In this document: positions 1-64,000 of the stretch, piece by piece
Position numbering within the stretch: position 1 is the stretch's first letter
How the letters are laid out: every line of letters starts with the position of its first letter
Source: Chloroflexota bacterium
GTDB taxonomy: Bacteria; Chloroflexota; UBA11872
Assembly (NCBI GenBank): GCA_965263175.1
Contig: OZ253587.1
Location: 136,105 to 200,104, forward strand
Reading direction: 5' to 3'
Length of the DNA stretch: 64,000 bases
Position numbers and translations under genes: made by a program
The notes under the pieces: model-generated
What the model saw: only the letters and a program-made list of their open reading frames with translations
The model's database searches: none
Told to the model about the DNA's origin: nothing

Positions 1-443
1 AAAGCAAGTACGTCCTCGTGCATCAAATCATTCGTCAGTATGTGATGGCTCGCATCCTTGTCGATCTGATTCACAGCGATAAGATCGTAGTTCCATTCGT
101 CGTCGGTAACGCAGGTAAGATTGCCAGCCTAAAGAGCACCGATCAAGTCAAGTTTATGCTCTCTAAAGGATGGATAAAGAAGCAGAACGTGCTGTCTTGG
201 AACGAAATTGATGAGCTTGCCAAGGCTGGGCCATCCCCTCATCGTCCCAGCCGACGTGACTCCAGAACTCGAACAGGTCACTGAGGCCACCCAGGGGCTC
301 CGGGCTGTGGTCACGCGACACCGCCACCGCCTGCGTTCCGTACCCGTCGAATCCGACCTGGCCGTCCTCAACCTCAACACCCCCGCCGACGTTGCCGCCG
401 CCGAACCCTCCAGCGGCCCCGCCCCATCGCCTAAACTGTCGGC

Positions 444-516
444 GGGCCCATAGCTCAGCTGGAAGAGCGCCTCAATGGCATTGAGGAGGTCGTCGGTTCG
501 AATCCGATTGGGTCCA
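444..516 (+). tRNA. tRNA-Ala (anticodon GGC)
   Basis: Cloverleaf read by eye. The acceptor stem GGGCCCA/TGGGTCC has the G3:U70 Ala identity pair. The anticodon stem CCTCA/TGAGG encloses the loop ATGGCAT, giving anticodon GGC. The T-arm has GGTTCGAATCC. The 3' end is followed by CCC, so CCA is not encoded. Confidence 0.85.
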
Positions 517-615
517 CCCCTTCTTCCAGCCCACGCCCCCTGTAGTCAGAACACGACCAGCTAGGACGCGCCTGGTAATGTCTCAATCTGCCCTGCGATT
601 TGCCAACAAAACTGT

Positions 616-635
616 TGCCAACAATCTTGTTGGCA
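616..635. promoter_or_regulatory. Perfect 8-bp inverted repeat TGCCAACA-ATCT-TGTTGGCA, with an extra direct half-site at 601-608, immediately upstream of the ATPase operon. Candidate operator.
   Basis: Seen in sequence: rc(TGCCAACA)=TGTTGGCA. It lies about 15 bp upstream of the ATG at 651. Confidence 0.4.
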
Positions 636-650
636 TGCTAGGGTCAGTCC

Positions 651-1910
651 ATGACCACCCAACTCATCAAGGCTGGCGCCAACTGGGTCGCTGGCGAACG
701 GTTCTTTGACCGCGAGGCGGAACTCCAGGATCTGAGAGAGCGGGTCCGGGACGGAACGCACACGCTCCTGACCGCACAACGGCGCATGGGCAAGACCAGC
801 CTGGTGCGCGAACTCCTGCGCCAGTTGGAAGGCGAAGGACACTTCGCCAGCGTTTTCGTAGACCTCGAAGCGGCAAACGACCCGGCCGACGCCGTGGCCG
901 AGATTGCGATTCAGGCTAGACCGGTCCAAGGCGCCTGGACCCGCATTCGGTCCGGGTTTGCTAATCAACTGCGCGATGTCCGCGATCACATCGAGGAAAT
1001 AGGACTTCTTGAGCTGAAGGTGAAGCTCCGCGCCGGCATCGACGCCGGGAACTGGCAGCACCGGGGAGATCAGGTCTTCGCGGCGCTGGCGTCAAGCGAG
1101 AAGCCAGTGGTGCTGGCCATCGACGAGCTCCCCATCCTCGTCAACCGTCTGCTGAAGGGTCCTGACTACCGCGTGACCCCCGAGCGGAAGGCCGCCGCGG
1201 ACCAGTTTCTCGCCTGGCTGAGAAAGAACGGACAAGACCATCGCAGTGCAGTGACTCTGATCATCTCAGGCAGCGTCAGCCTCGAACCGGTGCTTCGGCA
1301 AGCAGGTCTCAGCGCCCACGCCAACATCTATTCACCCCTGGAGTTGCATCCCTGGAGCCACGACACGTCCAGCCGCTGTCTGGCCGCCTTGGCCCGTACC
1401 TATCATCTGGACCTTTCGGAGGACGTGCGAACCGAGATTTGCCACCGCCTACGTTGTTGCGTTCCGCACCACGTGCAGCAGTTCTTCGACTACCTGCACC
1501 AGCATCTCCGCAGGAACGGCAGCAACACGGCGACCGTCGAAGATGTCGAACTGGTTTACAGACGTGAGTTGCTCAGCGTTCGAGGGCAGATCGACCTGGA
1601 GCACTACGAGGTGAGGCTCAGGCTGGTTCTCGGAGACGAGGGCTATGGGACCGCGCTCGAATTGCTAACCGAGGCGGCCGTGAACGACGGGCTGCTGACC
1701 CCACAGGCCCTTCGGCTTTACCGCGACGCGCTCGCGTCGTCAGACGCTGATGGCGGACTTCCAATTGAAGACGTGCTCTACGCGCTGGAACATGACGGGT
1801 ATTTGGAACGAAACACTGGCGGATACCGCTTCGTGTCCCGGCTGCTTCAGGACTGGTGGCTCGCCCGTCACGGTCAGTTCTTCACCCCCATCGAGGATCG
1901 CGACATATAG
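651..1910 (+). CDS. AAA+ ATPase, COG1672/Arch_ATPase-like (STAND-type NTPase)
   Basis: Walker A RRMGKTSLVREL, Walker B-like VVLAIDELP, about 419 aa. Architecture is typical of PF01637-like predicted ATPases. Confidence 0.6.
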   Translation: MTTQLIKAGANWVAGERFFDREAELQDLRERVRDGTHTLLTAQRRMGKTSLVRELLRQLEGEGHFASVFVDLEAANDPADAVAEIAIQARPVQGAWTRIRSGFANQLRDVRDHIEEIGLLELKVKLRAGIDAGNWQHRGDQVFAALASSEKPVVLAIDELPILVNRLLKGPDYRVTPERKAAADQFLAWLRKNGQDHRSAVTLIISGSVSLEPVLRQAGLSAHANIYSPLELHPWSHDTSSRCLAALARTYHLDLSEDVRTEICHRLRCCVPHHVQQFFDYLHQHLRRNGSNTATVEDVELVYRRELLSVRGQIDLEHYEVRLRLVLGDEGYGTALELLTEAAVNDGLLTPQALRLYRDALASSDADGGLPIEDVLYALEHDGYLERNTGGYRFVSRLLQDWWLARHGQFFTPIEDRDI

Positions 1911-1924
1911 AAGGTAAGGCTGCA

Positions 1925-4030
1925 ATGGCGGTAGCAGTTAAGAAATACAATCCCGGCTTCCTCAGCGACGACGACATCGTAGCTTCGTTCTGCGTCCGAT
2001 CCGCGGAGTTCGAGTCGCTCATCGAGTCCCTGCGCGAGTGCGACGCTAGCTCCAGCCCTCACTCGCTCGTCATTGGACCCCGCGGCAGCGGCAAGACGCA
2101 CTTGCTGCTTCGCGTGGCGGCCGAAGTGCGTCGGGACCCTGTCCTTGATGGTCTCTTTCCGATCGTATTTGCCGAGGAAAGCTACGAGGTCACGACGTGC
2201 GGTGAATTTTGGTTGGAGTGCCTGGGTCGCCTGTTCGGACAGGCGCCCAGCGAGGAGCGCGACAACCTGCGCCTGACCTACGACGAGCTCCGAACCGTTA
2301 CCGACGATCAAGTCTTGGCTGACCGCTGCATCGGCTCGCTGCTCGACTTTGCGGATCGTCACCAGACTCGACTGCTACTGCTGGTCGAAAACCTGAACAT
2401 GCTTTTGGCCGACATCGACGATCGCGAGGTCGGCTGGCGGCTGCGACAGACCCTGCAGACCGAGCCCCGAATCATCCTGTTTGGTACCGCCACCAGCCGA
2501 TTCGAAGAAATCGACAACCCTGAGCACGCCCTCTACGACCTCTTTCGGGTCATCAGTCTACGTTCACTCGACACCGACGAATGCAAGACTCTCTGGCAAA
2601 CCGTTGCTGGGAAGCCCTCCACCGGCGAAGCGGTTCGCCCACTCGAGATCCTCACCGGTGGCAACCCGCGTCTTCTCACCATCATCGCCCGCTTCGGCGC
2701 GGGCAGGTCGTTCCGCGACCTGATGGAGAACCTGCTCGACCTGGTCGACGAGCACACCGAGTACTTCAAAAGCCACCTCGAATCCCTCCCGCCCCAGGAA
2801 CGCCGTGTCTATCTCGCGCTGGCACGCCTCTGGAAGCCCTCCACCACCAGGGAAGTCGCCGACCTCGCGCGCCTCAACACCAACGCATGCAGTGCCCTTC
2901 TCCGGCGCCTCGTCCAGCGCAGCACGGTCGCCATCGAGGGCGGTACGCCCCGCCGTCAGCTGTATTACCTCACCGAGCGCCTCTACAACATCTACTACTT
3001 GTTACGTCGAGGCAAAGGCACTGACCGACTCGTTCAGGCGTTGATTGACTTTATGATATGCCTGTACTCGCCATCTGAGATAGCGGATGTCATCGAGAGT
3101 ACTATCGAGGACTCCTATCGCTTAAATGTTCTCCCACAGATTGTCGGAGCACAGATGGCCGGTGCACTGCTGAACAAGGCGCACTCCCTGCAAGGGATGG
3201 GTAAGAATGACGATGCTATCGCTCTCTATGACCAAGTGATTCAGCGGTTCGGCCCTGACCATGGCCCTGGCAATGAATTGCAGGTAGGTGCCGCATTGAC
3301 GAGCAAATCATCGCTGCTCATTCAGCTTGGTCGGGGACACGAGGCTATCGTTACTTGCGAAGAAGTCATGGGCCAATACAGAACGGGAAAGGTAGAATTC
3401 TCTGCAGTACTATCGGCGTATGCGCTTTGGGTTAAAGGCATAGCGATAGACGCGGTTGGCGATCCTCCAAAGGCTCTTGATACATTCAATCACGCCCTAG
3501 CGTATATTGACACCCTTGAAGCGCCGGTTCCTGACTTCATTATAGCTGGCATTCTACATTGCAAGGGATTAGTGTTTGTTCGGCTTAATCAGCTTGACAA
3601 AGCGCTTGCTGCATTCGACGAGGTCCTAACGCAATATGGCATGGCGTCGGAACTTCAGCAAACCGGAACAACAGCAATGGTCCTCATAAGTAAGGCTCTC
3701 GTATTGGATCAATTCGATCGCACCATTAGCCTCACCGAATTATCCTTTTTACTGAAGAGTCTGGCTGAGCACGGCAGCGTTCGTCCCGGCAGCACCGAGG
3801 CGCTGCTTCCCTTCGTTGCCGCCGTCGAACCGGCCAATGCCCTCGACCTCCTTCAGGCCTCGCCGGCGGCTCACCTTCTACTGCCCCTGATAACCGCCCT
3901 GCAGCAGGAACTGGGACAGAATCCGCAGGTCGCCAAAGAGGTCGCCGAAGTCGCCAGCGACGTGCGGACCAAACTGGCCGAAGCCAGAGTCAGACATGCG
4001 CATGCCCGGGCCCAACTCCACGCATCTTGA
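1925..4030 (+). CDS. AAA+/STAND-like ATPase with C-terminal TPR-like repeat region
   Basis: Walker A GPRGSGKTHLLL. A GGTAAGG Shine-Dalgarno sequence lies before the ATG at 1925. The C-terminal half is helical and repeat-rich. Positions 3040-3780 are about 50% GC, against about 68% for the flanks. Confidence 0.55.
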   Translation: MAVAVKKYNPGFLSDDDIVASFCVRSAEFESLIESLRECDASSSPHSLVIGPRGSGKTHLLLRVAAEVRRDPVLDGLFPIVFAEESYEVTTCGEFWLECLGRLFGQAPSEERDNLRLTYDELRTVTDDQVLADRCIGSLLDFADRHQTRLLLLVENLNMLLADIDDREVGWRLRQTLQTEPRIILFGTATSRFEEIDNPEHALYDLFRVISLRSLDTDECKTLWQTVAGKPSTGEAVRPLEILTGGNPRLLTIIARFGAGRSFRDLMENLLDLVDEHTEYFKSHLESLPPQERRVYLALARLWKPSTTREVADLARLNTNACSALLRRLVQRSTVAIEGGTPRRQLYYLTERLYNIYYLLRRGKGTDRLVQALIDFMICLYSPSEIADVIESTIEDSYRLNVLPQIVGAQMAGALLNKAHSLQGMGKNDDAIALYDQVIQRFGPDHGPGNELQVGAALTSKSSLLIQLGRGHEAIVTCEEVMGQYRTGKVEFSAVLSAYALWVKGIAIDAVGDPPKALDTFNHALAYIDTLEAPVPDFIIAGILHCKGLVFVRLNQLDKALAAFDEVLTQYGMASELQQTGTTAMVLISKALVLDQFDRTISLTELSFLLKSLAEHGSVRPGSTEALLPFVAAVEPANALDLLQASPAAHLLLPLITALQQELGQNPQVAKEVAEVASDVRTKLAEARVRHAHARAQLHAS

Positions 4031-4102
4031 AGCAAGCCGAGTCTTCGCGGGCCGGGCGCTCACGTCCCTAACCCCGCGCAGCGTCAGGCCGAGAGCCTCA
4101 CC

Positions 4103-4426
4103 CTACTGCAGCGGCGAGAACGCCGTTGGCGTCATGTAGCTGTTGAGCACGCGGGCCACGATTTGGCCGCTGGACTCGGTTTCGGCTTTCACGCGTTGCC
4201 ATTCCGGGTCCGACTGGAACGCCGTCCACTTGGCCTCGCGGTCGGCCTGGCTGGCGAAGCGGGTGATGTAGACCAGGCGGTCGCTGCGGCCCACCACCTC
4301 CTGCCAGAACCCCACCACCTCGATGTCCAGGCGCTCGAAGATCCGCATCGTGTGCTGGGAGAAACGGGCCATGATGGCGTCCATCCGGCCGGGCAGGATT
4401 TCGTAGACACGGAGTTCGTAGAGCAT
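4103..4426 (-). CDS. NIPSNAP family protein
   Basis: MLYELRVYEILPGRMDAIMARF...YITRFASQADREAKWTAFQSDPEWQ matches the NIPSNAP/Dabb-like fold signature. Start set at the MLYEL Met. Confidence 0.55.
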   Translation of the reverse strand: MLYELRVYEILPGRMDAIMARFSQHTMRIFERLDIEVVGFWQEVVGRSDRLVYITRFASQADREAKWTAFQSDPEWQRVKAETESSGQIVARVLNSYMTPTAFSPLQ

Positions 4427-4539
4427 CGGGGCGGTCTCTCGGCTGGCACTGCGCGCCGCAGCATGCCCCACCGGCCCGTTGCTTGCGTACTATGGCCGCC
4501 CGGCACTTCAGCCGAGTCGTATAAAGGGGCGGGGTCGCG

Positions 4540-4977
4540 GTGTACGCCATCGTCATCGGCTGCGGGCGCGCGGGCGCCGAGATCGCCAGCCGCATGTGCG
4601 AGCAGGGCCACTCCGTGGTCGTGATCGACCGCGACCGCGCGGCGTTCCGCCGGTTGTCCGAGGGCTTTAGCGGCACGACCCTGCTGGGCCAAGCCATCGA
4701 CGAGGACTGCCTGATCTCCGCCGGCATCGAGCGCGCCGACGCCGTCATCGCCACGACCTACGGCGACAACTCCAATCTCATTGCCGTGCAGCTGGCCCGT
4801 AAGCGCTTCAACGTCGAGCGCGCCATCGCCCGCGTCAAGGACCCCGTACGGGCCGCCGTCTTCGCCGAACTCGGCTTTGAGACGATCCCCTCCACCACCA
4901 TCGTGGGCAGCGCCTTCGAACAAGCCCTCGGCTGGGATCCGCCCGAGCCGAACGGCTTCGAGGGCAACGGGAGCTAG
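4540..4977 (+). CDS. TrkA-N (NAD-binding) domain protein, potassium transport
   Basis: MYAIVIGCGRAGAEIASRM...VVVIDRD is a Rossmann GxGxxG TrkA-N motif. GTG start. Confidence 0.6.
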   Translation: MYAIVIGCGRAGAEIASRMCEQGHSVVVIDRDRAAFRRLSEGFSGTTLLGQAIDEDCLISAGIERADAVIATTYGDNSNLIAVQLARKRFNVERAIARVKDPVRAAVFAELGFETIPSTTIVGSAFEQALGWDPPEPNGFEGNGS

Positions 4978-4983
4978 CGGCTC

Positions 4984-5658
4984 GTGTTCGTCATCATCGC
5001 CGGCGGCGGCAAGGTTGGCGGCCAGCTGGCCCGCGACCTGCTGGCCGGGCGCCACGAGGTCGTCGTCATGGAGAGCAACCCCCTGAAGGCCCGGGCCCTG
5101 CAGGACGAGATTGGCGACGCCGTCGTTCCGCACGACGCGTCCGAGGGCCGCTGGCTGATCGACGCGGGTATCGCTCGGGCCGACCTGCTGATTGCGGTCA
5201 CCGGCGACGACGAGGACAACATCGTCATCTGTCAGCTGGGCGCGGCCCTTTCGGACGGTCGGGCCCGCACCATCACCCGCATCAACAACCCCAGGAACAG
5301 CGACACTTTCCGCACGCTTGGGATCGAGGCCATCGTCAACGCCACCGACCTGGTGATGACCATGATCGAGCGCGACGTCAGCGTGGCCCCGGTCGTCCAC
5401 CTCATGCGACTGCGCAGCGCCGGCCTGGAACTGGTGGAAATGACCGTGGCGGAAGGATCCGCGGCGGACGGATCGACCCCCGAGGAACTCGGCTTGCCTG
5501 AACAGGGCGGCCGGATCAGCGTCATTCTGCGCGACGGCACCGCCGTGCTACCCGCGCCGACCACCCGCCTGCAAGTCGGCGACTCCGTAGTCCTGGTCGC
5601 CCAAACCGAGTTCGAGGAAGCCCTCGGCCGCCAGTTCGCGGCCCCCACCATCGTCTAG
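4984..5658 (+). CDS. trkA: Trk system potassium uptake protein TrkA (TrkA-N + TrkA-C)
   Basis: VIIAGGGKVGGQLARDL...VVVME, plus a C-terminal RCK_C-like region (LVEMTVAEGSAADGSTPEELGL). Confidence 0.65.
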   Translation: MFVIIAGGGKVGGQLARDLLAGRHEVVVMESNPLKARALQDEIGDAVVPHDASEGRWLIDAGIARADLLIAVTGDDEDNIVICQLGAALSDGRARTITRINNPRNSDTFRTLGIEAIVNATDLVMTMIERDVSVAPVVHLMRLRSAGLELVEMTVAEGSAADGSTPEELGLPEQGGRISVILRDGTAVLPAPTTRLQVGDSVVLVAQTEFEEALGRQFAAPTIV

Positions 5659-5761
5659 TCGCGCCGCATCGAGGCGGTCCGCCAACCGTCACCAGCCCCG
5701 CAACGCCTATTCAGGCGTCCTTCGCCGCAACAGCCCCGAGTTACCCACGGAGCGTCCGCTG

Positions 5762-6976
5762 CTACAGCCGGTAGGCAATCTCTCCGTGCTCGGCCGTATC
5801 CAGGCCCGCCGCCTCGTCGTCGCCCGAGACTCGCAGCCCGACTGTCAACTTGAGCGCCCAGAGAATCACCGTCGTCATCACAAACGCCCAGGCCCAGGTG
5901 GCCAGGATCGACACGATCTGGATACCGACCTGCTCCAGGCGCGAGGCGTCCGTGAACGCCGCGATTCCGCCGAAGCCCACCCCCACGAACAGACCGGTCG
6001 CTAGCGCGCCCCAGGTGCCGCCGACGCCGTGCACGCCCCAGACCGACAACGAGTCGTCCAGCTTGAGCTTCTTGAGCAACTCCGCCGCCAGGTAGCAGAA
6101 GATTCCGGCCAGCAAGCCAATGATGAGCGCCGGCATCGGACCCACAAAGCCCGCCGCCGGGGTCACGGCAACCAGGCCTGCGACCGCCCCGGACGCCGCC
6201 CCGATCACCGACGGCCGGCGTTCAACCGCCCAGGCGGCGGCCGTCCAGCCCAGAATCCCCGCCGCGGCCCCGGTATTGGTCACCACGAACGCGTTGACCG
6301 CGCTGGCGTCCACGGCCAGCGCCGAGCCGGCGTTGAAGCCGAACCAGCCAAACCACAACAGGCCCGCCCCCAACACCACCATCGGGATGTTGTGCGGCTC
6401 CATCGGGTCCGATCCAAAGCCGAGACGCCGGCCAAAAATAACGGCCGCGGCCAGCGCCGCCACGCCGGTGTTGATGTGCACCACGTTGCCGCCGGCGAAA
6501 TCGAGCGCGCCCATCGCGTCCATCCAGCCGCCGCCCCACACCCAGTGCGCCACCGGGGCGTACACCAACGTGACCCACAGCACCGTGAACAGCACGTAGG
6601 CCTTGAACTTCATCCGCTCGGCGAACGCGCCCGTAATCAGCGCCGGCGCGATCACCGCGAACATCCCCTGGAAAATCATGAATGTCTGATGCGGAATATT
6701 GTCGGCGAAGGGGCCGGGCGCCGTGGCGCTCACGTTGTTGAGGCCCAGATACTCCAGGCTGCCGATGAACCGCCCCACATCGGGGCCAAACGCCAGGGTA
6801 TAGCCCCACAACACCCACACGATCCCGACGATGCCCATGCTCATGAAGCTGTGCATCACGGTGGCTGCCGCGTTCTTACTGCGTGCCAGCCCTCCGTAGA
6901 ACAGTGCCAGGCCCGGCGTCATCAACAGCACCAGCGCGGAGCAGACGAGCATCCACGCCATGTCCGCCTGATTCAT
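5762..6976 (-). CDS. amt: ammonium transporter (Amt family)
   Basis: MNQADMAWMLVCSALVLLMTPGLALFYGG... has multiple TM segments. The C-terminus DTAEHGEIAYRL is typical of Amt. A GGAGG RBS lies upstream of the ATG at 6976. Confidence 0.8.
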   Translation of the reverse strand: MNQADMAWMLVCSALVLLMTPGLALFYGGLARSKNAAATVMHSFMSMGIVGIVWVLWGYTLAFGPDVGRFIGSLEYLGLNNVSATAPGPFADNIPHQTFMIFQGMFAVIAPALITGAFAERMKFKAYVLFTVLWVTLVYAPVAHWVWGGGWMDAMGALDFAGGNVVHINTGVAALAAAVIFGRRLGFGSDPMEPHNIPMVVLGAGLLWFGWFGFNAGSALAVDASAVNAFVVTNTGAAAGILGWTAAAWAVERRPSVIGAASGAVAGLVAVTPAAGFVGPMPALIIGLLAGIFCYLAAELLKKLKLDDSLSVWGVHGVGGTWGALATGLFVGVGFGGIAAFTDASRLEQVGIQIVSILATWAWAFVMTTVILWALKLTVGLRVSGDDEAAGLDTAEHGEIAYRL

Positions 6977-7311
6977 CGTCGGCAGCCTCCGACGCCCGCC
7001 CGGTCGGCGCGAGCACTCCAGCGGTTGAATGACCGGTGGCCGTGGGCCCTGGTTCCTGCCTCGGGCAAGGTGTGCGTCGTTGCACTGGATGCTGCCGTCC
7101 TTGCGTCGGCGGCCACGGTCCCTCGCTCGGCTATCGAGGAGATTGCCGCCACCGCCGGTCACCCGATCACCTCGCGGCGCCTGGAGCAAATTGACCCGTG
7201 ACCCAGCCGACCGTCAGCCTCCAGCACGTGTTGCCGGGCGCCGCTCTGGGCAGTGGGTCATTTTGATCGCATCCCTCTCCACGAAGCGAGCTGTCATCTT
7301 TTCCCTCTCAT

Positions 7312-7434
7312 GAGACCTTTGCACAACGCCCTTCGTCCGCGAAGGTGCGGCCCGCTCTTGCTCCCTCTCCCTGTGGGAGAGGGTTGGGGTGAGGGTCTTC
7401 CGGGCAACAGTCCCCCGGATTACGCAAAGGTCTC
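7312..7434. mobile_element. MITE-like element, full copy, about 123 bp, with TIRs GAGACCTTTGC...GCAAAGGTCTC
   Basis: Terminal inverted repeats plus an internal perfect 9-bp hairpin, CCCTCTCCC-TGT-GGGAGAGGG. The same family recurs at least six more times in the window. Confidence 0.75.
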
Positions 7435-7556
7435 TCCTGGGGGAGAGGGTTAGAGCCTGCCCCGGACGCGATCCGGGGGTGAGGGGTCTTCGCGGCTCAC
7501 AACTCAAAGTGACCCACTACCCCGCTCTGGGCATCGAGGCCTCAGACCGCGCAGAT

Positions 7557-8363
7557 TCAAGGGCGGCCGCCTGCGGATCCGCTGTCGGTCGCGCCCGCTC
7601 GGCTACTCCCCGGACCGGCCCCGGCGGAGGGCGGTTCGGTGGCTTCCACCGCCTCGCCGTCCGGCACCGGAGCGGCGCCTTCCTCTAGCAGGATCTCTTC
7701 CAGCTCGTCCTCGGGCGTCTCCTCTTCGACCTGCCGCGCCGCCGTTACCTGGACCACGGGCTCGTCCGGGTCGGTCAGCGGCTCATACGCGCCGTCCGCC
7801 GCCCGCAGATCGCGGACCTTTACCTCGTCGCCCACCTCCTCCAGGCCCGACACGTCGGCGATCAGACTGGAGGGGATCTCGATTGGCAGGGCCGTGACTT
7901 CGACCTCTTGCAGAATCTGAATCACCACCACCTCCGCGTCGTCGCTGGCCGGCGCGTGCCCCGTCAGCGATACGCGCACCATCAGCTCAATCGGCTTGCT
8001 GATATCGATCTTGCGCAACGTGACGTGCACCAGGCGGTTCGTCAGCGTGTCGATATCCACCGCATCCATCAGCACCGGCTCGGTGGCGTCCGGCGACTCC
8101 AGGTCCACCAGCTGGCCGGTCGTCTGGGCACGCACCAGGTCCGCCAGCGCCCGCTCGGACACCTGCATGGCAATGGAAGGGCGGCCGGCTTGCACCAGAT
8201 TGGCCGGGATCAGACCTTCCCGCCGCAGGCGTCGGACCTTCTTTCCCAGGACGGTGCGGGGTTCCGCCGCCAGGCGTTGACGTTCGGGCACGGCTCGCTG
8301 CTCCTCGGTTCGGGTGGCGGCGCGACCTTGTGACGGAGACGCTGGGTCGGCGCGGAAAAACAC
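7557..8363 (-). CDS. rplY: 50S ribosomal protein bL25 / general stress protein Ctc, with acidic C-terminal extension
   Basis: GKKVRRLRREGLIPANLVQ motif of the L25/Ctc family. The ORF begins with GTG at 8363, and the true start may lie further downstream. Confidence 0.6.
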   Translation of the reverse strand: MFFRADPASPSQGRAATRTEEQRAVPERQRLAAEPRTVLGKKVRRLRREGLIPANLVQAGRPSIAMQVSERALADLVRAQTTGQLVDLESPDATEPVLMDAVDIDTLTNRLVHVTLRKIDISKPIELMVRVSLTGHAPASDDAEVVVIQILQEVEVTALPIEIPSSLIADVSGLEEVGDEVKVRDLRAADGAYEPLTDPDEPVVQVTAARQVEEETPEDELEEILLEEGAAPVPDGEAVEATEPPSAGAGPGSSRAGATDSGSAGGRP

Positions 8364-8499
8364 GCGGCGCCGCTACCCGATGAGTCTAGAGAGACGCCGC
8401 ACCGCGCGTCAACGCTTCTCGCACAATCGCAACGGCGGTCCGCGATTGTGGACAATGGGCCGCTGGCGCTTCGATGGCGCATGTTTCCCGCAAGGAGTT

Positions 8500-8715
8500 G
8501 TGAACGATTTGGCTTCCCGACGACGCGTATCGCTGAGTGACCTCTATTCGGACGCCTGCCGGCGAATGGACATCACGCCGGAGGAAGCGCTGGGCTGCGA
8601 ACGACAGCCCGACCGCCTGCGGCTGATGATCACGCAAGACCGCTGGGTGGACTTTGAGCTGGTGGACGACCCGGAAAACGACCGCCTGGTTCTGGGCTCC
8701 ACGCTCGAGTCCTGA
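8500..8715 (+). CDS. small hypothetical protein (71 aa)
   Basis: Strong AAGGAG Shine-Dalgarno sequence 5 nt upstream of an in-frame GTG, and codon position 3 is GC-rich. No recognised family. Confidence 0.35.
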   Translation: MNDLASRRRVSLSDLYSDACRRMDITPEEALGCERQPDRLRLMITQDRWVDFELVDDPENDRLVLGSTLES

Positions 8716-8828
8716 GGCCGGTCGCCCTGGCTCTTGCGGCGCGTGGCTGCTGGCACTAGGGCACCCACACCGCAACCGCGCAGCCTCAGCGGCCAGGGCC
8801 GGGCGCTGAGGCGCCGCCACTCATGGCC

Positions 8829-9746
8829 CTAGCCCCCGCCAAACTGCAGGATCGACCAACTCACGGCCACCCACGCAATCACTGACGCCAGGATTCCCGG
8901 GTCTCCCAGCAGGACGCGCTCGGGTTCCTCGCCCGATCCGTTGGCCTGCAGGAGATAGACATACCGCAGGATTCCGTACAGCACGATCGGGATGGTGATC
9001 ATCATCAGGTGGTTCTCCGGCAGGTTGGGCGCGGAAAACGTGTACAGGGCGTAGCTGAGCGGCGTGGCCGAGGCCGTAATGACGATGAGCGTACGCAGGA
9101 ATTCCGGCGTATAGCGGTCCAGAACCGGACGGGCCGCGGACGAACGGGCTTCCGCGCCAAGTTCAGCCCAGCGTTTGCCCACGGCCAGGAACAACGCCAG
9201 CAGGAACGTGCAGATATAGAGCCAGGGCGAGATCGGCACCTCGATCACCAGGGCGCCCGCCGCCGCGCGAATCACAAACCCCACCGCAATCGCCAGTAGA
9301 TCCAGGATCACCAGGTGCTTGAGCACCAGCGAATAGCCGATCTGCAGCGCCAGATACACCGCCAGCGCCGCCCCAAACGGCCAGGTCAGCGATGTGGCCA
9401 GCGCCAAGGCCGCGACGCTGAAGAGCGCTCCCACGCCAACGGCCATGCCAACTGGCACCAGCCCGGCCGCGATCGGTCGGTGCCGCTTGACCTCATGCTG
9501 GCGGTCGCGTGACGCATCAATCGCGTCGTTCAGCATGTACAGCCCGGCCGTGGCCAGCGTGAAGATGGCCACGGCGGCCACGGCGGCCAGCAGGCTGGCG
9601 CCGCTGTGGAACTCGCGCGAAAACAGTAGCGCGGCCAGCACCAGCAGGTTCTTCGGCCACTGCCGCGGCCGGCTGCTGACGGCAAGCCCCACCAGCCTGG
9701 CCCTCAGCCTGGGGGATGGCTCCTGCGGTCGCTGCGCGGGTGTCAT
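8829..9746 (-). CDS. UbiA family prenyltransferase (decaprenyl-phosphate phosphoribosyltransferase-like)
   Basis: NDAIDASRD (NDxxDxxxD) motif and KRHRPIAAG, with about 8 TM helices. The start may instead be at 9836. Confidence 0.7.
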   Translation of the reverse strand: MTPAQRPQEPSPRLRARLVGLAVSSRPRQWPKNLLVLAALLFSREFHSGASLLAAVAAVAIFTLATAGLYMLNDAIDASRDRQHEVKRHRPIAAGLVPVGMAVGVGALFSVAALALATSLTWPFGAALAVYLALQIGYSLVLKHLVILDLLAIAVGFVIRAAAGALVIEVPISPWLYICTFLLALFLAVGKRWAELGAEARSSAARPVLDRYTPEFLRTLIVITASATPLSYALYTFSAPNLPENHLMMITIPIVLYGILRYVYLLQANGSGEEPERVLLGDPGILASVIAWVAVSWSILQFGGG

Positions 9747-9762
9747 GGCGCGATCAGGCCGG

Positions 9763-10467
9763 TCAGTCGCCGTACCGGCGGTCCAGCACCGCGTTGGCGG
9801 CCCGAACCACCCCGGCAAAGGCGAGCAGCAGGCCAACCAGGGTGCCGGCCGCAGCCCACGCCTCGCCGGCCGCGGCCCACGTCAGCAGCGCAAAGACTCC
9901 CCAGGCCGACCCCACCAGGCCCAGGATGATCAGCGGGAAGATCACTCCAATCGCCATCACCGTGTAGCCCGCCGTCTGCCGCACCAGGCCGGCGTCCACC
10001 ACGCGAAACGCGCGCCGGCTCGTACGGTCCAGGTGATAGGCCGCCGTGAACCAGAACACGCCCAAGATCAGCGGCGCGCCGACCCAGGCCGCCGCAACCA
10101 GGCTCGTCGACCGGTCCACGCGCGGGTCGTCGGGCGCTGGAATCGGCGGCCAGGCCATGTCCAGCGCCAGCGCCGCCTGGACCGACTCCACAATCCCGCC
10201 GGACCATGGCACCGCCACCGAAAGCAGCCCCCAGGTCAGCGCCCCCATCAGCGCCACGCCCAGGATCGTCAGACCGGTCCCGCGCCAGGTGCCGTCCATG
10301 CGCCGCAGCTGGTCCTGAACCATGACCAGGGTCTCTCGCAGCGTCAGCGGCTGGTACGGATCCTCGGACGTCGGCGCCGCGCGCTCCGCGGCCGGCGGCG
10401 GCGAGTCCGCCGGCTCGAGACCGACGTCGTCCTCAGGCCGGCTTGCTGGCGTCACCCGCTTGATCAC
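9763..10467 (-). CDS. hypothetical membrane protein
   Basis: Hydrophobic segments, and codon bias consistent with the genome. No family recognised. The start is uncertain. Confidence 0.35.
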   Translation of the reverse strand: MIKRVTPASRPEDDVGLEPADSPPPAAERAAPTSEDPYQPLTLRETLVMVQDQLRRMDGTWRGTGLTILGVALMGALTWGLLSVAVPWSGGIVESVQAALALDMAWPPIPAPDDPRVDRSTSLVAAAWVGAPLILGVFWFTAAYHLDRTSRRAFRVVDAGLVRQTAGYTVMAIGVIFPLIILGLVGSAWGVFALLTWAAAGEAWAAAGTLVGLLLAFAGVVRAANAVLDRRYGD

Positions 10468-10776
10468 CAGCGACGGCGCAGCCGACTGCTCGTCAGTGGG
10501 TGCGTCCGCACTCGGCCCAGGATCGGAGCGGCGTTCAGCGAGCGAGGATGCCAGCGGGTCAGCAGCGCGCGCAGAGCGTCGCGGCGCACCCGGCGGTTGC
10601 TCGCCATGCGTGTCGGCGGCCGTCCGGGTCGGCTGCCGGGCTTCGGGCTCGACGCGTGACGACGCGTCGGCATCGGACGCCCGATCGCGGCGCGGACGCG
10701 GCGGTCGAGGACGGCTGGGAATGAGACGGGCCTCCGGGCCAGATGCGGCTGGCCAATATTACGGAGACGCCAGCCA

Positions 10777-11442
10777 GTGAACCGCTCCCGGCGGACGGCC
10801 GGGCCACTCCTGAGCCCGCCTCGGAATCCCGACGCCTGGGTAAGTACCCACCGCGCCACCTACGAGCGCATGGCGGTGGACTACGCCCGCCGCATCGACG
10901 ACTACGCCGCCGCCGACGAAGCCGAACGCTTCACACGCCTGGCCGCGCCGTCGGACTGGAGCGGGCCGCGCATCCTCGACGCCGGCTGTGGCCCGGGCCG
11001 CGACGCCGCCCTGCTGCGGCTGGCCGGCGCCGAAGTCGTCGGCCTGGATCTGGCTCGGGCCATGCTGCAGGAAGCCCGGCGTCTCGACGAAAGCGCCCGG
11101 CTCTGCCAGGGCGACCTGCGTCGCCTGCCCTTCGCCGCGAACTCCTTCGACGCCGTCTGGTGCTTCGCCGCTCTGGGCCACCTGCCGCCCGCCGCCATCC
11201 CCCATGCGCTTAGCGAGTTCAGGCGCGTCCTCGATGGCGGCTGGCTCTACGTCGTCATCCGCCAAGGCTCCGGCGTCCGCGCCTCCTCCTGGCAGGGCTC
11301 GCTCCCCCGCTACTTCACCGACCTCACGCCCGAGACCCTCACCACCGCCCTCCACGCCGCCGGCTTCACCATCCACGAACAAAACACCTGGCCCGCCCCC
11401 AACCACCACCCCTGGCTCCACACCATCGCCCGGGGCTTCTGA
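10777..11442 (+). CDS. class I SAM-dependent methyltransferase (Methyltransf_11-like)
   Basis: ILDAGCGPGRDAALL (motif I), VVGLDLARAML, and FDAVWCFAALGHLP. Confidence 0.65.
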   Translation: MNRSRRTAGPLLSPPRNPDAWVSTHRATYERMAVDYARRIDDYAAADEAERFTRLAAPSDWSGPRILDAGCGPGRDAALLRLAGAEVVGLDLARAMLQEARRLDESARLCQGDLRRLPFAANSFDAVWCFAALGHLPPAAIPHALSEFRRVLDGGWLYVVIRQGSGVRASSWQGSLPRYFTDLTPETLTTALHAAGFTIHEQNTWPAPNHHPWLHTIARGF

Positions 11443-11447
11443 CCCCC

Positions 11448-12290
11448 TCAGTCGTTCAGCCAGGCCTCGTCCGGTTCCTCGCGCGGGCGGCCGCCGGCGG
11501 CGGTGTGGCGCTCGATGGCCGCAACAACCGCCCGCAGAAAGCCGTCCAACTCGCCCAGGTGCCCGCGCAACGCCTCGGCCACGGGAGCGCGGCCAATCGG
11601 ACCTGGAACGCGGTCCGACCCGGCGTCTCGAAACGTCACCGGCGCCTGAGCCACGCGTCGCCCGATGCCCGCAATATCCCCCAGCCAGATCCGTCGCTCC
11701 TGCAGCGCCGATCCCAGCGCGGGGTCCAGGAACATCAGGCGCCCCGTCAGTTCGCGGCCGCCGGGGTCCGGACGCACGCGCGACGCTAGCCGCAGGTCAA
11801 AGGCCTCGGCCAGCCAGCGTCCGGTTTGGGCCACGCTCTCGGCCACGTGACGCAGGGCCGCGCCGGCCAGCAGGTCGAACTCCGCCGTGGCCGGATCAGC
11901 CATCGCCGCGCCCGCCGCCGCGATGGCCGCCAGCCGGTAGTGCCCGAACACGCCCCAGGCGCAGTCCGACTCGGTCGTACCCGGCGCATCCGCGTACGCC
12001 TCCAGCAGCGGCCGGGCGAACGCCACGTCATGCGCAACGCCCGCGGGCAACGGCCGCCCCAGCGCCGCCAGGTCAGGCGGCGAGGCCGTCGGTCGACCGC
12101 CGAAAAGGTTCTCCACGAGGCTGCGAATCCACACCCATCGGTCGTCGGCAGAGAAGCCCTGGCGGTGGCGTCCGGCGAATCTGGCAGGCCGGTTCACTAC
12201 GATCTCTCGCCGCAATGTTTCACGTGAAACATCGCCGCCGTCACCCGGCCTGGGCCACAGGTCGGGGATACACTGAACGGCGTTTCGCAC
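11448..12290 (-). CDS. hypothetical protein
   Basis: Long ORF with genome-typical GC3 and no recognised motif. The start may be downstream of the parS site. Confidence 0.3.
   Translation of the reverse strand: MRNAVQCIPDLWPRPGDGGDVSRETLRREIVVNRPARFAGRHRQGFSADDRWVWIRSLVENLFGGRPTASPPDLAALGRPLPAGVAHDVAFARPLLEAYADAPGTTESDCAWGVFGHYRLAAIAAAGAAMADPATAEFDLLAGAALRHVAESVAQTGRWLAEAFDLRLASRVRPDPGGRELTGRLMFLDPALGSALQERRIWLGDIAGIGRRVAQAPVTFRDAGSDRVPGPIGRAPVAEALRGHLGELDGFLRAVVAAIERHTAAGGRPREEPDEAWLND
12216..12231. promoter_or_regulatory. parS site, TGTTTCACGTGAAACA (perfect match to consensus)
   Basis: Exact 16-bp palindrome identical to the ParB/Spo0J parS consensus tGTTNCACGTGAAACa, about 80 bp upstream of proS. 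Confidence 0.8.
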
Positions 12291-12310
12291 TCTGCCAACG
12301 GCCCTACTCC

Positions 12311-14074
12311 ATGCAGCGCATGTCCCGGTTATTCGCCCGCACGCTTCGCGACGATCCCGTCGAGGCGACCATCGTTTCCCATCGCCTCCTGTTGCGGGCT
12401 GGCTACATCCGGCCGTTGGGCGCGGGCATCTACAGCATGTTGCCGCTGGGCTGGCGGGTGCAGCGCCGGGTCGAGCAGATCGTGCGCGAGGAAATGGACC
12501 GCATTGGCTGCCAGGAACTGCTGATGCCCGTCGTCCACCCCTCCGATCTGTGGGAGCGCACGGGCCGCTTTCACTCGGTCGGCTCGGAGATGGCGCGGCT
12601 CAAGGACCGCTGGGGCCGCGACATGGTGCTGGCCATGACCCACGAGGAGGTCGCCACCGATCTCGGCAAGTGGGTCGCCTCGTCCTACCGCCAGCTGCCG
12701 CTTTGCATTTACCACTTCCAAACCAAGTTCCGCGACGAACCGCGCCCTCGCGGCGGTCTGCTGCGCGTCCGCGAGTTCACCATGAAGGACGCCTACAGCT
12801 TCAACACCGACCTTGAAAGCCAGGAGGCCACCTACCAGGACTTCATGACGGCCTACCTGCGCGCCTTCCGCCGCTGCGGCATCGAGCCGGCCGTCGTCGA
12901 ATCGGACGCCGGCGCAATGCAGGGATCCGGCGCCCACGAATTCCACTGCCTCACCGAGGCCGGCGAAGACACCCTGGTCGTCAGCGCCTCCGGCCGCTAC
13001 GCCGCCAACATTGAAATCGCAAAGGCCCAGAAGCCCGTCTTCGACCACGGCGAGCCGCAGCCTGTCGAAAAGGTCGCCACGCCCGGCCAGGAGACCATTG
13101 ACGACGTGGCCGCCTACCTGGGCGTGGAAACCCACCAGACCCTCAAGGCCGTCTTCTACTGGACCGGCGACGCCCTGGCCTTCGTGGCCATCCGCGGCGA
13201 CCTGCAGGTCAACGAAGCCAAGCTGCGCAGCCTGTTGCAAGCGCCCGACCTGCGGCTGGCCGCCGACCAGGAGCTCAAGGCCGCCGGCCTGGTCGCCGGC
13301 TACGCCTCACCCGTCGGACTGTCCAACGTCACCGTGGTGGTCGACGACTCCGTCGAGTCGACAACCAACCTGGTGGCCGGCGCCAACCAGCCTGGCTATC
13401 ACCTGATCAACGTCAACTTTCCGCGCGACTTTGAGGCCGATCTGCGCGGCGACATCGCCCAGGTGCGCGCCGGCGACCGCAGCATCGAGGACGACGAGCC
13501 GCTGGAGCTGATGACCGGCATTGAGATCGGCAACACCTTCAAGCTCGGTACCTTTTACAGCGACAAGTTGGACGCCCAATACCTGGCCGCCGACGGCCGA
13601 CGGCACCCCTTCATCATGGGCTCCTACGGCATCGGCATCGGCCGCCTGGCCGCCTCGGTGGTGGAGCGCTATCACGACGCCCACGGAATCATCTGGCCCG
13701 TCAGCGTGGCCCCCTACGACGTCCACATCGTGCAGCTCGGCGCCGGCGACGTGGCAGCGGACGCCGAGCGCCTGGCCGAGGAGCTCGAAGCCGCCGGCCT
13801 GGCCGTGCTGCTGGACGACCGCGGCGACAGCGCCGGAGTCAAATTCAACGACGCCGACCTGATCGGCCTGCCCTTCCGCCTCACCGTCAGCCGCCGCACC
13901 CTGGCTGCGTCGGCCGTCGAGTTCAAGCCCCGCGCGTCAACCGAACGCCAGTCCATCCCACGCGACCAGATCGTCAGCGCCGTCCTCGACGCCCGCGCCG
14001 CCGCGATCGCGGCCTTGACCCCCAACGCTCCCGTCACCATGCCCCCACTCGAAGCCGCCGGAGCAGTTCGCTAG
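12311..14074 (+). CDS. proS: proline--tRNA ligase (bacterial type with INS editing domain)
   Basis: MSRLFARTLRDDPVEATIVSHRLLLRAGYIRPLGAGIYSMLPLGWRV...LLMPVVHPSDLWERTGR aligns to the E. coli ProS N-terminus. About 587 aa. The ATG could be at 12311 or 12320. Confidence 0.85.
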   Translation: MQRMSRLFARTLRDDPVEATIVSHRLLLRAGYIRPLGAGIYSMLPLGWRVQRRVEQIVREEMDRIGCQELLMPVVHPSDLWERTGRFHSVGSEMARLKDRWGRDMVLAMTHEEVATDLGKWVASSYRQLPLCIYHFQTKFRDEPRPRGGLLRVREFTMKDAYSFNTDLESQEATYQDFMTAYLRAFRRCGIEPAVVESDAGAMQGSGAHEFHCLTEAGEDTLVVSASGRYAANIEIAKAQKPVFDHGEPQPVEKVATPGQETIDDVAAYLGVETHQTLKAVFYWTGDALAFVAIRGDLQVNEAKLRSLLQAPDLRLAADQELKAAGLVAGYASPVGLSNVTVVVDDSVESTTNLVAGANQPGYHLINVNFPRDFEADLRGDIAQVRAGDRSIEDDEPLELMTGIEIGNTFKLGTFYSDKLDAQYLAADGRRHPFIMGSYGIGIGRLAASVVERYHDAHGIIWPVSVAPYDVHIVQLGAGDVAADAERLAEELEAAGLAVLLDDRGDSAGVKFNDADLIGLPFRLTVSRRTLAASAVEFKPRASTERQSIPRDQIVSAVLDARAAAIAALTPNAPVTMPPLEAAGAVR

Positions 14075-14212
14075 GGCGTTTGCCCCAACACTCCGGACCG
14101 GCCGCCACTGAACGCTGACAGCCCCCGGTCTGGCGCAGGGCCTCGAGATCTTGCGCGGCGCCTAGAATGCCCCGGCTCCGCCGCCTGACGCGGTGGCCGC
14201 CGGTGCCTGGGC

Positions 14213-15316
14213 ATGCAGTGGATTAGAGATCCGCAACGCGACTCGCGCGAGGACCTTCGCGCGGCCCAGCAGGCCTTGGTGTATGCCGGCTATCCGCATT
14301 CCGACGCGGTGACCGAGGTCACCACCCACCTCAATCGCGTCCGCGCCGCCCTGGCCGCCCCCCGCCAGGCCCTCGTGGCCGGATTCCTGACCGGCGCGTC
14401 CATGGCCATCGGCGTCTTTCTGGTGCTGTCCCTGGCGCTCGGCGGGCTTGGCCTGGTGATGCGCGCTGTCGGCGATTCCGGGACTCCCGGCAACATCGGC
14501 CCGGCCGCATCCGACGCGGCGCCAGCGGAGGCTGGCCCTGGTTCGCCGCTCGGCGTCCTGCCGGCGGTGGTGGTGGCGGCGCCGGTGCTGGGACTTGCCG
14601 GAGCTGGCATGGCCCGCGTCACGCGTAACCGCTGGCGACGGGCCGGCGTCCTCCGCACGTTTACCGATCTGCGCCCGCGCCGCCGCTACCTGCTGGAAGC
14701 CGCCGCCGTCTGGCTGGGAGTGGCCGGAGTGATCGTGCTGATCGTCTGGGCATTGGCCGGACCGCGGCTGGGCGCCAACGTGGCGCAGGGGCTGGCCTTT
14801 TTCGGAATTCCCCTCGGTGCGGCCGCCTTCGCAGCCTGGTTTTCCAAGCTGTATGCCTTGATCTTGCCGCGAATAAGTCCCGTGGACGCTGCTGCTGCTG
14901 CGCGCCCAATCATTGAGCGCGACGCGGCACGGCAGGTTGTGTCGGAGCGGGGATACTACGGCCGCGCCGCCTATGACCGCACCGCCTACGATCGCAGCCG
15001 CTGGGCCGACGAGGTACTCGCCTCCAAGTCCCAGGGGGACTTTGCCGAGGCACGGCGTAGCCAAGCTACGGCCCGCGACATCGCCCAGCGGTCGGGGGCA
15101 TATTCATACGGCCAGACACCGTGGCGTCGTATCGCGCACTACGGCCTGATCACGGGCGGGGCCACGATTGCCGTCACCTTCCTCATCTATCGGATGGCTT
15201 GGCTCATGTCGCCGCAGGCGCCCGGCCCTGGGGTGGGAGTCCTCGCCCTGTTCGTCGGCCTCATCCTCGGCGTCGGCCTCACCTGGGTCTACGCCCGCTA
15301 CTTCGAGGGCCTGTGA
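14213..15316 (+). CDS. polytopic membrane protein, founding member of a local paralogous family (unknown function)
   Basis: N-terminus MQWIRDPQRDSREDLRAAQQAL, VTRNRWRRAGVL, ISPVDAAAAARPIIER, C-terminus GLTWVYARYFEGL. Paralogues lie at 16454..17290, 15348..15824 and the remnant at 18961..19068. Confidence 0.55.
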   Translation: MQWIRDPQRDSREDLRAAQQALVYAGYPHSDAVTEVTTHLNRVRAALAAPRQALVAGFLTGASMAIGVFLVLSLALGGLGLVMRAVGDSGTPGNIGPAASDAAPAEAGPGSPLGVLPAVVVAAPVLGLAGAGMARVTRNRWRRAGVLRTFTDLRPRRRYLLEAAAVWLGVAGVIVLIVWALAGPRLGANVAQGLAFFGIPLGAAAFAAWFSKLYALILPRISPVDAAAAARPIIERDAARQVVSERGYYGRAAYDRTAYDRSRWADEVLASKSQGDFAEARRSQATARDIAQRSGAYSYGQTPWRRIAHYGLITGGATIAVTFLIYRMAWLMSPQAPGPGVGVLALFVGLILGVGLTWVYARYFEGL

Positions 15317-15347
15317 ACGCCCACCTCGCACCGAAAGCACGGTCATC

Positions 15348-15824
15348 GTGACCCCCAGGCGCCCAACGGACGGTGATCGCGCGCGCCGCCCCTTTTCTGA
15401 TCCGCAGGACCCCTTCAACGAGCGACCACGTCGAGCATCGCGCAGCCAGCGGCGCCTCCAAGAATCCGCCCGCCGTGAGCAGGCGACACGTCATGTCGGT
15501 CGCCTATCCGCCCGGCGCGATGCAACGCTTGGATGGCGACTGGGGGTCTACGGGCTGATCACGGTCGGAACCACGCTCGTCGTCTGGCGCCTCACGCACT
15601 GGATCGTCTGGGCTTACGATCCCAGCGGCGCCGTGAGCACTCGCGTCGCGGGCCTCCCGAGGCCCGGGTTCTATGCCGGTCGTAGCGCCGCCGAAATCGC
15701 CGCCTCCGGCCTGGCGAATCAACCGGAGCCGGCGGCCTGGATCGACCCGGTTGGCCTAATCGTTGGTCTCGCCGTCGGCCTCGCCATCACCTGGGTCTAC
15801 ACCCGCTACTTCCAAAACCTGTAA
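15348..15824 (+). CDS. truncated paralogue (C-terminal TM domain only) of the 14213 family; possibly a pseudogene
   Basis: Frame-0 homology: TLGWRLGVYGLITVG...GLAITWVYTRYFQNL against the C-terminus of the 14213 product. There is no ATG. An in-frame GTG at 15348 is the best start candidate. Confidence 0.35.
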   Translation: MTPRRPTDGDRARRPFSDPQDPFNERPRRASRSQRRLQESARREQATRHVGRLSARRDATLGWRLGVYGLITVGTTLVVWRLTHWIVWAYDPSGAVSTRVAGLPRPGFYAGRSAAEIAASGLANQPEPAAWIDPVGLIVGLAVGLAITWVYTRYFQNL

Positions 15825-15916
15825 GCCCCCACGCGCGCCGTAGTCTGTGTCACCGTGGCGGCGGTCGATACAGACGCTGCGACTGTTCTCATACCGCCTA
15901 TTGAAAGAGCTAACCC

Positions 15917-16315
15917 TTGCAACTGGACTTCGCCTTCATCTGCGACTACGCCGACAGCACATCCAAGGTCGTGGCCATCGGCATTGGGTTCGATCAGATC
16001 CACGCCCCAAACCTCCCCGCCCGCCATCCGCGCCTCTGCGTCGTCGCTCGTTTCCGAGCCCACAAGACCGAGGTCGGTCGCAAGCAGGCAAAGGTCGTCA
16101 TTATGGACGCCGATGGCGCCGAAACCGCGGCAGTCCAGGGGAACCTTGAGTTCACGGAACTGATCAACCGTCTCGAAACCACAGCCACCCTGGTCGTCAA
16201 CTTCGACAACTTGAACTTCGAGCGCTACGGCCCCTACTCGGCGCACGTCCTACTCGACGGCAACGAAATGCACCGCATGGCCTTCGAAGTCTCCGAACCT
16301 CCGGCCGCAGGCTAG
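15917..16315 (+). CDS. small hypothetical cytoplasmic protein (132 aa)
   Basis: TTG start after an AAAGAG-like RBS. Beta-rich sequence (VVAIGIGF..., LVVNFDNLNFERYGPYSAHVLLDG). No family recognised. Confidence 0.4.
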   Translation: MQLDFAFICDYADSTSKVVAIGIGFDQIHAPNLPARHPRLCVVARFRAHKTEVGRKQAKVVIMDADGAETAAVQGNLEFTELINRLETTATLVVNFDNLNFERYGPYSAHVLLDGNEMHRMAFEVSEPPAAG

Positions 16316-16453
16316 ACCTTCGTCGCCGACGCAACTGACTTGATTCGCTTCGGGCATTCGGTCACACACGTTCACTGAGCAGCCACGGCATGCTGGGCGG
16401 CAGACCGGACAGCAAAGCGATCGTGGCGAGACCCAAAGGGCGGCGGTGCGATA

Positions 16454-17290
16454 ATGCCTTGGTTCTCCGACCCCCAACGCGACTCGCGCGACGACATTCG
16501 CGCCGCCCAGCAGGCGCTGAAATATGCCGGCGACCCGCGTTCCCAGGCCGAGGTCGATTACGCGACGCATCTGTACCGCGTGCGGGCGGCCTTGGCCACA
16601 CCCCGCCACGTCCTCGGGGCAGGCTTCCTGGTCAGCGCCGCCATGGCCGTGGCGCTGCTCCTGGCGCTGGGCGTCGGTTCGTTCCTGATAGTTGCGGCGT
16701 TCGGTTCAGCGGTCCCAGCTTGGGGGCCCGCCGGCCCCTTCGTGGTGCGTGGGCCGGACGATTCAGGGTCCTCGGGTGGGTCGCTGCTCGACATCCTTCT
16801 GCCTCTGGTGACGACCGTTGCAGTGCTGGGCGTGGCCGGGGCCGGGATTGCGCTGGTCACGCGCAACCGCTGGCGGCGCGCCGGCGTGCTGGACACGTAC
16901 ATCGACCTCGCCCCTCGGCAGTCCTACCTGCTGCAGACCGTGGCGGTCTGGGTGGGGGTTGGCGCTCTCATGGTCCTGGCTGTCCGGTGGCAGGGCGACG
17001 AGGAGATGGTCACCGGCGCCGTAGTGATGCTGACCTTTGCTGGGATTCCGCTGCTGGCTTTGCTGTTCTCCGCCATGTTTCCCAGCCTCTACAAGTGGCT
17101 CCTGCCCCGCTTCAGCCCGGTCGACGCCGCCGCTCACGCGCGGCCCATCATCGAGCGTGAGGCGGCACTGCGGATCAATGCCGACCGCGATCTCTACGGA
17201 CGCAGCGTCCACCGTCACAGCATCGACACCCGAAACCGGTGGGCGGACGAAGTCCTGGCTCGATCTGACGCCGCCCGACGCCGACGATAA
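16454..17290 (+). CDS. membrane protein, paralogue of the 14213..15316 product
   Basis: MPWFSDPQRDSRDDIRAAQQALKYAG, VTRNRWRRAGVL, FSPVDAAAHARPIIEREAAL, and RWADEVLARS are shared with the paralogue. Confidence 0.55.
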   Translation: MPWFSDPQRDSRDDIRAAQQALKYAGDPRSQAEVDYATHLYRVRAALATPRHVLGAGFLVSAAMAVALLLALGVGSFLIVAAFGSAVPAWGPAGPFVVRGPDDSGSSGGSLLDILLPLVTTVAVLGVAGAGIALVTRNRWRRAGVLDTYIDLAPRQSYLLQTVAVWVGVGALMVLAVRWQGDEEMVTGAVVMLTFAGIPLLALLFSAMFPSLYKWLLPRFSPVDAAAHARPIIEREAALRINADRDLYGRSVHRHSIDTRNRWADEVLARSDAARRRR

Positions 17291-17375
17291 ACCGAACGCC
17301 TTCCCCTGAAAACCGAGTCGTACCTACATGGCGCCCCGCAGCCTCAGCGGGCATGCCGTTTCGCGCTCCTTACCG

Positions 17376-17438
17376 GAGACCTTTGCCCAACGCCCCGCGT
17401 CCTCGACGGTGCGGCCCGCTCTTGCTCCCTCTCCCTGT
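17376..17438. mobile_element. MITE fragment (left half), interrupted by the IS5-family insertion
   Basis: GAGACCTTTGCCCAACGCC...CTCTTGCTCCCTCTCCCTGTG, followed directly by the IS terminal repeat. Confidence 0.65.
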
Positions 17439-18628
17439 GGAGACCTTTGCTTAACTGCGGCATGCACGGCCGAGGGGGTGAGATCGGGGCCAAACGGCGG
17501 CCAGCGGCGGCCACAACGGCCGGGCGCCGGGGGATCGTCGGGCGGTCCCGTGGGGTTCCCCCGCCGCGACGGCGCACGGATCCCACGTTAGCCACCGGCC
17601 AGCGCCTGCAAGCGGCTCGCGCGCCGCAGGTTGTAGGCCATACATTTGAACCACAGTTCCACCGCGTTCCGCGCCAGCCCCAGGTAGCGCACGGTCCGGT
17701 ACCCGTAGCTCCGCTTCAACGTCCCAAAGACGTGCTCCACCGGTGCCCGCACCTTCCCGATCAGCGCATTGCGCCGCTGCTGCCAGGAGGGCAGCCCGCG
17801 CTGGTGCTTGTGCGAGCGGTGCATGATCCGGTCGTTAATCCCCTGCGCCCGCAACCGCGCCCGCCGGGCCTTGGACTCGTAGGCCTTGTCCGCGTAGACC
17901 GCCCGCTCGTCGCCGCTGATCAACGTGTCCGCCACCTCGCTTTCGTTCACGTGCGCCGGCGTCAGCACGGCTCGCCGGATCAGCCCCGACGCCGCATCGA
18001 CCCCCAGGTGCGCCTTGTAGCCGAAGGGGGCGCGCCCACCTTTGCGCGTCCAACTCGCCTCCGGGTCGGTGGCACTGCCCGCCCCCGGCCCCTCGTCCAT
18101 CGACGGCCGCCGCGCCTGCGCCGCCACCAGCGTCGCGTCCAGGAGCGTGCCCGCCTTGACCAGCCAGCCGGCGGCGTCCACTTGCCGGGTCACCTCGGCG
18201 AACAAGCACTCGCCCAAGCCCCGGTCCGCCAGCGCGGTCCGAAAGCGGCTGATCGTCGAGTGGTCGGGCACCGGGTCCTGCAGGCCCAGCCCGACGAAGC
18301 GCCGGAACGACAGCCGGTCCCAGAGCGCCGCCTCGATCTCGGGGTCGGAGGCCTGGTACCACTGCTGCAACAGCAACACCTTCACCATCAGCAGCGGCGG
18401 ATAGCTGGGCCGCCCCTCGGGGGCGGCGTAGATGTCGCTGACCACGACCGCGAGCCGCTCCCAGTCCACGACCTCGTGGAGCTGGTCCAGCCGCGCGTTA
18501 CGGCCCACCGGCGGCGGCAACCACGCGTCCACGAACGAGGCGTCCCCTACCTGTCGATGCATGGGCCATCTCCACCAAAGTCCCGTCGTCCCCATGGTGG
18601 CCGCATAGCCCAGTTATGCAAAGGTCTC
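17439..18628. mobile_element. IS5-family insertion sequence (about 1.19 kb), copy 1
   Basis: Imperfect TIRs GGAGACCTTTGCTTAACTGCGGCATGC / GGAGACCTTTGCATAACTGGGCTATGC (the right TIR read as reverse complement). Flanked by the 6-bp direct repeat CCTGTG. Encodes one DDE transposase. Confidence 0.7.
17588..18595 (-). CDS. IS5 family DDE transposase
   Basis: N-terminus YPPLLMVKVLLLQQWYQASDPEIEAALWDRLSFRRFVGL (InsH-N/DUF772-like). C-terminus VEHVFGTLKRSYGYRTVRYLGLARN. 335 aa. Confidence 0.8.
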   Translation of the reverse strand: MGTTGLWWRWPMHRQVGDASFVDAWLPPPVGRNARLDQLHEVVDWERLAVVVSDIYAAPEGRPSYPPLLMVKVLLLQQWYQASDPEIEAALWDRLSFRRFVGLGLQDPVPDHSTISRFRTALADRGLGECLFAEVTRQVDAAGWLVKAGTLLDATLVAAQARRPSMDEGPGAGSATDPEASWTRKGGRAPFGYKAHLGVDAASGLIRRAVLTPAHVNESEVADTLISGDERAVYADKAYESKARRARLRAQGINDRIMHRSHKHQRGLPSWQQRRNALIGKVRAPVEHVFGTLKRSYGYRTVRYLGLARNAVELWFKCMAYNLRRASRLQALAGG

Positions 18629-18857
18629 CCTGTGGGAGAGCAACTGTGTGGCACGTCAAACGCCAATGGACCCTGCCGCTCTTTCTCCTTCTCCCTTGAG
18701 GGAGAAGGCTGGGATGAGGGTGGCTGCTGCCTCCAGCAACCACGCCAAATCGGCAGCAACCCGCCGCCCCTTCGCCGCCTCTTGCTCCCGCTCCCTGTGG
18801 GAGAGGGTTGGGGTGAGGGTCTTCCGGGCAACCCACACGGGGTTACGCAAAGGTCTC
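18629..18857. repeat. tandem MITE-core variants (a divergent core followed by a right-half MITE ending in GCAAAGGTCTC)
   Basis: CGCTCTTTCTCCTTCTCCCTTGAGGGAGAAGGCTGGGATGAGGG parallels the canonical core CGCTCTTGCTCCCTCTCCCTGTGGGAGAGGGTTGGGGTGAGGG. The canonical right end lies at 18776-18857. Confidence 0.55.
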
Positions 18858-18960
18858 TACAGGCGGCACGCCAATCAGCGGCTGGATTCTCACCCGCCCG
18901 GCTGTCGGCGTCGCGTTCAATCGCACTGGCGCGATAGGGCGCGCAGCTCCACCGAACCTG

Positions 18961-19068
18961 GCGCCACGGGCTGGATGCGCGGGATCGGACTTCGCAGGCT
19001 TAGCATTGGGCTGGATACTTGGCGTCGGTCTAACCTGGCTATACACCCACTACCTGGAGGGCCCGTGA
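18961..19068 (+). pseudogene. 3' remnant of a fourth paralogue of the 14213 membrane-protein family
   Basis: The frame-1 translation ...GLALGWILGVGLTWLYTHYLEGP* matches the conserved C-terminus ...GLILGVGLTWVYARYFEGL. The remnant lies just beyond the IS and MITE cluster. Confidence 0.5.
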
Positions 19069-20522
19069 GCACCAAGCCCTCGCCCCTGAACCGCCGCCAA
19101 GCCCTCGCGGCCGGCGCGGCCTCCCTGGGCGCTCTCGCCCTGGCCGCCTGCGGCGAGTCGCCAACCGAACGCGCCGCCGGTTCGCTGCCGCAAGGCCTCC
19201 AGGCGGAGTTGGCACGCAACCTGGAACGCGCCCGCGCCGAGGCCCGCACCGTCACCGAGGCCGCGCCGCGGGCCGCCGTCAATTTGCCCGCGCCGGGCGC
19301 AGGGCATCCGGTCACCGTGGCCATGTACCCCTCCAACCGGGTCGGCGGCAGCCTGTTCGGCCAGTTCGTCAACGGTCTGGCCGCGGCTCGCGAGCGCGCC
19401 GAGGAGCGCTACGCCTACACCGAGGCGCCCCTGGACTACGGGCGCAACGCCTCCTCCTTCAGCATCAGCACCTCCCTGGACGCCCTGGTGAACGTCAACC
19501 CGGACCTGGTCATCTTTTTCCGGGCCGACCAGGCCGACCTGCTGGCCAACGACCGACTGGCGCCGCTGGACGACTTCCTCGTGTCGGACCCGGACTTCAA
19601 CTCCGCCGACTTCTGGCCAGGCCTGCTGGAGACCGGCCGGCACGAAGGCGCGCAGTTCGGCCTACCGGTGGCTGTCTCGCCGCATGTGCTGTTGTTCAAC
19701 CGCTCGCTGGCGACCGAGCTACAGGTCGAACCGCCCGCCCCCGATCCGCTGGCCTTCGACGCCGAGGTCTTCCTGGATACCGTGCGCCGGCTGCACATGG
19801 AGCCGCCGCCCTCCGGCGGGTTGGGCAGCGTGGGCTACATATCGCGGTTCACGCCGGAACCGAATGCCGATGGCGACTACTCGGCTTCGCCATCGCCATT
19901 CGAACTGCTGCAGTCGGCTGTCGGAGACATTCGGGGACCCGGCAACGACTTCGCACCCCTCACCTCGCCGCCAGCCATAGCCGTCGCCGAGTTCCTGCGC
20001 GCCTGGGTGCACGACCATCGCTTGGCCATCACCGATGGCCGCACCACCCGCTCATATCAACGTACGGGCCAGTTCGGCTTCACGGGCACCATCCTGGCGT
20101 TTCTCCCGCCCACATGGCTTATCAGTGGCGGGCTGGACGTCTACCCCATGCCCAACATGGGCACCGGCCGCAACCCGGCCTTCGTCCACGCCATGATGGG
20201 CGTGCTGGCCAGCGCCAAGAACCCGGAACTCGCCTACGACGCCCTGCGCCACCTGGCGGCGGGCCTGCGCTCGAGTTCGATTCTGCCCGCAACCCGGATC
20301 TCAGCCGAAGGCGTGGCCGCGCGCGTCCCGGACCTGCCCCCCCAAGGCGCCAACCTAGTCGAGCAGCTGATGCCCAACGCCGTCTACTCCACCCTCAGCC
20401 GCCGCCAGGCCGGCCTCATCACCAACGGCATCGTCGGCGACATCGTCTTCGGCGACCAACACCCCCAAGAAGGCATGCAAGCCATCGCCAACCGCCTCCG
20501 CGCGGAGAACACTGACGCGTAG
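19066..20522 (+). CDS. extracellular solute-binding protein (ABC transporter substrate-binding, Tat/lipoprotein signal)
   Basis: GTG start. VSTKPSPLNRRQALAAGAASLGALALAACGE has a twin-arginine motif and a lipobox (LAAC). About 485 aa, with a periplasmic binding protein-like composition. Confidence 0.5.
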
Positions 20523-20559
20523 GAGTACGCCTCGGCTAGAATTCTATCGGCTGCCGGCT

Positions 20560-21357
20560 ATGTCGTACGACAGCTTTGTTGCGTCGAGAGAGGCTGACGT
20601 GGCGGACAACACCATCGCCCTCGAGTTGCACGGTTCCGACTTTGTCCTAGACGACTTGGGCACAGCGGTCGAGCACTTTCGGGGGCTCCTAAGCGACTTG
20701 GCGACCGAAGTGGCCGAGGGTGTCGTGGTTACCTGACGGCTTGGCCGTCTCGGGACCGGAAGCATCGTCGCCGAAGTTCGCTGCGAAGCCGAAGATCCCA
20801 CGGCGGTAGACCGGGTCATCGCCGCCTACGACTGCGTCGGCGCGGCCCTGGCCAATGGCGAGCCCATTCCTTATTCAGAGGCTATCGTGGCGCACACAGA
20901 CCGCCTGACCGGCCTGATTAACGGTCGAGTCACGTCGGTCCACTTCAGAACCAGGGGCCAGGTGCACGAGGTTCAACAGCCCGCGCCGAGCGCGCTCGCG
21001 GAACAAGACCCGCACCTGGACTCGTTCGGCGCGGTCGAAGGCATGGTCGACACGCTGGCTTGGCGCCGCGGGATTCGATTCGTTGTCTATACGGACGACG
21101 AAGCGCGTGGCGTTCCCTGTTACATGAGCCTCGAGGACGAGGCAAAGATGGCGGGGCTCTGGCGCAAGCGTGTGCGCGTCGAGGGACTGCTCCGGCGCGA
21201 TTCGAACACGGGCTTGCCCTTGTCCATTCGTGACGTGACCAACATTGAGGTCCTCGAACCGCCAGCCGCCGAGCCCGAGGACCTCTGGGGCATCCTGCCA
21301 ACCGTTGGCGACCGCAAGCCGGAGGAGATCATCCGAGCGGGGTGGGATGGCGTCTGA
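20560..21357 (+). pseudogene. upstream partner of the PIN toxin, 265 codons in one frame interrupted by a single in-frame TGA at 20734-20736. The track ORF 20887..21357 is the part after the stop.
   Basis: ATG at 20560, then the TGA, then the same frame continues into the conserved module DSFGAVEG...RKRVRVEGLLRRDS...EEIIRAGWDGV. The stop overlaps the PIN start (ATGGCGTCTGA). Confidence 0.4.
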
Positions 21358-21826
21358 CCGTCCACGGCTCTATTGGGACTCGTGTTGCTTCATCTCATAC
21401 CTCAACGGGGACGCCACACGTTCAGAACTGCGCACGCTCATGGCTGATGCCCAGGCCGGCGGCGTGCTGATCGTCACCTCGGCTATTTCGGTCGCGGAAG
21501 TGGCGTACGTTGCGCCGGAGTCGCCGGGCCGCCCGCTGGATCCAGATGTTGAGCGCCGGATCGAAGACATGTGGCGCTGGCGGCAGGCTATTCGGCTGGT
21601 CGAAGTCCAAGCCGGCCTCGCCGCACGTGCGCGAACCCTGCTTCGCCACGCGCTAACAAACGGCTGGGAACGGAACCCTCGCGATGCGATTAATCTCGCC
21701 TCGGCCCGGCAAGTGTCCGCATCGACGGTTCACACCTACGACGAGCGATGGGACCGTTACGCGCAGGTCATCGGCAGAAACATCGAGCGCCCAGATCTGC
21801 TATATGTGTCGCAGGCCGCGCCATAA
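21347..21826 (+). CDS. PIN domain protein (VapC-like toxin)
   Basis: MASDRPRLYWDSCCFISYLNGD... has the PIN acidic motif (D of LYWDS). Translationally coupled to the upstream gene by an 11-nt overlap. Confidence 0.6.
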   Translation: MASDRPRLYWDSCCFISYLNGDATRSELRTLMADAQAGGVLIVTSAISVAEVAYVAPESPGRPLDPDVERRIEDMWRWRQAIRLVEVQAGLAARARTLLRHALTNGWERNPRDAINLASARQVSASTVHTYDERWDRYAQVIGRNIERPDLLYVSQAAP

Positions 21827-21902
21827 CCGGCATCGGCCAACGTCTCGCAAGACGCCAAAGCGGCCTTGAAAAACTCGAGGAAACCCGCATCCGTTCGTCA
21901 CC

Positions 21903-21940
21903 AAACCGCCGATAACGCAGCCACACACCAACTGCACGCC
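21903..21940. repeat. 36-bp repeat B (AACCGCCGATAAYGCAGCCAYACACCRACTGCACG), second copy at 30538-30575
   Basis: A near-identical string is found directly upstream of the pepF start and here upstream of the MITE and IS cluster. Confidence 0.45.
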
Positions 21941-21999
21941 CGCCACCCGGCTGTCGGCCTGGGGCGTGGCCACCCGCGCCCCGGACCTGCCCCCGAGAA

Positions 22000-22033
22000 G
22001 AGACCTTTGCACAACGCCCTTCGTCCGCGAAGG
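22000..22033. mobile_element. MITE left part, split by the IS1595-family insertion. The right part is at 24817-24914.
   Basis: GAGACCTTTGCACAACGCCCTTCGTCCGCGAAGG followed by the IS inverted repeat. The MITE resumes at ...CCGCGAAGGTGCGGCCC at 24817. Confidence 0.65.
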
Positions 22034-22061
22034 GGCTTATAGCGATAGCTAGCCAAACCGT

Positions 22062-22226
22062 CTAATCCGCGCGGGCCGCATCGCGCCGCGCCTGGGCCTC
22101 GCGCTCGAAGTCCCATTCGGCTTTCGGCGGCCCCTGCATAATGGCGCGCGCGATATTCTCCGGCGTGTCGGGGATTGGTTCGGGCAGCGGCTTGGGCGGG
22201 CGGCCGCGCGTGCGCTTCTTCGTCAT
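22062..22226 (-). CDS. small basic protein (54 aa) with an AT-hook-like RGRPPK motif, translationally coupled (ATGA overlap) to the methyltransferase
   Basis: MTKKRTRGRPPKPLPEPIPDTPENIARAIMQGPPKAEWDFEREAQARRDAARAD. The ATG overlaps the methyltransferase TGA. Not present in the ORF track because it is shorter than 60 aa. Confidence 0.35.
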   Translation of the reverse strand: MTKKRTRGRPPKPLPEPIPDTPENIARAIMQGPPKAEWDFEREAQARRDAARAD

Positions 22227-23782
22227 ACGAGCCTCATTTGCATCGGCTTGCCGGTGTACGGGTCGGCCATCAACGGCAAGACGGGCGGGAGCTGGTTGAA
22301 GTAGTCGGCCATGGACCAGCGTTGCATCCGCGGGTAGGCCATGCCGCCGACCTGAATCGTGCCCATGCCGGCCGTCTCGGTTCGCGCGGCGTGCGTGTCT
22401 ACGCGATCCACGGTGAGATAGCAGCCGAGGGCCGCGCGGTCACGGGCGATGACGTGGTTGAAGTCGCGCAAGTTGCCGAGGCTGAACGCGCCGCCCTTGA
22501 CTTGAGCGAGCGCGAGCCGCGTCACGTCGGCCTCGGGTTGCTCCCAGACCGTGCCCCGGCCGTCCACGCCACCATCCGCCACCTGCTTCGTATTGGGCAC
22601 AAAGCCATTAAGCCGGGTGACCGCGCAGGTCTCGAACGCGAACGGACGTTCGGCGGCCAGCTTGGATGCGCCCGCCAGGTCGTAGGGGATGCCGTAGGCG
22701 GGAATGCTTGGGTCTTGGAGCCGCCGGTCGCGGATCACGTCAATGGCAAAGGGCGAGATATCGACGCCAAGCCACGGGCGGCCCAACTTGTGCGCAGCCT
22801 CGACGGTCGTGCCGCAGCCGCAGAACGGGTCAAGCACAACGCCATCCCTTGGGCTGGACGCGGCGATCACACGCTCAAGCAATGCACGCGGTTTCTGGGT
22901 CGCGTAGCCGAGGCGCTCTTTTCCAAGAGCCACCGGGATGTCACTCCATAGATTGCTCACCGCCACGCCGTCCCATTCGTCACGGTACTGCTTGCGAAAC
23001 GGCTTGTTATTGGCGTTGTAGTGGATGCGGTTTTCGGCATGCAGGCGCTTGAGGTTGGCTCGACTGACACGCCAGCCGTGCGGCGGGTTGTGCCCGTTCC
23101 ATTCGTATTTCGGTGAGGCATGGAGACCTGCATCGCTGTACAGGTCAGCCACGGCTCGATAGACCCCTTGCTCATCGCGATGCTTGAACGGTCGCATGCC
23201 AGGCGTCTCTTTACGGACGCGCGGGATGGTCACGACGTGCTGCGGCTTGGCGTAAAACAAGACGAGGTCGGTCACCGTCCCGAACGTCCTGGTCGGACCA
23301 CGTGTGCCCTTGACGCCTGACCGCTCCCAAACGATCTGATTCCTGAAGTTCGCAGCACCGAAAATGCCATCAAGCAGGATTTTCAAGTAATGGCCTGCGG
23401 TCGGGTCACAGTGCAAGTAGAGGCCGCCCGTCGTCTTCAGCAGCCGATGGCAGTGTTCGAGCCGTTCGGCCATGTAGGTCAGGTAGCTGAGCATCCCCGA
23501 CGGCCCCAGGATGCTGTACAGGCCGACGATGGCGGCGTGCGCGGGCCGTGCGATGGCTGAACGGTAGGCGTCCATGCGTTCGGCCGCGTCCGCGTCCCAG
23601 TGCCACGTATCGGTGAAGGCGCGGTATTGCGCGCCGCCGACCGTCTTGCCAAACAGCACGTTGTAGTTCGATTGCGAGTTGAACGGCGGGTCGAGGTACA
23701 CGAGGTCCACGGTCTGATCGTCCCACTCGCGCATCCATTCCAGGCAATCGCCGTAGTACAGCGCGTTCAGCGTGGGGTGCAT
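22223..23782 (-). CDS. beta-class N6-adenine/N4-cytosine DNA methyltransferase (N6_N4_Mtase) with a C-terminal Mrr-like (PD-(D/E)xK) nuclease-type domain
   Basis: Motif IV VYLDPPFNS near the N-terminus, then motif I VLDPFCGCGTT. The C-terminus has ADGGVDGRG...(23 aa)...LAQVKGG, resembling the Mrr_cat DGGxDG...QxK signature. Confidence 0.6.
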   Translation of the reverse strand: MHPTLNALYYGDCLEWMREWDDQTVDLVYLDPPFNSQSNYNVLFGKTVGGAQYRAFTDTWHWDADAAERMDAYRSAIARPAHAAIVGLYSILGPSGMLSYLTYMAERLEHCHRLLKTTGGLYLHCDPTAGHYLKILLDGIFGAANFRNQIVWERSGVKGTRGPTRTFGTVTDLVLFYAKPQHVVTIPRVRKETPGMRPFKHRDEQGVYRAVADLYSDAGLHASPKYEWNGHNPPHGWRVSRANLKRLHAENRIHYNANNKPFRKQYRDEWDGVAVSNLWSDIPVALGKERLGYATQKPRALLERVIAASSPRDGVVLDPFCGCGTTVEAAHKLGRPWLGVDISPFAIDVIRDRRLQDPSIPAYGIPYDLAGASKLAAERPFAFETCAVTRLNGFVPNTKQVADGGVDGRGTVWEQPEADVTRLALAQVKGGAFSLGNLRDFNHVIARDRAALGCYLTVDRVDTHAARTETAGMGTIQVGGMAYPRMQRWSMADYFNQLPPVLPLMADPYTGKPMQMRLV

Positions 23783-23785
23783 GGC

Positions 23786-24730
23786 CTAGGCGATGAGGCT
23801 CGCGCCGGTGAGTTGCTTGCCCTCGAATCCCCGCACCATCGCGGTCATCTGATCGATGGTGTCGAGGCTGCGCTGGTTGTAGCGGCCCTCGAACTCGCGC
23901 ACGTAGCGATGCAAGTGCTTCGGACTCATCTTGTGGTACACGCCGTTGTGACCGCGCTTCAACAGGCTCCAGAAGCTTTCCAGGCCGTTCGTGTGGGCCT
24001 GATCGTTCACCCACTGGTGCGTGCCATGCCGGACGGTTTCGTGATAGGGCAGGCCGCGATAGGCCAGCGCTTCGTCCGTATAGACCAACGCGCCGGGGTG
24101 CGTCCGCTCGCGCACGAACGTCCGCAACGTGGGGCCGGTGGTGTTCGGTACCACGTCGGCGCTCACGCGGCCTGTGGCGCGGTCCCTGACGCCAGCGACC
24201 GGCGTCTTGCCCACGGTGCCGCCACCGGCGTAGAGCTTCTTGTCGGCGTGCTTGTTCTTCTCCAAGCCGCCCACGTACGTTTCGTCGGCTTCGACCGGGC
24301 CGGTGAACGCGGGGTTTTCGTCGCGCCAGGTCTCGCGGATGCGGTGCGCGAGACGCCAGGCCGACGTGTAGGCGATGCCGAGGTCGCGATGCAGCTTCAT
24401 GGCCGCCGTGCCCTTGATGCCGGTGGACATCAAGTAGACCGCGATGGCCCAGACCTGGTAGTCGAGATTCGAGTTGGCCATGAGCGTGTCGGTCTTGACC
24501 GAGAAGTGCTTGCGGCAGGTGCGGCAGCGAAACGGCTGTGGCTTGCGGGATTTGACATCGGCCACGTTCTCCGACTCGCAGCGGGGGCAGCGTACGCCAT
24601 CGGGCCATCGGGTCTCAACGAACCAGACTTCGGCGGCGTCATTGTCCGGGAACATCCGCGTCACGTCCAAGAGGGACAGACCCTTGCGCTCGGCTCGTCC
24701 CGGCCCCTTGCGGCTCATGTTGCGGCTCAT
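23786..24730 (-). CDS. IS1595 family (ISXO2-like) transposase
   Basis: N-terminal zinc ribbon CPRCESENV...RCRTCRKHF, then the VEADETYVGG...KNKHADKKL hallmark of DDE_Tnp_IS1595. Confidence 0.75.
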   Translation of the reverse strand: MSRNMSRKGPGRAERKGLSLLDVTRMFPDNDAAEVWFVETRWPDGVRCPRCESENVADVKSRKPQPFRCRTCRKHFSVKTDTLMANSNLDYQVWAIAVYLMSTGIKGTAAMKLHRDLGIAYTSAWRLAHRIRETWRDENPAFTGPVEADETYVGGLEKNKHADKKLYAGGGTVGKTPVAGVRDRATGRVSADVVPNTTGPTLRTFVRERTHPGALVYTDEALAYRGLPYHETVRHGTHQWVNDQAHTNGLESFWSLLKRGHNGVYHKMSPKHLHRYVREFEGRYNQRSLDTIDQMTAMVRGFEGKQLTGASLIA

Positions 24731-24816
24731 CGCTCACCCCTTCGAATTGATACACAATTCTAGCCACCACTCGAAGGGATGTCAAGGCTTTTGGCTAGCA
24801 TTCGCTATAAGCCCCT

Positions 24817-24914
24817 CCGCGAAGGTGCGGCCCGCTCTTGCTCCCTCTCCCTGTGGGAGAGGGTTGGGGTGAGGGTCTTCCGGGCAACAGTCCCTCGGGT
24901 TACGCAAAGGTCTC
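24817..24914. mobile_element. MITE right part (continuation of the 22000-22033 fragment)
   Basis: ...GCGAAGGTGCGGCCCGCTCTTGCTCCCTCTCCCTGTGGGAGAGGGTTGGGGTGAGGGTCTTCC...GCAAAGGTCTC. Confidence 0.65.
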
Positions 24915-25028
24915 TACCTAGCGGCAGATTCCATGCCCAAGTCTGGTAGAGTTCTATTCTGTCCACGCAAATTGCCAGCCAACCATTGGCATCGCAGCCC
25001 GGCGGCAGCGACGGAGGAACGAGGAATA

Positions 25029-26954
25029 GTGTCAACATTTAAAGCGAATGCGTTCCTACTCAAGAATATTCTTGACAATGTTGCCAACGGTAGCATCCAA
25101 CTCCCCGACTTCCAGCGCGGCTGGGTGTGGGACGACGACCGAATAAAGGACCTGCTGGTCAGCATTTCGCGCGGCTTCCCTATCGGTGCCGTGATGACTC
25201 TCGATGCCGGTGGGGACTTGCGGTTTCGAAGCCGCTTAGTCGAGGGCGTGGATTCGAATGGCGACGATCAAGCATCCGAATACCTGCTGGATGGCCAACA
25301 GCGTCTTACGTCGCTGTACCAGGCGCTGCGGTATGAAGGGCCGGTAGAAACCCGCCACCGACCTGGTGGAAGATGGGTCATCAAGCGATGGTATTACATC
25401 GATATGCAAAAGATTCTGAATCCCCTGATCGATCTGGAGGACACCGTCGTTAGCGTTCCTGAAGACCGAGTTGTCAGGTCAAATTTCGGCCGTGATATCA
25501 CTTTGGATCTGTCCTCGTCTGACTTCGAATTCAAGCATCATATGCTGCCCACCGAGAAAGTCATGAATATCATGGATTGGATGCTTGGATACCTTGGTTA
25601 TTGGAAGGATCGCGGCGAGCATCCGGAGGGTGACCCGGTTGCTTTCTTCACCCAGTTCAAGGCTGCCGTGCTGGACAACTTCACCGACTACCAGTTGCCG
25701 GTCATCAGCCTTGGAAAAGGGACGTCCAAGGAGGCTGTTTGCACGGTCTTCGAAAAGGTCAACACCGGCGGCGTAACTTTGAATGTGTTCGAGTTGGTGA
25801 CCGCCGCCTTCGCTGCGGAAGTGGGCGAGGACGATTTCTCGCTGCGGGACGACTGGGAAGCGCGAAGCAGGCGGCTACACTCGGAATTCGGCGTGCTTCA
25901 AGGCGTCGGCGCTGATCAATTCCTGCAAACGGTGACACTGCTGGCGACCCAAGCACGGCGCAGGCGAGCTACTTCTGAGACTCCGTCGAGTCAACTTCCC
26001 GGTATCGGCTGTAGGCGAGCAGACATCCTCAACCTGACGTTCAGCGACTACCAGACATGGGCCGACCGAGTGGAAGAGGGATTCAGGGTCGCCGCAAAGT
26101 ACCTGCGCGGCCAATTCGTTTTCACCAGGTACAACGTGCCTTACAACACCCAACTGGTTCCCCTGGCAGCGTTGTACGTTGAGTTGGGCAAGGAGTTGGC
26201 GCCCGCCAACGCGCAGGATAAGCTGAACCGCTGGTTCTGGTGCGGCATCTTCAGCGAAGCCTATGGCGGCGGCGGTGAGACTCAGTTTGCTCGTGACCTC
26301 GAACAGGTTGCCAACTACATCCGAGGCGGCGCCGAACCGGAACTTGTTAGCCAGGCGAGCTTTGTTCCCGAGCGGCTGTTGTCGTTGAGAACACGCAACA
26401 GCTCTGCCTACAAGGGTCTGTACGCGCTGCAAATGAAAAGCAACGCGGCTGACTGGCGCAGCGATGGACCCTTGACCTTCGCCACCATCCATGACGAGAA
26501 CATCGATATCCACCATATTTTCCCGGTCGCCTGGTGCAGGCATGCCGATCCGGAGGTGCCAAGACACCTGTACGACTCGGTAATCAACAAGACGCCGATT
26601 GACGCGCAGACGAACCGAATCATCGGTGGTAAGGCGCCGTCCATCTACTTACCCCGCTTGCGCCGTCGTGATATCGGCGAAGAAAAATTGAATCGAATTC
26701 TTGAATCGCATTGGATCGATCCCAAGCTGCTTGAGAGTGATCTTTTTGGCGACTGCTTCGTCGAGCGCGGTCAAGCAATGCTCGACTTGATCAACCGCAC
26801 GATGGGTAAGCCAGCCGTCGATGGGCGTCAGGTCTTTCGCGATGCGCTGGACTCCGCCGGTCTGGCTGAGCAGGACAGCGATGACGAGGTTGAGTACGAT
26901 CCCATCGGCGACAGCGCCTTTGGCGACGAGACACTGGGCGGCGACAATTCATAA
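25029..26954 (+). CDS. GmrSD-like type IV restriction endonuclease candidate (N-terminal DUF262, C-terminal DUF1524/HNH-like)
   Basis: N-terminus LPDFQRGWVWDDDRIKDLLVSI...DGQQRLTSLY (DUF262 DGQQR motif). C-terminus DIHHIFPVAW (DUF1524 His-Me finger). GTG at 25029 with a GGAGGAA RBS. The upstream ATG at 24933 is an alternative start. Confidence 0.65.
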   Translation: MSTFKANAFLLKNILDNVANGSIQLPDFQRGWVWDDDRIKDLLVSISRGFPIGAVMTLDAGGDLRFRSRLVEGVDSNGDDQASEYLLDGQQRLTSLYQALRYEGPVETRHRPGGRWVIKRWYYIDMQKILNPLIDLEDTVVSVPEDRVVRSNFGRDITLDLSSSDFEFKHHMLPTEKVMNIMDWMLGYLGYWKDRGEHPEGDPVAFFTQFKAAVLDNFTDYQLPVISLGKGTSKEAVCTVFEKVNTGGVTLNVFELVTAAFAAEVGEDDFSLRDDWEARSRRLHSEFGVLQGVGADQFLQTVTLLATQARRRRATSETPSSQLPGIGCRRADILNLTFSDYQTWADRVEEGFRVAAKYLRGQFVFTRYNVPYNTQLVPLAALYVELGKELAPANAQDKLNRWFWCGIFSEAYGGGGETQFARDLEQVANYIRGGAEPELVSQASFVPERLLSLRTRNSSAYKGLYALQMKSNAADWRSDGPLTFATIHDENIDIHHIFPVAWCRHADPEVPRHLYDSVINKTPIDAQTNRIIGGKAPSIYLPRLRRRDIGEEKLNRILESHWIDPKLLESDLFGDCFVERGQAMLDLINRTMGKPAVDGRQVFRDALDSAGLAEQDSDDEVEYDPIGDSAFGDETLGGDNS

Positions 26955-26959
26955 ACGTC

Positions 26960-27500
26960 TGAGAAAGCTCTGATTTAATCGCCGAGCGGTGACGGTCTAT
27001 GCTCACGCGTCACGGCTGCGTGGGGATGGGCGCGTTGCTGCCGTGGCCGCAACTGGAGCAGCGCATCCAGCCGGTCTATCCGACCAGCCAGCGCGGTCGG
27101 CCCCCTATCCGCTGGCCGCGATGCTGCGGATTCACTGCGTGCAACTGTTCGACAACCTCAGCGACCCGGCGATGGAGGACGCACTCTATGATATTGCGTC
27201 CATCCAGCGGTTGGTGGGGCTGGCGGCGCGGGCTGCCTGGGCGTGGACCGGCGGCCCGAGCATCAGGGCCGGGCGATCGACTGGCAGGTGGCCCAGCGGC
27301 CCGGGCAACGGTGGCGCTTGGCCCCGGGCGGCGAAGCCGCGCGAGCCGAGCGGCGCAAGGCGTCGATCCGAGCGAAGGTGGAGCATCCCTTTCGGTATGT
27401 GAAACGGCAGTTCGGCTACGCGTGGGTGCGGTATCGAGGCTTAGCCAAGAACCGGACTCGGCTCTGCCTGCTGTTTGGGCTAGCGAATCGCTAATCGCCG
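26960..27500 (+). pseudogene. internally deleted IS5-family transposase remnant (N- and C-terminal pieces in different frames)
   Basis: [36 protein letters not shown] (InsH N-terminus) and [39 protein letters not shown] (IS5 C-terminus). The DDE core is missing. Flanked by 14-bp direct repeats TAATCGCCGAGCGG at 26976 and 27492. Confidence 0.6.
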
Positions 27501-27762
27501 AGCGGCAGGCACCCGCCTAACGCGGGATCCGTGTGCCCTGTGCGGGGCCGCGCACAGCCCGACCACGGCTGAGGATAGCGTCCCGGCCCGAACGGCGGCT
27601 CTCCCGATGCCTCGCGGGCCCCATCGACGCCCTCCACACTCCGCGACCCTAGTTGTTCAGAGCTTTCCTAGGACTAGGCTCGGGATATAGTTCTGAGAGT
27701 TACGGGCGACGCTGTCCGACAGCCTTGGCTCGCCGAAAGAACCCGGCCTAGCGGAGGACTGC

Positions 27763-28137
27763 GTGGCGGAAACGCCTCTGAACGACACCTCGCACTGGAA
27801 CTCGTTTGGGGCTGTTGAGGGCGCGGTGGAGAAGCTGGCCCAAGGCCATGCGGCGCCGTTCGCCGTGTACCCGGACGAAGCTCCGCGCGGCGTTCCCTGT
27901 TACGTCCGCGGCGAGGACGCGGCCAAGCTGTCAAGGCTCTGGCGCAAGCGTGTCCGAGTCGTGGGACTGCTCCGACGTGATTCCAGCACGGCTCTGCCCT
28001 TGTCCATCCGCGACGTCACCAACACTCAGCTTCTTGAACCGCCAGCTGCCGAGCCCCAGGACCTCTGGGGCATCCTGCCGCCGAGTCCTGGCCCGACGCC
28101 CGAAGAGATCATCCGAGCGGGGTGGGATGGCGTCTGA
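27763..28137 (+). CDS. paralogue of the PIN-partner protein (conserved C-terminal module only)
   Basis: NSFGAVEGAVEKLAQG...RKRVRVVGLLRRDSSTALPLSIRDVTN...EEIIRAGWDGV is about 70% identical to the 21000-21357 module. Confidence 0.5.
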   Translation: MAETPLNDTSHWNSFGAVEGAVEKLAQGHAAPFAVYPDEAPRGVPCYVRGEDAAKLSRLWRKRVRVVGLLRRDSSTALPLSIRDVTNTQLLEPPAAEPQDLWGILPPSPGPTPEEIIRAGWDGV

Positions 28138-28219
28138 CCGTCCACGGCTCTACTGGGACTCGTGCTGCTTCATCTGGCACCGTACTGGAACAGAGACAGA
28201 TTGGCGGCGTGTGTGAAAT
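28127..28219 (+). pseudogene. truncated PIN toxin gene (second copy), only about 30 codons
   Basis: MASDRPRLYWDSCCFIWHRTGTETDWRRV*. The sequence diverges after codon 17, and a MITE sits about 35 bp downstream. Confidence 0.5.
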
Positions 28220-28253
28220 AAAGGCAAGTAAGCTAAAGGCCCGCCCCTATTGT

Positions 28254-28375
28254 GAGACCTTTGCACAACGCCCTTCGTCCGCGAAGGTGCGGCCGCTCTT
28301 GCTCCCTCTCCTCGGGGAGAGGGTTGGGGTGAGGGGTCTTCCGGGCAACAGTCCCTCGGGTTACGCAAAGGTCTC
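28254..28375. mobile_element. MITE-like element, full copy
   Basis: GAGACCTTTGCACAACGCCC...GGGTTACGCAAAGGTCTC. Same family as 7312-7434. Confidence 0.75.
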
Positions 28376-28416
28376 TATTGTGCGGGGGCGGGCCACTCAA
28401 CCTGAAAGGGGCTGAT

Positions 28417-28617
28417 ATGGGACGGAGTGTGACCCTGCGAATTACTACGGTGGTGTTGGTTGCAATCTTGCTGTTCGGCTATATCGGCTTTACTGAAGTC
28501 CGTATCTACACGCTCTTCAACTTCAACTGGCAGGCGATTCAGCGGATAGACGAGGCTGAGAAGCGAATACTTGAATATGAAGATGAAATTGCGCAATTCC
28601 GAGGAAGGACTAGGTAA
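28417..28617 (+). CDS. small membrane protein (66 aa) in a low-GC patch
   Basis: MGRSVTLRITTVVLVAILLFGYIGF... has one TM helix. About 45% GC. The TAATG overlap couples it to the next small ORF. Confidence 0.35.
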   Translation: MGRSVTLRITTVVLVAILLFGYIGFTEVRIYTLFNFNWQAIQRIDEAEKRILEYEDEIAQFRGRTR

Positions 28618-28763
28618 TGTACGGCGATCCGTTCCGGCCCCCAAAGCCAAAGCATATGTCAGTAGGTGATTATCTGAAGGCACAAGCGTTTCGAGGCTGT
28701 GTGTTGCCAATTGTAGGTCTTGCGATTCTCTTGGCTGTGCTCGTGAAACCAAAAGGCCCCTGA
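28617..28763 (+). CDS. small membrane protein (48 aa)
   Basis: MYGDPFRPPKPKHMSVGDYLKAQAFRGCVLPIVGLAILLAVLVKPKGP. Ends inside the terminator hairpin. Confidence 0.3.
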   Translation: MYGDPFRPPKPKHMSVGDYLKAQAFRGCVLPIVGLAILLAVLVKPKGP

Positions 28764-28786
28764 GCCAATGGTCGGCTCAGGGGCCT
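28753..28786. terminator. bidirectional intrinsic terminator-like hairpin GGCCCCTGAGCC-AATGGTC-GGCTCAGGGGCC
   Basis: 12-bp perfect GC-rich stem flanked by A/T-rich sequence on both sides. It separates convergent small-ORF clusters. Confidence 0.5.
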
Positions 28787-28794
28787 AGTAAATA

Positions 28795-28941
28795 CTATGC
28801 GCTTACTTTGATCTGCCACAGCCTCCACAGGACGACAAGGCCCGAAATAACCCATAGCGTTTCCGTTACCACAGGTATCACATAGTGCAGCAGCACGAAT
28901 GAAACTGGTGGGTCGGCGCTGATGAGCGCGCTAGTCATCAT
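28795..28941 (-). CDS. small membrane protein (48 aa)
   Basis: MMTSALISADPPVSFVLLHYVIPVVTETLWVISGLVVLWRLWQIKVSA. Its start overlaps the stop of another small minus-strand ORF (about 28931..29073). Confidence 0.3.
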   Translation of the reverse strand: MMTSALISADPPVSFVLLHYVIPVVTETLWVISGLVVLWRLWQIKVSA

Positions 28942-29078
28942 CCCGGTCCTTTAGGCGTTTTAGGATTCGCGGCAGGTTCCATGCAGCAGCCAGGGCAAGC
29001 ACTGACCACAGGAAATCGGCAATCCCGTCAGCCACGATTGAGATGGTTGCCGCCCAATCGCGTGATAAATACAAGAGA

Positions 29079-29273
29079 TCAATTCCCACGACGAACTTCC
29101 TTACAGGTCATACAGAAAATACTTCCATCGGGTCGATGCACCATGTTGGCCTCATTGCAGATAGGGCAGCGCATTCGACGACCAAAGAAAAAGAACCAAA
29201 TGAAGGCACGCCAGAACCAGTCCCAGGCGAGACGTGGGATGTTCAGGATTCGTTTCATGTGTTTGCCTTTCAA
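29079..29273 (-). CDS. small protein with TM segment and Cys4 zinc ribbon (CPICN...CMTC)
   Basis: MKRILNIPRLAWDWFWRAFIWFFFFGRRMRCPICNEANMVHRPDGSIFCMTCKEV. AT-rich codons. Confidence 0.35.
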   Translation of the reverse strand: MKGKHMKRILNIPRLAWDWFWRAFIWFFFFGRRMRCPICNEANMVHRPDGSIFCMTCKEVRRGN

Positions 29274-29322
29274 TTGAACAGCCCTGGGCAGGTTGTCCCA
29301 CCCACGGCTGCGAGCTTACATG

Positions 29323-29967
29323 CTACGACCTTGGTCTGTAGTCGCCGTCGCCGTATTGTGTCTTGTTCACGTCAATAGTAATAGAATCTTGGCATTTTCC
29401 AGTCCAAGGTGGATTACGGTCCCGCCAGTCCTGTGCACGGATTTTGTATTTGCCGTAGGTGTAGTCACTGTGTGACGGCTCACCTGATCCACCATCGGTT
29501 GTGTACATGTCGGAATTTCCACGCGAGACGTAGGTGCCCAAGAGTGGTGAAACGCCTGTTTCCCATCGGTACCACAACGCTGGTTCACCAAAGGCGATCA
29601 GGTAGCCGTCGTAGCACCATTCTGTCCGAGATGTGAGTTTGTACATCATGGCCCGAGTGATCGGGACACGGTGCATACGGATAACCGTTGTTTCCTTGCA
29701 CCTGACATCACCTGACGCCGCTGCCGACATTGCGGCCACGTTGAACATCGGGTAGTTTGGTGCGGCGCTCAGCACAGTGGTCGAGGCAAGTGGAACATCG
29801 CGAGTGATCACTTCAAATGTTTCAACCCCTGGTGGGTCAACCGGTACGTCGTCAATGGCAGGGGGTTCAGGTACCGGACCCTTCGCGCTGACGCTCCCGA
29901 TCATCAGGGCCGCCAGGAATGCAAGCCTCCGAAATTCAATTAACGCATTCAGGTGAAAAGTGGACAC
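29323..29967 (-). CDS. secreted hypothetical protein (Tat-like signal), low-GC
   Basis: Putative GTG start giving MSTFHLNALIEFRRLAFLAALMIGSVSA|KGP (RRxFL motif). About 50% GC against 68% for the genome. No family recognised. Confidence 0.4.
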   Translation of the reverse strand: MSTFHLNALIEFRRLAFLAALMIGSVSAKGPVPEPPAIDDVPVDPPGVETFEVITRDVPLASTTVLSAAPNYPMFNVAAMSAAASGDVRCKETTVIRMHRVPITRAMMYKLTSRTEWCYDGYLIAFGEPALWYRWETGVSPLLGTYVSRGNSDMYTTDGGSGEPSHSDYTYGKYKIRAQDWRDRNPPWTGKCQDSITIDVNKTQYGDGDYRPRS

Positions 29968-30038
29968 GTCGCCGGGAAAAGTGAACACATTCGGGCGAAA
30001 ATCGAACACATCGCCGCAAACACGGTGAACACGGCCTC
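29955..30038. repeat. four tandem about-21-bp direct repeats (GAAAAGTGRACACRTCGSCGS core), iteron-like
   Basis: Units at 29955, 29976, 29997 and 30018, lying at or within the 5' end and promoter of the secreted-protein gene. Confidence 0.6.
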
Positions 30039-30120
30039 CGCCTCCGTGTACGGCTGCCGGCACCCCAGCGGCGGCGCGTCGCCAATCCCGTCAGCCCCGC
30101 CCTGCCCGGCCGCGTCGACC

Positions 30121-30165
30121 CCTGAGCCGGTCGAAGGGCCTGCCCTGAGCCTTTCGAAGGGCCCA
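30121..30165. repeat. two tandem about-21-bp direct repeats, CCTGAGCCGGTCGAAGGGCCTG / CCCTGAGCCTTTCGAAGGGCC
   Basis: Seen in sequence, inside a 600-bp non-coding stretch upstream of pepF. Confidence 0.5.
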
Positions 30166-30590
30166 CTCATGGGTTCGCCCGAGCCTGTCCTGCACCGGTC
30201 GACTCACCCGCCACCACCGGCAGGCGGTGGCTTCTGTAAGAGGCCGCCTGGCGTGCCCACAACCCCGAGCCCCCAACTCCAGACTTGTCATTCGTAATCA
30301 TCTCGTGTACACTATCGCACAGCCCCCTTGCCCTGCCCCCGGAACTCCATGCCCCCACGTCATGCCCGTCTGCCCACCCTCCCCATCTTCCTCCGCACGC
30401 TCGGACTCTGCCCACGCTCCGTCCTCCCGGTATGCCCACACCCTTGGGCGTCTAGCCCTGCCCCAAAATCCCGCCCAAGCTGCCTCTGGCCAGAGGCAGT
30501 TCCCCCCTTCACCCCCCGCCGGACCCGCGGTGCGGGCAAACCGCCGATAATGCAGCCATACACCGACTGCACGACCACTAGGGAGCACGG

Positions 30591-32405
30591 ATGAGTACGA
30601 CCGCCGCGGCGCCGACCAGTAGCGCGGACGGGGTGACCTGGGACCTCAGCGTCCTCTACGACAACCCCGACGACCCGAAGATCGCGGCGGACCTTGATGC
30701 GGTCGCCGAGCGCGCCGCGGCCTTCGAGAAGCGCTACCGGGGGCAGGTTGCCGGCCTGGACGCGGCTGGCCTGCGCGACGCGGTATCGGAACTGCAGGAC
30801 ATCCACGAGGCCATGGACCATCCGGCCATCTACGCCCACCTGCTGCACGCCGGCAAGACGGACGAGCCGACCCATGGCCGGCTGGTGGTCCTCACTCAGG
30901 AACGCAGCACGGCTATCAACCGGCACCTGATCTTCTTCGACCTGGAGTGGATCAAGGTTGACGACGACCGCGCCGCGGAACTGTTGGCCGACCCGATCCT
31001 GCAGGACTTCGCCTACATGCTGCGCCTTGAGCGCCGCTACAAGCCCCACCGGCTGTCCGAGGGCGAAGAGCAGCTATTGGACGAAAAAGCCAACACCGGC
31101 AGCCGCGCCTGGAGCCGCCTCTTCGGCGAACTCACCAGCCGCCTCACCTGCGAGGTGACCCTGGCCGGGGAGACCCGCACGCTCACCCAGGCCGAAACCC
31201 TGGCCCTCAGCTACCACCCCGATCGCGAAGCCCGGAAGTCGGCGGCCGACGGCATGACCGCCACCCTGCGCGACAGCCTCCATCCCCTCACTTACGTCTT
31301 CAACATCCGCCTGCAGGACCACGCCACCGACGACCGGCTGCGCAGCTATCCCACGGCCATGGCTTCCCGCAACCTGGCCAACCAGATCACCCAGGACTCG
31401 GTGGATGCCCTGGTGGCGGCCTGCGTGCGCGGCTTTCCCATCGTGGGGCGCTACTACCGGCTCAAGCAGCGCCTGCTGGGTCTGGACGAACTGTTCGACT
31501 ACGACCGCTACGCCCCGCTCAGTTCCGACCTGCCGTCCTACGACTGGGCCATCGGCAAGGACGTGGTGCTGGAGAGCTACCACGCCTTCTCCAGCACGCT
31601 GGGAGGCATTGCCCAGCGGGCATTCGACGAGCGCTGGATCGACGCCGAACTGCGTCCCGCCAAGCGCGGCGGGGCCTTCAGCATGGGCGGCACGCCCAGC
31701 ACGCATCCCTACATCCTGGCGAGCTACACGGACACCGTGCGCGACGTGATGACGCTGGCCCATGAAATGGGCCACACCGTGCATCAGTACCTGTCCTACG
31801 GCGTGGGCTACCTGCAGGCGCATACGCCGCTGACCACGGCTGAAACAGCCTCGGTGTTCGGCGAGATGATCGTCTTTCGCCGCCTGCTCCAGGCCCAGCC
31901 CTCGGCCGCCGCCCGCCTGGGACTTCTGGCCAGCAAAATCGAGGACCACTTCGCCACGGTCTTCCGCCAGATCGCCATGCACAACTTCGAGTTCCGGGCC
32001 CACCAGGCCCGCCGCGAGGAGGGCGAACTCTCGTCGGACCGCCTCAGCGACCTGTGGTTCCAGGCCAATGGCGAGATGTTCGACGGCTCGGTAACGCTGC
32101 GCGACGACTACCGCGTCTGGTGGAGCTACATCCCCCACTTCATCGGCTCGCCCTTCTACGTGCATGCCTACGCCTTCGGCGACCTGCTGGTACTCGGACT
32201 GCTACAGCGCTACCAGGAGCAGGGCGCCGCCTTTGAGCCGCGCTACGTGGAGATGCTGTCCAAGGGCGGCTCGGTCAGCCCCAACGCGTTGCTCGAACCG
32301 TTCGGGATCGACCTGGCCGACCCGACCTTCTGGGACGGCGGCGTACGGCTGCTGGGCGACCTGGTGACCGAAGCCGAAACGCTGGCCGAGGAGGCCGTCA
32401 CGTGA
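30591..32405 (+). CDS. pepF: oligoendopeptidase F (M3B family)
   Basis: HEMGHTVH zinc motif (HExxH). About 604 aa with PepF-like architecture. An AGGGAG RBS lies upstream. Confidence 0.75.
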   Translation: MSTTAAAPTSSADGVTWDLSVLYDNPDDPKIAADLDAVAERAAAFEKRYRGQVAGLDAAGLRDAVSELQDIHEAMDHPAIYAHLLHAGKTDEPTHGRLVVLTQERSTAINRHLIFFDLEWIKVDDDRAAELLADPILQDFAYMLRLERRYKPHRLSEGEEQLLDEKANTGSRAWSRLFGELTSRLTCEVTLAGETRTLTQAETLALSYHPDREARKSAADGMTATLRDSLHPLTYVFNIRLQDHATDDRLRSYPTAMASRNLANQITQDSVDALVAACVRGFPIVGRYYRLKQRLLGLDELFDYDRYAPLSSDLPSYDWAIGKDVVLESYHAFSSTLGGIAQRAFDERWIDAELRPAKRGGAFSMGGTPSTHPYILASYTDTVRDVMTLAHEMGHTVHQYLSYGVGYLQAHTPLTTAETASVFGEMIVFRRLLQAQPSAAARLGLLASKIEDHFATVFRQIAMHNFEFRAHQARREEGELSSDRLSDLWFQANGEMFDGSVTLRDDYRVWWSYIPHFIGSPFYVHAYAFGDLLVLGLLQRYQEQGAAFEPRYVEMLSKGGSVSPNALLEPFGIDLADPTFWDGGVRLLGDLVTEAETLAEEAVT

Positions 32406-33721
32406 CGACGCCGAACGGGGTGCTGGAGGCCGTCGGATCTCCGGCCATCAGCCTGGCGGAGGTGGCCGGTCTGGTCGGCGAGGCTCTTCGGAGCGCCCCG
32501 GCCGGCGAGCGCCGCTTCCTGGTGCTGGTTCCCGACTCGACGCGCAAGGCCCCGGTGGCCGACGTGTTCCGCGCCATCCACGACGCCGTGGACGGCCGGG
32601 CCGACCGGGTGGACGCCATGATCGCCCAGGGAACTCACGGACCCATGTCCGCCGCCGAGAAGCGCGCCTGGGTATTCGGCGGCGCCCGCTACCCGCGCAG
32701 CACCGTCTTCGACCACGCCTGGGACGACCCTGACGCGCTGACGCCCCTGGGCGTGGTTCCGCTGGACGACCAACTGGACCGCTTCGGCGAGAACCGCGAA
32801 TTCGCGCCCCTGCTGGGGTTCGACGGCGACATGCGCATTCGCGTCAACGCCAAGCTGCTGGAATACGACCGCCTGGTGCTGCTCACCCGCGTGCAGCCGC
32901 ACGAGGTCGCTGGCTTCGCGGGCGGGGCCAAGCAAATCTTCCCCGGCGTCTCGGGCCCGGAAATGATCAGCCTGCTGCACGCCATCGGCAGCCTGCGAAC
33001 CAACCGCGGCATCCACGGCGTCATGCCCAACCCCGTGCGCGACCTGATCGACGACATGGCGCTGAACCTGCCCAACCCCATCACCACCATCGGGCTGGTG
33101 ATCGATGACGACAGCGACGCCATCCACGGCGCCTTCGTGCAGCCGGACGGCTGGCGCGAATGCGTGGAGCAAGCGGCCGCACTCAGCGCCGCCGTCAACA
33201 TCCGCTACGTCCCGCGGCGCGTCCGGCGCGTGGTGGCGGCCCTGCCCCAGCGTAAGGACGGCAGCTGGCTTTACCCCGACCTCTGGACCGGCGCCAAGGG
33301 CGTGCTCAAGACCGAGGACGCCGTGGCGGACGGCGGCGAACTGGTGGTCTGGGCGCCCAATATCGACTCCATCTCCGACGCCCACGGCGACCTCATCAGC
33401 ACCATCGGCTACCACACCTACGCCTACTTCCTCTCGCGACCCGAGTCCTGGCAGCGCGCCGGCGCCACGCCGCTGGCCCTGAACGGCAGCGCCCTGATGA
33501 AGGGCGAGGGCCGCATGGCCGCCGGCCGTGAAGTCCCCCGCATCGACGTGCGCATCGCCACTGCCATCCCGCCCGACGCCTGCGCCCGCATGAACATCGG
33601 CTACGAGAACCCCGACGCCGTGGCCGCCGAGATCGCCGCCACGCCCCCCAACGCCATCGCCGACGACCGCCTCATCGTCCCCAACGCCGGCGGCATCCTC
33701 TGGCGATATCGTGCATCCTGA
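32402..33721 (+). CDS. lactate racemase (LarA) N-terminal domain / DUF2088 family protein
   Basis: LVLVPDSTRKAPVADVFRAI...VDAMIAQGTHGPMSAAEK matches the LarA_N signature. GTGA overlap with the pepF stop. Confidence 0.55.
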   Translation: MTTPNGVLEAVGSPAISLAEVAGLVGEALRSAPAGERRFLVLVPDSTRKAPVADVFRAIHDAVDGRADRVDAMIAQGTHGPMSAAEKRAWVFGGARYPRSTVFDHAWDDPDALTPLGVVPLDDQLDRFGENREFAPLLGFDGDMRIRVNAKLLEYDRLVLLTRVQPHEVAGFAGGAKQIFPGVSGPEMISLLHAIGSLRTNRGIHGVMPNPVRDLIDDMALNLPNPITTIGLVIDDDSDAIHGAFVQPDGWRECVEQAAALSAAVNIRYVPRRVRRVVAALPQRKDGSWLYPDLWTGAKGVLKTEDAVADGGELVVWAPNIDSISDAHGDLISTIGYHTYAYFLSRPESWQRAGATPLALNGSALMKGEGRMAAGREVPRIDVRIATAIPPDACARMNIGYENPDAVAAEIAATPPNAIADDRLIVPNAGGILWRYRAS

Positions 33722-33873
33722 CGCGCCCCGCGTAGCCGCTCCCTCCGACCGGCTGGATCCCGTGACGCGCCCCCGATACGCTGGCCGCCGTGATGAATAT
33801 CCGCCGCTCGTATCGTCCCGTCCCCACAAGCTCACCATCAAGGTTCCCGGCGCCCGAGGGCCGCTAGTCAGCG

Positions 33874-34464
33874 ATGACCGTCAACCTTCTGCCGGAATTC
33901 ATCAGGTCGAACTACGAAGTTCACGAGACAAAGCACAGCTGCGCGATCCTCAGAGGCGACTTTCCTGGGGAATGGCGTGATCTGGTCGATATGCTGACCG
34001 AGTTCAGGCTGCTGGAAAGCTATGTGTCAACGCCGGGAGGCAGGAAGTCTCGGGTGTCAAGTTTTATAGACTCCTACTTGTATAACCGATGTTGGTTAGA
34101 GAAAGAGTTTGAAACCAAGGTGGTTGTGGACGGTCAAGAAAGCGAGCAGCCCACGCATAAGATCGACTGCTTCCGCAACCGGATAGCCTTGGAGATCGAA
34201 TGGAACAACAAAGACACGTTCTATGACCGCGACCTCAACAACTTCAGGCTGTTGTTCGATTTGCATGCGGTGAGTGTTGGAATTATCATCACACGGTCCG
34301 ACGACCTTCAGGAAATCTTCAATCAGCTGGGCCGGGGCAAGTCGTACGGGTCGTCAACCACACACATGTCCAAGCTGTTGCCGCGTTTGGCCGGCGGCGG
34401 CGGCGGCGGTTGCCCGGTTCTGGCTTTTGGTATCACGTCCAAGCTATATGTCCCTGGGGAATAG
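33874..34464 (+). CDS. type II restriction endonuclease, BglII/BamHI/BstYI family (R1)
   Basis: IDCFRNRIALEIEWNNKDTFYDRDLNNFRLLF...GIIITRSD aligns to the BglII core DFGKRDTLVEVQFSNYPFLLNN...AIIITKG (ExE variant). About 52% GC. Contains a (GGC)6 run encoding GGGGGG. Confidence 0.65.
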   Translation: MTVNLLPEFIRSNYEVHETKHSCAILRGDFPGEWRDLVDMLTEFRLLESYVSTPGGRKSRVSSFIDSYLYNRCWLEKEFETKVVVDGQESEQPTHKIDCFRNRIALEIEWNNKDTFYDRDLNNFRLLFDLHAVSVGIIITRSDDLQEIFNQLGRGKSYGSSTTHMSKLLPRLAGGGGGGCPVLAFGITSKLYVPGE

Positions 34465-34467
34465 GGC

Positions 34468-35136
34468 GTGAGCATCTCCCAGGGCCTGTTGGATGGATTT
34501 GAGGAACAGAGGTTTTCGACCATTCTCGCCGACCCACCGTGGCAGTTTCAGAACCGCACCGGCAAGGTTGCTCCAGAGCACCGGCGACTTTCCCGCTATC
34601 AAACGTTGTCACTGGAAGAGATCTGCGACCTTCCGGTAGCGTCCATAGCGGCTGATCCTGCACACCTGTACTTGTGGGTGCCCAACGCGCTATTGGCCGA
34701 AGGTCTCAAGGTCATGCAATGCTGGGGGTTTACGTACAAAACGAATCTCATCTGGTACAAGGTCCGAAAGGACGGCGGCCCGGACCGGCGCGGCGTCGGG
34801 TTCTATTTCAGGAACGTAACGGAGATTCTCCTATTTGGTGTACGTGGAAAGAACGCGCGAACCCTGCCACCAGGCCGCAGCCAGGAGAACATCATTACTT
34901 CAAGGAAACGGGAGCATAGCCGCAAACCGGACGAGCAGTACCCCATCATCGAGGCGTGCAGCCCCGCCCCACGAGTCGAGTTGTTTGCCCGCGGGTCCCG
35001 CCCCGGCTGGCATACGTGGGGCGACCAGAGCGAGAACTACACCCCGGACTGGAGTACGTACGCCAACCACTCCCAGGTCGTCCGGTCGCAGGAAGCACCA
35101 CGACCGCCATCCTTGCCGACAAGCGCGCGCTTATGA
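34468..35136 (+). CDS. MT-A70 family N6-adenine DNA methyltransferase (M)
   Basis: ILADPPWQFQNRTGK (DPPW motif). GTG start 4 nt after the R1 stop. About 52% GC. Confidence 0.7.
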   Translation: MSISQGLLDGFEEQRFSTILADPPWQFQNRTGKVAPEHRRLSRYQTLSLEEICDLPVASIAADPAHLYLWVPNALLAEGLKVMQCWGFTYKTNLIWYKVRKDGGPDRRGVGFYFRNVTEILLFGVRGKNARTLPPGRSQENIITSRKREHSRKPDEQYPIIEACSPAPRVELFARGSRPGWHTWGDQSENYTPDWSTYANHSQVVRSQEAPRPPSLPTSARL

Positions 35137-35316
35137 GTCTCGGCTGCCGGGAGTTCTAGACGGTGGGCACATTCAGAGGCGGTTGATGTCGGCAAGCCGG
35201 TGGTCCGCGCGACCCGTGGCATGCTCTGGTACTATTGAGCGTCCTGAATCGGGGCCGGCGCTTCAGGTCACCCGCTGTTGCGACCTTTGGTCGATCGCTA
35301 GGAGCGCACCCCAGCA

Positions 35317-35832
35317 ATGAGGACCGTCCACAAGTACTCGCACCTTGGCGGTGCTGAAATACTTCAGGTTCGCCATCCCGAAGTTATGGCCGATATTCGT
35401 GCTGTGATTACCGCCGTTGCGCCAACCGGGTTGATGATGGGTGCCGAAGCGACCTCGCACGGGCAGTGGTCCCACCCGCCCGTGGACGTAGCTGACCAGT
35501 TCGCAGTGGAGTTCCACAGCCGTGGATTCCAGACAGCCCGCGATCCAAACGCCGCTGTTGACGCTTGCGGGCAGATCGCCTTCGTCAAGCAAAAGGTCTA
35601 CGTCGAGGTTCAGCTTAGCGCGCAACCCTTCGTGTTTTACGACTCGGCAAAGTTCCAGCACTTCTATCACAATGGCCAGGCGGAGGTTGCCGTCAAAATC
35701 GGACTGGCTCACGCACGTTTCCAACCGGTGCCGCGCGGGGTGTCGGGCGCCGACCAGCCTCTGTGCGACATTGAGCGTATGAAGCACTGTTTTCCAGTTG
35801 TGCCGATTAGCGTCCTGTTGGTTGATGTCTAG
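35317..35832 (+). CDS. second BglII-family restriction endonuclease homologue (R2)
   Basis: N-terminus YSHLGGAEILQV aligns to BglII YNHADEILNPQ. Core VDACGQIAFVKQKVYVEVQLSAQPFVFYDS aligns to BglII DIDFGKRDTLVEVQFSNYPFLLNN, including the EVQ catalytic triplet. C-terminus GQAEVAVKIGL...CFPVVPISVLLV aligns to EGMKVAIIITKG...VFDVPIRLVGLI. Confidence 0.55.
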   Translation: MRTVHKYSHLGGAEILQVRHPEVMADIRAVITAVAPTGLMMGAEATSHGQWSHPPVDVADQFAVEFHSRGFQTARDPNAAVDACGQIAFVKQKVYVEVQLSAQPFVFYDSAKFQHFYHNGQAEVAVKIGLAHARFQPVPRGVSGADQPLCDIERMKHCFPVVPISVLLVDV

Positions 35833-35877
35833 AGCGGCCGCCTGTCCGGTCCGCTGACCGTCGTCCCTGCCAATCTG

Positions 35878-36591
35878 ATGCACGACACCCGGGCCTTCTT
35901 CTTTGATCTTGACGACACGCTGGTGGACTTCGGCAAGGCCCGGCGTCAGGGCCTCGAAGCCCTAGCCGGCGAGTTGGCCGCGCGCATCCATAACCAGTCG
36001 CCCGACCACGTACGGGAAATCCAGTCACGCATCGTCGAGGACCGTACCCGCCGCGGCCGCGGCATTCCCCAGACCGGCGAACTGCGAAACAGCCGCATCC
36101 GTATCTGGACCGAGGTGCTTGAGTTCATCGGCACCCCGGACCTCGCCGACCCCGAGCAACTGGTGGACGAGCACGACAAGCTCACCCGCCGCCACCTTGA
36201 GCTATATTCCGACGCGGACGCGGCCATCCGCTGGGCGGCCAGGCGCTTCGAGGTCACCGGCATCATCACCAACGGCCCCAGCGACGTGCAGTGGGGCGAA
36301 GTGCGAGCCGTCGGTCTGGAAGACCGCGTCGACCGCGTGATCGTCGCCGGCGACATCGGCGCATTCAAGCCCGATCCGCGCATCTTCGAGGCGGCGCTCA
36401 AAGGGCTTGGCATTCCACCGCACGCCGCCGTGTTCATCGGCAACTCCGCCGACCACGACGTCGCCGGCGCTCTCCAGGCCGGCTGGTCCGCCATCTGGCT
36501 CAACCGCGCTGGCGCGACCTATCCCCCGCCACTCCCGCCACCAACCGCCACCGTAACCACCCTCAACGAACTCCCAGCCATCTTCGCCTGA
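35878..36591 (+). CDS. HAD family hydrolase (HAD-IA)
   Basis: FFFDLDDTLVDF (DxDxT motif I), ITNGPS (motif II), K...GD (FIGNSADHDVAGA). Confidence 0.65.
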   Translation: MHDTRAFFFDLDDTLVDFGKARRQGLEALAGELAARIHNQSPDHVREIQSRIVEDRTRRGRGIPQTGELRNSRIRIWTEVLEFIGTPDLADPEQLVDEHDKLTRRHLELYSDADAAIRWAARRFEVTGIITNGPSDVQWGEVRAVGLEDRVDRVIVAGDIGAFKPDPRIFEAALKGLGIPPHAAVFIGNSADHDVAGALQAGWSAIWLNRAGATYPPPLPPPTATVTTLNELPAIFA

Positions 36592-36734
36592 GGCGGCCAC
36601 TCTGCTCGTCTTTTTCGCTAGCTCGTACGCTGAGCGCGGGTCATTGCCGGCGGGTGACCTGACCCAAGCTCGCCTACTGAGGCAAGGTGGATCGTTTTGA
36701 TTCGCACGCGCCGGAACACTGTCCGGTAATCACT

Positions 36735-36758
36735 TGACACGCAACTAACTTGCATGTT
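36735..36758. promoter_or_regulatory. perfect inverted repeat GCAACTAAC-TTGCAT-GTTAGTTGC overlapping a TTGACA hexamer
   Basis: 9-bp arms with a 6-bp spacer, and no T-tract. Sits between the HAD gene and the TA operon 3' end. Candidate operator or structured site. Confidence 0.35.
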
Positions 36759-36818
36759 AGTTGCACTGTCAGGCCCGGCGCGAGTCGCTGCAACGTTGGC
36801 CAGCGACAGCTCCTCGGT

Positions 36819-37205
36819 TTATCTCCTAAACGTGATGTACGTCGGCGTGATTCTGACCCTGAATCGCTTGCCGGGATAGTTTTGGTGTATGGAGAAAGCG
36901 GATTCGATTAGTTCCCCGAGCTCAGCCACACGTCTAGCACCATCGGTTTCGTCGCAGGCAAATCCAATGTGTCCGAGTTTGCTTTGGCCAGGTGAATCGA
37001 GCGCCCCTTTTCTGCGGTCAATCCTCTGAAAGTCTCTTATGTTCCATGTGACAACTAGTGCGTCAATCGAATCGGCTAGATCCGAAACGACACGATCCGG
37101 GTTGCCTGGTAAGAGTAGGCTCAGAACGTTGATTACTTCATGCCCTCTCGCCTCGAAGGCCTCGGCCGTAGATCTCGGAACGCATTCGTCAATTAGCAGC
37201 CGCAT
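36819..37205 (-). CDS. DUF5615 family PIN-like protein (putative toxin)
   Basis: MRLLIDECVPRSTAEAFEARGHEVINV... matches the DUF5615 (Mut7-C-like) N-terminus. About 50% GC. Confidence 0.55.
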   Translation of the reverse strand: MRLLIDECVPRSTAEAFEARGHEVINVLSLLLPGNPDRVVSDLADSIDALVVTWNIRDFQRIDRRKGALDSPGQSKLGHIGFACDETDGARRVAELGELIESAFSIHQNYPGKRFRVRITPTYITFRR

Positions 37206-37240
37206 TGATCATCGGTTTCTACGCAGCCACAGCATAGTCC

Positions 37241-37897
37241 TTAACTTGCCAATGCCTCGTCATCGGATTCATGAAACCTGATCGCTGCATTTACATCCTG
37301 AATGGTTAGGGTTGGGAACTCGCTTATGATGGCGCCTGATTCATATCCGGCCTTGTGGAATGCCCATATCGCCGATGTGGGGATTCGTGTGCCGGATATA
37401 ACAGGTCGATTATGTGCAACGTACCTGTGCTTGGATATCCGGCCAACGTCGTCTTCTTGTCGCTGGCGCAGTCGATGCACAGCAGTGGACACCTCGCCTA
37501 TGACATCTTGCAGTTCGATGTCGAAGGTTGACTGCGCACCATCCTTGGCTAAGACGATCACGTCATCGCTCTGTTGGACGAATACATCTCGGCCTCTGGT
37601 AAAGAACCGAAGGCTTGCCCAAGGGTGCTCATAGTGCTCATGCAGCCACGCGCCGATCTTTCGCAGCGACTGGAGCGACGCTCTGTTGCGCAGAATGGCG
37701 AGCGTTCTGAGACCAACAACATCTCGAAATGAGTACAGACGCGAATAGGGACCGCGTCTCTTACGGGCTGATTCAGGTCTGAAGAACTCAGTCGCGTCCC
37801 AGTAGCGAAGACGCCGATCGGGGAGACCTGTCAGGCGGCACACCTGATCGGCGGTGAATGCCCTAATTGGGTTATCGAAGGAAATCTCAGAAAGCAC
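37241..37897 (-). CDS. MerR-type HTH fused to DUF433 (putative antitoxin)
   Basis: FTADQVCRLTGLPDRRLRYWD (MerR HTH). The C-terminus ISGTRIPTSAIWAFHKAGYESGAIISEFPTLTIQDVNAAIRFHE matches DUF433. 35 bp upstream of the DUF5615 gene. Confidence 0.55.
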   Translation of the reverse strand: MLSEISFDNPIRAFTADQVCRLTGLPDRRLRYWDATEFFRPESARKRRGPYSRLYSFRDVVGLRTLAILRNRASLQSLRKIGAWLHEHYEHPWASLRFFTRGRDVFVQQSDDVIVLAKDGAQSTFDIELQDVIGEVSTAVHRLRQRQEDDVGRISKHRYVAHNRPVISGTRIPTSAIWAFHKAGYESGAIISEFPTLTIQDVNAAIRFHESDDEALAS

Positions 37898-38141
37898 GTC
37901 AGCCTACGCCCCTTTCCGGCCTATGCTCCAGACCGAACAGGAAGTCTTCTGCCAACACTCACACCTCGGCGCTGTTCGGGCACGACCGAGAGTCTTGGCG
38001 AGCCTGCCGCACTCCTACAGCTCGCTTCTCCGACACTAGGCGATCCTCTCGGCCACGCCGGAGCGACAGTCGACCTTCCCAAACCTTAACATGGACATGC
38101 CGTTCTTCCCACCGACGGATAGTGTCCCGTCTTGACTTGGA

Positions 38142-38696
38142 TTGATTGGGCGACCGCACTGTTTCGTCAACGGCACGCCGCGCCTTGCGTTCGTGCGCGC
38201 CGACAGGCCAACCGTGAAGCTCTTCCTTAAGGCCGCGCTGTTCACGGCGGTGGTGCCGGGCACGGTAGCGGTGATCGTTCCGTTGTTGCTCAAAGAGGAT
38301 CGGCTGGCCGCCGGTGGCGCAACTCTTGGGCTGGCCGTGTGCCTGTTCGCCCTCGGAATCGGGCTCTACCTGCGCTGCGTGTGGGACTTTGCGGTATCCG
38401 GCGGAGGGACCCCCGCGCCGATCGACGCGCCGAAGCGCCTGGTAACAAACGGTGTCTATCGCTACTCGCGGAACCCCATCTACATCGCGGAGCTCACCAT
38501 GATTGCCGGCTGGGCCATCCTCTTCACGGCCCCGATCATCGTGGCTTATGGAGTCGTGTTGTTCGTCGTCTTATCGCTAGCCGTGCGCCGCTACGAAGAG
38601 CCGCGCCTTGCTCGGCAATTCGGCGACCAGTACGCGGCCTACGCAGAAGCGACCGGTCGCTGGCTACCCCGGCTCCGTCGCAAAGATCGGCCCTAA
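38142..38696 (+). CDS. isoprenylcysteine carboxyl methyltransferase / phospholipid methyltransferase family membrane protein
   Basis: RYSRNPIYIAELTMIAGWAI and EEPRLARQFGDQYAAYAEATGRWLP match the ICMT/PEMT signature. TTG start, uncertain. Confidence 0.55.
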   Translation: MIGRPHCFVNGTPRLAFVRADRPTVKLFLKAALFTAVVPGTVAVIVPLLLKEDRLAAGGATLGLAVCLFALGIGLYLRCVWDFAVSGGGTPAPIDAPKRLVTNGVYRYSRNPIYIAELTMIAGWAILFTAPIIVAYGVVLFVVLSLAVRRYEEPRLARQFGDQYAAYAEATGRWLPRLRRKDRP

Positions 38697-38709
38697 ACCC
38701 GAACCAGCC

Positions 38710-39897
38710 CTAGCCGGTTCCCGCGGTCGTCTCTTCGATTAGCCAGTCCACCACGGCTTCCAGGGCGTGTTGTTCGGTGGCGCCGGCGCGGCGCTGGGAT
38801 TCGTAGACGGCCAGTTGCCGGTGGGCGCTGGTGCCGCGCGCCAGGATGGTGCGAACGTGCTCCACTTCGGCCACGCAGTCCAAGCGTTCGGAATCCTCGC
38901 GAATCAAGTCCAGCAACTCCTCCATCAGCGCGTCCAGCGGCTTGATGCGGTTCTGGCCGAAATCCACCAGTCCGTTGTCGATCCCGTAGCGCTGGGCGCG
39001 CCAGCAGTTCTCATGCAGCAGCGCCATCGGGTAGATGCGCCACCGCTGGTTCCCACGGCGCATCCGGGCCAGCATGGAGGTCAGGCACACGTAGAGCGCC
39101 GCGATGCTGACCGCATCCTCCAGGCTGGTGCACACGTCGGTGATCCGCATCTCCAGCGTCGGCAGATGCGCGTGGGGCCGCGCGTCCCACCAGACCTTGG
39201 TCGGGTCGTCCATCAGCCCCGCGTCCAGCAGGTCCTGGATCATGCGCTGGTACTCGCCGTAGCTTGCGAACCGCTCCGGCAGTCCGGTGCGCGGGAACCC
39301 CTGCATGATCGTGCGTCGGTAACTCCGCAGACCCGTGTCCCGGCCCTGCCAGAACGGCGACGACGTGCTGAGGGCCAGCAGGTGCGGCAGGAAATAGGTG
39401 ATCTGGTTCAGCACGTCGATGCGGTCTTGCGGGTTGGGAATGCCCACGTGCACGTGCATCCCGCCGATCACCATCCGCTGCGCCAGCGCCTGCATGTCCT
39501 CCGCCAGCGCCCTGTAGCGCTCCTTGTCCGTCGGCAGCTGCCGCGACCAGAGCGCAAACGGGTGGGTCGAGGCCGCCACGATCCGCAGCTCGTGCGCCCC
39601 CACCGTCTCCGCCACGGCGCCTCGCAGCGCCGCCAGCCGTTCGCGGACTTCGGCGATCGAGCCGCACACGCTGGTGCCGACCTCGATCTGCGAGCGCAGC
39701 AGCTCCGGGCTGACGCTGCCCACTTCGGGCGCGATGGCCGCCGCGCACTCGTGCAGCAGCGCTCGCGGCGGGTTGGCCACCAGATCCCGCGTATCGGGAT
39801 CGACGATCAGGTATTCCTCTTCAGCGCCAATGGTGAAGTCCGGCAGCCCGTCAATGAAAGCCGTCACGCGCGCACCCTTGGGAACCTGCACGGTCAT
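38710..39897 (-). CDS. carboxylate-amine ligase, YbdK / glutamate-cysteine ligase family 2
   Basis: DFTIGAEEEYLIVDPDTRDL is the GCS2 N-terminal signature. About 395 aa from the MTVQ Met. Confidence 0.65.
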   Translation of the reverse strand: MTVQVPKGARVTAFIDGLPDFTIGAEEEYLIVDPDTRDLVANPPRALLHECAAAIAPEVGSVSPELLRSQIEVGTSVCGSIAEVRERLAALRGAVAETVGAHELRIVAASTHPFALWSRQLPTDKERYRALAEDMQALAQRMVIGGMHVHVGIPNPQDRIDVLNQITYFLPHLLALSTSSPFWQGRDTGLRSYRRTIMQGFPRTGLPERFASYGEYQRMIQDLLDAGLMDDPTKVWWDARPHAHLPTLEMRITDVCTSLEDAVSIAALYVCLTSMLARMRRGNQRWRIYPMALLHENCWRAQRYGIDNGLVDFGQNRIKPLDALMEELLDLIREDSERLDCVAEVEHVRTILARGTSAHRQLAVYESQRRAGATEQHALEAVVDWLIEETTAGTG

Positions 39898-39933
39898 GCT
39901 ACGCGGCCCCGTCAACCGCGCGGCCGGCGTGAA

Positions 39934-39949
39934 TGATTCACGTGAAACA
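39934..39949. promoter_or_regulatory. parS site TGATTCACGTGAAACA (15/16 match to consensus)
   Basis: One mismatch against TGTTTCACGTGAAACA. Lies between divergent genes. Confidence 0.65.
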
Positions 39950-40012
39950 CTCACGCCGACCTAATCCCCGACCCGATAGCCAGCTTCCGGCCCCCGCGGG
40001 TACCCTGCACCC

Positions 40013-41011
40013 ATGATCAAGATTGGCCTGCGCTTCGTTGACCTTTCGTCTGACCACCTGCAATACGCGGCGCAAATCGGCGTGGACGGCGGCACCCTGC
40101 GCACCGACGACCTTCCCGGCGTGGCGGAGACGGGCCATGTAGACGCCGCCGGTCTGCGTCATTTGCTCCAGCGACTGGACGCCCTGGACCTGCAACTGGC
40201 TGGCATGGAACTGCGCCGCGCCCGCATCGCCGGCGTCTTGCGCGGCGACCCCGCGGGCGAAGGCGAAATCGACGACCTCTGCGAGACGATCCGCATCCTC
40301 GGCGGCGAGGGCGCGCCGTTGGTCACCTGCGGTTTTTCCGTGGCCCACGCCGACGAACACATCCAACCCTGGCGCGGCTACCGCGACCTGCCCGGCGGAC
40401 GCGCCGGCACCGACCTGCGCACCTTCGACGCCGCCTGGGTCGAGGAGTCCGACCTTGTCACCTGGGGCATCGACACCGGCGATCCTGCCGTGCGCGTGCC
40501 CGAAGCCGAGGTCTGGCGGCGCATGGACGGATTCATGGACCGCGTCCTACCGGCCGCCGAAGCCGCCGGCGTGCGCCTGGCCTTCCACCCCAATGACCCG
40601 CCCCTGCCGCTTTACCGCGGGGTCGAGCAGCCGTTCGTTCACCCCGAGGGGCTGCAACGCCTGCTGGACCGCTACGACAGCCCCAACGTGGGCCTGCTGT
40701 TCTGCCTGGGCACCATGCAGGAGACCGGGGCCGACATGCCCGCCGCCCTGCGCTCATTTGGTGAGCGCGGCAAGCTGTTCACCATCCACTTCCGCAACGT
40801 GCGCGGCGTCATCCCGCACTTCGAGGAAGTCTTCCAGGACGAGGGCGACTACAACGCGGCGGACCAGATGCGCACCCTGCACGACGTCGGGTTCGACGGC
40901 TTCGTAATGCCCGACCATTACCCCGGCCTGCTGGGCGACAACGAAGCCCGCGAACGCGCCCGCGCCTGGTGCGTCGGCTACCTCCGCGCCCTCATCCAAG
41001 CCACCGCCTAG
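40013..41011 (+). CDS. uxuA: mannonate dehydratase (UxuA family)
   Basis: LAFHPNDPPLPL, LFTIHFRNVRG and FVMPDHYPGL align to UxuA AVHPDDPPRPI, YFTHLRSTMRE and IPMRPDHGHQM. Confidence 0.6.
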   Translation: MIKIGLRFVDLSSDHLQYAAQIGVDGGTLRTDDLPGVAETGHVDAAGLRHLLQRLDALDLQLAGMELRRARIAGVLRGDPAGEGEIDDLCETIRILGGEGAPLVTCGFSVAHADEHIQPWRGYRDLPGGRAGTDLRTFDAAWVEESDLVTWGIDTGDPAVRVPEAEVWRRMDGFMDRVLPAAEAAGVRLAFHPNDPPLPLYRGVEQPFVHPEGLQRLLDRYDSPNVGLLFCLGTMQETGADMPAALRSFGERGKLFTIHFRNVRGVIPHFEEVFQDEGDYNAADQMRTLHDVGFDGFVMPDHYPGLLGDNEARERARAWCVGYLRALIQATA

Positions 41012-41099
41012 GGACGTACGCCAGAACGGAATCGGCGGAAGCACCCGCGCGCGCGCTGCGGAGAGCAGCTTTGGGGTGCAGGTGACCCGTGCCTCGTCA

Positions 41100-42291
41100 G
41101 AGACCTTTGCAAAACCCTGGCGTGAGGTGGATCGTGGAGACCATCGTTCCCGCCGCCGAGAGTCGTGGCCATGCACCGTTCCACCCATTCGCCGGAACTG
41201 ATCGACGCCTGGCTGCCGCCGCGGGTGGGCCGCAACGCCCGGCTGGAGCGGCTGACGCAGCTCATCGACTGGGCGCCGCTGGAGGCGCTGGTGGCGGACC
41301 TGCACGCCGCGCCGGTCGGGCGGCCGAGTTATCCGCCGCTGCTGATGGTCAAGGTGCTGCTGCTCCAGCAGTGGTATCAGGCCTCGGACCCGGCGATGGA
41401 AGAGGCGTTGTGGGAGCGGCTGTCGTTCCGGCGCTTCGTGGGGTTGGGGCTGCAGGACGACGCGCCCGATCACTCGACGATCAGCCGCTTCCGCACGCGG
41501 CTGACGGCGGCGGGCGTGGCCGAGCCGCTGTTCGCGGCGGTGGAGCAGCAACTGGCCGCGCGCGGGCTGCTGGTCATGCAGGGCACGCTGGTGGACGCGA
41601 CGTTGGTGGACGCGCAGGTGCGCCGCCCGCAAGGGGGCGCCACCGGCGCGGGCAGCCCCCGGGACCCGGACGCGGCCTGGGCCCGGCGGGGCCGGCAGGC
41701 GCGCTTTGGCTACAAGCTGCACCTGGGGGTGGACGCCGAGTCGGAACTGGTCCGGCGCGCGGTGCTGACCCCGGCGAACGTGAACGAGACCCAGGTGGCG
41801 GACGAGCTGATCGCGGGGGACGAAGGGGCGGTGTACGGGGATGCGGCCTATGGCACGCACGCGCGCAGCGCCCGGCTGCGGGCGCGGGGGATCGCGGATC
41901 GGCTGATGCGACGGCCCACCAAACATCAGCCCCGGCTGGGCCCGGCGGCGCGCCGCCGCCACGCCCGGATCGAACAGGTGCGACGGCCGGTGGAGCACGT
42001 GTTTGGGACGTTGAAGCGCTCGTACGGCTACCAGCGGGTGCGCTACCGGGGCCTGGCCCGGAACACGACCGAGATGTGGTTCAAGCTGCTGGCCTACAAC
42101 CTGCGCCGCGCGGACCGCTTGCTGGCCGGGGCCCCGACCTCGCCCTAGGCGCGCTGCGCCCTCAACCAGGCGCGCAGGCCTGCGGGCAGGCCCCGGCGAG
42201 CGGCGACCCAGGCTGCCCCACCCCGCGCCACCCTCTCGCGGGTCGGGCGTCGCCCCTCGGCGCTGCGCAGGGCGCATTATTCAAAGGTCTC
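41100..42291. mobile_element. IS5-family insertion sequence, copy 2 (divergent from copy 1)
   Basis: TIRs GAGACCTTTGCAAAACCC... / ...TTCAAAGGTCTC. Flanked by the 6-bp direct repeat TCGTCA. About 1.19 kb. Confidence 0.65.
41165..42148 (+). CDS. IS5 family DDE transposase
   Basis: YPPLLMVKVLLLQQWYQASDPAMEEALWERLSFRRFVGL and VEHVFGTLKRSYGYQRVRYRGLARN. 327 aa. About 75% identical to the copy-1 transposase. Confidence 0.8.
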   Translation: MAMHRSTHSPELIDAWLPPRVGRNARLERLTQLIDWAPLEALVADLHAAPVGRPSYPPLLMVKVLLLQQWYQASDPAMEEALWERLSFRRFVGLGLQDDAPDHSTISRFRTRLTAAGVAEPLFAAVEQQLAARGLLVMQGTLVDATLVDAQVRRPQGGATGAGSPRDPDAAWARRGRQARFGYKLHLGVDAESELVRRAVLTPANVNETQVADELIAGDEGAVYGDAAYGTHARSARLRARGIADRLMRRPTKHQPRLGPAARRRHARIEQVRRPVEHVFGTLKRSYGYQRVRYRGLARNTTEMWFKLLAYNLRRADRLLAGAPTSP

Positions 42292-42294
42292 TCG

Positions 42295-44127
42295 TCAGGC
42301 AGATGACGGTGCCACTTCCTCGTAGCACTCTCGGTCCAAGCAGTCAATTAAGGGCGTGTGCGCGTTGGCGCAGCAGACGATCGAAAGCGAACGGCTGGAG
42401 CGCGTGATTGCCACGTAGAGCTGCGCGCGTTGCCGGTCGATCGGGAATCTCTCAGCCACGGGGTCAAGCAGGTACACCGACGCGAAGTCCAGCCCTTTCG
42501 CGGAGTGCACCGTGGCCAACGCTACAGAGGCACCGTCCGGCGGAGCGTTGCGGTCCACCACTCGCACGGGTACACCTGCCCGCTCCAGGGCTACCCTCGC
42601 CTCGTCGCGCTGCGGGTTCGAACCCGTCAGCACTGCAATCTGGCTGACAGGCCGTCCCGCCTCAATCTCCGCGAGTACCGACTCGACCACGAACGCCAGG
42701 GCTCGAGGCCCCTCAGCGCACCTAGCCAGCCGCGGCAGCGGGCCTTCGCGCTTAGGCGTTGACAACTCTTCAACGTCGCGGCGTACCTCGTCGACGTCTG
42801 CGTAGATTGAGGCGGCCAGGGCGTGAAGCTGACGGGTCGAGCGGTAGGGCTCGCGCAAGACGTGGGTCCGACCTCTACGCGACCCGAATTCGGGGGCAGC
42901 CCACCGGTAGCGTCCGGCGTAGAGCGCCTGTGCCGGGTCAGCCAGCACCAGAAGCCGCGTCTCAGCCCCAGCCACAAGCGCCTTGGCCAGCCGGGCCATC
43001 ACCGGCGAGCAGTCCTGACCCTCGTCGACAATCACGTCACGGTAGCGAGGCGGATTCGGATCCTTCGCAATCGCGGCGCGCGCCCGTTCGATTAGGTCAT
43101 TCCAACTGTCCTGCGCGTCCCTCCGGTGCCGGATCCGCTGATAGAGCGCCCAGACCGCCCGGCGTTGAGGCTTGAACAGACGCACCAACCCCTCACTCTC
43201 CGGCCTATTGAGGTCAAGGTAGGGCTGTACCTCGTCGAACTGGTTGGGGCCAAGGACATCGCTAATCTCTGTGAAGAGATCGTCCTCCGCGAGCCTCTCG
43301 AGCGCGCGGCGGTCGGCATCCGGCAGCTGCCGCACTTCCTGGGCTAGCACTGTGCGGAGCCAGCGGTCATACACAGCCGGATTTGCCGAGTAGCTGTCTA
43401 CACGCCGTCGAAGGTACCGCCCAGCCCAGCCGTGGAAGGTGTTTACCTCGATCTGCCGCGACCTCTCGGGTGGGGCGAGCGTTCTGATTGCTTCTCGCAC
43501 GGTGCGCATAAGCACTCGGTTGAAGCAGAGATACAGCACGCGTCCGTCTTCAAAGCCTGGCAGCAGGCTCTGGCGCAGCGCTCGGTGGATTGCGATCGAA
43601 GTCTTGCCAGTGCCTGCGCCAGCCGTGACGAAGGACAGCTTCGTTTGGTTGGTTTTGCTCGCGTCAAAGGTGACTAGGAAACGCTGTGCCTCATCGAGGG
43701 CCGCGAAGTAATGCTGGTACCCGCGTGCCGCCAGCGCACCCAATTTGTCTGGCTCCGTTATCGGGGTAGGGTCCTGCGAGGCAACGCTTGGAACCGGCTC
43801 GTGTCGCTGAAGAACCTTGCTGCGCCTAGGAATCTCCTGAAGGTGCCTATCCTTCCACGCGTAGGCCTCGTCGTGTTTGCCGACCCAAAGAAGCACGACT
43901 CGATTCTCAGTCTTGGCAAAGACCAGCCGATACTCCTTCGTGACCCGGGCTGAACGCACCTCCAGGCCGCAGTCGAACCGATGCAGCAGCTCGTCGTTTA
44001 GTCCGGCGCGCTTGTCACCCGCTACAAGGCGACGCGCGACCATGAGCGTTTGGTTTTCGAAGCGGCCGCTTAGTCTGTTGAGCGCATCAGAGAAGTCGTG
44101 TCCGCGCCAAAGTTCAAAGTCCGCCAT
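42295..44127 (-). CDS. UvrD/Rep-like SF1 helicase with N-terminal RelE/ParE-like domain
   Basis: N-terminus RVTKEYRLVFAKTENRVVLLWVGKHDEAY (RelE/ParE fold signature). Walker A TAGAGTGKTSIA, Walker B VIVDEGQDCS, motif VI VHSAKGLDFASVYLL. A GGGAGG RBS is present. Confidence 0.6.
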   Translation of the reverse strand: MADFELWRGHDFSDALNRLSGRFENQTLMVARRLVAGDKRAGLNDELLHRFDCGLEVRSARVTKEYRLVFAKTENRVVLLWVGKHDEAYAWKDRHLQEIPRRSKVLQRHEPVPSVASQDPTPITEPDKLGALAARGYQHYFAALDEAQRFLVTFDASKTNQTKLSFVTAGAGTGKTSIAIHRALRQSLLPGFEDGRVLYLCFNRVLMRTVREAIRTLAPPERSRQIEVNTFHGWAGRYLRRRVDSYSANPAVYDRWLRTVLAQEVRQLPDADRRALERLAEDDLFTEISDVLGPNQFDEVQPYLDLNRPESEGLVRLFKPQRRAVWALYQRIRHRRDAQDSWNDLIERARAAIAKDPNPPRYRDVIVDEGQDCSPVMARLAKALVAGAETRLLVLADPAQALYAGRYRWAAPEFGSRRGRTHVLREPYRSTRQLHALAASIYADVDEVRRDVEELSTPKREGPLPRLARCAEGPRALAFVVESVLAEIEAGRPVSQIAVLTGSNPQRDEARVALERAGVPVRVVDRNAPPDGASVALATVHSAKGLDFASVYLLDPVAERFPIDRQRAQLYVAITRSSRSLSIVCCANAHTPLIDCLDRECYEEVAPSSA

Positions 44128-44308
44128 CCAGCCTCCCGCCCGCCGTAGGCCGTACTTGTCGCGTCACCGAGTTTCGCGCAGTTTATTGAGCCGCCCGCTG
44201 TGCGTTAGTGGACATCACGGTCGCGCTCCCCGCGAATGTTGGTCCGACGGCCAGGGTCGGGGCGTAGGATCAGTCAGCTTCCAGGGTTCGCAGGAAGGTG
44301 TTCTGAGC

Positions 44309-45283
44309 ATGCATGACCCGGTGAAGGTTGGATTTGTTGGGGCGGGGAACCTGGCGAGCCGGGTGCATTACCCGTCGCTGGACGAGATCGAGGCCACGGA
44401 CTTGCGGGCGATTTCAGAACTGGACGAGGACCGCCTGACCGCGACCGCCGACCAGTACGACGTGCCCGGCCGCTACACCAACTACCGCGACATGCTCGAG
44501 CGCGAGGACCTGGACGCCGTCTACGTGGTCATGCCGCCGCACCTGCTGCACGACATCGTGGTGGACTGCCTGCAGGCCGGGAAGCACGTATTCGTGGAGA
44601 AGCCGCCCGGGGTCTCCACCTACGAGACGGAGGCATTTGCCTGGTACGCCGAGCGGCACGACTGCCTGACCATGACCGGGTTCAACCGGCGTTTCATCCC
44701 CCTGCTGCGCCACTGCAAGGCCGTGGTTGAGGCCGCCGGGCCCATCCACATGGTCTCCGTGCGCTTCCACAAGAACGACCCCGACATTGACGGCTTCGGC
44801 TTTTACCGGGGCTCCGTCAGCCACCTGACCTCCGACATCATCCACGCGGTCGACTCGCTGCGCTGGCTGGCGGGGGGCGAGGTGGTGGAGGTAACGGCCC
44901 ACACCCGCGCGCTGGGCCGCCCCTACATCAACGTGCACGCCGCGCTGATCGAGTTTTCCAGCGGCTGCTCAGGCGTGCTGCTGGCCAGCCGCCGGGCCGG
45001 CGCCCGCCGCCACACCTTCGAGTTCCACGGCGGCGACGTCTCCGCGTACTGTGAAGACGGTATCGAGGGCATGATCTACCGCGACAACTCGGACACCCCC
45101 GAGTTCGTGCGGGGCGCGGACCTTGTTGACGACTCCGACGCCCTGCATCAGCGCTCCGGCTTCCTGGCGGAGAGCCGACACTTCATGGAGAGCATCCAGG
45201 CCGGCACTCAGCCCCTCACCAACTTCGCCGAAGCCGCCAAGACCATGCGCCTCGTCGACCAGATCGCGGCGGATCGGCGCTAG
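44309..45283 (+). CDS. Gfo/Idh/MocA family oxidoreductase
   Basis: VKVGFVGAGNLASRVHYPSL (Rossmann) and HVFVEKPPGVSTYE (EKP motif). Confidence 0.7.
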   Translation: MHDPVKVGFVGAGNLASRVHYPSLDEIEATDLRAISELDEDRLTATADQYDVPGRYTNYRDMLEREDLDAVYVVMPPHLLHDIVVDCLQAGKHVFVEKPPGVSTYETEAFAWYAERHDCLTMTGFNRRFIPLLRHCKAVVEAAGPIHMVSVRFHKNDPDIDGFGFYRGSVSHLTSDIIHAVDSLRWLAGGEVVEVTAHTRALGRPYINVHAALIEFSSGCSGVLLASRRAGARRHTFEFHGGDVSAYCEDGIEGMIYRDNSDTPEFVRGADLVDDSDALHQRSGFLAESRHFMESIQAGTQPLTNFAEAAKTMRLVDQIAADRR

Positions 45284-46005
45284 CTGTCGGGGCGCCTCGC
45301 AGTCAATGATCCGCCTTTCGTTAAACCACTGGGGGACAACAGCCCTACCAGGCGCGCCAATTCCGCTCTCTGGCACCGGTTCATCCGTGAATTGGACAGG
45401 AATTGGCTCCAGCCGATAAACCGCCTGCCCAGCAATTCGCCACAGAACAAAGACGTCCCAAGACTCCTATCCACCCGCTGCTCGAATCGCGTCCCGAAGA
45501 TGCGTTCCAGCCGCTCAACAACCGTCCTGCCATTGCCCAGCAGCAACCTGATGTTGGGGCTATCGTGCAGTACTCTCTCAAAGAACGGCAGGCCGTCCTC
45601 GATCAACCTGTCCTGAATCCGCCTGTCCAACTTCCCCCATAAGGGATCGGTAGGCCACTGCACGATATCCAGAGAACAGGCCAGGTGAGGCTGACGGGCA
45701 ACGTAGCGGCCGCCGTACGACGCGCCGCACGCGTTGAGAATCGGCTCCAAGGCCGTGAAATACCTGTACCTGTGGTTCTCGAAGTACCGACGCTTGTCTT
45801 CCCACACCTGTTCGGCGCCGCCCGCTTTCATTGACGGATAGTTGCTGCGGTGCCAGACGCCATGAGGATTGATGCCAACGGTTGCGACGCCGGCGACGCT
45901 CACGTGGCCCTCGACGACCTGGGGCAGCGCTCCCGGTGGCACGCAGCAACCGTCAGGTGGCGCTGCGTCTCGGATGCAGGCGGGATAGTCCAACCCTCGG
46001 GTCAT
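45280..46005 (-). CDS. hypothetical protein
   Basis: ORF with genome-typical GC3. Overlaps the oxidoreductase stop by 4 nt. No recognised motif. Confidence 0.3.
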   Translation of the reverse strand: MTRGLDYPACIRDAAPPDGCCVPPGALPQVVEGHVSVAGVATVGINPHGVWHRSNYPSMKAGGAEQVWEDKRRYFENHRYRYFTALEPILNACGASYGGRYVARQPHLACSLDIVQWPTDPLWGKLDRRIQDRLIEDGLPFFERVLHDSPNIRLLLGNGRTVVERLERIFGTRFEQRVDRSLGTSLFCGELLGRRFIGWSQFLSNSRMNRCQRAELARLVGLLSPSGLTKGGSLTARRPDS

Positions 46006-46398
46006 CTATCGATCCTCCATGTAGTAGTCAGCAGATACCACAGCTACCGCCGAACACGCGGGCGGGCGCCCATCCACTCCTACCTCCGCACCCCCCGCAC
46101 CACCGCGTCCGCGACGGCGGCCTCAACGCGCCACTCACACTTCGTTCAGCATTCGCGCGTCAGCGGTCACGGGCCACCTCAGGCGCTCTGCAGGTACTCC
46201 AGGGCTTTGACGTAGCTGCGCCGTTGCAGGAAGTGGCGCAGCTGCGGTGGGATATCCGCGCCCAGCGACTGGGTCAGGCTGTCCACGCGGCCCAGCGCGG
46301 CCTGTAGCTCGGCGGCTGGGGCCGGCGGCGGGCCGATGGCCCGCAGCAGGCTCTCCAGCGCATTCGTCAGTTCGGCTCGGCCGTCGCTCACCTCGCGG

Positions 46399-46845
46399 CT
46401 AGCCCGCCAGCGTGGCCGAGACGGAAATCTCCACGTTGCCGCGAATCGCGTTGGAGATCGGGCAGCCGGCCTCGCCCTGCGCGGCCAGGTCGGCAAAGCC
46501 TGCCTGGTCCAGCCCGGGGACCACGCCCTCCACGCTCAGCGAGCTGCTGCCCACCTTGAAGCCACCGGCCGGCAGCGGCTCGAACGTGACGGAGGCGGAC
46601 ACCCGCAGCTCCTCGGGCGGATGGCCGGCTTCGGCCAGCGTGTGCGAGAACGCCATGGCATAGCAGCTGGCGTGCGAGGCGGCCAGCAGTTCCTCCGGGC
46701 TGGTTTTGCCGCCCGGCCCCTCGGTGCGCGCGGGCCAGCTCACGGCCTGCGCCGTCATTGCGCCGCTTCCCACGTCGAACGTTCCCGTTCCTTCAATCAA
46801 GTTGCCGCGCCAGACGACGTCGGCTCTTCGGACGATGTCCGCCAT
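46399..46845 (-). CDS. OsmC/Ohr family protein
   Basis: GTGTFDVGSGAMTAQ...TSPEELLAASHASCYAMAF matches the OsmC signature, including the conserved Cys. Confidence 0.65.
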   Translation of the reverse strand: MADIVRRADVVWRGNLIEGTGTFDVGSGAMTAQAVSWPARTEGPGGKTSPEELLAASHASCYAMAFSHTLAEAGHPPEELRVSASVTFEPLPAGGFKVGSSSLSVEGVVPGLDQAGFADLAAQGEAGCPISNAIRGNVEISVSATLAG

Positions 46846-47037
46846 AACGTTCCCTCTCCGTCACGTGACCGCAGTGATCCCACCGCGGATTGTCGCCTTT
46901 GTCGGCCATGCTTACCACACGCGGTGCGTGTGGCGGCGTCGCAGCGTTCGCCGGTCAGGCGGCCCGTACAGGTTTGACGGCCGACGCAGCCCGCCCGGTT
47001 TGGTTGCGGCTGGCAACCTCGCTATAGTGCCTGTCCC

Positions 47038-47739
47038 TTGCCTATGGGCTTTGCCAACGCCGTCCGCCAACTCCGCGAGCAGCGTCGCCTCACCAAGGCG
47101 GCGCTCGCTGTGCGTTGCGGACTGGCCCCCTCGTACCTCTCCCGGCTCGAAAGCGGCGACTACAAGAGTCCAACCGTCGCCACCCTGGTAACGCTGGCCC
47201 ATGGCCTGGAAGTTGACCCGCGCGACCTGTTGGTGCTGGCGGGCTACGTGCCGGACGACATGGCCAGCACTCGCCGGCGGTTCGCCGAAGAGACCATTGC
47301 CAGCGTGGCGGAATCAGCCATTCGCTCCATCTCGCGCACGGTCAGCGCCACGCTCAACCCCGACCAGGATGACAGCGACGACGAGCCGCTGAATGTGGAC
47401 CGGGCGCTGCTGGCGGAACGGTTGCGCACGCACCGCCGCACGGCACGTCGAACGACCCGGCAAGTCGCGCGGCAAGCCGGTGTGCGCGTGAGCGTGATCA
47501 CCGACGTCGAGGCGGGCCGCGAACTCTCCACGCCGGTCGACTTGGCACAAGTGCTCACCCGCGGCTACGCCCTGGCGACGGCTGAGGTGGACGATTTGCT
47601 ATTCGAGGTTGGACTCAGCCAGTACCTGGCCGACGACATCGTCCTGTCGTCCGAGTCGCGGCGGATGACCCTCGAGTTCGCGCGCCTGGCGCGGATTCGC
47701 GACCGCCACAGCCGCCAGGGTCCCGGCCTGATCGACTAA
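47038..47739 (+). CDS. transcriptional regulator with two XRE-family HTH domains
   Basis: LTKAALAVRCGLAPSYLSRLESGD and RRTTRQVARQAGVRVSVITDVEAGRE. Confidence 0.55.
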   Translation: MPMGFANAVRQLREQRRLTKAALAVRCGLAPSYLSRLESGDYKSPTVATLVTLAHGLEVDPRDLLVLAGYVPDDMASTRRRFAEETIASVAESAIRSISRTVSATLNPDQDDSDDEPLNVDRALLAERLRTHRRTARRTTRQVARQAGVRVSVITDVEAGRELSTPVDLAQVLTRGYALATAEVDDLLFEVGLSQYLADDIVLSSESRRMTLEFARLARIRDRHSRQGPGLID

Positions 47740-47815
47740 CGCGCTGCGTCGGGCCACCCCCGGAGTGCCGGGATGTCCTCCGGTCAGTTTCGCGGAGACC
47801 GCGCGTCGCCGGCGG

Positions 47816-49606
47816 TTAGCTGCTGGCCACGACGCCGACGGCCAGCGAGCTCGCGTTGGTCGTGGGCAGCCCCTGGGCACCCGTGAAGGCGGTCCAGGTT
47901 GAGCCGTCAAAGCGCCCCACCCCACCGTCGGTTGCCACCCAGATGTGACCCCGGCTGTCCTCCGCCAGCGCCCGCACGCTGTTTGAGGGGAGCCCTGAGT
48001 TCGCGACGTTGGCCGTGGAGAACACGTTGTTCTCGAACCAGCTCACACCTCCGGCGGTCGCGACCCAGACCGTTCCATCGCTGGCAACCAGGATGTCGCG
48101 GACGCTGTTACTCCCAAGCCCTTCGCCGGAGTCGAAATGGTCCCACGCCAATGGGTTGCGCGTGCGCGACACGCCGGCGTCGGCCGTGCCGAACCACAAG
48201 GCCCCGTCCAAGTCCACCTCGACAGCGGTGACGTTGTTGCTGGGAATGCCCGAGTTGTCTTTGCTGTAGAAAAACCAGGTCTTGGCGATCTCGTTGTACA
48301 GCGCGGCGCCCTTCGCCGTGGCAAACGAAAGGCCTCCCTCAGGTCCCGCGATCACGCGCACCCGGCGCACGTCCGAGCTTGGCAGGCTGGTGTTGTCGGA
48401 GCGGAACCGGTACCAGTCCTGGCCGTCGAAGCGGCTGGCGCCCTGCCGCTTATGGGCCATCCAGAGGGCATTCGCCAACTGCCCCCCGGCCAGGGACGTG
48501 ACGTTGTCAGCTCCGATCCCGTTGCTCGTGGTCGCCCGGCGGAATTCCGCGCCTTCCCCGTTCCGGTTGAACCGGAAGAGGCCCGCGTCCGTACCGGCCC
48601 AGATCTGGCCATCCTTGTCCACGAGGACCGCCTGGACCCGATTGGTGCTCAGCACCGATCGGTCCACGTCGAGCTGGCGCCAGGTGGCGCCGTCGTAGAG
48701 GAGGACTCCGCCGTCCGTGGTGCCCACCACAATCAGCTCCCCCGTGGAACTGAGGGAGTCAGGCGCGGGCGTCAGCGTAGCGGCTGCCGTGGGCGACGGG
48801 GTGGGCGCCGTGAACTCGACGATCCGCGGGCTGTAGATCTGCCCGGACGCCACCGGCACGGCGGCGCTGAAGACGCCAAACCCCTGCCAGACGCTTGCCG
48901 GGTATTTCTGGTTGCGTAGGTCGTCGCCCAGGAGTCGCAGCTTGACCGGGGCCTGGGAATCCTGCTGGTGGTACTCGATGACCGCGGACTGAAAGTACTG
49001 CCGGATGAAGCCGGTGGTGGCCGCCGCGATGTGCACGGTGCCGGGCGCGTTGGTGTCGATCCGGGCTTCGGTCTTGGGGAACCCAAAGGCCTGCACGCCG
49101 CCAAAGGCGTTGAAGAAGTCAAGGAAGCCGGTCCGTCTGCCGCCAACCGAGTAGTTCGAAACCTTGTGGTTCCACGGCCCCAGCTGCTCGCCGCTGTTGT
49201 TGTTCAGCGTTCCGGGTTCCACGCCAAGGTCGAGACTGCCGCCCACGCCGCCGCCGAAGTAGTCCCAGGTAAGCCGCCGCTCAAGGACGTAGATGTTGCC
49301 GAGGTCGGCTCGCCGGTGAAAGTCAACCACGCCCCGCTGGTAGTACTGCGTGAGGGTGCCGCTCTCCTCAAGGTGGACCTCGGACGTCGGGAATCCCCAC
49401 CGCGGCAGGCCGCCGGTGCTGTCGTAGAAGGCCTGGAAATCGGCCGTGAGGGTTTCGCTGCCTACCGTCACGCTCAGCCGCGGAATGTTGTGCTGGAGCG
49501 CCGCATTGCCCGGCGCGCTGACGAACGTGTTGTCGAGGACCGTAATCTGCCCAAAGCCGGATGTGACCTGGGCGGTGAGGGTCGCAGGACCTAGGGCCAG
49601 GGCCAT
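47816..49606 (-). CDS. secreted beta-propeller protein (two-component-regulator propeller/Reg_prop repeats) with N-terminal LGFP-like repeats
   Basis: Repeated GxIWxGTxxGLxRF-type motifs (GQIWAGTDAGLFRF, ALWFGTADAGVSR, TVWVATAGGVSWF, HIWVATDGGVGRFDG). The start and any signal peptide are unclear because there is no canonical upstream start codon. Confidence 0.5.
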   Translation of the reverse strand: MALALGPATLTAQVTSGFGQITVLDNTFVSAPGNAALQHNIPRLSVTVGSETLTADFQAFYDSTGGLPRWGFPTSEVHLEESGTLTQYYQRGVVDFHRRADLGNIYVLERRLTWDYFGGGVGGSLDLGVEPGTLNNNSGEQLGPWNHKVSNYSVGGRRTGFLDFFNAFGGVQAFGFPKTEARIDTNAPGTVHIAAATTGFIRQYFQSAVIEYHQQDSQAPVKLRLLGDDLRNQKYPASVWQGFGVFSAAVPVASGQIYSPRIVEFTAPTPSPTAAATLTPAPDSLSSTGELIVVGTTDGGVLLYDGATWRQLDVDRSVLSTNRVQAVLVDKDGQIWAGTDAGLFRFNRNGEGAEFRRATTSNGIGADNVTSLAGGQLANALWMAHKRQGASRFDGQDWYRFRSDNTSLPSSDVRRVRVIAGPEGGLSFATAKGAALYNEIAKTWFFYSKDNSGIPSNNVTAVEVDLDGALWFGTADAGVSRTRNPLAWDHFDSGEGLGSNSVRDILVASDGTVWVATAGGVSWFENNVFSTANVANSGLPSNSVRALAEDSRGHIWVATDGGVGRFDGSTWTAFTGAQGLPTTNASSLAVGVVASS

Positions 49607-50032
49607 CAGCAGGGCGATGGCCGCGATACCGAGCGTGACGCGTACGCGGGTCAGCTGCGCGACCCTTCCTTCGTCGCTACGGACAACTGCGCCACCGTCA
49701 TGTCCATTCGAGGGTACGCAGCGCCAGCGGCGCCACCATCGATCAGGATTATAGGTAATACCGCCAGCGCCGCCACTGGTTCCTAGCCGGTCGCCAGGCC
49801 AGCGACGACCACCACCAGCGTGAGAGCGACGCCGAGGCCCGCACTGAGGGCCAAGTCTCGGCGCAGGTGCGGCAACGAAGCCAATGACAGCGCCCTGCGA
49901 TCGGTGGTGGCAGTCGCGGCGACTGCCGTCGGCGCGGCGGCGAGCCGTCCGGGGGTCTCGGCGGCCACCGTCGGCCGGCGCACGGTGGGCCGGATCGGCG
50001 CGCGGCGGCGGCGGCGGGTTGACCGCCGTCGG

Positions 50033-50737
50033 TTAGCCATCCGTTCCCTCCTGGCGGCCAGTTGGCGCAGACCCTGCGTGGCCCGCGTCGGAAGCAGCGC
50101 CGCCCGGCCGGCGGCGCTGCCGGCACCGTCGGAACTCCCAGCGCACGAGCAGTCCTCCCATGATGCCTGTTGCGAACCCGCCGAGGTGAGCTTGCCACGC
50201 AACGTCCGCGTCAAGCAGCTCCGGCGCCTGGGCCAGAGCGCCGAACAGTTGCACCGAGAGCCAGAGGCCGCCGGCCGCCAGCCCCGCCCAACCGCCGACC
50301 GTCACCACGCCGATGAGACCAGCCACACCCGCGCTGGCCCCGATGGTCGGGATGATCGACCCGCTGTTCAGCAGCGCGTGGCACCCCCCGCCAACCGTCA
50401 CCCCCGCGGTCCAAATGGCGGCAAACCGCCACCAGCCGATCGCGCGCTCACCCATTGATCCAAGCACCGCGATGAACGCAAGGTTGACCACCAAATGCGC
50501 CAGGTTGCCGTGAAGAAAGGAGGAGCTCAGCAGCGTCAGTGCGTACGGCGCCGGCGCGCCCGGGATCGAGAATCGCTCTCCATGAAACAGCACCGCGGGG
50601 ATCAGCCCGTAGCGGACGATCCACTCCTGCCCCGCCGGCCCCTGAAGGGCCTGGAGAAGAAAGACCGCGGTGTTGGCCACCAGGAGCGCGCCAGCCACCG
50701 GGCTCGGCCGCCAGACGCCGTTCCGCCAGCGCTTCAT
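50033..50737 (-). CDS. rhomboid family intramembrane serine protease
   Basis: GASAGVAGLIG (GxSG) and AHLGGFATGIMGG (AHxxGxxxG) catalytic motifs. Multi-TM. Confidence 0.7.
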   Translation of the reverse strand: MKRWRNGVWRPSPVAGALLVANTAVFLLQALQGPAGQEWIVRYGLIPAVLFHGERFSIPGAPAPYALTLLSSSFLHGNLAHLVVNLAFIAVLGSMGERAIGWWRFAAIWTAGVTVGGGCHALLNSGSIIPTIGASAGVAGLIGVVTVGGWAGLAAGGLWLSVQLFGALAQAPELLDADVAWQAHLGGFATGIMGGLLVRWEFRRCRQRRRPGGAASDAGHAGSAPTGRQEGTDG

Positions 50738-50746
50738 GTGATCAGC

Positions 50747-51577
50747 TCAGTCCGGCAGCAGCATGCTCAGCAGCGTGTCCAGATCCTCCGGATCTCGGTA
50801 TTCGATCTGGATGCGACCACGCTTCCGGGTACCCACAAAGCGAACGCGGGTTCCCAGCCGCCACTGCAAGCGCTCGGCGACATGCGCCAACTCGACGTCG
50901 GGCGGGGACGGTGGCGCCAGGATGCGGCGGGCCGCCCGCTCGGCCTGCCGCAGATTGAGGCGACCGGTCAGCATGCGCAGAAACAGCCGCTGCCGCATTA
51001 GCGGGTCGGATATGCCCACCAGGGTGCGGCCGTGACTCTCGGTGATACGGCCCTCGGCCAGCGCCTGCTGCATCTCCGCGTCCAGCCGCTGCAGCCGCAG
51101 CGTGTTAGCCACCGCCGACCGGCTCAAGCCCACCACGGCCGCCACCTGCGCTTGGGTCAGTCCAAAGTCATCGATCAGTGCCTGGTAGGCGTGTGCTCGC
51201 TCCATCGGCCCCAGGTCGCTGCGCTGCACGTTCTCGACCAACGCCAGTTCAACCCGACGCCGAGCGTCGGCTGCGATGATCGTGACCGGAATCTCGGCCA
51301 GCCCCGCCGTGCGCGCCGCTCGCCAGCGGCGCTCGCCAGCCACCAGCAGAAAGTATCCCGGCCGCTCGATTGACGGCGTAACCAACAGCGCCTGGAGCAC
51401 GCCGTGACGTCGAATCGACGCCCCCAGGGCCGCCTCTTCTTGCGCGTCAAAACGCCGCCGCGGCTGTTCTGGATTCGGTTCAATACGGTCAAGCGGAACC
51501 GAGCGATGGTCACTGCGTATGTCGGCTGGGAAGTCAGTCACGCCGTGGTCGGATGCCATCTGATGAATCGCCACCAC
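50747..51577 (-). CDS. parB: chromosome partitioning protein ParB/Spo0J
   Basis: PEQPRRRFD (box I), VAGERRWRAA (ParB box II GERRxRA), HTH, and a C-terminal dimerisation region. Confidence 0.8.
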   Translation of the reverse strand: MVAIHQMASDHGVTDFPADIRSDHRSVPLDRIEPNPEQPRRRFDAQEEAALGASIRRHGVLQALLVTPSIERPGYFLLVAGERRWRAARTAGLAEIPVTIIAADARRRVELALVENVQRSDLGPMERAHAYQALIDDFGLTQAQVAAVVGLSRSAVANTLRLQRLDAEMQQALAEGRITESHGRTLVGISDPLMRQRLFLRMLTGRLNLRQAERAARRILAPPSPPDVELAHVAERLQWRLGTRVRFVGTRKRGRIQIEYRDPEDLDTLLSMLLPD

Positions 51578-51968
51578 CGCTAGCTGACACGCGTTCCGTA
51601 TACGATTAGCTTACATTACCTCGGATGGGCTGTCCAGCAACTGCGCGTCGGTACTCCGAAACAATACGGCTCGCCACGCGATTCATCGCGCGCCCCTGTC
51701 AGGATCATGCCGTGCGCGCTGGGGCGCACCCAGAACACTCCGGTCCTGCTAACAGGGCTGGGGTTCTTTGTTAAGAAGAGTTGGCCGTAGTCGTAGTCGG
51801 AGCGTGAGTGCTGGGGAAAGAAGGCTGCGCGCGAGCGCGGCACTCCTTTGTGGTGGGTGTCCCGCGGCTCAAGTGGCAGGAGATCCGGCTGTGGACGGGC
51901 TGGGCACATGAGCGGAAACGGCTGGAACCAGGGTCATCGTGTGGGCTGAGGAGCACGAATGTACGCGG

Positions 51969-52019
51969 TGTATCCACACCTGCAGGCAGTTATCCACACA
52001 AAAGAGCCGGTAATCCACA
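51969..52019. promoter_or_regulatory. cluster of three DnaA boxes (TGTATCCACA, TTATCCACA, TAATCCACA), candidate oriC element
   Basis: Three direct-orientation 9-mers, each within one mismatch of TTATCCACA, inside 51 bp. They sit in the 460-bp non-coding gap between dnaA and parB. Confidence 0.65.
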
Positions 52020-52038
52020 GTGGGGGGTCTTTTGGGGG

Positions 52039-53397
52039 CTATGCCGCCAGATGGGCGCGGATCGCTTCGATATCTGCTTTGAGCTGGTCCTCGAGCTTCA
52101 GCCGGCGCTCAATCTTGGCGCAGCCGTACATCACCGTGGTGTGGTCACGGCCGCCGAGAACCCGGCCAATCTCGGGCAGGGTCTCCTGCCCGTCGTTGCG
52201 CATCAGATACATGGCGACCTGGCGTGCGCCAGCGGTCCGGGCGTCGCGGCGCTTCCCCAGCAGGGCGTCTTGCGAGATATCGAAGTGCTGGCCGGTGGCC
52301 GCCAGGATGGCGGTCGGCGCGGGCGGGCGGTCGGCAGTTGCCCGCCCGAGGCCCGACAGCGCCTTCTCGGCGGCGGCCGGCTCAAGCGGCAGCCCGTGCA
52401 GCTCGGCGTAGATCAGCGTGCGGGTCAGGGCGCCTTCCAGCTCGCGGACGTTGCGGGTGATCTTGTCCGCGAGATAGTCAACCATGTCGTCCGGCAGGCT
52501 GACGCCGGCCGCCGCGGCCTGCTGGTGCAGAATCATGCGCCGCAAGTCCAGGTCGGGCGCCTGAACGTCGGCGACCAGACCGACCTCGAACCGGCTGCGC
52601 AGACGCGCTTCAAGGCGTGCAATCTCGCGCGGCGGGCGGTCGCTGGTGAGCACGATCTGCCCGCCGGCTTCGTAGATGGCGTTGAACGTGTGGAACATTT
52701 CTTCCTGCGAGGCCTCGGTGCGCGAGAGGAACTCAACGTCGTCCACCATCAGCAGGTCAACGGTGCGATAGCGCTCGCGGAAGCGACGGCGACGGTCACC
52801 CCGGCTCTCGGTGCGGATCGCGTGTAACAGGTCGTTGACAAACGTCTCGCAGGGTACGTACCGCATGCGGGTCTCGGGACGACGCGCCAGCACGGCGTGG
52901 CCGATGGCGTGCAGGAGATGCGTCTTGCCCAGACCGACCCCGCTGTAGAGAAAGAGCGGGTTATACACGTCACCCGGCCGCTCGCTCACCCGCAGTGCCG
53001 CGGCGTGCGGTAAGCGGTTCGACGAACCCACCATGAAGCGCTCAAAGGTGTAGCGGGGGTTGAGCCGCGCCCCGAGGGACCCGGCGCGGTCGGCAGCGGG
53101 CGCCGGTGCCGGCGGCGGCTCCCCCAGCCATGCGGGTGGGCCCGCAGGTTGGTCAGCCTGCACGACAAATGTAACGTTGACATCACCGCCGTGCGCCTTC
53201 GACACCGCGCGCGCGACCAGCTCGCGGTACCGCCGCGTGACGATTTCCTTGGCGAATACGGTCGGGACGGCTACGACGATCTCGTGGCCGCCGGCGCGGA
53301 CGAACCGCGCATCCCGAAACCAGGCGGCATAGTCCGCCTTTGGAACCTCAACTTGCAGCGCCCCGAGGGCGGCCTCCCATGTCCGTTGACTCAGCAT
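52039..53397 (-). CDS. dnaA: chromosomal replication initiator protein DnaA
   Basis: NPRYTFERFMVGSSNRLPHAAA, LFLYSGVGLGKTHLLHAIGH (Walker A), and a C-terminal DnaA-box-binding domain (ARQVAMYLMR...). The alternative start is 53424. Confidence 0.85.
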   Translation of the reverse strand: MLSQRTWEAALGALQVEVPKADYAAWFRDARFVRAGGHEIVVAVPTVFAKEIVTRRYRELVARAVSKAHGGDVNVTFVVQADQPAGPPAWLGEPPPAPAPAADRAGSLGARLNPRYTFERFMVGSSNRLPHAAALRVSERPGDVYNPLFLYSGVGLGKTHLLHAIGHAVLARRPETRMRYVPCETFVNDLLHAIRTESRGDRRRRFRERYRTVDLLMVDDVEFLSRTEASQEEMFHTFNAIYEAGGQIVLTSDRPPREIARLEARLRSRFEVGLVADVQAPDLDLRRMILHQQAAAAGVSLPDDMVDYLADKITRNVRELEGALTRTLIYAELHGLPLEPAAAEKALSGLGRATADRPPAPTAILAATGQHFDISQDALLGKRRDARTAGARQVAMYLMRNDGQETLPEIGRVLGGRDHTTVMYGCAKIERRLKLEDQLKADIEAIRAHLAA

Positions 53398-53861
53398 TCC
53401 ATCCCCAAGCTCCGCACCGCGCATTTGATGCGGGACGAAGAGGCTACCAGACCGTCGTCGGCAAAGCTGAGCACACCAAACCTGTTAAGAAAGGGAACAA
53501 CTGGAACGATAGAGGTTATTTTAGTGACGATTTGGGCCACCCGACGGCTGAGTGGACCGTGTGCCCGGCCCGGCCTATCGGCTCCGCTTCAAGACAGCGG
53601 GCCAAGAGCCGCGGCGGGGACGTTACGCGTGACAAGCCAGATTGCACCAACCTGAGTTTGAATTAGTCAGTTTCCGGCGCTTCCTTGCTGTCGTCGAGAT
53701 GGGCAGCGTGGTTCCGAACCTGAAACGAAAGCACCGTTACGAAGTCACGGTTACCAAAGTAACCAGACGCGCGGTCTACCCGTGGTCGCGACGCCTGCGC
53801 GGTCATAGAATTGGGCGCAATTCGCGACGCCTGCCGTGCTCACGTGAAAGGGTTGATTCCT

Positions 53862-54023
53862 ATGCGATTGATAACCGGCGCCCTGGCGGCCATCGGTCTG
53901 ATGGTCGTGCTCATCCTCGTCGTCGCGGTGGGAGTCTTTGCCTACGACGAGGCGAAACGGCGCCTGGTGGGCGATGAGTTTGCGCCCGAACCGCCGACCG
54001 AAGGTCCGCCAACTAACGGTTAG
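53862..54023 (+). CDS. small membrane protein (53 aa)
   Basis: MRLITGALAAIGLMVVLILVVAVGVFAYDEAKRRL... with an AAAGGG RBS-like sequence upstream. Confidence 0.3.
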   Translation: MRLITGALAAIGLMVVLILVVAVGVFAYDEAKRRLVGDEFAPEPPTEGPPTNG

Positions 54024-54589
54024 CCCGTCAGCCAGCCCAGCAGCTGCAGGCCGGCTGCGCCGGCCCAGGCGAAGCCGATGTTCTTGACGGCCCGACCCGG
54101 CCATGACACCAGCATGAAGCGCAGCACGCCAAAGCGGGTGGCGCCGGCGATCATGCCGGCGATGTCAAAAAATGGGTTGGGGATCAAGGCCATCACGAAC
54201 AGGGTCAGCCCGCCGTAGCGGTTCATCCAGCCGCTGACCCGTTCGTAGCCCTTCATGCGGCCCAGGGCACCCTTGCCGGACCAGCCCACGTAGTAGCCGG
54301 AGAGCTCGCCGAGCGTCTGACCGGTGGCGGCCACCAGCCCCACGGCCCAGATGTTGTCCAGCGCCGCGGCAAAGACGCCCACGCTGACGGCGGCGGGCGC
54401 CGGCAGGATCAGGGTGGCGGCGCCGACGGCGGTGATGAGGAAGACGGCCGCGTAGCCGGCGCCCTGCAGTCGCTCGCGCAGCAGGTCGGCGTACACGACG
54501 GCCAGGACGGCGATGGCGAAGACGCCCAGCAGACCGAGGGCCTGCGCCGCAAGCCGCCAGCGGCGGTGTGCGGCCGAAGGTGTGACCAT
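54020..54589 (-). CDS. DedA/TVP38 (SNARE-associated, VTT domain) family membrane protein
   Basis: GQTLGELSGYYVGWSGKGAL and FFDIAGMIAGATRF match the DedA signature. Confidence 0.65.
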   Translation of the reverse strand: MVTPSAAHRRWRLAAQALGLLGVFAIAVLAVVYADLLRERLQGAGYAAVFLITAVGAATLILPAPAAVSVGVFAAALDNIWAVGLVAATGQTLGELSGYYVGWSGKGALGRMKGYERVSGWMNRYGGLTLFVMALIPNPFFDIAGMIAGATRFGVLRFMLVSWPGRAVKNIGFAWAGAAGLQLLGWLTG

Positions 54590-54705
54590 CACGCAAGCTC
54601 CCGGTTCCGAGGCTTCACCGAAGGGCCGCGAACTCGCGGCCGTGCAGCGCGTAGCCTTGAGTGGACGACACACGAAGGACCGCGGCCGCGCGGCGAGACG
54701 GGGCT

Positions 54706-57570
54706 ATGGCCAAACGTAGACGGCTGACCGCCAAACCGCGAAAGCGTACCAGCCGTCTCTGGCTCTGGGCGGGCCTGGCCGCGGGCGCGCTGGCCGGGCT
54801 GGGCGCTGTCCTCGTGGCGTTCGTCGTGGCTACGGGCATCGGCGTGGCCATCGCCCTCAACGTGGCCGCGACCTTCCTGACCGATCTGCCGCCGGTCGAT
54901 GAGATAGCCACGGTCGGCGGGCAACTCTTTCAGACCACCACGATCCGCGACCGCCGGGGGCGGCCGCTTGGAGAGCTGCTGGGCGAGGGCCGGCGCCGGG
55001 TGGTGCCGCCCGAGGACATCCCGCAAGTCGTCAAGATCGCCGTGGTGGCCGCCGAGGACGCCACCTTCTACGACAATCCCGGCGTGGAGGTGCGCGCCAT
55101 CGCCCGCGCGATCTGGAGTAACTGGCGCGGCGGGGCAGTGGTGTCCGGCGCCAGCACGATCACGCAGCAACTGGTCAAGAACGCGCTCCTCACGCCCGAG
55201 GAGACCTACGAGCGCAAGCTGCGGGAGGCCGTGCTGGCCTGGCAGATCAGCCAGAGGTTTTCCAAGGACGAGATCCTGGGGCTTTACCTCAACCAGAACC
55301 ACTACGGCGGCCTTACCTACGGCGTGGCCGCGGCGGCCGAGGCCTACTTCGACAAGGATCTGGCCGACATGACGCTGGCCGAAGCCGCCATGCTGGTCGG
55401 CCTCTTGCCCGCGCCCTCGTTGCACAACCCGCACGTCGACCCGCAGGCCGCCCGGCGCCAGCAACTGCGCGTGCTGGCGGCCATCGCACGCCACGGCCTG
55501 GCGCCGCCCGGCGCGGTCGCGGCGGCGCGCGAGGAGGACCTGCGGATCGCCCCCCCGCGTGAGACCAGCTCGCCGGCCCCCCACTTCCTGGACTTCGTGG
55601 TGCGCGACCTCCAAGACCGCTACGGCCCCGAAATCAGCCGCCAAGGCTGGGAAGTCACGACCACCCTCGACCTGGACCTACAGACCGCGGCCGCCACCGC
55701 GGTTCGGGACCACGTGGCGACTCTGGCCGAGCGCGAGGTCACCAACGGAGCGCTGGTAGCCATCCGTCCCGCCACCGGGGAAATCCTGGCCATGGTCGGC
55801 AGCCTGGACTTCAACGACGAGGAGATCGACGGCCAGGTGAACGTAACCACGGCGCTGCGGCAGCCGGGCTCGGCGTTCAAGCTCTTAACCTACGCCAGTG
55901 CGCTGGAGCAGGGCTATAGCCCTGCAACCATGCTGCTGGACATTCCCACCACGGTGCCAATCGCCGGCCAGGCGCCGTACCGCCCGCGCAATTACGACCG
56001 TAAGTTTCGCGGCCCCGTGAGCCTGCGCACGGCCCTCGGCAGTTCGTTCAACATCCCCGCTGTGCGAACGCAGTTATTCGCCGGGCTGGACGCGACGCTG
56101 GATGTGGCGGACCGGCTGGGGATCACGTCACTGACGGACCGTTCGCGCATCGGCCCGGCGCTTTCCCTGGGATCCAATGAGGTGCGCTTGCTCGAACTGA
56201 CCGGCGCCTATGCCACCGTGGCCAACGGCGGGCGTCGCGTGACACCGGCGGCGGTGCTGTGCATCCGGGATGCACGCGGGCTGATCGTGGAGCAGCTTGG
56301 CGACGGCTGTTCGCTGGCAGCCGATGCATCCTCGCTTGGGCTGGGGCGCCTTCCGCTCACGGAGCGTGTCTTGTCGCCCGAGATCGCCTACCTGATGACC
56401 TCCATCCTCTCGGACCGGGCGGCTCGCGAGCCGGGCTTTGGCCGGGTCCGCGAACTGCTGGATCTGGCCGACCGACCGGCCGCCGTCAAGACCGGCACAA
56501 CCGAGAACACGCGCGACGCCCTCACCGTGGGCTTCACGCCCCAGCTGGCAACCGGCGTGTGGGTGGGCAACGCCGACGGCACGCCGATGGACGACGTGAC
56601 CGGGGTCCGCGGCGCCGGCCCGATCTGGCAGCGGTTCATGGATCGCGCGCATGCGGGGTTGGACCTCGTTGACTGGACCCGGCCGCCAGGCGTGATCGAG
56701 CAGGACGTCGACGCGCTGTCCGGCCTTTTGCCGTCGCCGTACACGCCCGAAACGAAGCAGGAAGAGTTCGCGCCCGGTACCGTCCCGACCCAGCGCGACG
56801 TGGTCCATCAGCCCTTCCGCATCCACGTGCCCACCGGACTGCTGGCCACCCCGGACTCGCCGCCCGACGAGGTGGAAGAGCAAGTATTCGTCGTCCTGCC
56901 AACGGAAGCGGCAACTTGGCAGCGCGGGGTGGACGAGGACTCGCCGTTCCGGCTGCCGCCCGACGTCTTCGCCGGCGGAACCGCGCTGCCCGTGGCGGCA
57001 GCCGAGGGCAGCGGGGCACAGATCACGGCACCCGTGGAAGGGCAGGCTATTCGCAACATTCTGGAAATCTTCGGCACGGCCACCATTGGCGGATTCGGCT
57101 CATCCGAACTGCACTACGGCGACGGCCCCGTACCAGGGGCCTGGACGCGGATCGGCTCGCCAGCGGACGTCCCCCGGGCCGAACAACAGCTGGGCGCCGT
57201 CGACACCATCCAACTGACCGATGGGGCCTACACGCTGCGGCTCACGGTGCGGGCCGTTGACGGGGGCGCCGAGATCGCCTTCCGGCGCTTTGTCGTAGAC
57301 AACACGCCGCCCGTGGTGGAGGTGGTGGGCCTGGGCGCCGAAGCTGGCGCGGCCGCCGGAACCGTGCCCCTTGGCGCCGCGGTCGAGGACGCCGGCGGTG
57401 TGGCCAGCGTGGAATTTCGGGTCGACGGCGAGTCAGTCGGTGTGGCCCGCTTCGCGCCCTACCAGGTGACTTGGTCCAGCGAACCCGGTGAGCACGAGGT
57501 GGTGGCGCTCGCGACCGATCGCGCCGGCAACTCGACGACGTCGGAACCCATCACCTTTCGGGCCGGATGA
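54706..57570 (+). CDS. class A penicillin-binding protein (PBP1A: glycosyltransferase + transpeptidase) with C-terminal Ig-like domains
   Basis: GT51 motifs EDATFYDNPGVE and GASTITQQLVKN. Transpeptidase motifs SAFK, SSN-like and KTGT. The ATG at 54706 follows a TM anchor region. Confidence 0.8.
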   Translation: MAKRRRLTAKPRKRTSRLWLWAGLAAGALAGLGAVLVAFVVATGIGVAIALNVAATFLTDLPPVDEIATVGGQLFQTTTIRDRRGRPLGELLGEGRRRVVPPEDIPQVVKIAVVAAEDATFYDNPGVEVRAIARAIWSNWRGGAVVSGASTITQQLVKNALLTPEETYERKLREAVLAWQISQRFSKDEILGLYLNQNHYGGLTYGVAAAAEAYFDKDLADMTLAEAAMLVGLLPAPSLHNPHVDPQAARRQQLRVLAAIARHGLAPPGAVAAAREEDLRIAPPRETSSPAPHFLDFVVRDLQDRYGPEISRQGWEVTTTLDLDLQTAAATAVRDHVATLAEREVTNGALVAIRPATGEILAMVGSLDFNDEEIDGQVNVTTALRQPGSAFKLLTYASALEQGYSPATMLLDIPTTVPIAGQAPYRPRNYDRKFRGPVSLRTALGSSFNIPAVRTQLFAGLDATLDVADRLGITSLTDRSRIGPALSLGSNEVRLLELTGAYATVANGGRRVTPAAVLCIRDARGLIVEQLGDGCSLAADASSLGLGRLPLTERVLSPEIAYLMTSILSDRAAREPGFGRVRELLDLADRPAAVKTGTTENTRDALTVGFTPQLATGVWVGNADGTPMDDVTGVRGAGPIWQRFMDRAHAGLDLVDWTRPPGVIEQDVDALSGLLPSPYTPETKQEEFAPGTVPTQRDVVHQPFRIHVPTGLLATPDSPPDEVEEQVFVVLPTEAATWQRGVDEDSPFRLPPDVFAGGTALPVAAAEGSGAQITAPVEGQAIRNILEIFGTATIGGFGSSELHYGDGPVPGAWTRIGSPADVPRAEQQLGAVDTIQLTDGAYTLRLTVRAVDGGAEIAFRRFVVDNTPPVVEVVGLGAEAGAAAGTVPLGAAVEDAGGVASVEFRVDGESVGVARFAPYQVTWSSEPGEHEVVALATDRAGNSTTSEPITFRAG

Positions 57571-57808
57571 GGCGCCCATTGACGCCGATCCGGGGGTTCG
57601 CGGGCGGGTGCGAACCCTCCCACTTCCGGGCCGTCACAGCACACGGCGTGCTAACGGTCAACGCGTGTACAATGCGGCCACGTTCTAGTCTGCAGCGCGC
57701 GTTCTTGGGCCCCAAGACGTTTAGGGGAGGCTCCGTGGCGCGAGACCGCCGGCAGTTGTTGACCTGGGGGCGGCCTAAGACTGGCGGCCCCGGGAATAGG
57801 GGGCTGCG

Positions 57809-58810
57809 GTGAGGAGCCTGCGACAGTATCGACTGTTCGTCACGCTGCTGGTTCTGCCTGTACTTGCCATCGTCCTGATCGTGGTGCTGGTCATGGCATT
57901 GACCCGCGGAGGCGAGGAGGATCCGGCAGCGGCGACGCCGTCGCCAACGGCCGCCGTTGGCGGCCTGCCGACGACCCCACCGGCCGGCCGAACGCCGGTT
58001 GCTTCGCAAATCACGGTTGCGCCCACGCAACCGCCAGTGCCAGAGCCCACGCCCACGCTGGCGCCTACCCCCACCCCCACCGAGCCGTCGGCGCCCACGC
58101 CCACGCCCACGCCCACGCCTGAAGGTCCGATCGAATACGCGGTGCAGGACGGCGACACGCTGTTTTCCATCGCCTCGGCCTACGGGGTGAGCGTGTCCGA
58201 TCTGGTCAACTTCAACGACCTGCCGGACGAGAACTTCGTCCTCATCGGCCAGGTGCTGGAGATCCCCACGGACCCGGCCCAGGTCATTGAGCGGCGTGAG
58301 TCGCAGCCCGTGGCGACGATCGCCGTGGTGGTGCCCAATGACGGGCTGAATGTGCGCGAGGCGCCCAACACCGCGACCGGCACCGTGCAGTACGTGGCGC
58401 CCGGCGGCACCGAATTGGCCCTCACGGGCGTCGTCGAGGTGATTGACGGCATTGAGTGGCGCGAGGTTACCGACGGCAATTGGGTGCAGGCCCAGTACCT
58501 GGAGATCGGTGTGCGAGCGGCCCCGGCTCAGCCGGCCGCGCCTGCGGCCACTGAGGCCCCGGCCCCGGCCGCCACCGAAGCTCCGCAGCCCACGCAGGCG
58601 CCCGAGGGCGAAACCGTGCGCGCCACCGTGGTTCCCACCGCCGGCCTCAACGTGCGGACGACGGCGGACCCGACCGGAGCCGTGGCCTACGTGGCGCCCG
58701 GCGCGTCCGAACTGGAACTCACCGGCGAAACCCAGGTCGTCGACGGCGTCACCTGGTGGCAGCTGACCGACGGCAACTGGGTCCAGGGCCAGTTCCTCAA
58801 GTTCGGCTAG
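57809..58810 (+). CDS. LysM + two SH3b domain protein with Pro/Thr-rich linker (cell wall-associated)
   Basis: N-terminal TM, PTPTPTEPSAPTPTPTPTPE linker, YAVQDGDTLFSIASAYGVSVSDLVNFN (LysM), and two repeats of G(L)NVR...WxxVTDGNWVQ (SH3_3). Confidence 0.7.
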   Translation: MRSLRQYRLFVTLLVLPVLAIVLIVVLVMALTRGGEEDPAAATPSPTAAVGGLPTTPPAGRTPVASQITVAPTQPPVPEPTPTLAPTPTPTEPSAPTPTPTPTPEGPIEYAVQDGDTLFSIASAYGVSVSDLVNFNDLPDENFVLIGQVLEIPTDPAQVIERRESQPVATIAVVVPNDGLNVREAPNTATGTVQYVAPGGTELALTGVVEVIDGIEWREVTDGNWVQAQYLEIGVRAAPAQPAAPAATEAPAPAATEAPQPTQAPEGETVRATVVPTAGLNVRTTADPTGAVAYVAPGASELELTGETQVVDGVTWWQLTDGNWVQGQFLKFG

Positions 58811-58825
58811 CCGGACAGCATTTTC

Positions 58826-58859
58826 AAAAGGGGCGCTCCAGACGGAGCGCCCCTTTTTT
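58826..58859. terminator. bidirectional intrinsic terminator AAAAGGGGCGCTCC-AGAC-GGAGCGCCCCTTTTTT
   Basis: 10-bp GC stem, a T6 tract on the plus strand and an A4 tract on the minus strand. Lies between convergent genes. Confidence 0.8.
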
Positions 58860-58868
58860 GCGATACCG

Positions 58869-59906
58869 CTAGGACGTGGCCGGGCTGGCGCCAGCCAGCC
58901 AGCGATCCATGAAACCCAGGGACGTGGCGGCCCGAAACTCGTGCCCGCCGTCGAACTCGTCGCGCTCCAGTCGCTCCGGCACGCCCGCCGCTTCGTAAAT
59001 CGCGGCCAGGCGCGCGTGCGCCTGGCGCGAGGCCTCGATAGCGAAGCCCCGGTCCATCCGTCCGGCCTCGATCAGCAGCGGCCGCGGGGCGATCAGCCCG
59101 TGCAGGTCCGGCACGTCCGCGTAGGCGTAGATCCCCGGCAGGAACTGTGACCCGCAGAAGTTGCCCGGGCCCAGGGCGTAGGCCTGGAATGTGGTGAGGT
59201 AGCCGCTTACCACCGCCGCGCGGATCCGTGTGTCCAGCGCGGCGAGGTACATCGTGCGCGTCCCGCCGAACGACAGCCCGGCGCAGCCCAGGCATCCGGC
59301 GTCCACCTCCGGCCGCGCGGCCAGGAGGTCCAGGCCGCGCCGGTCGTCCTGGATGTTCAGCGCCATCAGGTTGATGCCGAACAGCAGCGCTCGCATGAAG
59401 TTGACGTTGCAGCCGTCGCGCTGCCCGTAGCGGCGGAAGCCTTCGGCGCGTTCGCCGAATCCAATCGCGTCCGGCGCCAGCACCACGTGCCCGCGCTCGG
59501 CATAGCGTCGGGCAAAGCTGCGGTAAATGTTGGGGCTGTCGTCGCGCGCCACCAGCTGGTCCTTGCCGTCCCCGTGTCCGTGTAGCGCCAGGATTCCGGA
59601 GGCCGGCTGCCCGGCTGACGCGCCGACGGGTACCAGCATCCAGGCGGGGACAAACACGTCGGGGATGGTCTCGTACACGAGCTTGTGCTGAACGTAGGCG
59701 CCGCAATCCGTCGATTCCAGGATCGTCGGCTCGGACCCGGTCAACGCGGGCAGCTCGCCCAGCAGCGCCTGCACCCGCTCAAGCAGCGCCGCCCGCCAGG
59801 CGCCGAAATCCATGCCCGGGTGAAAGGCCAGCGAGGGTTCGCGCGCCTCGTCCAAGCCCTCAATGAACCCGTCAAAGGCGTACGCCGGCGGGTCTGCGGT
59901 CGTCAT
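58869..59906 (-). CDS. alpha/beta hydrolase (acetyl xylan esterase / dienelactone hydrolase-like)
   Basis: LALHGHGDGKD, nucleophile elbow GCAGLSFGG, and a catalytic His-containing C-terminus. Confidence 0.6.
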   Translation of the reverse strand: MTTADPPAYAFDGFIEGLDEAREPSLAFHPGMDFGAWRAALLERVQALLGELPALTGSEPTILESTDCGAYVQHKLVYETIPDVFVPAWMLVPVGASAGQPASGILALHGHGDGKDQLVARDDSPNIYRSFARRYAERGHVVLAPDAIGFGERAEGFRRYGQRDGCNVNFMRALLFGINLMALNIQDDRRGLDLLAARPEVDAGCLGCAGLSFGGTRTMYLAALDTRIRAAVVSGYLTTFQAYALGPGNFCGSQFLPGIYAYADVPDLHGLIAPRPLLIEAGRMDRGFAIEASRQAHARLAAIYEAAGVPERLERDEFDGGHEFRAATSLGFMDRWLAGASPATS

Positions 59907-60703
59907 GACGCCGGAACGCGCGCCCGCAGGTAGTCCAGCGCCAGCCCGGCCTGGGCCGGGAAGTCGGTGAACCGCTTGCCGTTGTCCTCCACGCTCATCC
60001 GCAGGTCATAGCCTGTGGCCAGCAGGGCGTCCAGAAAGTCGTCGAACCCCGGGTCGGTCGGCTGCGCCGGCGCGTCGGGAATGGGAGGCACGGGCACGTG
60101 GATGTGACGCAAGCGCGGGGCGACTTCGGCCAGGGTTTCCAGCGGCTCGTCGTTGTGGAAGACGTGGAACCAGTCGGCCAGCGTCCACACGCGCGGCTGC
60201 CCGCTCTGGCGGGCGGCCGCGAAGCCTTCGACGATGGTGTTGATCGTGTCGCACACGTCGCGCCAGAGCGGTTCGATCACCAGGTCCATGTCGTGATTGG
60301 CGGCGATCTCGCCCGCCAGCAGCAGGAAGTCCTGCAACTGTCCGGGGACCAGGTGGTGGTCAAACCCCGGCGGCGTGGAGCGAGCGCCGCCGCTCCCAAA
60401 CACCACCAGCCGGGTCCCCAGGTCGCGCATGCGGCCCATGGCCGTGGTTACGTAGGCGCGCAGACCATCCAGGTCGCGCGCCGGTCCCACCACCGGATGG
60501 TGGGGCGGGATGAACACGTTCAGGGCCTCGGGCGGCAGACCGGCGTCCTCGATCCGGCGCTTGATCGGGGCGTAGACGGTCTCGTCGTCGTCGGGCCGGA
60601 GGTCCACCACGCGCAGCTCGGCGTAGTCATAGCCGGCCGCGCGCATGGCCGGCATGTTCTCGATCGGTCCGCAGCAGCCGAATCGCATAGGGCGCGTATC
60701 CAT
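59903..60703 (-). CDS. sugar phosphate isomerase/epimerase (xylose isomerase-like TIM barrel)
   Basis: MRFGCCGPIENMPAMRAAGYDYAEL matches the AP_endonuc_2 family pattern. Confidence 0.6.
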   Translation of the reverse strand: MDTRPMRFGCCGPIENMPAMRAAGYDYAELRVVDLRPDDDETVYAPIKRRIEDAGLPPEALNVFIPPHHPVVGPARDLDGLRAYVTTAMGRMRDLGTRLVVFGSGGARSTPPGFDHHLVPGQLQDFLLLAGEIAANHDMDLVIEPLWRDVCDTINTIVEGFAAARQSGQPRVWTLADWFHVFHNDEPLETLAEVAPRLRHIHVPVPPIPDAPAQPTDPGFDDFLDALLATGYDLRMSVEDNGKRFTDFPAQAGLALDYLRARVPAS

Positions 60704-60765
60704 CCTCAGGCTGGGCTGCCCGGCATGGTACGCGAGCGCCCACCCGAACCAGGGGTAGCCGCCGA

Positions 60766-61446
60766 ATGACCTACGACGACCAAGGCGAATTGCTGGAGGT
60801 CGTCACGCCCGACGGCCGCGCGACCGGGCGCCTGCTGCCTCGCGGACAGATTCACCGCGAGGGCCACTGGCACCGCACGCGCACCGTCTGGGTCGTCCTG
60901 ACCGGCGAGCCGGACGGCCCGGCCCTGCTGCTCCAGCAGCGCGGGTTCACCAAGGACACCTGGGGCGGGCTGCTGGACGTCAGCAGCGCCGGCCACCTGG
61001 CGCCTGACGACCCCGACCCGTGGCGCGAACTGGAGGAGGAGCTAGGCGTACGGCCCACGCAGGGACCGCTGATCCAACTGGGCACCCGCCGCGTGGAAGG
61101 CGCTCATCCGCGCGACGGCCTGGTGGACCGCGAGTTGCAGGACCTGTGGCTCTGGCTGGCGCCGCTCGCGCTCGACGGATTGCGACCAGCGCGCGGGGAG
61201 ATCGAGGCCCTGCTCAGCCTGGACCTGGCGGTCGTGCCGGATCTGGAGCGTCCCGACGCACGCACACCCGCCCGGCGGCTGGACGCGGTGACGCGCACGG
61301 TTGAGCCGGCGGTCGTGACGTTGCCCGAGTTGACGCCCGGCCTTGGCCCGTATGCGGTGCATGTGGCGCGGCTGTCGTATCGCGCCCTGGCGGGTGAGCG
61401 AGAGTTGCGCTACGACCCGCGTTACGACATCCGCGCCGAAACCTGA
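60766..61446 (+). CDS. NUDIX hydrolase
   Basis: NUDIX box GHLAPDDPDPWRELEEELGV (GX5EX7REUXEEXGU). Confidence 0.65.
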   Translation: MTYDDQGELLEVVTPDGRATGRLLPRGQIHREGHWHRTRTVWVVLTGEPDGPALLLQQRGFTKDTWGGLLDVSSAGHLAPDDPDPWRELEEELGVRPTQGPLIQLGTRRVEGAHPRDGLVDRELQDLWLWLAPLALDGLRPARGEIEALLSLDLAVVPDLERPDARTPARRLDAVTRTVEPAVVTLPELTPGLGPYAVHVARLSYRALAGERELRYDPRYDIRAET

Positions 61447-61484
61447 CGGGCCGGGCCGCTTTTGGCGACCCGGCCCGCTGGGGA

Positions 61485-61593
61485 GAGACCTTTGCGTAAC
61501 CCGGGGGCGGTTGCCCGGAAGACCCTCACCCACAGGGAGAGGGAGCAAGAGCCGCCGCACCTTCGAGGACGCGGGGCGATTTGCAAAGGTCTC
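61485..61593. mobile_element. MITE-like element (shorter variant, 109 bp, opposite orientation)
   Basis: GAGACCTTTGCGTAACCCGGGGG...GCAAAGGTCTC. The paralogous locus at about 63725 lacks it (empty site). Confidence 0.75.
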
Positions 61594-61614
61594 TGGGGAG
61601 GGAGGGGATGTGGA

Positions 61615-62553
61615 TTAGCGAATGGTGATATTGCTCACACCGGCTTCGATCTTGATCGTCACGCGGTTGGCGGCGCTTTCGAAGTCGGGCGAGACGTATT
61701 GGCCGTTGTCCTGCTCCGGGAAGCGCGACTCGTCGATGTCCATGCTGGACACCCCGCCGTCGAAGTCGATCTGCGCCGCGACGCCCGGCGGAACCATGAT
61801 GTCCAGGTCCGCCGCCCCGATGCTGAAGTCAGCGCTCGTACGCCCGGCGTTGGCGGGCAGCACTACGCTGATGTCCGCGGCGCCCGCTTCGACGTTCAGG
61901 CTCTGCACGTTCAACTCCCGCAGGTCCAAATCGAAGGTCGATGCTCCGCCTTCGATACGTATATCGGACGGGATGCCCTCGGCGTGACGCAACGCCCAGC
62001 GTGGCGACGAGCTGGTGCGGCGCGGCGGGAACTGGAAGCTCCAGTCGGCGTTGAGGCGCAGGTCCACCGTGCGCCGGCCGTCCGCGGTGCTCACGCTCAA
62101 GCGCTGGTCCGTCACTTCGGTCAGGGGCGCCTGGGATCCGCCGGCCAGCAGCACGCCCGGCGGGGCGCCGCCCGTGAGCGAGAGGTCGCCGGCGGCCAAC
62201 GTGAGGTTCAGGCGCGCCGACCGCGCACCGTCGCTCGGCACCCAGATCGACTTGTTCCCGATTGTCAGGCTTGGCGGCGGCGAGGGGTCGGCCACTGCCA
62301 ACACCCAGGCCGCGGCCAGTGAGCCCGTCACGACCGCCAGCGCGGCCAGCGAGCCGATCCAGGCGCGCTGGCGGGACAGCACCAGGTTTACGCCCACGGC
62401 CACCAGCAGCAGCGGCCACAGCGTCCAGAACTCGCCCCAGAACCCGTCGGGCAACACTTCCAGGTTCCAGAGGAGCCCGAACACGCCGAGCAGGATCAGG
62501 CCGCCGGCGAATCCGAAGCCGTGCTGCCGGGTCAATGTCCTTGATCCGTTCAT
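61615..62553 (-). CDS. DUF4097/LiaF-like cell-envelope stress protein
   Basis: N-terminal TM helices followed by a beta-rich repeat domain (ADISVVLPANAG...IDFDGGVSSMDIDES...VTIKIEAGVSNITIR). Start at the MNGSRTL Met. Confidence 0.5.
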   Translation of the reverse strand: MNGSRTLTRQHGFGFAGGLILLGVFGLLWNLEVLPDGFWGEFWTLWPLLLVAVGVNLVLSRQRAWIGSLAALAVVTGSLAAAWVLAVADPSPPPSLTIGNKSIWVPSDGARSARLNLTLAAGDLSLTGGAPPGVLLAGGSQAPLTEVTDQRLSVSTADGRRTVDLRLNADWSFQFPPRRTSSSPRWALRHAEGIPSDIRIEGGASTFDLDLRELNVQSLNVEAGAADISVVLPANAGRTSADFSIGAADLDIMVPPGVAAQIDFDGGVSSMDIDESRFPEQDNGQYVSPDFESAANRVTIKIEAGVSNITIR

Positions 62554-62780
62554 TGCGGCCCCCTGGCGTGCCCGACGTACCTGACGATCATCACCAGGCC
62601 GATCCCAATCAGAATCACAGGCCACAGCTCTCGGAACTCGAACCAGCCGAACTGGTCCACCAGGAAGATGGCGCCGATCAAAATCAGCGTGGCGCCGCCC
62701 ACCAATGCGCCGTCGCCGCGTCGCCGCCTGCGACGGCGGCGAGCCGGGCCCGAACCGGCCTGGGTGTCGTTACCTGTCAT
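62550..62780 (-). CDS. small membrane protein (76 aa) sharing a C-terminal TM module with the PspC-domain protein
   Basis: ALVGGATLILIGAIFLVDQFGWFEFRELWPVILIGIG compared with ALVIGSVLIVMGALALVDQFSLLSFWQFWPLILIGIG. Confidence 0.45.
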   Translation of the reverse strand: MTGNDTQAGSGPARRRRRRRRGDGALVGGATLILIGAIFLVDQFGWFEFRELWPVILIGIGLVMIVRYVGHARGPQ

Positions 62781-62789
62781 CGCAGCCTC

Positions 62790-63410
62790 CTAGCGAATGC
62801 GGCCAAGGATCAGCGCGCCGCCGATCCCGATCAGAATGAGGGGCCAGAACTGCCAGAAGCTGAGCAGGCTGAACTGGTCCACCAGGGCCAGCGCGCCCAT
62901 CACGATCAGGACGGACCCGATAACCAACGCGCCCCGGCCGCGCCGCCGCGCCGCCGCTCGCCGCCGCCGCGCCCGGCGGGATCCGGCGCGCCTGCGCTGC
63001 CTCGGGGCCGCCGCCGGTGGGGCGTCGGGGCTGGAGGTGCTCGATGCGGCCGCGGCCGTGGCCGTAGCGCCGTCGGGCTTGGGCTCATCCTCGGCGTCAG
63101 CCTCGTCCTGACTTTCGTCCGTGGTCTGGCTGTCCGATTCGTCCCCGGCCTGGGCATCAGCCTCGTCGTCGGCTAACTCGTCGTCTTCGTACTCGTCTTC
63201 GTCCTCGTACGCATCCTCGCCGTCGGGCGGCGACGGCATGATGATCGCCATCACGAAGTAGGCGACGAGCAGCAGACCGCCAGTGAAGAGCGCGCCCAGT
63301 ACCCAGAGCAGCCGGATGATGACCGGATCGATGTCGAAGTACTCCGCCATCCCGCCGGCCACGCCCGTTAGCATCCGGTCCGTGTGGCTGCGGGTCAGCC
63401 GCTGATCCAT
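62790..63410 (-). CDS. PspC domain-containing membrane protein with acidic low-complexity linker
   Basis: MDQRLTRSHTDRMLTGVAGGMAEYFDIDPVIIRLLWV (PspC N-terminal domain). A D/E-rich stretch. A C-terminal TM module. Confidence 0.55.
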   Translation of the reverse strand: MDQRLTRSHTDRMLTGVAGGMAEYFDIDPVIIRLLWVLGALFTGGLLLVAYFVMAIIMPSPPDGEDAYEDEDEYEDDELADDEADAQAGDESDSQTTDESQDEADAEDEPKPDGATATAAAASSTSSPDAPPAAAPRQRRRAGSRRARRRRAAARRRGRGALVIGSVLIVMGALALVDQFSLLSFWQFWPLILIGIGGALILGRIR

Positions 63411-63599
63411 GACAAGGCCTTTCCGCGGTTGTGTCTGACTTGCAACGCCACGGTATGCCGTGAGCGCCCCGCCGCCATCGCCCCAAGGCCCTATTTTTAG
63501 CTCGTGGACTCGGCCAAAAGGACTAGAGGTGTTGGGCCGCGTGGCCACTCGGCGAATCGAGTCGCGTCGCTGCGCCTGCGCGTGTTCCCGGCGCAGGCC

Positions 63600-63711
63600 G
63601 GGTCCAGGGCGACGGCTGACCCCCGCCCTCGGCCCCTGCGCGGCGCACATGGCGCGGCTGGCCCTGACGGGCGCACGCGCACTCCGCTACGACCTGCGCG
63701 CCGAAACCTGA
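63600..63711 (+). pseudogene. duplicated, diverged 3' fragment of the NUDIX gene
   Basis: ...ARLALTGARALRYDLRAET* compared with ...ARLSYRALAGERELRYDPRYDIRAET*. The downstream intergenic sequence is also duplicated. Confidence 0.45.
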
Positions 63712-63775
63712 CGGGCCGGACCGCCGTCGGCGACCCGGCCCGCTGGGGGAGGGAAGGGAACGAGGATTAGCGAAC

Positions 63776-64000
63776 TACGATGTCACTGACGCCCGCGTCG
63801 ATCGTGATCGCCACGCGGTTGGCGGCGCTCGCGAAGCCTGGGGAGATGTAGCGGCCATCGCTTTGCCGGGGAAACCGCGACTCGTCGATCGTCACGCTGG
63901 ACACGCCGCCCTCGAAGGCGATCAGCGCCGCGACGCCGGGCGGAAGCGTGATCTCCAGGCTGGCGGCCCCGACATTGAAGTCGGCGTCTATGTGCCCGGC
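63776..64000 (-). CDS. second LiaF/DUF4097-like paralogue (partial, runs off the window)
   Basis: The C-terminus ...VAITIDAGVSDIVVR* parallels ...VTIKIEAGVSNITIR* of the 61615 gene. Confidence 0.45.

Follow-up and report, generated by a model that had tools for sequence, protein, structure and literature searches.

A 64-kb window of Chloroflexota DNA (by the window we mean the whole stretch that was analysed) holds several copies of a short repeat with an internal hairpin, and the ends of this repeat resemble those of two IS5-family insertion sequences in the same window. The locus raises the question of what kind of element the repeat is, whether it has moved, and which transposase would move it. 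The original prediction, made from the letters of the window, had described a non-autonomous derivative of the resident IS5-family element. Here we examine the copies, their relation to the two insertion sequences, the orthologous loci of related genomes and the sites into which both types of element have inserted.

Results

Copies of the element in the window

With an nhmmer profile made from copies of several genomes, we obtained matches at 7312-7434, 17376-17443, 18673-18721 (a divergent core), 18779-18857, 22000-22035, 24808-24914, 28254-28375 and 61485-61593 (reverse strand), and so recovered every piece of the predicted TIR-bounded element with its internal hairpin, at coordinates within one or two bases. 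The seven copies that had been counted in 64 kb are five family insertions, three of which are intact, one split by an IS5-family element and one split by an IS1595-family element (Table 1). The lower count follows from the pieces at 17376-17439 and 18776-18857, which are the two ends of a single element, c2: in a related MAG contig (L048), which is syntenic with 12.9-19.4 kb of the window at ~83-94% identity, the ortholog (L048:6019-6140) is contiguous, 122 bp long and has the same flanks. The c2 pieces therefore count as one insertion, and the total is five. L048 also holds a tandem pair.

Like a multi-copy bacterial MITE, the five insertions sit at unrelated loci; the copies are bounded by terminal inverted repeats at intergenic sites and are discrete units, not fragments of a larger repeated gene. 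Besides these, there are two related units that bear the core, at 7249-7521 (MITE-H) and 18641-18775.

Table 1. Coordinates of the MITE copies, of the related unit MITE-H and of the insertion sequences in the window
Feature	Coordinates	Strand	Description
MITE-H, host of c1	7249-7521	.	Second family, similar core, different ends GGYAGTGGGTCAYTTTGA
MITE copy c1	7312-7434	+	Intact, 123 bp; ends GAGACCTTTGCACAAC ... GATTACGCAAAGGTCTC; central hairpin 7363-7383
c2 left part	17376-17439	+	Left end, first hairpin region, left arm of central hairpin
IS_A	17440-18628	-	IS5 family, 1189 bp; ends GAGACCTTTGCTTAAC / GAGACCTTTGCATAAC
c2 remainder	18629-18857	+	Three segments
c3 left part	22000-22031	+	
IS1595-family element in c3	22032-24815	-	2784 bp; ends GGGGCTTATAGCG; interrupts the MITE family, not a member
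c3 right part	24816-24914	+	Perfect central hairpin 24843-24863
MITE copy c4	28254-28375	+	Intact, 122 bp; 6-bp duplication TATTGT at 28248-28253 and 28376-28381
IS_B	41100-42291	+	IS5 family, 1192 bp; ends GAGACCTTTGCAAAAC / GAGACCTTTGAATAAT
MITE copy c5	61485-61593	-	109 bp; 6-bp duplication TGGGGA at 61479-61484 and 61594-61599

Several of these features are nested. The hairpin loop of c2 is occupied by IS_A, with the 6-bp duplication CCTGTG at 17434-17439 (the copy included in the left part of c2) and 18629-18634; of the span 17439-18628 first assigned to IS_A the end holds, whereas the start is 17440 and the length 1189 bp. The remainder of c2 comprises a duplication copy with the right hairpin arm (18629-18640), an extra core-bearing unit (18641-18775) with the divergent hairpin CTCCTTCTCCC-TTGA-GGGAGAAGG and a 27-bp repeat of the hairpin segment on its flanks, and the right part with the right end (18776-18857); the 5-bp flanks of c2 as a whole are TACCG (17371-17375), paired with TACAG (18858-18862). 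The element within c3 carries a transposase gene (23786-24730) and a passenger N6/N4 DNA methylase gene (22223-23782) and is flanked by the 8-bp duplication TCCGCGAA at 22024-22031 and 24816-24823. Both pieces of c3 had been predicted, at 22000-22033 and 24817-24914, and this duplication sets their boundaries at 22000-22031 and 24816-24914; a matching target duplication around c3 as a whole is absent. Copy c1 is nested in the hairpin loop of MITE-H, with the right flank TCCTGG, a degenerate left flank and no clean target duplication, and MITE-H itself has the 8-bp target duplication CCGCTCTG at 7241-7248 and 7522-7529. Copies had been predicted inside other mobile elements, as c1 is, but for c2 and c3 the order is reversed, with other mobile elements inside the MITE. 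Copy c5 lies between the 3' ends of convergent genes and has a 14-bp internal deletion, with a hairpin that still forms with one mismatch.

Structure of the MITE

The MITEs are bounded by a 16-bp inverted-repeat consensus, GAGACCTTTGC-NN-AAC, in which positions 12-13 are variable, and GAGACCTTTGC is perfect at both ends in 5/5 window copies, giving the terminal inverted repeats of a bacterial MITE (left end GAGACCTTTGCACAAC, right end GAGACCTTTGCGTAAC). In the window, which has a G+C content of 66%, GAGACCTTTGC has 13 exact sites and 15 at no more than one mismatch, against ~0.93 expected (0 of 100 shuffles reach 15), and the internal hairpin CCCTCTCCC-NNN-GGGAGAGGG has four sites at no more than two mismatches, against an expectation of 0. 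A different definition of the ends, AGACC...GGTCT with duplications of 7-8 bp, was rejected; for the few sites at which C is missing at -1 or G at +1, GAGACC...GGTCTC is the only definition that fits.

The window units are 109-123 bp long and non-coding, with just spurious high-GC ORFs across them, and relatives have other size classes of 121 bp, 144 bp and roughly 200-270 bp. From left to right, a unit consists of the left end GAGACCTTTGC-NN-AAC, a first hairpin region that is variable, a GCTCTTGCTCCCTCTCC-loop-GGAGAGGG segment, a G-rich tail (TTGGGGTGAGGGTCTTCC), a third hairpin (CCGGGCAAC...CCCGG) and the right end GTTACGCAAAGGTCTC, and the G-rich arm of the core is GGGAGAGGGTTGGGGTGAGGG. 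The predicted single-strand fold of the MITE is a stem that joins its two ends and encloses three hairpins (-35.9 kcal/mol as DNA, z = -5.2). When the window was searched against Rfam at the gathering score and at relaxed E-values, it gave a tRNA only, and the MITE region gave nothing at E < ~0.2. Across the three internal hairpins in 25 copies of many genomes, compensatory change was observed in 1/32 predicted pairs and the first hairpin region was variable; the right half of this alignment is invariant because the collecting pattern forced the right end, and it was excluded as evidence. Covariation of the 25 copies shows no sign of an RNA structure under selection.

Partner IS5-family elements

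Both insertion sequences have the layout of the IS5 family (~1-1.5 kb), with a single ORF of 324-335 aa and imperfect inverted repeats of 16-25 bp. The transposase of IS_A is encoded at 17588-18562 (324 aa from a conserved MHRQ start, the longest ORF reaching 18595) and that of IS_B at 41171-42148 from a conserved MHR start (ORF from 41165). Both are full-length ORFs with the Pfam domains DUF772 and DDE_Tnp_1, and their scores against NCBIfam NF033581, 'IS5 family transposase', are those of IS5-type DDE transposases (299.5 and 285.5 bits, cut-off 140); the motifs DAT, (A/G)D(K/A)AY and VEHVFGTLK were read by eye from the translations. The two proteins are 66% identical, and we therefore treat IS_A and IS_B as two IS species within one clade. 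An exact-protein look-up with the 335-aa and 324-aa versions of the IS_A transposase found no record, and homologues, of which the database holds 4174 at E <= 1e-40, were used in its place. IS_B is flanked by the 6-bp duplication TCGTCA at 41094-41099 and 42292-42297. The IS5 subgroup of the IS5 family makes a 4-bp target duplication; the duplications associated with the elements described here are 5 or 6 bp, both lengths being unambiguous, which bears on subgroup placement and not on family membership.

The ends of the insertion sequences agree with the GAGACCTTTGC of the MITE at 11/11 positions, except for the right end of IS_B at 10/11 (GAGACCTTTGA, one mismatch), and AAC is present at positions 14-16 in both IS_A ends and in the left end of IS_B. 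A TIR of 11-12 bp shared with both IS5-family copies had been proposed; it is indeed shared, but it is longer, at 16 bp with positions 12-13 free, and the one mismatch in IS_B qualifies the identity. The right end of the MITE, GAGACCTTTGCGTAAC, matches IS_A at 15/16 positions, the right end of IS_B at 13/16 and IS_A-type relatives in other genomes (L051, L054) at 16/16. Since positions 12-13 are as variable among MITE copies as among the insertion sequences, a one-base difference in the end is not discriminating. When the interiors of MITE and IS were compared, similarity was found to end after the 16-bp termini, so descent of the MITE from the IS is not supported; an interior of ~90 bp that is unlike that of the IS is common to all copies and is present at unrelated loci in many genomes.

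Distribution in other genomes

The exact right-end pattern of the MITE was found in at least 50 stretches of a genome collection, nearly all of them from Chloroflexota MAGs, with a few, among the matches listed, in bins labelled Gemmatimonadetes or Bryobacterales. One non-Chloroflexota bin match is identical, including its flanks, to a Chloroflexota contig and was probably mis-binned. As this pattern forced the right end, right-end conservation and per-genome counts are uninformative here. The profile gave 41 full-length and 124 partial hits in the window and 57 loci of ~25 MAGs, and MITEs and this type of IS are found together in the same sponge-associated Chloroflexota MAGs; the isolate names RHO, COS, CO36386, jk18x and Langseth are presumably those of sponge-microbiome studies. 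Viral contigs scanned for the right end of the MITE gave 0 matches. In the literature, a search for the core sequence of the MITE returned no paper, and one match for MITE, sponge and Chloroflexi was unrelated.

Filled and empty sites at orthologous loci

Comparison of filled and empty sites at orthologous loci shows directly that both the MITE and the IS have moved. The c5 site is empty in two relatives (L080 and L081), where a single copy of the 6-bp duplication remains: the relatives read ...CCCTCCC-TCCCCA-GCGGG... once, and the window reads TCCCCA-MITE-TCCCCA, with a 1-nt difference in a C-run. The gene beside c5 has orthologues at 93% and 89% amino-acid identity in these two genomes, and the convergent-gene spacer there, between NUDIX and LiaF, is 54 bp. 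IS_A is absent from the orthologous MITE of L048, whose hairpin is intact, and c1 together with the whole of MITE-H is absent from the orthologous L25-amt spacer of relatives (L078/L082). Another genome (L050) has, at a different site, a copy that matches c4 with 100% identity over 124 bp. The combination of filled or empty site and target duplication that characterizes a bacterial MITE was found for c4 (TATTGT) and c5 (TGGGGA); c1 and c3 are without clean duplications, and several copies in other genomes also lack matching ones.

In the closest relative fetched, 24.7 kb of orthologous DNA (20.7 kb matching 0.2-16.6 kb of the window, and the c5 region) contained 0 copies, and it follows that at least two of the five window insertions are lineage-specific. 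The very high density that had been suggested for the family is, on this comparison, local: five copies in 64 kb is locally dense and says nothing of genome-wide density. For comparison, in a survey of 183,232 genomes most of those that bear MITEs had 11 different ones on average, and the highest number of MITEs was 468 (PMC11602168). The MITE/IS pair of the window, from uncultured sponge symbionts, has been active recently.

Target choice

Clean duplications flank 31 non-redundant insertions of MITEs and ISs; they measure 5 or 6 bp, and 6 bp for those in the window. Of the 31 insertions, 29 have a C directly to the left of the duplication and 29 a G directly to its right, and the flanks are pyrimidine-rich on the left and purine-rich on the right. 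MITEs and ISs choose the same kind of target, a short spacer C-(N5-6)-G that is C-rich on its left and G-rich on its right.

About half of the insertions went into the loop of a CCCTCTCC/GGAGAGGG hairpin, the hairpin that MITE-type units carry at their centre. When the arms were scored with a strict pattern, both were present in 15 of 28 end pairs and at least one in 24, compared with 0.07% of random window sites for both arms. Unrelated G+C-rich hairpins also serve as targets: c4 lies in the loop of GGCCCGCCCC/GGGGGCGGGCC (-15 kcal/mol) and IS_B in a small TGCCT/AGGCA hairpin. This arm-motif test and the per-position base count replaced simpler measures of hairpin targeting (fixed-offset pairs, perfect stems whose loop falls within the duplication, and minimum free energy with the loop at the site), which were uninformative; 30% of control sites pass them, because any 40-mer folds at 66% G+C and the stem often overlaps the duplication.

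Most telling are the IS copies that were retrieved via the transposase protein only, so that their flanks played no part in the selection. These lie in the loops of CYCTCYCC/GGRGAGRG-type hairpins in L051 (CAGCG), L052 (TCCTGG, CTTGAG), L054/L055 (CGCTG) and L057 (CTCAAG), and ISs whose transposases are 68-70% identical to that of IS_A (L058-L077, some of them on JGI metagenome contigs) are also found in such loops (CAGAG, CAGTG, TTCCG, CTCGG). Hairpin loops contain IS_A and nearly all of the L051-L077 IS copies whose flanks are distinct, which is the pattern of REP targeting by IS1397; some of the mismatched flanks on metagenome contigs may be assembly chimeras. The hairpin units that serve as targets in more distant genomes are short, and GAGACC ends are not obvious at their borders. 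A longer IS end that would take in the hairpin arms was rejected, as the intervening 5-6 bp are direct rather than inverted repeats and an orthologous empty hairpin exists.

Discussion

We therefore arrive at a reading to which we assign a probability of roughly 0.8, namely that a non-coding MITE family is moved in trans by this clade of IS5-family transposases; trans-mobilisation is suggested by the shared ends, the duplication length and the target preference. Mechanistically, the 16-bp ends GAGACCTTTGC-NN-AAC would be the termini recognised by an IS5-family DDE clade that includes the intact IS_A and IS_B, and an IS transposase would bind the MITE ends in trans and then move the unit, making a staggered cut of 5-6 bp at the target. 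A symmetric transposase complex may read both arms, either as sequence or as structure, with a flexible spacing that would yield 5 or 6 bp. Much of the original prediction of a non-autonomous derivative mobilised in trans by an IS5-family transposase is supported by the sequence (the unit appears to be non-autonomous, with shared ends, equal duplication length, a common target and empty sites); the term 'derivative' is what we would drop, there being no likeness past 16 bp.

The identity of the driver deserves separate consideration. GAGACCTTTGC(A) is a widespread IS5-family terminus, so the IS that drives the MITE could be a relative elsewhere in the genome rather than IS_A or IS_B. Taken further, the units would be true MITEs whose driver is another IS5-family element with GAGACCTTTGC ends, located elsewhere in the genome or lost, and their likeness to IS_A and IS_B would reflect a family-conserved terminus; ends of the GAGACCTTTGCA type in ISNme1 (Neisseria), and nearly identical ones in ISPg1/ISPg9 (Porphyromonas), are in keeping with this (PMC4596501), as are the 4174 transposase homologues and the 16/16 fit of the MITE right end to the L051/L054 ISs. 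We nevertheless consider such a driver unlikely, given that IS_A and IS_B are intact and have an equal duplication length, that the hairpin-loop target is common to IS_A-type copies and the MITE, and that positions 12-13 vary in the MITEs as they do in the ISs.

Other explanations deny that the family is a transposase-driven MITE, or make its mobility secondary. The conserved core (hairpin and G-rich arm) might be a module selected by the host, such as a transcript-end or regulatory structure. Its strong predicted fold, the recurrence of the core architecture with different ends (in MITE-H, in the 18641-18775 unit and in short units of distant genomes) and the positions of c5 between convergent genes and of c4 in a terminator-like hairpin fit this idea, but a T-run after the hairpin is absent, the Rfam search gave no match, covariation is essentially absent, the first hairpin region is not conserved and the insertions are lineage-specific, being missing at the same genes in close relatives; taken together, these make a host-selected module very improbable. 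Still less probable is that each copy is an independent remnant, a solo-end pair left where a full-length IS lost its interior. The IS ends are the only part in common with the IS, as this would require, yet the shared ~90-bp interior, unlike that of the IS and found at unrelated loci in many genomes, contradicts it, and the identical copy at a different site in another genome, together with the empty site without any IS in close relatives, speaks against it as well. The likeness to REP/REPIN palindromes spread by a RAYT (Y1, IS200/IS605-like) transposase, with IS-like ends that are incidental, is again real: REPINs are likewise abundant intergenic G+C-rich hairpin repeats, and invasion by ISs is also known for REPs (PMC1525189, PMC3184786). 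The Chloroflexota family, unlike the REPIN/RAYT system, has 16-bp terminal inverted repeats identical to IS5 ends, target duplications of 5-6 bp and a clean empty site, and no link of the family to a Y1 transposase came to light. To our knowledge REPINs make no such target duplications, and we give this origin almost no weight.

Movement in trans by an IS5-family transposase, the reading we prefer, has close parallels. GAGACCTTTGCA is a known IS5-family terminus, and in Neisseria meningitidis ISNme1, with the end GAGACCTTTGCAAAA, is the proposed parent of the ATR MITE (PMC4596501). ATR has essentially the same ends as the Chloroflexota family and is likewise a small non-coding unit whose mover is thought to be an IS5-family transposase, whereas it is AT-rich, has an unrelated interior and belongs to another phylum. 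In Porphyromonas gingivalis, the MITEs BrickBuilt and MITEPgRS have the end motif GAGACCTTTGCA / GAGACCATTGCA, the latter being the end of ISPg1; only their ends match the resident IS5-family elements (ISPg1/ISPg4), and nesting in other mobile elements has been noted there too (PMC4596501). BrickBuilt differs in that it carries a minisatellite and its duplications vary in length and sequence, and hairpin-loop targeting is not reported for it.

The targeting also has precedents. Selective insertion into palindromic REP units is known for members of the IS3, IS110, IS4, IS256 and IS5 families (PMC1525189, PMC3184786). The IS5-family case is IS1106 of N. meningitidis, copies of which are associated with REP sequences and which is placed in a 'type 2' class, apart from the 'type 1' high-selectivity cases (PMC1525189); it is not reported as a loop insertion, whereas the Chloroflexota target hairpin lies inside the MITE itself. 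High selectivity for intergenic palindromic repeats as harmless landing sites is shared with IS1397 and ISKpn1 (IS3), ISRm22 (IS4), ISPa11, ISPpu9/10 and IS621 (IS110) (PMC3184786, PMC1525189), but these are mostly of other families, and the REPs are without the ends of the IS that targets them. The Chloroflexota repeat carries the IS's own ends and has the same duplications, and a single transposase type may be responsible both for the spread of the landing site and for insertion into it. MITE/IS5-family pairs and palindrome-targeting ISs are thus already known; what is new is hairpin-loop targeting across a clade and the presence of the target hairpin inside a unit that has the IS's own ends.

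Because the centre of the MITE carries the preferred target hairpin, ISs and MITEs pile into MITEs, as IS_A has into c2 and c1 into MITE-H. It can be argued further, at what we judge to be even odds, that an IS5 clade with the ends GAGAC(C/G)TTTGC, present in sponge Chloroflexota and other marine bacteria, targets a loop of the CCCTCTCC/GGAGAGGG type, that in Chloroflexota this hairpin has been packaged between the transposase's own ends, and that a single enzyme both multiplies landing pads and uses them. The spread of MITEs would in that case offer the ISs that move them a growing number of intergenic sites where insertion does no harm.

The locus changes no concept. It does offer a clean natural example of a MITE/IS pair with filled and empty sites, and a testable target rule, C-(N5-6)-G and preferably a hairpin loop, which accounts for the clusters of nested repeats at which the assemblies of these genomes break. 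The hairpin could serve as a defined target in studies of how IS5-family transposases choose their sites. Should the landing-pad reading be true, the clade may include a DDE transposase that reads a hairpin or palindrome with a flexible spacing of 5-6 bp, and the MITE and its ISs would form a self-reinforcing 'safe-haven' system, in which the IS would lower its own cost to the host by spreading its insertion sites.

Related units and a G-rich arm in the MITE neighbourhood

When the main MITE is set beside other units of the window (see table), a second MITE-like family, MITE-H, can be recognized. Its core, comprising the hairpin and the G-rich part, resembles that of the main MITE but its ends differ, and it carries an extra hairpin (CCCCGGA..TCCGGGG). 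MITE-H is flanked by the target duplication CCGCTCTG (7241-7248 and 7522-7529), and the orthologous L25-amt spacer of a relative (L078/L082) is without it. Single ends of the MITE-H type are present in seven contig stretches from other genomes or metagenomes (L015, L029, L030, L033, L039, L040 and L041).

A junction that recurs, GGGAGAG|CA(A/C)CTGTGTGG, marks the start of a third core-bearing unit; another such stretch, L052, has it twice (56-70 and 1375-1390). In the window this unit lies between two 27-bp copies of the hairpin segment of the MITE, CTCTTGCTCCC(T/G)CTCCCTGTGGGAGAG, the length of which far exceeds that of a normal target duplication. The right arm of the MITE hairpin is itself overlapped by a G-rich arm with four G runs, each of at least three G, separated by 2-3 nt; four such runs at this spacing match the textbook motif for G-quadruplex formation.

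Features of the window, with their coordinates
Feature	Position	Description
tRNA gene	444-516	Rfam, 63.7 bits
MITE-H, second MITE-like family	7249-7521	ends GGYAGTGGGTCAYTTTGA; 8-bp target duplication
G-rich arm of MITE	7375-7395, 24855-24875, 28315-28336	GGGAGAGGGTTGGGGTGAGGG
Third core-bearing unit	18641-18775	hairpin CTCCTTCTCCC-TTGA-GGGAGAAGG
IS1595-family element	22032-24815	DDE_Tnp_IS1595 + zinc ribbon

Tandem copies, mixed flanks and taxon labels

A related MAG contig carries, at L048:5888-6140, a head-to-tail pair of non-identical MITE copies with an 8-bp spacer, TCTCCTGG, between them. One 5-bp duplication, TACAG, encloses the pair; at this locus the window holds the second copy only. 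Several MITE copies have flanks that do not match, namely those at 7312-7434 and 22000..24914 in the window and those in L004, L015 and L049. The left flank of the L015 copy is like that of L032 and its right flank is like that of the window copy at 7312-7434, a mixture that suggests that MITE copies have recombined with one another. Among the loci L058-L077, IS copies that encode identical transposases have left and right flanks in shuffled combinations (the L071 copy, for example, joins the left flank of L070 to the right flank of L068). Either the IS copies have recombined with one another, or metagenome assembly produced chimeras where it crossed the repeat.

A 4.2-kb contig in a Gemmatimonadetes bin is probably mis-binned, because its MITE copy and flanks (L013:3195-3314) are identical to those of a Chloroflexota contig of 267 kb (L026:6603-6722) that came out of the same study. 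For the copy on a 16-kb contig from a Bryobacterales bin (L022), the choice is between mis-binning and inter-phylum transfer. At the empty sites in the relatives L080 and L081 the C run is five long, against four in the window in the region of 61479-61484, either a true indel or a homopolymer error of long-read assemblies.

The IS1595-family element and its surroundings

The tRNA gene is the sole Rfam match at gathering score within the 64-kb window. The IS1595-family element, with ends GGGGCTTATAGCG, an 8-bp duplication TCCGCGAA and an N6/N4 DNA methylase as its passenger gene, is inserted in the main-MITE copy at 22000..24914. Its neighbours are a PIN-domain gene on one side and a restriction gene of GmrSD type on the other (21245-21826 and 24933-26954), and numerous ORFs between 21 and 30 kb have no Pfam match. 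This part of the window, around the IS1595-family element, resembles an accessory or defence region.

Follow-up and report, generated by a model that had tools for sequence, protein, structure and literature searches.

The membrane-protein genes at 14213..19068 of the window (the whole 64,000-nucleotide stretch of Chloroflexota DNA analysed here) belong to a conserved, same-strand gene cluster that lies between proS and the lipoprotein gene P484 in a narrow Chloroflexota clade. Their products are helical membrane proteins of a single orphan family, which draws on two modules, a 4-TM core and a 2-TM C-module. Recombination between paralogues has removed the 5′ two-thirds of one copy, of class 3, and the array as a whole changes through recombination and gene conversion between its tandem members. 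We consider this anatomy and history highly probable.

An array between proS and P484

Sixteen arrays from related genomes, this one among them, were mapped. The constant upstream flank is the prolyl-tRNA synthetase gene proS (12311..14074, plus strand, ATG at 12311), whose orthologues upstream of the array carry the Pfam domains tRNA-synt_2b, tRNA_edit and HGTP_anticodon. It is found at 89–94% identity (tblastn) in the 13 related arrays with the upstream flank in the data, and a further, partial match lies in L015. The constant downstream flank, P484 (19065..20522, plus strand), is present 3′ of the array in 16/16 cases at 77–94% identity and encodes a 485-aa predicted Tat-signal lipoprotein, the signal and lipobox (NRRQAL...LALAAC) having been read off the translation. 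The comparison of copy number proposed as a check in the original prediction gave 2–5 full-core copies per genome, plus stand-alone C-modules, across the 16 arrays.

Gene A (14213..15316, plus strand) is intact and encodes a class-A long form of 367 aa with six predicted TM helices, both termini being predicted as cytoplasmic by hydropathy and the positive-inside rule. Its AF2 model is all-helical, with a moderate pLDDT of 65.9. Orthologues of A, which in relatives go down to 70–75% identity with the protein of this genome, are intact in 14 of 15 related arrays, the exception being the L016 copy, which is divided between two reading frames. Gene B (15348..15824, plus strand) begins with GTG 32 bp after the A stop and encodes a 158-aa stand-alone C-module composed of an Arg-rich cytoplasmic N-part, TM5, a long outer loop and TM6. 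It matches the C-terminal part of A only (E 8e-11) and, as originally described, has no ATG. Its description as a truncated copy does not hold: B is neither a pseudogene nor a decayed copy but a conserved gene, because it is adjacent to A in 16/16 arrays, the reading frame is uninterrupted in the four orthologues checked and opens with GTG or TTG at the aligned position, and its dN/dS of 0.31–0.54 is about the same as that of A (0.25–0.50).

The next gene (15917..16315, plus strand, TTG start) encodes a 132-aa Ig-like beta sandwich in which no signal peptide or TM segment was noted. This interleaved ORF, already recognised as beta-rich, matches Pfam DUF6941 (PF22091; 101.6 bits, cutoff 27, E 5.2e-29, model positions 2–124 of 125), and its co-occurrence with the family, suggested earlier as a check, was found in 11/16 arrays, each time with the ORF placed between B and the paralogue that follows. 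Gene C (16454..17290, plus strand) is intact and encodes a 278-aa short form with TM1–4 and a cytoplasmic domain, ending ...AARRRR*. It belongs, at full length, to a conserved short class with four TM helices and is not a truncated copy; in an NJ tree it falls inside the 281-aa clade, as the sister of L005_10215_281.

One orphan family with two modules

A and C are homologous (BLASTP 49% identity, E 1e-73), which bears out the predicted tandem family of paralogous polytopic membrane proteins. The motifs said to be common to them are so in part: the N-terminal motif, VTRNRWRRAGVL and SPVDAAA.ARPIIER occur in both, but the C-terminal GL.LTWVY.RYF is found only in A, B and the class-3 remnant described below. 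In the family as a whole the 4-TM core contains a conserved cytoplasmic N-domain, an Arg-rich loop and a post-TM4 domain. The fused long forms are class A (367–374 aa), class 3 (371–382 aa) and a 391-aa class, and the split forms are stand-alone C-modules, B among them, and short proteins of 281–293 aa, whose RRRR* ends all coincide in the alignment. A family profile built from alignment A2 was matched by A at positions 1–371, by C at 1–274, by B at 271–370 and by the remnant at 312–370. The family signature consists of DPQRDSR..AAQQAL.YAGYP in the N-domain, G.AGAG..VTRNRWRR in the loop, LPR.SP.DAAA.ARPIIE and RWADEVL, to which the long forms add G..LG.GLTW.Y.RY.E.

The 120 homologues fall into three size classes, all from Chloroflexota MAGs or metagenomes, and the family accounts for 54 cluster representatives among 1.84 billion; P0149, P0155, P0157 and P0160 are the stand-alone C-module relatives in the representative library. 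The architecture is retained in members down to 22–33% identity. No match to the family was found in Pfam, NCBIfam, PADLOC, PHROGs, PDB sequences or PDB folds, in keeping with the original prediction, where the family was not recognised. The N-terminal ALV.AGYP..EA resembles the AL..LGY...EA signature of UBA-like and RuvA_C three-helix domains. Among ten N-termini (first 55 residues), RuvA_C was matched by that of the distant member P0123 (25.6 bits, cutoff 24, E 1.8e-5 over 20 residues), but not by the other nine, A included, and unlike in those domains the segment here is carried by a polytopic membrane protein.

Relation to the lipoprotein P484

P484 always follows the array. Its start overlaps the stop of the remnant in this window (GTGA) and the class-3 stop in the L005 gene calls, and at least six arrays have the end of the class-3 match lying a few bases at most from the match to P484. 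A C-module ORF of 77–80 aa is placed between class 3 and P484 in L004, L008, L013 and L015, and in the more distant genome L018 the only gene between proS and P484 is a 76-aa C-module. The sequence of P484 weakly resembles family-1 solute-binding proteins (SBPs): phmmer against the PDB returned several sugar-binding proteins, the best being 4r9f MBP1 (E 8e-5 over 85 residues), Pfam SBP_bac_1 scored 12.3 bits (cutoff 26), and one orthologue has a precomputed PF13416 match. All this would suit a family acting as the membrane partner of P484, transducer- or permease-like, in substrate uptake or sensing, a reading that we nevertheless consider unlikely. Synteny drawn from closely related genomes is weak evidence for such a partnership, P484 directly follows proS in L019, where the family is absent, and the class-3 gene is missing from the L010 and L011 arrays. 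The link to P484 is not obligatory, because P0139, a distant relative within the family, occurs as a singleton in unrelated surroundings, with no adjacent SBP gene. In addition, the called genes of the related loci contain no ABC ATPase or permease domain, and there is no BPD_transp_1 signal.

The family shares about six TM helices, a conserved cytoplasmic TM4–TM5 segment and an adjacent SBP-like lipoprotein gene with type I ABC importer permeases and their family-1 SBPs. A and C were however rejected as permeases of this type: BPD_transp_1 does not match the family even at E 10, the EAA-loop motif was not seen by eye, the family fold has no match to ABC permeases above noise, and no ABC ATPase gene is found among the called genes of L001–L006.

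Age of the array and selection on its genes

The rival reading that grew out of the original prediction is that the genes multiplied locally and recently and then decayed under diversifying selection, with B and C truncated and 18961..19068 destroyed by an IS. Copy number does differ between genomes, one dead copy carries a MITE and an IS, the extracytoplasmic loops vary in length and sequence, and the dN/dS of the family (0.25–0.6) is higher than that of ProRS (0.13–0.17). The array is, however, old and syntenic. Its position is fixed in 16 genomes, B and the short class are conserved in genomes with A at 70–75% identity, and the orthologues checked are intact with dN/dS below 1. Diversifying selection finds no footing in the region-wise dN/dS over 15 A orthologues, which ranges from 0.04 to 0.66 and in no region reaches 1, and the deletion junction analysed below is not at an IS/MITE boundary. 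Amplification followed by decay is thus largely refuted, and we regard it as very unlikely.

An old array remodelled by recombination has the features of other tandem multigene families subject to unequal crossing-over and gene conversion, namely same-strand paralogues, copy-number differences, genes of mosaic make-up and a hybrid junction where homologous positions of two paralogues meet. It differs from them in that the family has no Pfam model, and in that the truncated-looking short form and C-module are conserved genes, not decay products. The numbers of short forms and of stand-alone C-modules show no one-to-one match across the 16 arrays.

Such remodelling could also be taken for the mark of a surface-variation or phage/host-interaction locus, where shuffling of paralogues diversifies the exposed loops. 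Loop 1 (13–41 residues) and loop 5 (13–37 residues) are both poorly conserved, the paralogues show mosaicism and gene conversion, and mobile elements and an LRR-protein insertion are found in arrays. The dN/dS of the loops is nonetheless 0.29–0.65, not above 1, the outer loops are short, low-complexity and predicted to be disordered, and the most conserved segments are cytoplasmic; outer-loop length ranges between 13 and 41 residues. PHROGs gave no match, and the PADLOC models of anti-phage defence matched none of A, C and P484, and B and the DUF6941 protein at noise level (E 0.01–0.04). A locus of this kind is therefore very improbable.

The class-3 remnant and its junction

The fourth copy had been recognised by its last 35 codons, at 18961..19068, where its C-terminal motif GVGLTWLYTHYLEGP indeed lies; about 96 codons in fact survive, on both sides of the MITE and IS. 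The left piece (17291..17373, plus strand) corresponds to codons ~276–303 of a 371-aa protein and stands in frame directly behind the TAA of C. The right piece (18861..19068, plus strand) contains the rest of TM5, the outer loop and TM6 up to ...GVGLTWLYTHYLEGP*, without a usable start codon; no ATG, GTG or TTG ORF of at least 40 aa ends at 19068. Once joined, the remnant aligns end to end with residues 276–371 of P0057 (371 aa; 49% identity, E 1e-25).

The tblastn match with P0057 runs through the C stop to 17377, and in DNA alignment A3 it is the central part of the L005 and L006 class-3 genes, and not the downstream regions of short genes, that the sequence matches from the base after TAA onward. 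Positions 14153..17263 are colinear with L005 7941..11024, and 18956..20514 with L005 13252..14810. The intervening L005 11025..13251, about 2.2 kb with a gene for a 290-aa protein and the first two-thirds of a class-3 gene, is absent here. The original claim that an IS destroyed this copy is correct as to the disruption and the MITE and IS inside it, but the IS is not the cause of the class-3 loss, because the junction, at the C stop codon, precedes the MITE end by about 85 bp. Recombination between paralogues joined the stop codon of the short gene C to the final third of the class-3 gene; the MITE later landed in the class-3 remnant and an IS5-family element in the MITE, leaving A, B, the DUF6941 gene and C intact, together with one dead remnant.

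The IS5 and MITE cluster reported earlier is confirmed, with MITE sequence flanking the transposase gene. The composite MITE (63 + 228 bp; 17376..18857, no strand) lies in the TM5 codons of the remnant and has the terminal inverted repeat GAGACCTTTGC (MITE inverted repeats I2, I4 and I5); removal of 17374..18860 restores the reading frame. Its flanks, TTACCG and TACAGG, form an imperfect duplication, and a small rearrangement may have occurred at that site. The same ends are found on 109–123-bp MITEs at 7312–7434, 28254–28375 and 61485–61593, two of which are flanked by perfect 6-bp target duplications (TATTGT, TGGGGA); so are both IS copies. The 1191-bp IS5-family element (17439..18629, minus strand) is nested in the MITE hairpin CTCTCCCTGTGGGAGAG, with the target duplication CCTGTG on both sides and a 27-nt terminal inverted repeat (I1) that is 85% complementary; a second IS copy is located at 41100–42291. 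The 335-aa transposase (17588..18595, minus strand) matches Pfam DDE_Tnp_1 (PF01609, E 2.3e-30) and DUF772, and NCBIfam NF033581 for the IS5 family (299.5 bits, cutoff 140, E 2e-89). The DDE transposase, the inverted repeats common to the IS and the 109–123-bp MITEs and the target-site duplications are those of IS5-family elements with cognate MITEs; the 6-bp duplications and the nested composite arrangement are different, and otherwise nothing is unusual.

It is highly improbable that C and the remnant are one class-3 long gene inactivated in place by a nonsense TAA at 17288 and by the MITE and IS, with no deletion: once joined, the two give a continuous frame of 375 codons whose one internal stop is read through by tblastn with the 371-aa and 367-aa paralogues, but C nucleotides 61–660 are 98–100% identical to L005_10215_281 and only 35–85% to class-3 genes, C belongs to the short clade and stops at the class-typical RRRR* position, and ~2.2 kb is missing relative to L005. 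Nucleotides 661–837 of C are nearer to the 290/293 type, which makes a mosaic 3′ tail.

A tentative functional model

The family proteins would form a modular hetero-oligomeric membrane complex, in which a 4-TM core would pair with a C-module in cis or in trans. The working surface would be the conserved cytoplasmic face, the variable outer loops would be tolerated linkers, and the C-module would connect the complex to P484. We hold this model as a whole with low confidence; blended with the far better founded anatomy and history, it gives the explanation that we favour overall, with moderate confidence. A more specific proposal, which we think quite improbable, is that the 4-TM short forms and the C-modules that stand alone (B and the 76–80-aa forms) are stable natural split halves of the 6-TM long form that reassemble in trans, so that a few tandem genes give combinatorial complexes that work with P484 and perhaps with the cytoplasmic DUF6941 protein. 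If this were true, split halves acting in trans would constitute a previously undescribed modular membrane receptor or transport system.

Organization and distribution of the array

The array lies downstream of proS (12311..14074) in a part of the window with a GC content of about 64–74%, and all of its genes are on the plus strand. Gene A (14213..15316, 367 aa) is followed by B (15348..15824, GTG start, 158 aa), a 132-aa ORF with a TTG start (15917..16315) and C (16454..17290, 278 aa, TAA stop). A block of MITE and IS sequence separates C from a short piece that carries the family C-terminal motif and ends at 19068, and the gene for P484, a 485-aa predicted Tat-signal lipoprotein, forms the downstream flank (19065..20522). 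A shares 49% identity with C (E 1e-73), and the match of B is confined to residues 270–367 of A (E 8e-11). The shared motifs named in the original prediction are real, except that C lacks the C-terminal GL.LTWVY.RYF. The mechanically called ORF containing proS extends for 441 codons ahead of the true start, the ATG at 12311; this stretch (10988–12310), which is Pro/Arg/Ala-rich and overlapped by minus-strand ORFs, is probably non-coding in the proS frame. A promoter and terminator scan found nothing exceeding the shuffled expectation.

The family is unannotated and clade-restricted. Its 120+ homologues, which fall into three length classes of about 367, 371–382 (class 3) and 281–293 aa, all come from Chloroflexota MAGs or metagenomes, and the 11 loci found among 185,579 species genomes are all labelled Chloroflexota. 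When 1.84 billion cluster representatives were searched exhaustively with the family profile, only 54 matches were obtained, all to the same family, with distant families absent. A, B and C obtained only noise-level scores against Pfam, NCBIfam, PADLOC and PHROGs, and the family profile had no match among PDB sequences. The isolate names may point to sponge metagenomes; no papers on the MAG or sample accessions were found.

Sixteen arrays were mapped, and they follow a common plan: proS, zero to two extra genes or paralogues, A, B, a DUF6941 gene (11 of 16), zero to two short forms, zero to two class-3 long forms, a 77–80-aa ORF consisting of the C-terminal module (4 of 16) and P484. A and B are both present and adjoining in every array. 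No literature on DUF6941 was found. In some relatives there is another divergent paralogue of 375–391 aa upstream of A, located between proS and A in L005 (6719–7894), L006 (5365–6540) and L015 (1799–2866, interrupted), and also found in L011 (29–1153), where the contig does not reach proS; no such extra copy is present in the window, the gap from proS to A being 139 bp. The site between proS and A is occupied in L001 and L004 by an oppositely oriented methyltransferase gene. L006, the closest relative's array, contains between its short form and its class-3 gene a 73-aa ORF and a gene for a 268-aa leucine-rich-repeat protein with a eukaryote-like repeat pattern (12025–12831). At L004 9674–10069 the source record calls a 167-aa minus-strand ORF, a probable mis-annotation, since tblastn detects there, on the plus strand, a DUF6941 gene with 83% identity.

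Architecture and selection

The long forms are predicted from hydropathy and charge to have six transmembrane helices with both termini inside, a four-helix core being fused to a two-helix C-terminal module (C-module). AF2 models A as all-helical (pLDDT 65.9, pTM 0.51), with a disordered loop at residues 88–113. Conservation is strongest in the cytoplasmic parts, namely the N-domain, the VTRNRWRR loop and the domain following TM4, and the outer loops range in length from 13 to 41 residues. Members with 22–33% identity retain this architecture, one of them a singleton in an unrelated context. The N-terminal ALV.AGYP..EA motif has a RuvA_C/UBA-like match in a single distant member only, which serves as a lead and not as a test. 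Diversifying selection had been proposed for the family, but the region-wise Nei–Gojobori dN/dS of 15 A orthologues spans 0.04–0.66, with its peak, still below 1, in TM5-loop5-TM6, and positive selection was rejected.

B and C are conserved genes

B had been taken for a truncated, decaying copy. Its constant position beside A, its intact orthologues and its selective constraint argue instead that it is a conserved gene: the four orthologues checked contain no internal stops and have a GTG or TTG start at the aligned position, and its dN/dS (0.31–0.54) is comparable to that of A (0.25–0.50), the values for ProRS being 0.13–0.17. Likewise, comparison with its relatives indicates that C is a complete short-form gene, because it falls inside the conserved 281-aa clade when 46 family members are placed in a neighbour-joining tree and because it has the class-typical end; every short-class protein terminates in ...RRRR*, at the position homologous to RRRQ-L of class 3. 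B and C deserve gene calls, and pseudogene status applies to the remnant only.

Loss of the class-3 copy

A fourth copy, destroyed by IS insertion, had been placed at 18961..19068. The family C-terminus is real there, but the remnant comprises about 96 codons, distributed over the two flanks of the mobile elements and joined in frame to C. When P0057, the 371-aa paralogue of a related genome, is used as tblastn query, its residues 1–303 align to 16454..17377, crossing the TAA of C, and residues 293–371 align to 18829..19059. Removal of 17374..18860 restores an unbroken frame of 1128 nt with one internal stop, and the 96 residues past the stop of C match P0057 residues 276–371 end to end (49% identity, E 1e-25). 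It lacks a start codon that could be used, and the remnant is dead.

In comparison with the related array L005, window 14153..17263 runs colinear to L005 7941..11024 (88.7% identity) and window 18956..20514 to L005 13252..14810 (92.8%), while L005 11025..13251, which contains a 290-aa gene together with the tail of the 281-aa gene and the greater part of the 373-aa gene, has no counterpart in the window. In the DNA alignment the window resembles the tail of a short gene up to the TAA and the middle of a class-3 gene from the next base, and GCCGAAC at the switch point is common to both types. Sliding identity resolves three segments: nucleotides 61–660 agree at 98–100% with the 281-aa gene of L005, nucleotides 661–837 are nearer the 290/293 type, and past the stop class 3 is the best match. 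On the simplest reading, the tandem paralogues underwent recombination and gene conversion, which removed the 5' part of the class-3 gene. A deletion mediated by the IS was rejected, since the junction is the stop codon of C, some 85 bp short of the MITE, and no IS or MITE end is found there. The remnant is better described as a recombinant remnant than as an IS-truncated gene. We regard this anatomy and history of the array as well supported, with high confidence; there is nothing out of the ordinary in the dynamics involved (tandem paralogues, recombination, MITE and IS insertion), and no evidence indicates a new mechanism.

The near-identical stretch of C (window 16514–17113, L005 10275–10874, ~600 nt) has a dS of 0.07, against about 0.3 for the flanking genes, which are about 88% identical. 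This discrepancy suggests a recent exchange between strains, or conversion of the C paralogue alone.

Mobile elements

The MITE within the remnant (17376..18857) is composite, 291 bp in length, and shares its end sequence GAGACCTTTGC with the IS. Nested in its hairpin CTCTCCCTGTGGGAGAG is an IS5-family element on the minus strand (17439..18629; transposase ORF 17588..18595, NF033581 E 2e-89; 27-nt inverted repeat), with CCTGTG duplicated on either side. The MITE family is abundant in the window, further copies of 109–123 bp with GAGACCTTTGC ends and the core hairpin CTCCCTGTGGGAGAGGGTTGGGGTGAGGG being located at 7312–7434, 28254–28375 and 61485–61593, and a second copy of the cognate IS with the same ends lies at 41100–42291. 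Exact 6-bp duplications (TATTGT, TGGGGA, TCGTCA, CCTGTG) accompany the MITEs at 28254 and 61485 and both IS copies; the MITE at 7312 lacks one. The flanks of the remnant MITE are imperfect (TTACCG and TACAGG), and a 3-bp TAC duplication was rejected as its genuine target duplication because the 6-bp flanks differ here and two other MITEs and both IS copies show exact duplications of 6 bp. The region 22000–24914, bounded by MITE ends without a duplication, may be a composite element.

P484 and a possible membrane complex

An RR motif and a lipobox can be read directly in P484, which is weakly similar to sugar-binding proteins (4r9f, E 8e-5), yet under Pfam thresholds. Its GTG start overlaps the stop of the remnant (GTGA); an overlap of the class-3 stop with the start of P484 occurs in L005, and in several other arrays the class-3 match stops no more than a few bases from the P484 match. 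The array may have grown from an ancestral unit, the C-module beside P484. In more distant genomes, whose P484 is about 55% identical, the proS–P484 interval contains solely a 76-aa two-helix C-module (L018 9594–9824) or is empty (L019 5677–5761). Sequences like the C-terminal ~60 residues of P484 recur 300–1100 bp downstream of the full gene (L005 15107–15336, L001 15337–15486, L006 16903–17104) and look like partial duplications.

The complementary split forms, a four-helix short form and a two-helix C-module, suggest a modular membrane complex in which core and C-module would associate either in cis or in trans, perhaps together with P484. The conservation on the cytoplasmic side and the C-module adjoining P484 also favour such a complex, and the N-terminal part of the C-module overlaps the same cytoplasmic domain as the short form; we hold the proposal to be tentative, with low confidence. 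As a caution, what looks like a truncated copy in a single genome can be a conserved product of gene fission. The membrane-protein family, unannotated and clade-restricted, with its clearly modular architecture and its constant position in the genome, offers a tractable target for work on these uncultured Chloroflexota.

Follow-up and report, generated by a model that had tools for sequence, protein, structure and literature searches.

The window, a stretch of 64,000 nucleotides from a Chloroflexota bacterium, carries on its plus strand two overlapping genes: a partner gene of 252 codons (20599..21357), which belongs to a family of ~250-aa proteins (homologues P0001-P0016) and, with a TGA at codon 46, is here a pseudogene or nonsense allele; and a gene for a VapC-like PIN-domain protein of 159 aa (21347..21826). 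The PIN start codon, ATG 21347, overlaps the stop codon of the partner (TGA 21355-57) by 11 nt in ATGGCGTCTGA, as a preliminary description of this DNA had noted, and no canonical Shine-Dalgarno sequence lies ahead of it. The same description had read a single frame from 20560 to 21357, and this frame is indeed open in the window sequence apart from one interruption, the TGA at 20734-20736. Its choice of ATG 20560 as the start, giving 265 codons, was wrong and we rejected it: the position reads ACG in L001 and L011, the two closest relatives (a metagenome contig and a Chloroflexota MAG chromosome, OZ240251.1, respectively), and the homologues point to GTG 20599. That the partner ORF is real is evident from protein searches, in which its homologues reach E=2e-152. 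Among 5.8 billion proteins, a word-indexed search gave 24 relatives, 16 of them with 250-252 aa and all of these beginning MADNTIALE; since the full-length homologues begin in this way and a conserved AGAGG precedes the GTG, we place the partner start at 20599.

This Shine-Dalgarno-like AGAGG (20589..20593, plus strand) lies 5 nt before GTG 20599, and the arrangement GAAAGAGGCTGA-N-GTG is conserved in seven related loci. About 55 nt upstream of the start is a -10-like box, TAGAAT (20537..20542, plus strand), which reads TATAGT in relatives; the TAGAAT/TATAGT block is conserved in the upstream alignment of the seven loci and recurs before the short copy of the gene described below. We take the box as a putative promoter element on the strength of this alignment, a generic sigma-70 scan of the upstream region having found no full promoter. 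Within the partner gene, an internal ORF of 156 aa (20887..21357, plus strand) begins at a GTG with GAGG ahead of it, in tcaGAGGctatcGTG; its product would retain the C-terminal OB fold and tail described below, and its expression is speculative.

The PIN protein matches Pfam PF01850 with E=5e-14 (53.4 bits, cutoff 23.6) and has the acidic active-site residues D11, E51, D113 and D131, which are conserved across the intact PINs linked to partner homologues. The PINs of partner-linked loci form one clade, with the shared motifs YWDSC, TS..S..EVAF, DAIHLA and HTYD and with intact acidic residues. The His of DAIHLA, His116, is kept in 18 of the 19 other PINs linked to a partner (that of L021, which is frameshifted, has a gap at this column) and is Asn in the window, through a single C-to-A change in the codon at 21691-21693, three residues past the catalytic D113. 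Judged from this conservation, H116N may attenuate the window toxin; it may also be harmless, His116 not being a universal PIN catalytic residue.

The in-frame TGA at codon 46

The interrupting TGA (20734..20736, plus strand, next base C) stands in place of the TGG codon for Trp46, a residue that is invariant in 90 of 90 diverse family members aligned. L001 and L011, with 91-92% nucleotide identity to the window, both have TGG at codon 46, and no homologue in the family alignments, the 90 diverse members included, has TGA at this codon, all having Trp. Between the window and L001 the dN/dS of the partner gene is 0.15 overall and 0.17 downstream of the TGA, and hence the lesion would be recent; the window branch has 19 synonymous versus 6 non-synonymous changes, which is no general sign of relaxed selection. 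The preliminary description had offered a recent nonsense mutation, a recoding site or the boundary of two genes as explanations. The first of these agrees with the invariant Trp, with the TGG of close relatives and with the dN/dS of 0.17 past the stop.

A functional TGA, whether by programmed read-through, by selenocysteine recoding or as a boundary between two genes, is highly improbable. With C as the next base, UGA terminates leakily and tRNA-Trp can read through it, TGA-C is reportedly the weakest terminator context in E. coli (Poole et al. 1995), and read-through by tRNA-Trp would give back the wild-type residue; against this, homologues have Trp in every case and TGA in none, and RNA folding downstream of the TGA is no better than in shuffled controls (z=0.20). 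Selenocysteine insertion or programmed UGA recoding would go with a conserved UGA and a structured element, and what we found were TGG codons in the homologues and a fold at the level of the controls, so that the suggestion of a recoding site falls away. That of a gene boundary fails as well, the homologues being single polypeptides of 250-252 aa. The same gene, moreover, ends normally at a TGA (21355-57) whose position is conserved in the homologues. Recoding through a SECIS element was rejected on the fold (z=0.20) and the TGG (Trp) found throughout the homologues, and an alternative genetic code was rejected because TGA is the partner's own conserved stop.

An error of sequencing or assembly, a single G-to-A at 20734-20736 in a gene that is intact in the organism, is unlikely, but some observations speak for it: the nearest relatives, L001 and L011, read TGG, the remainder of the partner gene is under purifying selection and has no further lesion, and an intact PIN toxin gene behind a broken partner would be a danger. 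Nor did a second source for the TGA turn up, since a metagenome scan with the DNA around it found nothing and an exact look-up of the window PIN protein gave no record in other assemblies. On the other hand, consensus assemblies seldom carry substitution errors, the sequence around the TGA has no error-prone context such as a homopolymer, and the window PIN separately has a unique change at an otherwise conserved His, which fits real decay of the module. From the sequence comparisons, the codon-46 TGA is either an error or a recent nonsense lesion of the ordinary kind; it is no recoding signal.

Predicted structure, family and PIN linkage of the partner

An AlphaFold2 model of the partner, built from the alignment of 90 sequences (mean pLDDT 89.5), has three parts. 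Residues 1-126 (20599..20976, plus strand) form an N-terminal α/β domain of order β-α-β-β-α-α-β-β, acidic (mean net charge -7) and with Trp46 in its second strand, to which no fold family could be assigned. Residues 140-218 (21016..21252, plus strand) are predicted to form an OB fold, a barrel of five β-strands in which a helix lies between β3 and β4 (β1-β3, helix, β4-β5); structure comparison places ssDNA-binding proteins and the anticodon-binding domains of class IIb aminoacyl-tRNA synthetases nearest to it. The partner as a whole has no counterpart among solved chains (TM-score about 0.25), and a Foldseek search with the whole chain gave a weak match to TiaS, a tRNA-binding protein (prob 0.6). 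The conserved residues R156, R200, R211, F161, Y164 and W188 of the OB region are compatible with, though not proof of, a putative single-stranded nucleic-acid binding. The C-terminal tail, residues 219-252 (21253..21354, plus strand), is modelled with a pLDDT of 56-78 and yet has a column conservation of 0.82-0.98; some of the positions best conserved across the family lie here (A/R/G 229-231, E242, R246, R249 and D250; consensus ...ARG...E..IRRLRDA). Low model confidence together with high conservation is what a segment that folds upon binding a partner typically shows, and the tail is our candidate PIN-binding segment. The codon of D250 provides the AT of the PIN start ATG, and some of the conservation at the end of the tail may therefore stem from the overlapping start codon.

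When 1.84 billion cluster representatives were searched with the partner profile and without filters, 1,929 proteins were recovered at E<=1e-3 (413 at E<=1e-30), nearly all of 245-270 aa and matching end-to-end. In their sources, family members are named only 'hypothetical protein' and come from Chloroflexota, Anaerolineae and Acidobacteriota MAGs. Pfam gave no significant match for the window partner or the 90 diverse members, with a weak lead to tRNA_anti_2/tRNA_anti-codon in three family members (E about 0.05-0.1); NCBIfam and PHROGs returned nothing meaningful for 14 members, and the window partner likewise has no NCBIfam match. None of the PADLOC-DB v2 defence models matches the partner, the PIN protein or a distant partner homologue, and a PDB sequence search gave chance matches only for the partner profile and none for PIN. 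No match was found by tblastn of one member (P0189) against annotated plasmids and phages, and no relative of the partner in a scan of viral contigs. The remark in the preliminary description that the partner is larger than the usual antitoxin and matches none known is hence borne out: it has 252 codons and no model in Pfam, NCBIfam, PADLOC or PHROGs recognises it. Full-text literature searches yielded no description of an OB-fold antitoxin for PIN/VapC, which is absence of evidence within the literature searched, and two large toxin-antitoxin surveys, Makarova 2009 (PMC2701414) and NetFlax 2023 (PMC10440598), do not mention the OB fold. The partner family is therefore undescribed in the curated resources checked, and it is widespread in uncultured bacteria.

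In all 17 of the 17 intact partner-PIN loci measured, the PIN gene lies directly downstream of the partner gene with an overlap of 8-14 nt, the partners being 29-95% identical to P0001, the intact protein most closely related to that of the window. Wherever the partner is intact and the sequence continues beyond it, L028 included, PIN comes directly next; this covers about 20 loci of the 1,929-representative family. Co-occurrence with PIN genes, which the preliminary description had proposed to look for, with a PIN gene unlinked to the partner in other genomes to count against the pairing, is thus found at every locus measured, and the VapBC-like arrangement of a partner immediately upstream of the toxin gene and overlapping it is shared by the window and these 17 loci. 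Pairwise identities between partners and between PINs are correlated with r=0.98 (means for distant pairs, 34% versus 35%), and from this equal divergence it follows that the pair is passed on and diverges as one unit. In several loci the modules adjoin IS1595 transposases, methylases, terminase and ParA/SSB genes; at one distant locus, L024, the pair is likewise flanked by an IS1595 transposase and an N6_N4 methylase. The surroundings of the pair in three related genomes are conserved and made up of housekeeping genes, with those for S20, the pol III delta subunit and YchF among them, a setting that also fits a stable cellular function.

Short copies and their surroundings

The C-terminal module of the partner was said in the preliminary description to be conserved in a second copy at 27763..28137, and about 124 residues do recur there, at 79% nucleotide and 63% amino acid identity. 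This copy (plus strand) encodes a short form of 124 aa that consists of the OB fold and tail, the N-domain being deleted, and that ends in the same 12 residues as the full-length copy in the window. Its upstream region is homologous to the promoter and 5' region of the full-length gene, including, by alignment, a TATAGT box (27686..27691, plus strand). The original start has been lost together with the N-domain codons, and a new GTG at 27763 has a GGAGGA Shine-Dalgarno sequence (27753..27758, plus strand) 4 nt ahead of it, which the short copies of L001 and L009 share. Judged by these signals, the short copy carries its own putative promoter and a strong ribosome-binding site and does not look like a random fragment. 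It is followed by a PIN remnant (28127..28216, plus strand), in which sequence comparison finds the first 16 codons to be PIN-homologous and the rest to be unrelated sequence up to a stop.

The same 124-aa form with the same start occurs in L001 (2068..2442), directly after the full-length pair, and in L009 (1510..1884), and behind the short copies of the window, L001 and L009 the PIN gene is cut to 16-29 codons. In every decayed copy PIN is truncated and the OB-plus-tail ORF is still open. The dN/dS of the short forms is 0.39-0.60, compared to 0.04-0.11 for the same region of full-length genes, so that they are under relaxed constraint, though still under some, and may be in the course of simple decay. 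The deletions of the N-domain suggest that OB fold plus tail is the core or minimal functional unit and the N-domain an accessory. L009 has three OB-plus-tail copies within 4 kb (1510-1884, 4460-4774 and 5001-5459), one an intact 124-aa form, one truncated at the N-terminus and one with a divergent C-terminus, and its detectable PIN stubs are of 17-29 codons.

The PIN pair and the short paralogue are separated in the window by a block of ~5.7 kb (~22000-27680) that is absent from the syntenic L001. It holds genes for an N6_N4 DNA methylase (22223..23782, minus strand), an IS1595/ISXO2-like transposase (23786..24730, minus strand) and a GmrSD_N (DUF262) protein (24933..26954, plus strand), and fragments of an IS5-like transposase (26989..27520). 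Just downstream of PIN, 21938-21994 repeats 20285-20341, the 3' end of an upstream 624-aa ORF without a Pfam match, over 57 nt with 82% identity; in L001 the repeat extends over 219 nt. Because the stretch after PIN repeats the 3' end of this ORF, we suggest a tandem duplication, taking in the end of the 624-aa ORF, as the origin of the full-length pair and the short copy. The 624-aa ORF, which precedes the PIN module, has immediately upstream of it an intact ORF for an IS5-family transposase (17588-18595, minus strand; DDE_Tnp_1 and DUF772). Two kinds of repeats were also observed. An iteron-like tandem array at 29942-30011 comprises 3.3 copies of the 21-nt unit AACACATTCGGGCGAAAAGTG, which in L009 forms two arrays (6374-6510 and 7976-8091). 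A dispersed repeat of ~37 nt, probably a REP-like element, occurs in intergenic positions on both strands in copies 84-97% identical (7312-7348, 17376-17412, 24790-24821, 28254-28290 and 61557-61594), one of which sits just past the truncated PIN remnant.

Toxin-antitoxin reading and comparison with known systems

On balance we favour, with reasonable though far from full confidence, the reading of 20599..21826 as a two-gene operon of the toxin-antitoxin type, with a VapC-like PIN toxin and a non-canonical OB-fold antitoxin, recently inactivated here. The reading draws on the gene order with its short overlap, the co-divergence, the patchy and mobile-element-associated distribution and, above all, the asymmetric decay, while for the antitoxin role itself we infer from gene order, gene overlap and decay patterns. 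Which gene would be toxin and which antitoxin is indicated by the decayed copies, which lose PIN and keep OB plus tail; the promoter box kept and the GGAGGA gained by the short form point the same way, as does H116N, which is unique among 20 partner-linked PINs.

By analogy with VapB tails, the tail of the partner, supported by the OB domain, would bind PIN and block its acidic active site. The OB domain may contribute binding to nucleic acid (RNA, ssDNA or the operator), and it could serve as a scaffold on which PIN binds, attach to the operator or to RNA, or sense a ligand. Dimerisation or regulation would be left to the N-domain, since this can be deleted in the natural short forms. In the window, the partner would just have been knocked out by the TGG-to-TGA change at Trp46, and there are several ways, not mutually exclusive, in which a broken partner might be tolerated. 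PIN could be attenuated by H116N beside D113, or its translation uncoupled by a stop that lies 610 nt upstream of its start; the short OB-plus-tail paralogue 6 kb downstream, with its identical C-terminus, may neutralise PIN in trans; and reading of UGA-C by tRNA-Trp could restore the native residue. The lesion could also be bypassed at the internal GTG 20887 with GAGG ahead, which might yield the 156-aa OB-plus-tail product.

A less probable account, with a modest chance of being right, is that the pair is not a toxin-antitoxin system but a two-subunit nuclease or a sensor-effector pair, in which the OB protein would recruit or sense nucleic acid (tRNA, ssRNA or phage ssDNA) and would guide or permit cleavage by PIN, and not only inhibit it. 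The nearest relatives of the OB fold, ssDNA-binding proteins and class IIb synthetase anticodon-binding domains, would suit such a role, as would the weak whole-chain match to the tRNA-binding TiaS and a partner three times the size of a classical antitoxin with a conserved extra domain. The stable chromosomal position amid housekeeping genes in three genomes and, in the window, the adjoining methylase/GmrSD island can be read in the same way, but the defence models of PADLOC match neither protein. Moreover, loss of PIN with OB plus tail kept is what would be expected if PIN were harmful alone and the partner protective, the N-domain is deletable in conserved short forms, and an upstream position with a short overlap is the classical antitoxin-toxin arrangement. 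It is doubtful, though worth stating, that the partner family acts as a sensor antitoxin, in which a particular nucleic acid, such as a tRNA, a phage ssDNA or a replication intermediate, would be bound by the OB fold, perhaps with the help of the acidic N-domain, and this ligand would release or activate PIN; the module would then be a nucleic-acid-triggered switch in abortive infection or stress and not a passive addiction cassette.

If the partner is an antitoxin, as we favour, a new fold would join the antitoxin repertoire, antitoxin function may be tied to RNA or ssDNA binding, and annotation pipelines would gain a model for thousands of 'hypothetical proteins'. What lies in antitoxin position is a family of ~1,900 representatives, of three-part architecture including an OB fold, that is in no curated database. 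The window offers a natural dissection of it, with a nonsense allele of the full-length gene beside a paralogue devoid of the N-domain.

PIN/VapC modules are the most abundant class of toxin-antitoxin systems, and their antitoxins are regarded as small DNA-binding proteins. The module studied here resembles VapBC in its PIN (PF01850) gene with four conserved acidic residues, in the partner gene immediately upstream with an overlap of 8-14 nt, and in the patchy, often mobile-element-associated distribution with orphan and decayed copies. VapB tails occupy the VapC active site, and the flexible C-terminal segment of the partner, rich in conserved Arg, resembles them. In contrast, the partner has ~250 aa compared to ~70-90 aa in VapB, no curated model recognises it, and operator-binding autoregulation is not evident. 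Its acidic α/β domain and OB fold stand where VapB would have a DNA-binding domain of the AbrB, RHH, Phd/YefM or HTH type: the N-terminal AbrB/SpoVT, RHH, Phd/YefM or HTH domain that marks VapB was found neither in the window protein nor in the 90 members compared with Pfam and the 14 compared with NCBIfam, and the module is therefore of VapC type with a new partner, not a strict member of VapBC. Compared with known OB-fold proteins (SSB, PriB, the anticodon-binding domains of AsnRS, AspRS and LysRS, RPA and Stn1), the partner domain shares 10-23% identity, and differs in having no significant Pfam match and in being joined to an N-domain unrelated to them and to a PIN-linked tail. The short form is like an orphan or truncated antitoxin in that it keeps a putative promoter and a strong ribosome-binding site, has its PIN reduced to 16-29 codons and is conserved as a 124-aa ORF in three genomes; unlike these, it derives from internal deletion of the N-domain and not from toxin loss alone, and is under relaxed constraint (dN/dS 0.4-0.6). 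Altogether, the architecture is new for the antitoxin position and extends a well-known kind of system, without defining a new one.

Follow-up and report, generated by a model that had tools for sequence, protein, structure and literature searches.

The 64,000-nucleotide stretch of Chloroflexota DNA analyzed here (the window) contains a 2784-bp element with three minus-strand genes (positions 22032-24815) that is almost certainly a transporter IS of the IS1595 family. Its cargo gene encodes a 519-aa fusion of a methyltransferase with a nuclease-type domain, and by a modest margin we favor the reading, proposed mechanism included, of an IS1595 transporter IS that carries a single-chain restriction-modification system. 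ISs with passenger genes, methyltransferases included, have been described since 2009, among them the transporter ISs (tIS) of the IS1595 family (Siguier, Gagnevin and Chandler 2009, as cited in PMC3129680, PMC2853133 and PMC11891212), and the cargo-carrying IS to which an earlier note on this DNA had drawn attention is thus of a known kind.

The element is delimited by terminal inverted repeats of 23 bp, namely GGGGCTTATAGCGATAGCTAGCC at the end of the small ORF (22032-22054) and, as reverse complement, GGGGCTTATAGCGAATGCTAGCC at the transposase end (24793-24815). They are identical at 21 of 23 positions, where shuffled sequences gave an expectation of 0, and their symmetric solution reads GGGGCTTATAGCGA(TA/AT)GCTAGCC. 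An 8-bp target-site duplication, TCCGCGAA, is located at 22024-22031 and 24816-24823. The two copies form the inner borders of an interrupted MITE, whose left half (22000..22031) ends and whose right half (24816..24914) starts with one of them. Joining the flanks with a single TCCGCGAA restores a 123-bp MITE that is near-identical to the intact ones at 7312-7434 and 28254-28375, which bears out the proposal that the IS1595 element resides inside a MITE. The earlier note had recognized a real element and a real 8-bp duplication, but its limits (22034-24816) and its duplication sequence (CCGCGAAG) have to be corrected to those given above. The ends GGGGCTTAT and GGGAATTAT fit the ISNwi1-group consensus ggnnatTAT, and the element presumably belongs to this ISNwi1-like group. 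Sharing of the terminal repeats with other copies was also checked: the terminus GGGnnTTATA recurs on sibling elements elsewhere (L026, L005, L004 and L044), two of which are likewise bordered by 8-bp duplications (TTTGATTT in L026, TTCACATA in L005), and inverted repeats were not definable for L001 (left end degenerate), L048 and L064. The element is present as a single copy in its 3.78-Mb contig, so that current activity of the transposase is presumptive, and a megablast search of the whole element against plasmids retrieved no match.

The gene at 23786..24730 (minus strand) encodes a 314-aa transposase that combines a zinc ribbon at its N-terminus with an ISXO2-like DDE domain and exceeds the cut-offs of PF12762 (4.5e-39), PF12760 (1.4e-08) and NF033547 (1.9e-51). 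Together with the short inverted repeats, the 8-bp duplication and a passenger inside the ends, it exhibits the features shared by IS1595 transporter ISs; the transposases of the sibling elements are 33-62% identical to it. The transposase stop codon lies 3 nt ahead of the methyltransferase start, and the stop of the latter overlaps the start of the small ORF as ATGA, just as previously noticed. Upstream of the transposase we found a putative sigma-70-like promoter (TTGACA-17-TAGAAT; 24757..24785, minus strand) that matches the consensus at 11 of 12 positions, with 0.3 such matches expected in shuffled sequences. Because it is the sole one within the element, the three genes probably constitute one operon.

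The backbone of the IS is defined by the cargo-less sibling L086 (1322 bp), which has the same ends and encodes only the transposase and the small ORF, thereby identifying the methyltransferase-nuclease gene as cargo. The order of components is inverted repeat, promoter, transposase, cargo slot, 54-aa protein, inverted repeat. In the window, the inverted repeats enclose the methyltransferase-nuclease gene, which is flanked by the transposase gene on one side and by the small ORF on the other; the ends of L026 and L005 likewise enclose all three genes. Cargo inside the ends with no part in transposition is what defines a transporter IS. The gene for the 54-aa basic protein (22062..22226, minus strand) adjoins the far inverted repeat. 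Its product contains KKRTRGRPPK, with an AT-hook-like RGRP core that is followed by IPDTPENIARAIMQGPPK..W; this motif had been pointed out before and is the majority form among 45 relatives. The predicted structure consists of two short helices (pLDDT 87.5, pTM 0.36), and no family was matched in Pfam, NCBIfam, PHROGs or PADLOC, while relatives occur in 260 representative clusters at E<=1e-3. The earlier assignment of this ORF to the modification and nuclease module has to be abandoned. Within the IS lineage this ORF belongs to the conserved backbone: it is retained in the cargo-less elements L086, L105 and L124, and in at least 23 of 46 loci it is preceded by the transposase. We also considered the small protein as a partner of the methyltransferase and rejected this, because among 84 methyltransferase loci its HMM matched only the window and L026; it tracks the transposase instead. 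The target of the small protein is probably the IS itself, whose ends it might contact at their AT-rich TTATA core through RGRP.

The cargo protein is a beta-class N6/N4 methyltransferase over most of its length, with a PF01555 score (126.8 bits) far above the cut-off of 26.7, so that the Pfam check of N6_N4_Mtase supports the earlier classification. Its catalytic half with DPPF (motif IV) comprises residues 1-150 (23333..23782, minus strand; PF01555 1.6e-36) and is followed by a variable target-recognition domain (residues 151-285; 22928..23332, minus strand) and the AdoMet-binding half (residues 286-364; 22691..22927, minus strand), in which TQKP and DPFCGCGTT, representing motif I, are found. 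DPPF and DPFCGCG are invariant in the relatives and align to those of CcrM and M.MboIIA; the motif order DPPF then FCGCGTT was thus read correctly, and degenerate motifs of the kind expected for an inactive enzyme were not seen in the alignment. The target base is probably N6-adenine, judging from DPPF and from CcrM and M.MboIIA being the best matches. Between the recognition domain and that of the seven closest relatives, identity is only 10-26%, against 66-95% for the parts on either side of it, and its GC content (0.60) is lower than that of the remainder of the gene (~0.67). The domain is swapped among relatives.

Residues 365-519 (22226..22690, minus strand) form a predicted nuclease fold of the PD-(D/E)xK type (Mrr/MspJI/FokI-type) with E384, D403/D407, Q427 and K429. 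The model contains the alpha-beta-beta-beta-alpha-beta core along with the conserved residues E, D and (E/Q)xK, so that a check for a missing nuclease fold came out in favor of the earlier proposal. The sequence DGGVDG...AQVK, on which an Mrr-like domain had been proposed, is present and invariant, but the window protein misses the Pfam cut-off of 21 for Mrr_cat (PF04471), with 15.9 bits for the whole protein and 19.0 bits for the domain alone. We nevertheless assign the domain to the Mrr type, because 69 of its 81 relatives match Mrr_cat at E<=0.01 (best 3.2e-07) and because of the predicted fold and the invariant catalytic-type residues. A profile search of PDB sequences and a Foldseek search of the PDB returned nothing significant for the domain. 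The predicted fold bears a D-x19-QxK signature of the Mrr/MspJI type, which corresponds to the PD-QxK variant reported in MspJI (PMC12707154) and at the C-terminus of BtgZI (PMC4081073).

Among known systems, the Type IIC enzyme BtgZI (PMC4081073) resembles the protein in layout, combining an N-terminal methyltransferase and a C-terminal PD-(D/E)xK variant with QxK (Q for E) in one polypeptide without a helicase; however, the methyltransferase of BtgZI is alpha-class, whereas that of the window protein is beta-class (DPPF, recognition domain, FxGxG) with an internal recognition domain. The catalytic domains of MspJI and AspBHI (Type IV), of the Type ISP enzymes LlaGI and LlaBIII and of FokI are 7-18% identical to the window nuclease domain, which is attached to a methyltransferase with its recognition domain and not to an SRA domain (MspJI/AspBHI), a helicase (LlaGI/LlaBIII) or a FokI-type recognition domain. 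Type III Mod proteins such as EcoP15I Mod are likewise beta-class methylases in which a swappable recognition domain occupies the center, and movement of recognition domains has been described for Mod genes (PMC3467074). In contrast to Mod, the window protein has the nuclease fused directly to the methylase and lacks a Res partner. We rejected a Type III-like system, given that no Res gene is present in the window element or in 82 sampled loci of the fusion. The characterized Type IIC enzymes are, to our knowledge, gamma-class or, in the case of BtgZI, alpha-class.

Based on domain analysis, methyltransferase and endonuclease domains are combined in one polypeptide, the arrangement that characterizes Type IIC, and the cargo would accordingly be a single-chain restriction-modification enzyme with a Type IIC-like layout. 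The transporter IS has transposed into the MITE, leaving the 8-bp duplication, with the cargo presumably co-transcribed with the transposase. The internal, exchangeable recognition domain would select the DNA sequence for the beta-class methyltransferase, and the sequence-blind C-terminal nuclease domain would cut nearby at unmethylated sites. We infer nuclease activity and restriction of unmethylated DNA from these features. If FokI and Type IIC enzymes are a guide, two molecules would have to pair before DNA is cut; methylation by the monomer would thus come first, with cleavage confined to higher concentrations. A regulation by assembly has been proposed for Type IIC enzymes (PMC12707154).

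The most serious alternative, which we nonetheless regard as rather unlikely, is a true orphan methyltransferase whose nuclease fold does not cut and merely serves as a module for non-specific DNA binding or oligomerization, like the extra C-terminal domain of CcrM; the cargo would then only alter the methylation pattern of its host or carrier, with a role in anti-restriction or gene regulation. This alternative draws on the distribution of the fusion, which extends well beyond this IS as an abundant family of solitary genes on chromosomes, plasmids and phages. The size of the family shows in at least 120 full-length protein clusters, in over 580 matching stretches in species-representative genomes and in over 420 viral contigs, and it is labeled only "DNA methyltransferase" in public records. 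Solitary methylases shield DNA from restriction on phages and plasmids, where the family is common, and the addiction value of one chain that combines cutting with protection is less obvious. The domain also weakly matches NA-iREase1, the "inactive restriction endonuclease" model, but this model is matched by 23 relatives vs 69 for Mrr_cat. Furthermore, E384, D407, Q427 and K429 are invariant in the 81 diverged sequences, down to ~50% identity, which would be needless for mere binding. The fast swapping of recognition domains is typical of restriction systems, albeit also of phase-variable orphan Mods. Additional evidence against an orphan comes from sibling ISs, whose cargo slot contains methylases together with HNH nucleases, either in one chain or as a pair. 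N6_N4_Mtase-HNH fusions occupy the slot of L087 and L104, and L102 harbors a C5 methylase with an HNH protein that matches REase_II; the slot of L113 contains a methylase with an ORF of no assigned family, and that of L085 a cargo other than restriction-modification. The siblings with such other methyltransferase-plus-nuclease modules belong to other phyla, and the recurrence of unrelated methylase-nuclease pairs in the same slot argues for a functional nuclease half of the window protein.

The single-chain restriction-modification reading also has to be weighed against neutral baggage, i.e., a solitary methylase-nuclease gene that an IS picked up on a single occasion, without any selective consequence for the element. 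An IS1595 transposase was found beside only 8 of the 82 sampled genome loci of the fusion (~10%), the element is single-copy here, and the slot also accommodates other cargo, namely a glycosyltransferase and a UDG-like protein. However, IS and fusion are found together in at least five phyla, where the transposases have diverged to 33-59% identity, several unrelated methylase-nuclease modules share the slot, and the gene spacing is tight (3 nt, then the ATGA overlap), all of which makes a neutral capture improbable. The IS1595 transposase is the only recurrent neighbor in the 82 loci. No conserved partner gene and no Res helicase-nuclease was found in them, in agreement with the earlier view that a separate restriction gene is missing. 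A role of the nuclease domain in transposition, e.g., in second-strand cutting at the IS ends as proposed by analogy with TnsA of Tn7, which is also a PD-(D/E)xK protein (PMC3424549), would fit the presumed co-transcription with the transposase but is very improbable, because 74 of the 82 loci are far from any IS1595 transposase, cargo-less siblings exist, and the methylase to which the domain is joined is sequence-specific and has a variable recognition domain; a transposition factor was dismissed in view of the mostly IS-free family.

The literature on the fusion and on restriction-modification cargo in IS1595 yielded general statements only and no paper on the fusion itself. The idea of an IS that mobilizes a combined modification and nuclease module stands with respect to the cargo and the nuclease-fold domain. 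The term "self-transmissible" was overstated, because an IS moves within the cell and requires a plasmid or phage for the transfer between cells. If the nuclease domain is inactive, the element is merely another IS with a solitary methylase, which has already been documented. An active one-protein enzyme would extend Type IIC by a beta-class branch in which the recognition domain is naturally swappable, which would be useful for enzyme discovery and the reading of methylomes. It would also imply that complete defense or addiction modules can be moved by even the smallest autonomous mobile elements, both within genomes and to plasmids and phages. The small protein conserved at the end of the element represents an uncharacterized backbone gene of the IS1595 lineage and is a candidate regulator of transposition. 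We tentatively consider, as a possibility well short of an even chance, that two phenomena are linked here, namely, a large uncharacterized class of single-chain beta-class restriction-modification enzymes and an IS1595 lineage with a dedicated slot for restriction-modification cargo. This slot may repeatedly take up minimal modules, be they Mrr-fused, HNH-fused or of two genes, and the IS1595 lineage may thus be a vehicle that is specialized in spreading, and perhaps in stabilizing itself by, compact restriction-modification systems.

The element occupies positions 22032-24815 (2784 bp). Its 23-bp terminal inverted repeats, GGGGCTTATAGCGATAGCTAGCC at 22032-22054 and a near-complement at 24793-24815, agree at 21 of 23 positions (0 such matches expected in shuffles), and if the ends are read symmetrically, the direct repeat is the 8-bp TCCGCGAA, which occupies 22024-22031 on one side and 24816-24823 on the other. 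The ends, the duplication and the three minus-strand genes of the earlier note are retained, but its coordinates and its repeat CCGCGAAG need a shift of one or two bases. On either side of the element lies half of a MITE; 14 places in the 64-kb window match the ends of this MITE, GAGACCTTTGC...GCAAAGGTCTC. When the flanks are fused with a single TCCGCGAA they give 123 bp that are near-identical to the intact MITEs at 7312-7434 and 28254-28375. This restored MITE is an empty-site control, which documents that the 2784-bp element came in by transposition, duplicating 8 bp, and that it lies inside a MITE as had been proposed. The targeted MITE family (about 109-123 bp, core CCCTCTCCCTGTGGGAGAGGGTTGGGGTGAGGG) is also found at 61485-61593, 17376-17455, 18613-18857 and 41100-42291, with several copies near the element. 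The IS itself is present once in its own genome.

The minus strand of the element encodes a 314-aa transposase (23786-24730), a 519-aa methyltransferase-nuclease (22223-23782) that starts 3 nt past the transposase stop, and a small ORF of 54 aa (22062-22226), whose ATG overlaps the stop of the 519-aa gene in the ATGA coupling noticed earlier. The transposase matches PF12762 (ISXO2-like DDE domain, 4.5e-39), PF12760 (IS1595 zinc ribbon) and the NCBIfam model "IS1595 family transposase" (1.9e-51), all above the curated cut-offs, in agreement with its initial assignment to the ISXO2 type. An exact tandem TTGCGGCTCAT, 12 bp apart, at the transposase start (24708-24730) yields MSRNMSRK with two in-frame ATGs. 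The sole promoter-like site of the element, a near-consensus sigma-70 promoter (TTGACA-17-TAGAAT), is located between inverted repeat and transposase start; this site, the 3-nt gap and the ATGA coupling jointly suggest a single operon. The element is almost certainly an IS1595-family transporter IS, and it was on this family that the cargo-carrying class was defined in 2009 (PMC3129680).

The same cargo within IS1595 ends was recovered from four other genomes, and the terminal repeats are common to these copies. Inverted ends enclose transposase, methyltransferase-nuclease gene and small ORF in all four loci, namely L026 from Rhodothermales (ends GGGAATTATATACGATAG..., duplication TTTGATTT), L005 from Longimicrobiales (ends GGGGATTATACGCC..., duplication TTCACATA), L004 from Gemmatimonadaceae (same type of ends, contig stopping exactly at the end, no duplication seen) and L044 from Verrucomicrobiota (same type of ends, duplication not resolved). 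In L001 the genes follow one another in the same order, the left end being degenerate. The sibling transposases are 33-59% identical to that of the window. Decay is evident in two of these elements: an insertion of about 1.5 kb interrupts the L005 transposase (1402-3895), and in L026 (3020-3947 and 6902-8227) the transposase is frameshifted, while an ORF beyond the element's boundary resembles, by eye, a group II intron reverse transcriptase. The dehalococcoidial locus L048 (1048-5989) harbors two tandem IS1595 transposase genes, 57% and 31% identical to the window transposase, upstream of the methyltransferase-nuclease; they may reflect nested elements, the right end not being resolved. In the 96-aa protein P0150 the methyltransferase N-terminus, through DPPFNS...DTW, is joined directly to small-ORF sequence, which looks like an internal cargo deletion within such an IS.

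Residues 25-350 of the cargo protein match N6_N4_Mtase (1.6e-36) with beta-class motif order, i.e., DPPF (motif IV, 31-34), a central region, then TQKP and DPFCGCGTT (motif I, about 295-326). Both stretches can be aligned with CcrM and M.MboIIA and are invariant in two alignments of 27 and 81 relatives, hence the methyltransferase is not degenerate and its proposed beta class holds. To judge from DPPF and the best matches, the target would be N6-adenine. In comparison with the seven closest relatives (P0002-P0008), identity amounts to 75-89% in the N-terminal catalytic half (residues 1-150), 66-82% in the AdoMet-binding half (286-364) and 84-95% in the nuclease domain (365-519), but to just 10-26% in the central recognition domain (151-285), whose DNA has a GC content of 0.60 versus about 0.67 around it. 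The same pattern is known as domain movement from Type III Mod genes (PMC3467074), and the divergence of this one domain implies that close relatives would recognize different DNA sequences.

The proposed Mrr-like domain comprises the last 155 residues. Pfam Mrr_cat scores 15.9 bits for the whole protein and 19.0 for the domain alone, below the cut-off of 21, a Foldseek search of the PDB with the domain gave nothing significant (best E 0.14), and neither did a profile search of PDB sequences. The assignment is nevertheless supported by other lines of evidence: Mrr_cat is matched by 69 of 81 relatives at E<=0.01 (best 3.2e-07), and the confident AlphaFold model (81 sequences; pLDDT 93.1, pTM 0.88) shows helices and strands in the order expected for a PD-(D/E)xK core. 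Comparison figures for the domain are 8.9 for MspJI, 8.7 for AspBHI and LlaBIII, 8.5 for the R.BspD6I small subunit and 8.3 for FokI and AF1548. E384, D403, D407, Q427 and K429 are invariant in aligned relatives, and D407-x19-Q427-x-K429 corresponds to the PD-QxK form of MspJI (PMC12707154) and of the BtgZI C-terminal domain (PMC4081073).

The protein search retrieved at least 120 full-length clusters (best matches at 49-70% identity), and matching stretches number 588 in species-representative genomes, drawn from a wide range of bacterial phyla as well as one archaeal MAG, and 429 in IMG/VR, where the nuclease domain is part of 77 of the 80 that were inspected. The gene also occurs on plasmids of rhizobia and actinobacteria, under the sole annotation "DNA methyltransferase". 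After clustering of all flanking ORFs from 82 loci, the only recurrent neighbor was the IS1595 transposase (8/82; upstream on the same strand in seven, downstream on the opposite strand in L010), and no restriction or Res gene recurs. The methyltransferase-nuclease gene therefore works alone, and roughly one in ten of the genome loci sampled is IS-linked. Three diverged paralogues (P0023, P0111, P0115) on one 3.95-Mb contig show that some genomes retain several members, presumably of different specificities.

The small ORF is real, given 260 matching representative clusters (E<=1e-3). Most of these are 45-75 aa long, and their consensus reads K-x-x-RGRP-x3-PMPEPIPDTPENIARAIM-x-GPPKK-x-W-x-Y; the ORF has no named family in Pfam, NCBIfam, PHROG or PADLOC. 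In its model the basic N-terminal stretch is extended and two helices are formed (pLDDT 87.5); with a pTM of 0.36, it is not globular. The earlier view of this ORF as part of the methylase-nuclease module had to be abandoned, since its HMM found none beside 74 IS-free methyltransferase genes and it is present in an IS without cargo. The latter, L086, is a whole contig of 1322 bp with ends GGGGATTATATACGTGTTTACCC that holds transposase and small ORF only. It stems from a small-ORF-seeded metagenome scan with 46 loci, at least 23 of which have an IS1595 transposase upstream on the same strand. Both genes are also adjacent in L105 and L124, and 0.7-2.4 kb separate them at the others, so the backbone consists of inverted repeat, transposase, cargo slot, small ORF and inverted repeat. 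One may speculate that the small protein binds the IS ends, given its RGRP core, its position by the end and the AT-rich TTATA core that the ends contain.

The slot accommodates diverse cargo: an N6_N4_Mtase fused to an HNH nuclease (L087, L104), a C5 cytosine methylase with an HNH protein that matches the REase_II model of PADLOC (1.4e-09; L102), a SPPY-type N6_N4 methylase with an unassigned ORF (L113), an NPPW-motif protein and an unassigned ORF without model match (L106; duplication ATAACATT), and glycosyltransferase-25-like and UDG-like proteins (L085), the former also recognized by eye upstream of the small ORF in L091. Modules that combine methylase and nuclease, from unrelated families, thus recur in one slot, and no other indirect argument speaks as strongly for a working restriction half in the Mrr-type domain of the cargo studied here. 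A non-cutting orphan methylase, which would conflict with this argument, is less likely than a cutting enzyme; neutral capture, as the glycosyltransferase-like cargo might suggest, and a role in transposition, which the cargo-less elements speak against, jointly share the remaining probability.

Prolyl-tRNA synthetase and an M3 peptidase bound the small variable tract in which the element lies. The IS adjoins a plus-strand PIN-domain gene (21245-21826, start probably near 21347; PF01850, 9.2e-14). An upstream 156-aa ORF without family match overlaps this gene, and the two, just left of the MITE (20887-21826, plus strand for both), are a likely toxin-antitoxin pair. On the other side, 117 bp downstream of the IS end, starts a plus-strand GmrSD-type gene (24933-26954; 673 aa, DUF262 N-terminal domain) for putative Type IV restriction (GC 0.53-0.59 versus about 0.67 nearby; best PADLOC match PDC-M55C, 3.6e-33), whose upstream region may be affected by the insertion. 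A second mobile element of the tract is an IS5/DDE_Tnp_1-type transposase (DUF772 and PF01609; 17588-18595, minus strand) adjoining MITE ends at 18613 and 18842, and a minus-strand 246-aa ORF without Pfam match (29323-30063) within a low-GC stretch (28300-29800, 0.52-0.54) is probably another acquired gene.

Methyltransferases are listed among IS passenger genes (PMC11891212), and Furuta et al. cite the 2009 paper for IS-flanked restriction-modification systems and solitary M genes (PMC2853133). Our literature search, outside ISfinder, REBASE and the 2009 IS1595 paper, found nothing on a beta-class methylase-Mrr-type fusion or a restriction-modification slot in IS1595. The family of enzymes and this use of the slot are possibly undescribed so far. 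The closest described layout is that of BtgZI, whose methylase is alpha-class in contrast to the beta-class enzyme here (PMC4081073). The most likely reading, at about even odds or slightly better, is a Type IIC-like single-chain enzyme. Its recognition domain would position the protein on DNA, the methylase would mark the site, and the sequence-blind nuclease would cut close to unmarked sites. If FokI and Type IIC enzymes are a guide, two molecules would have to pair for cutting (PMC4081073). In a cell that has just acquired the gene, methylation would then precede restriction, which is the assembly control suggested in PMC12707154.
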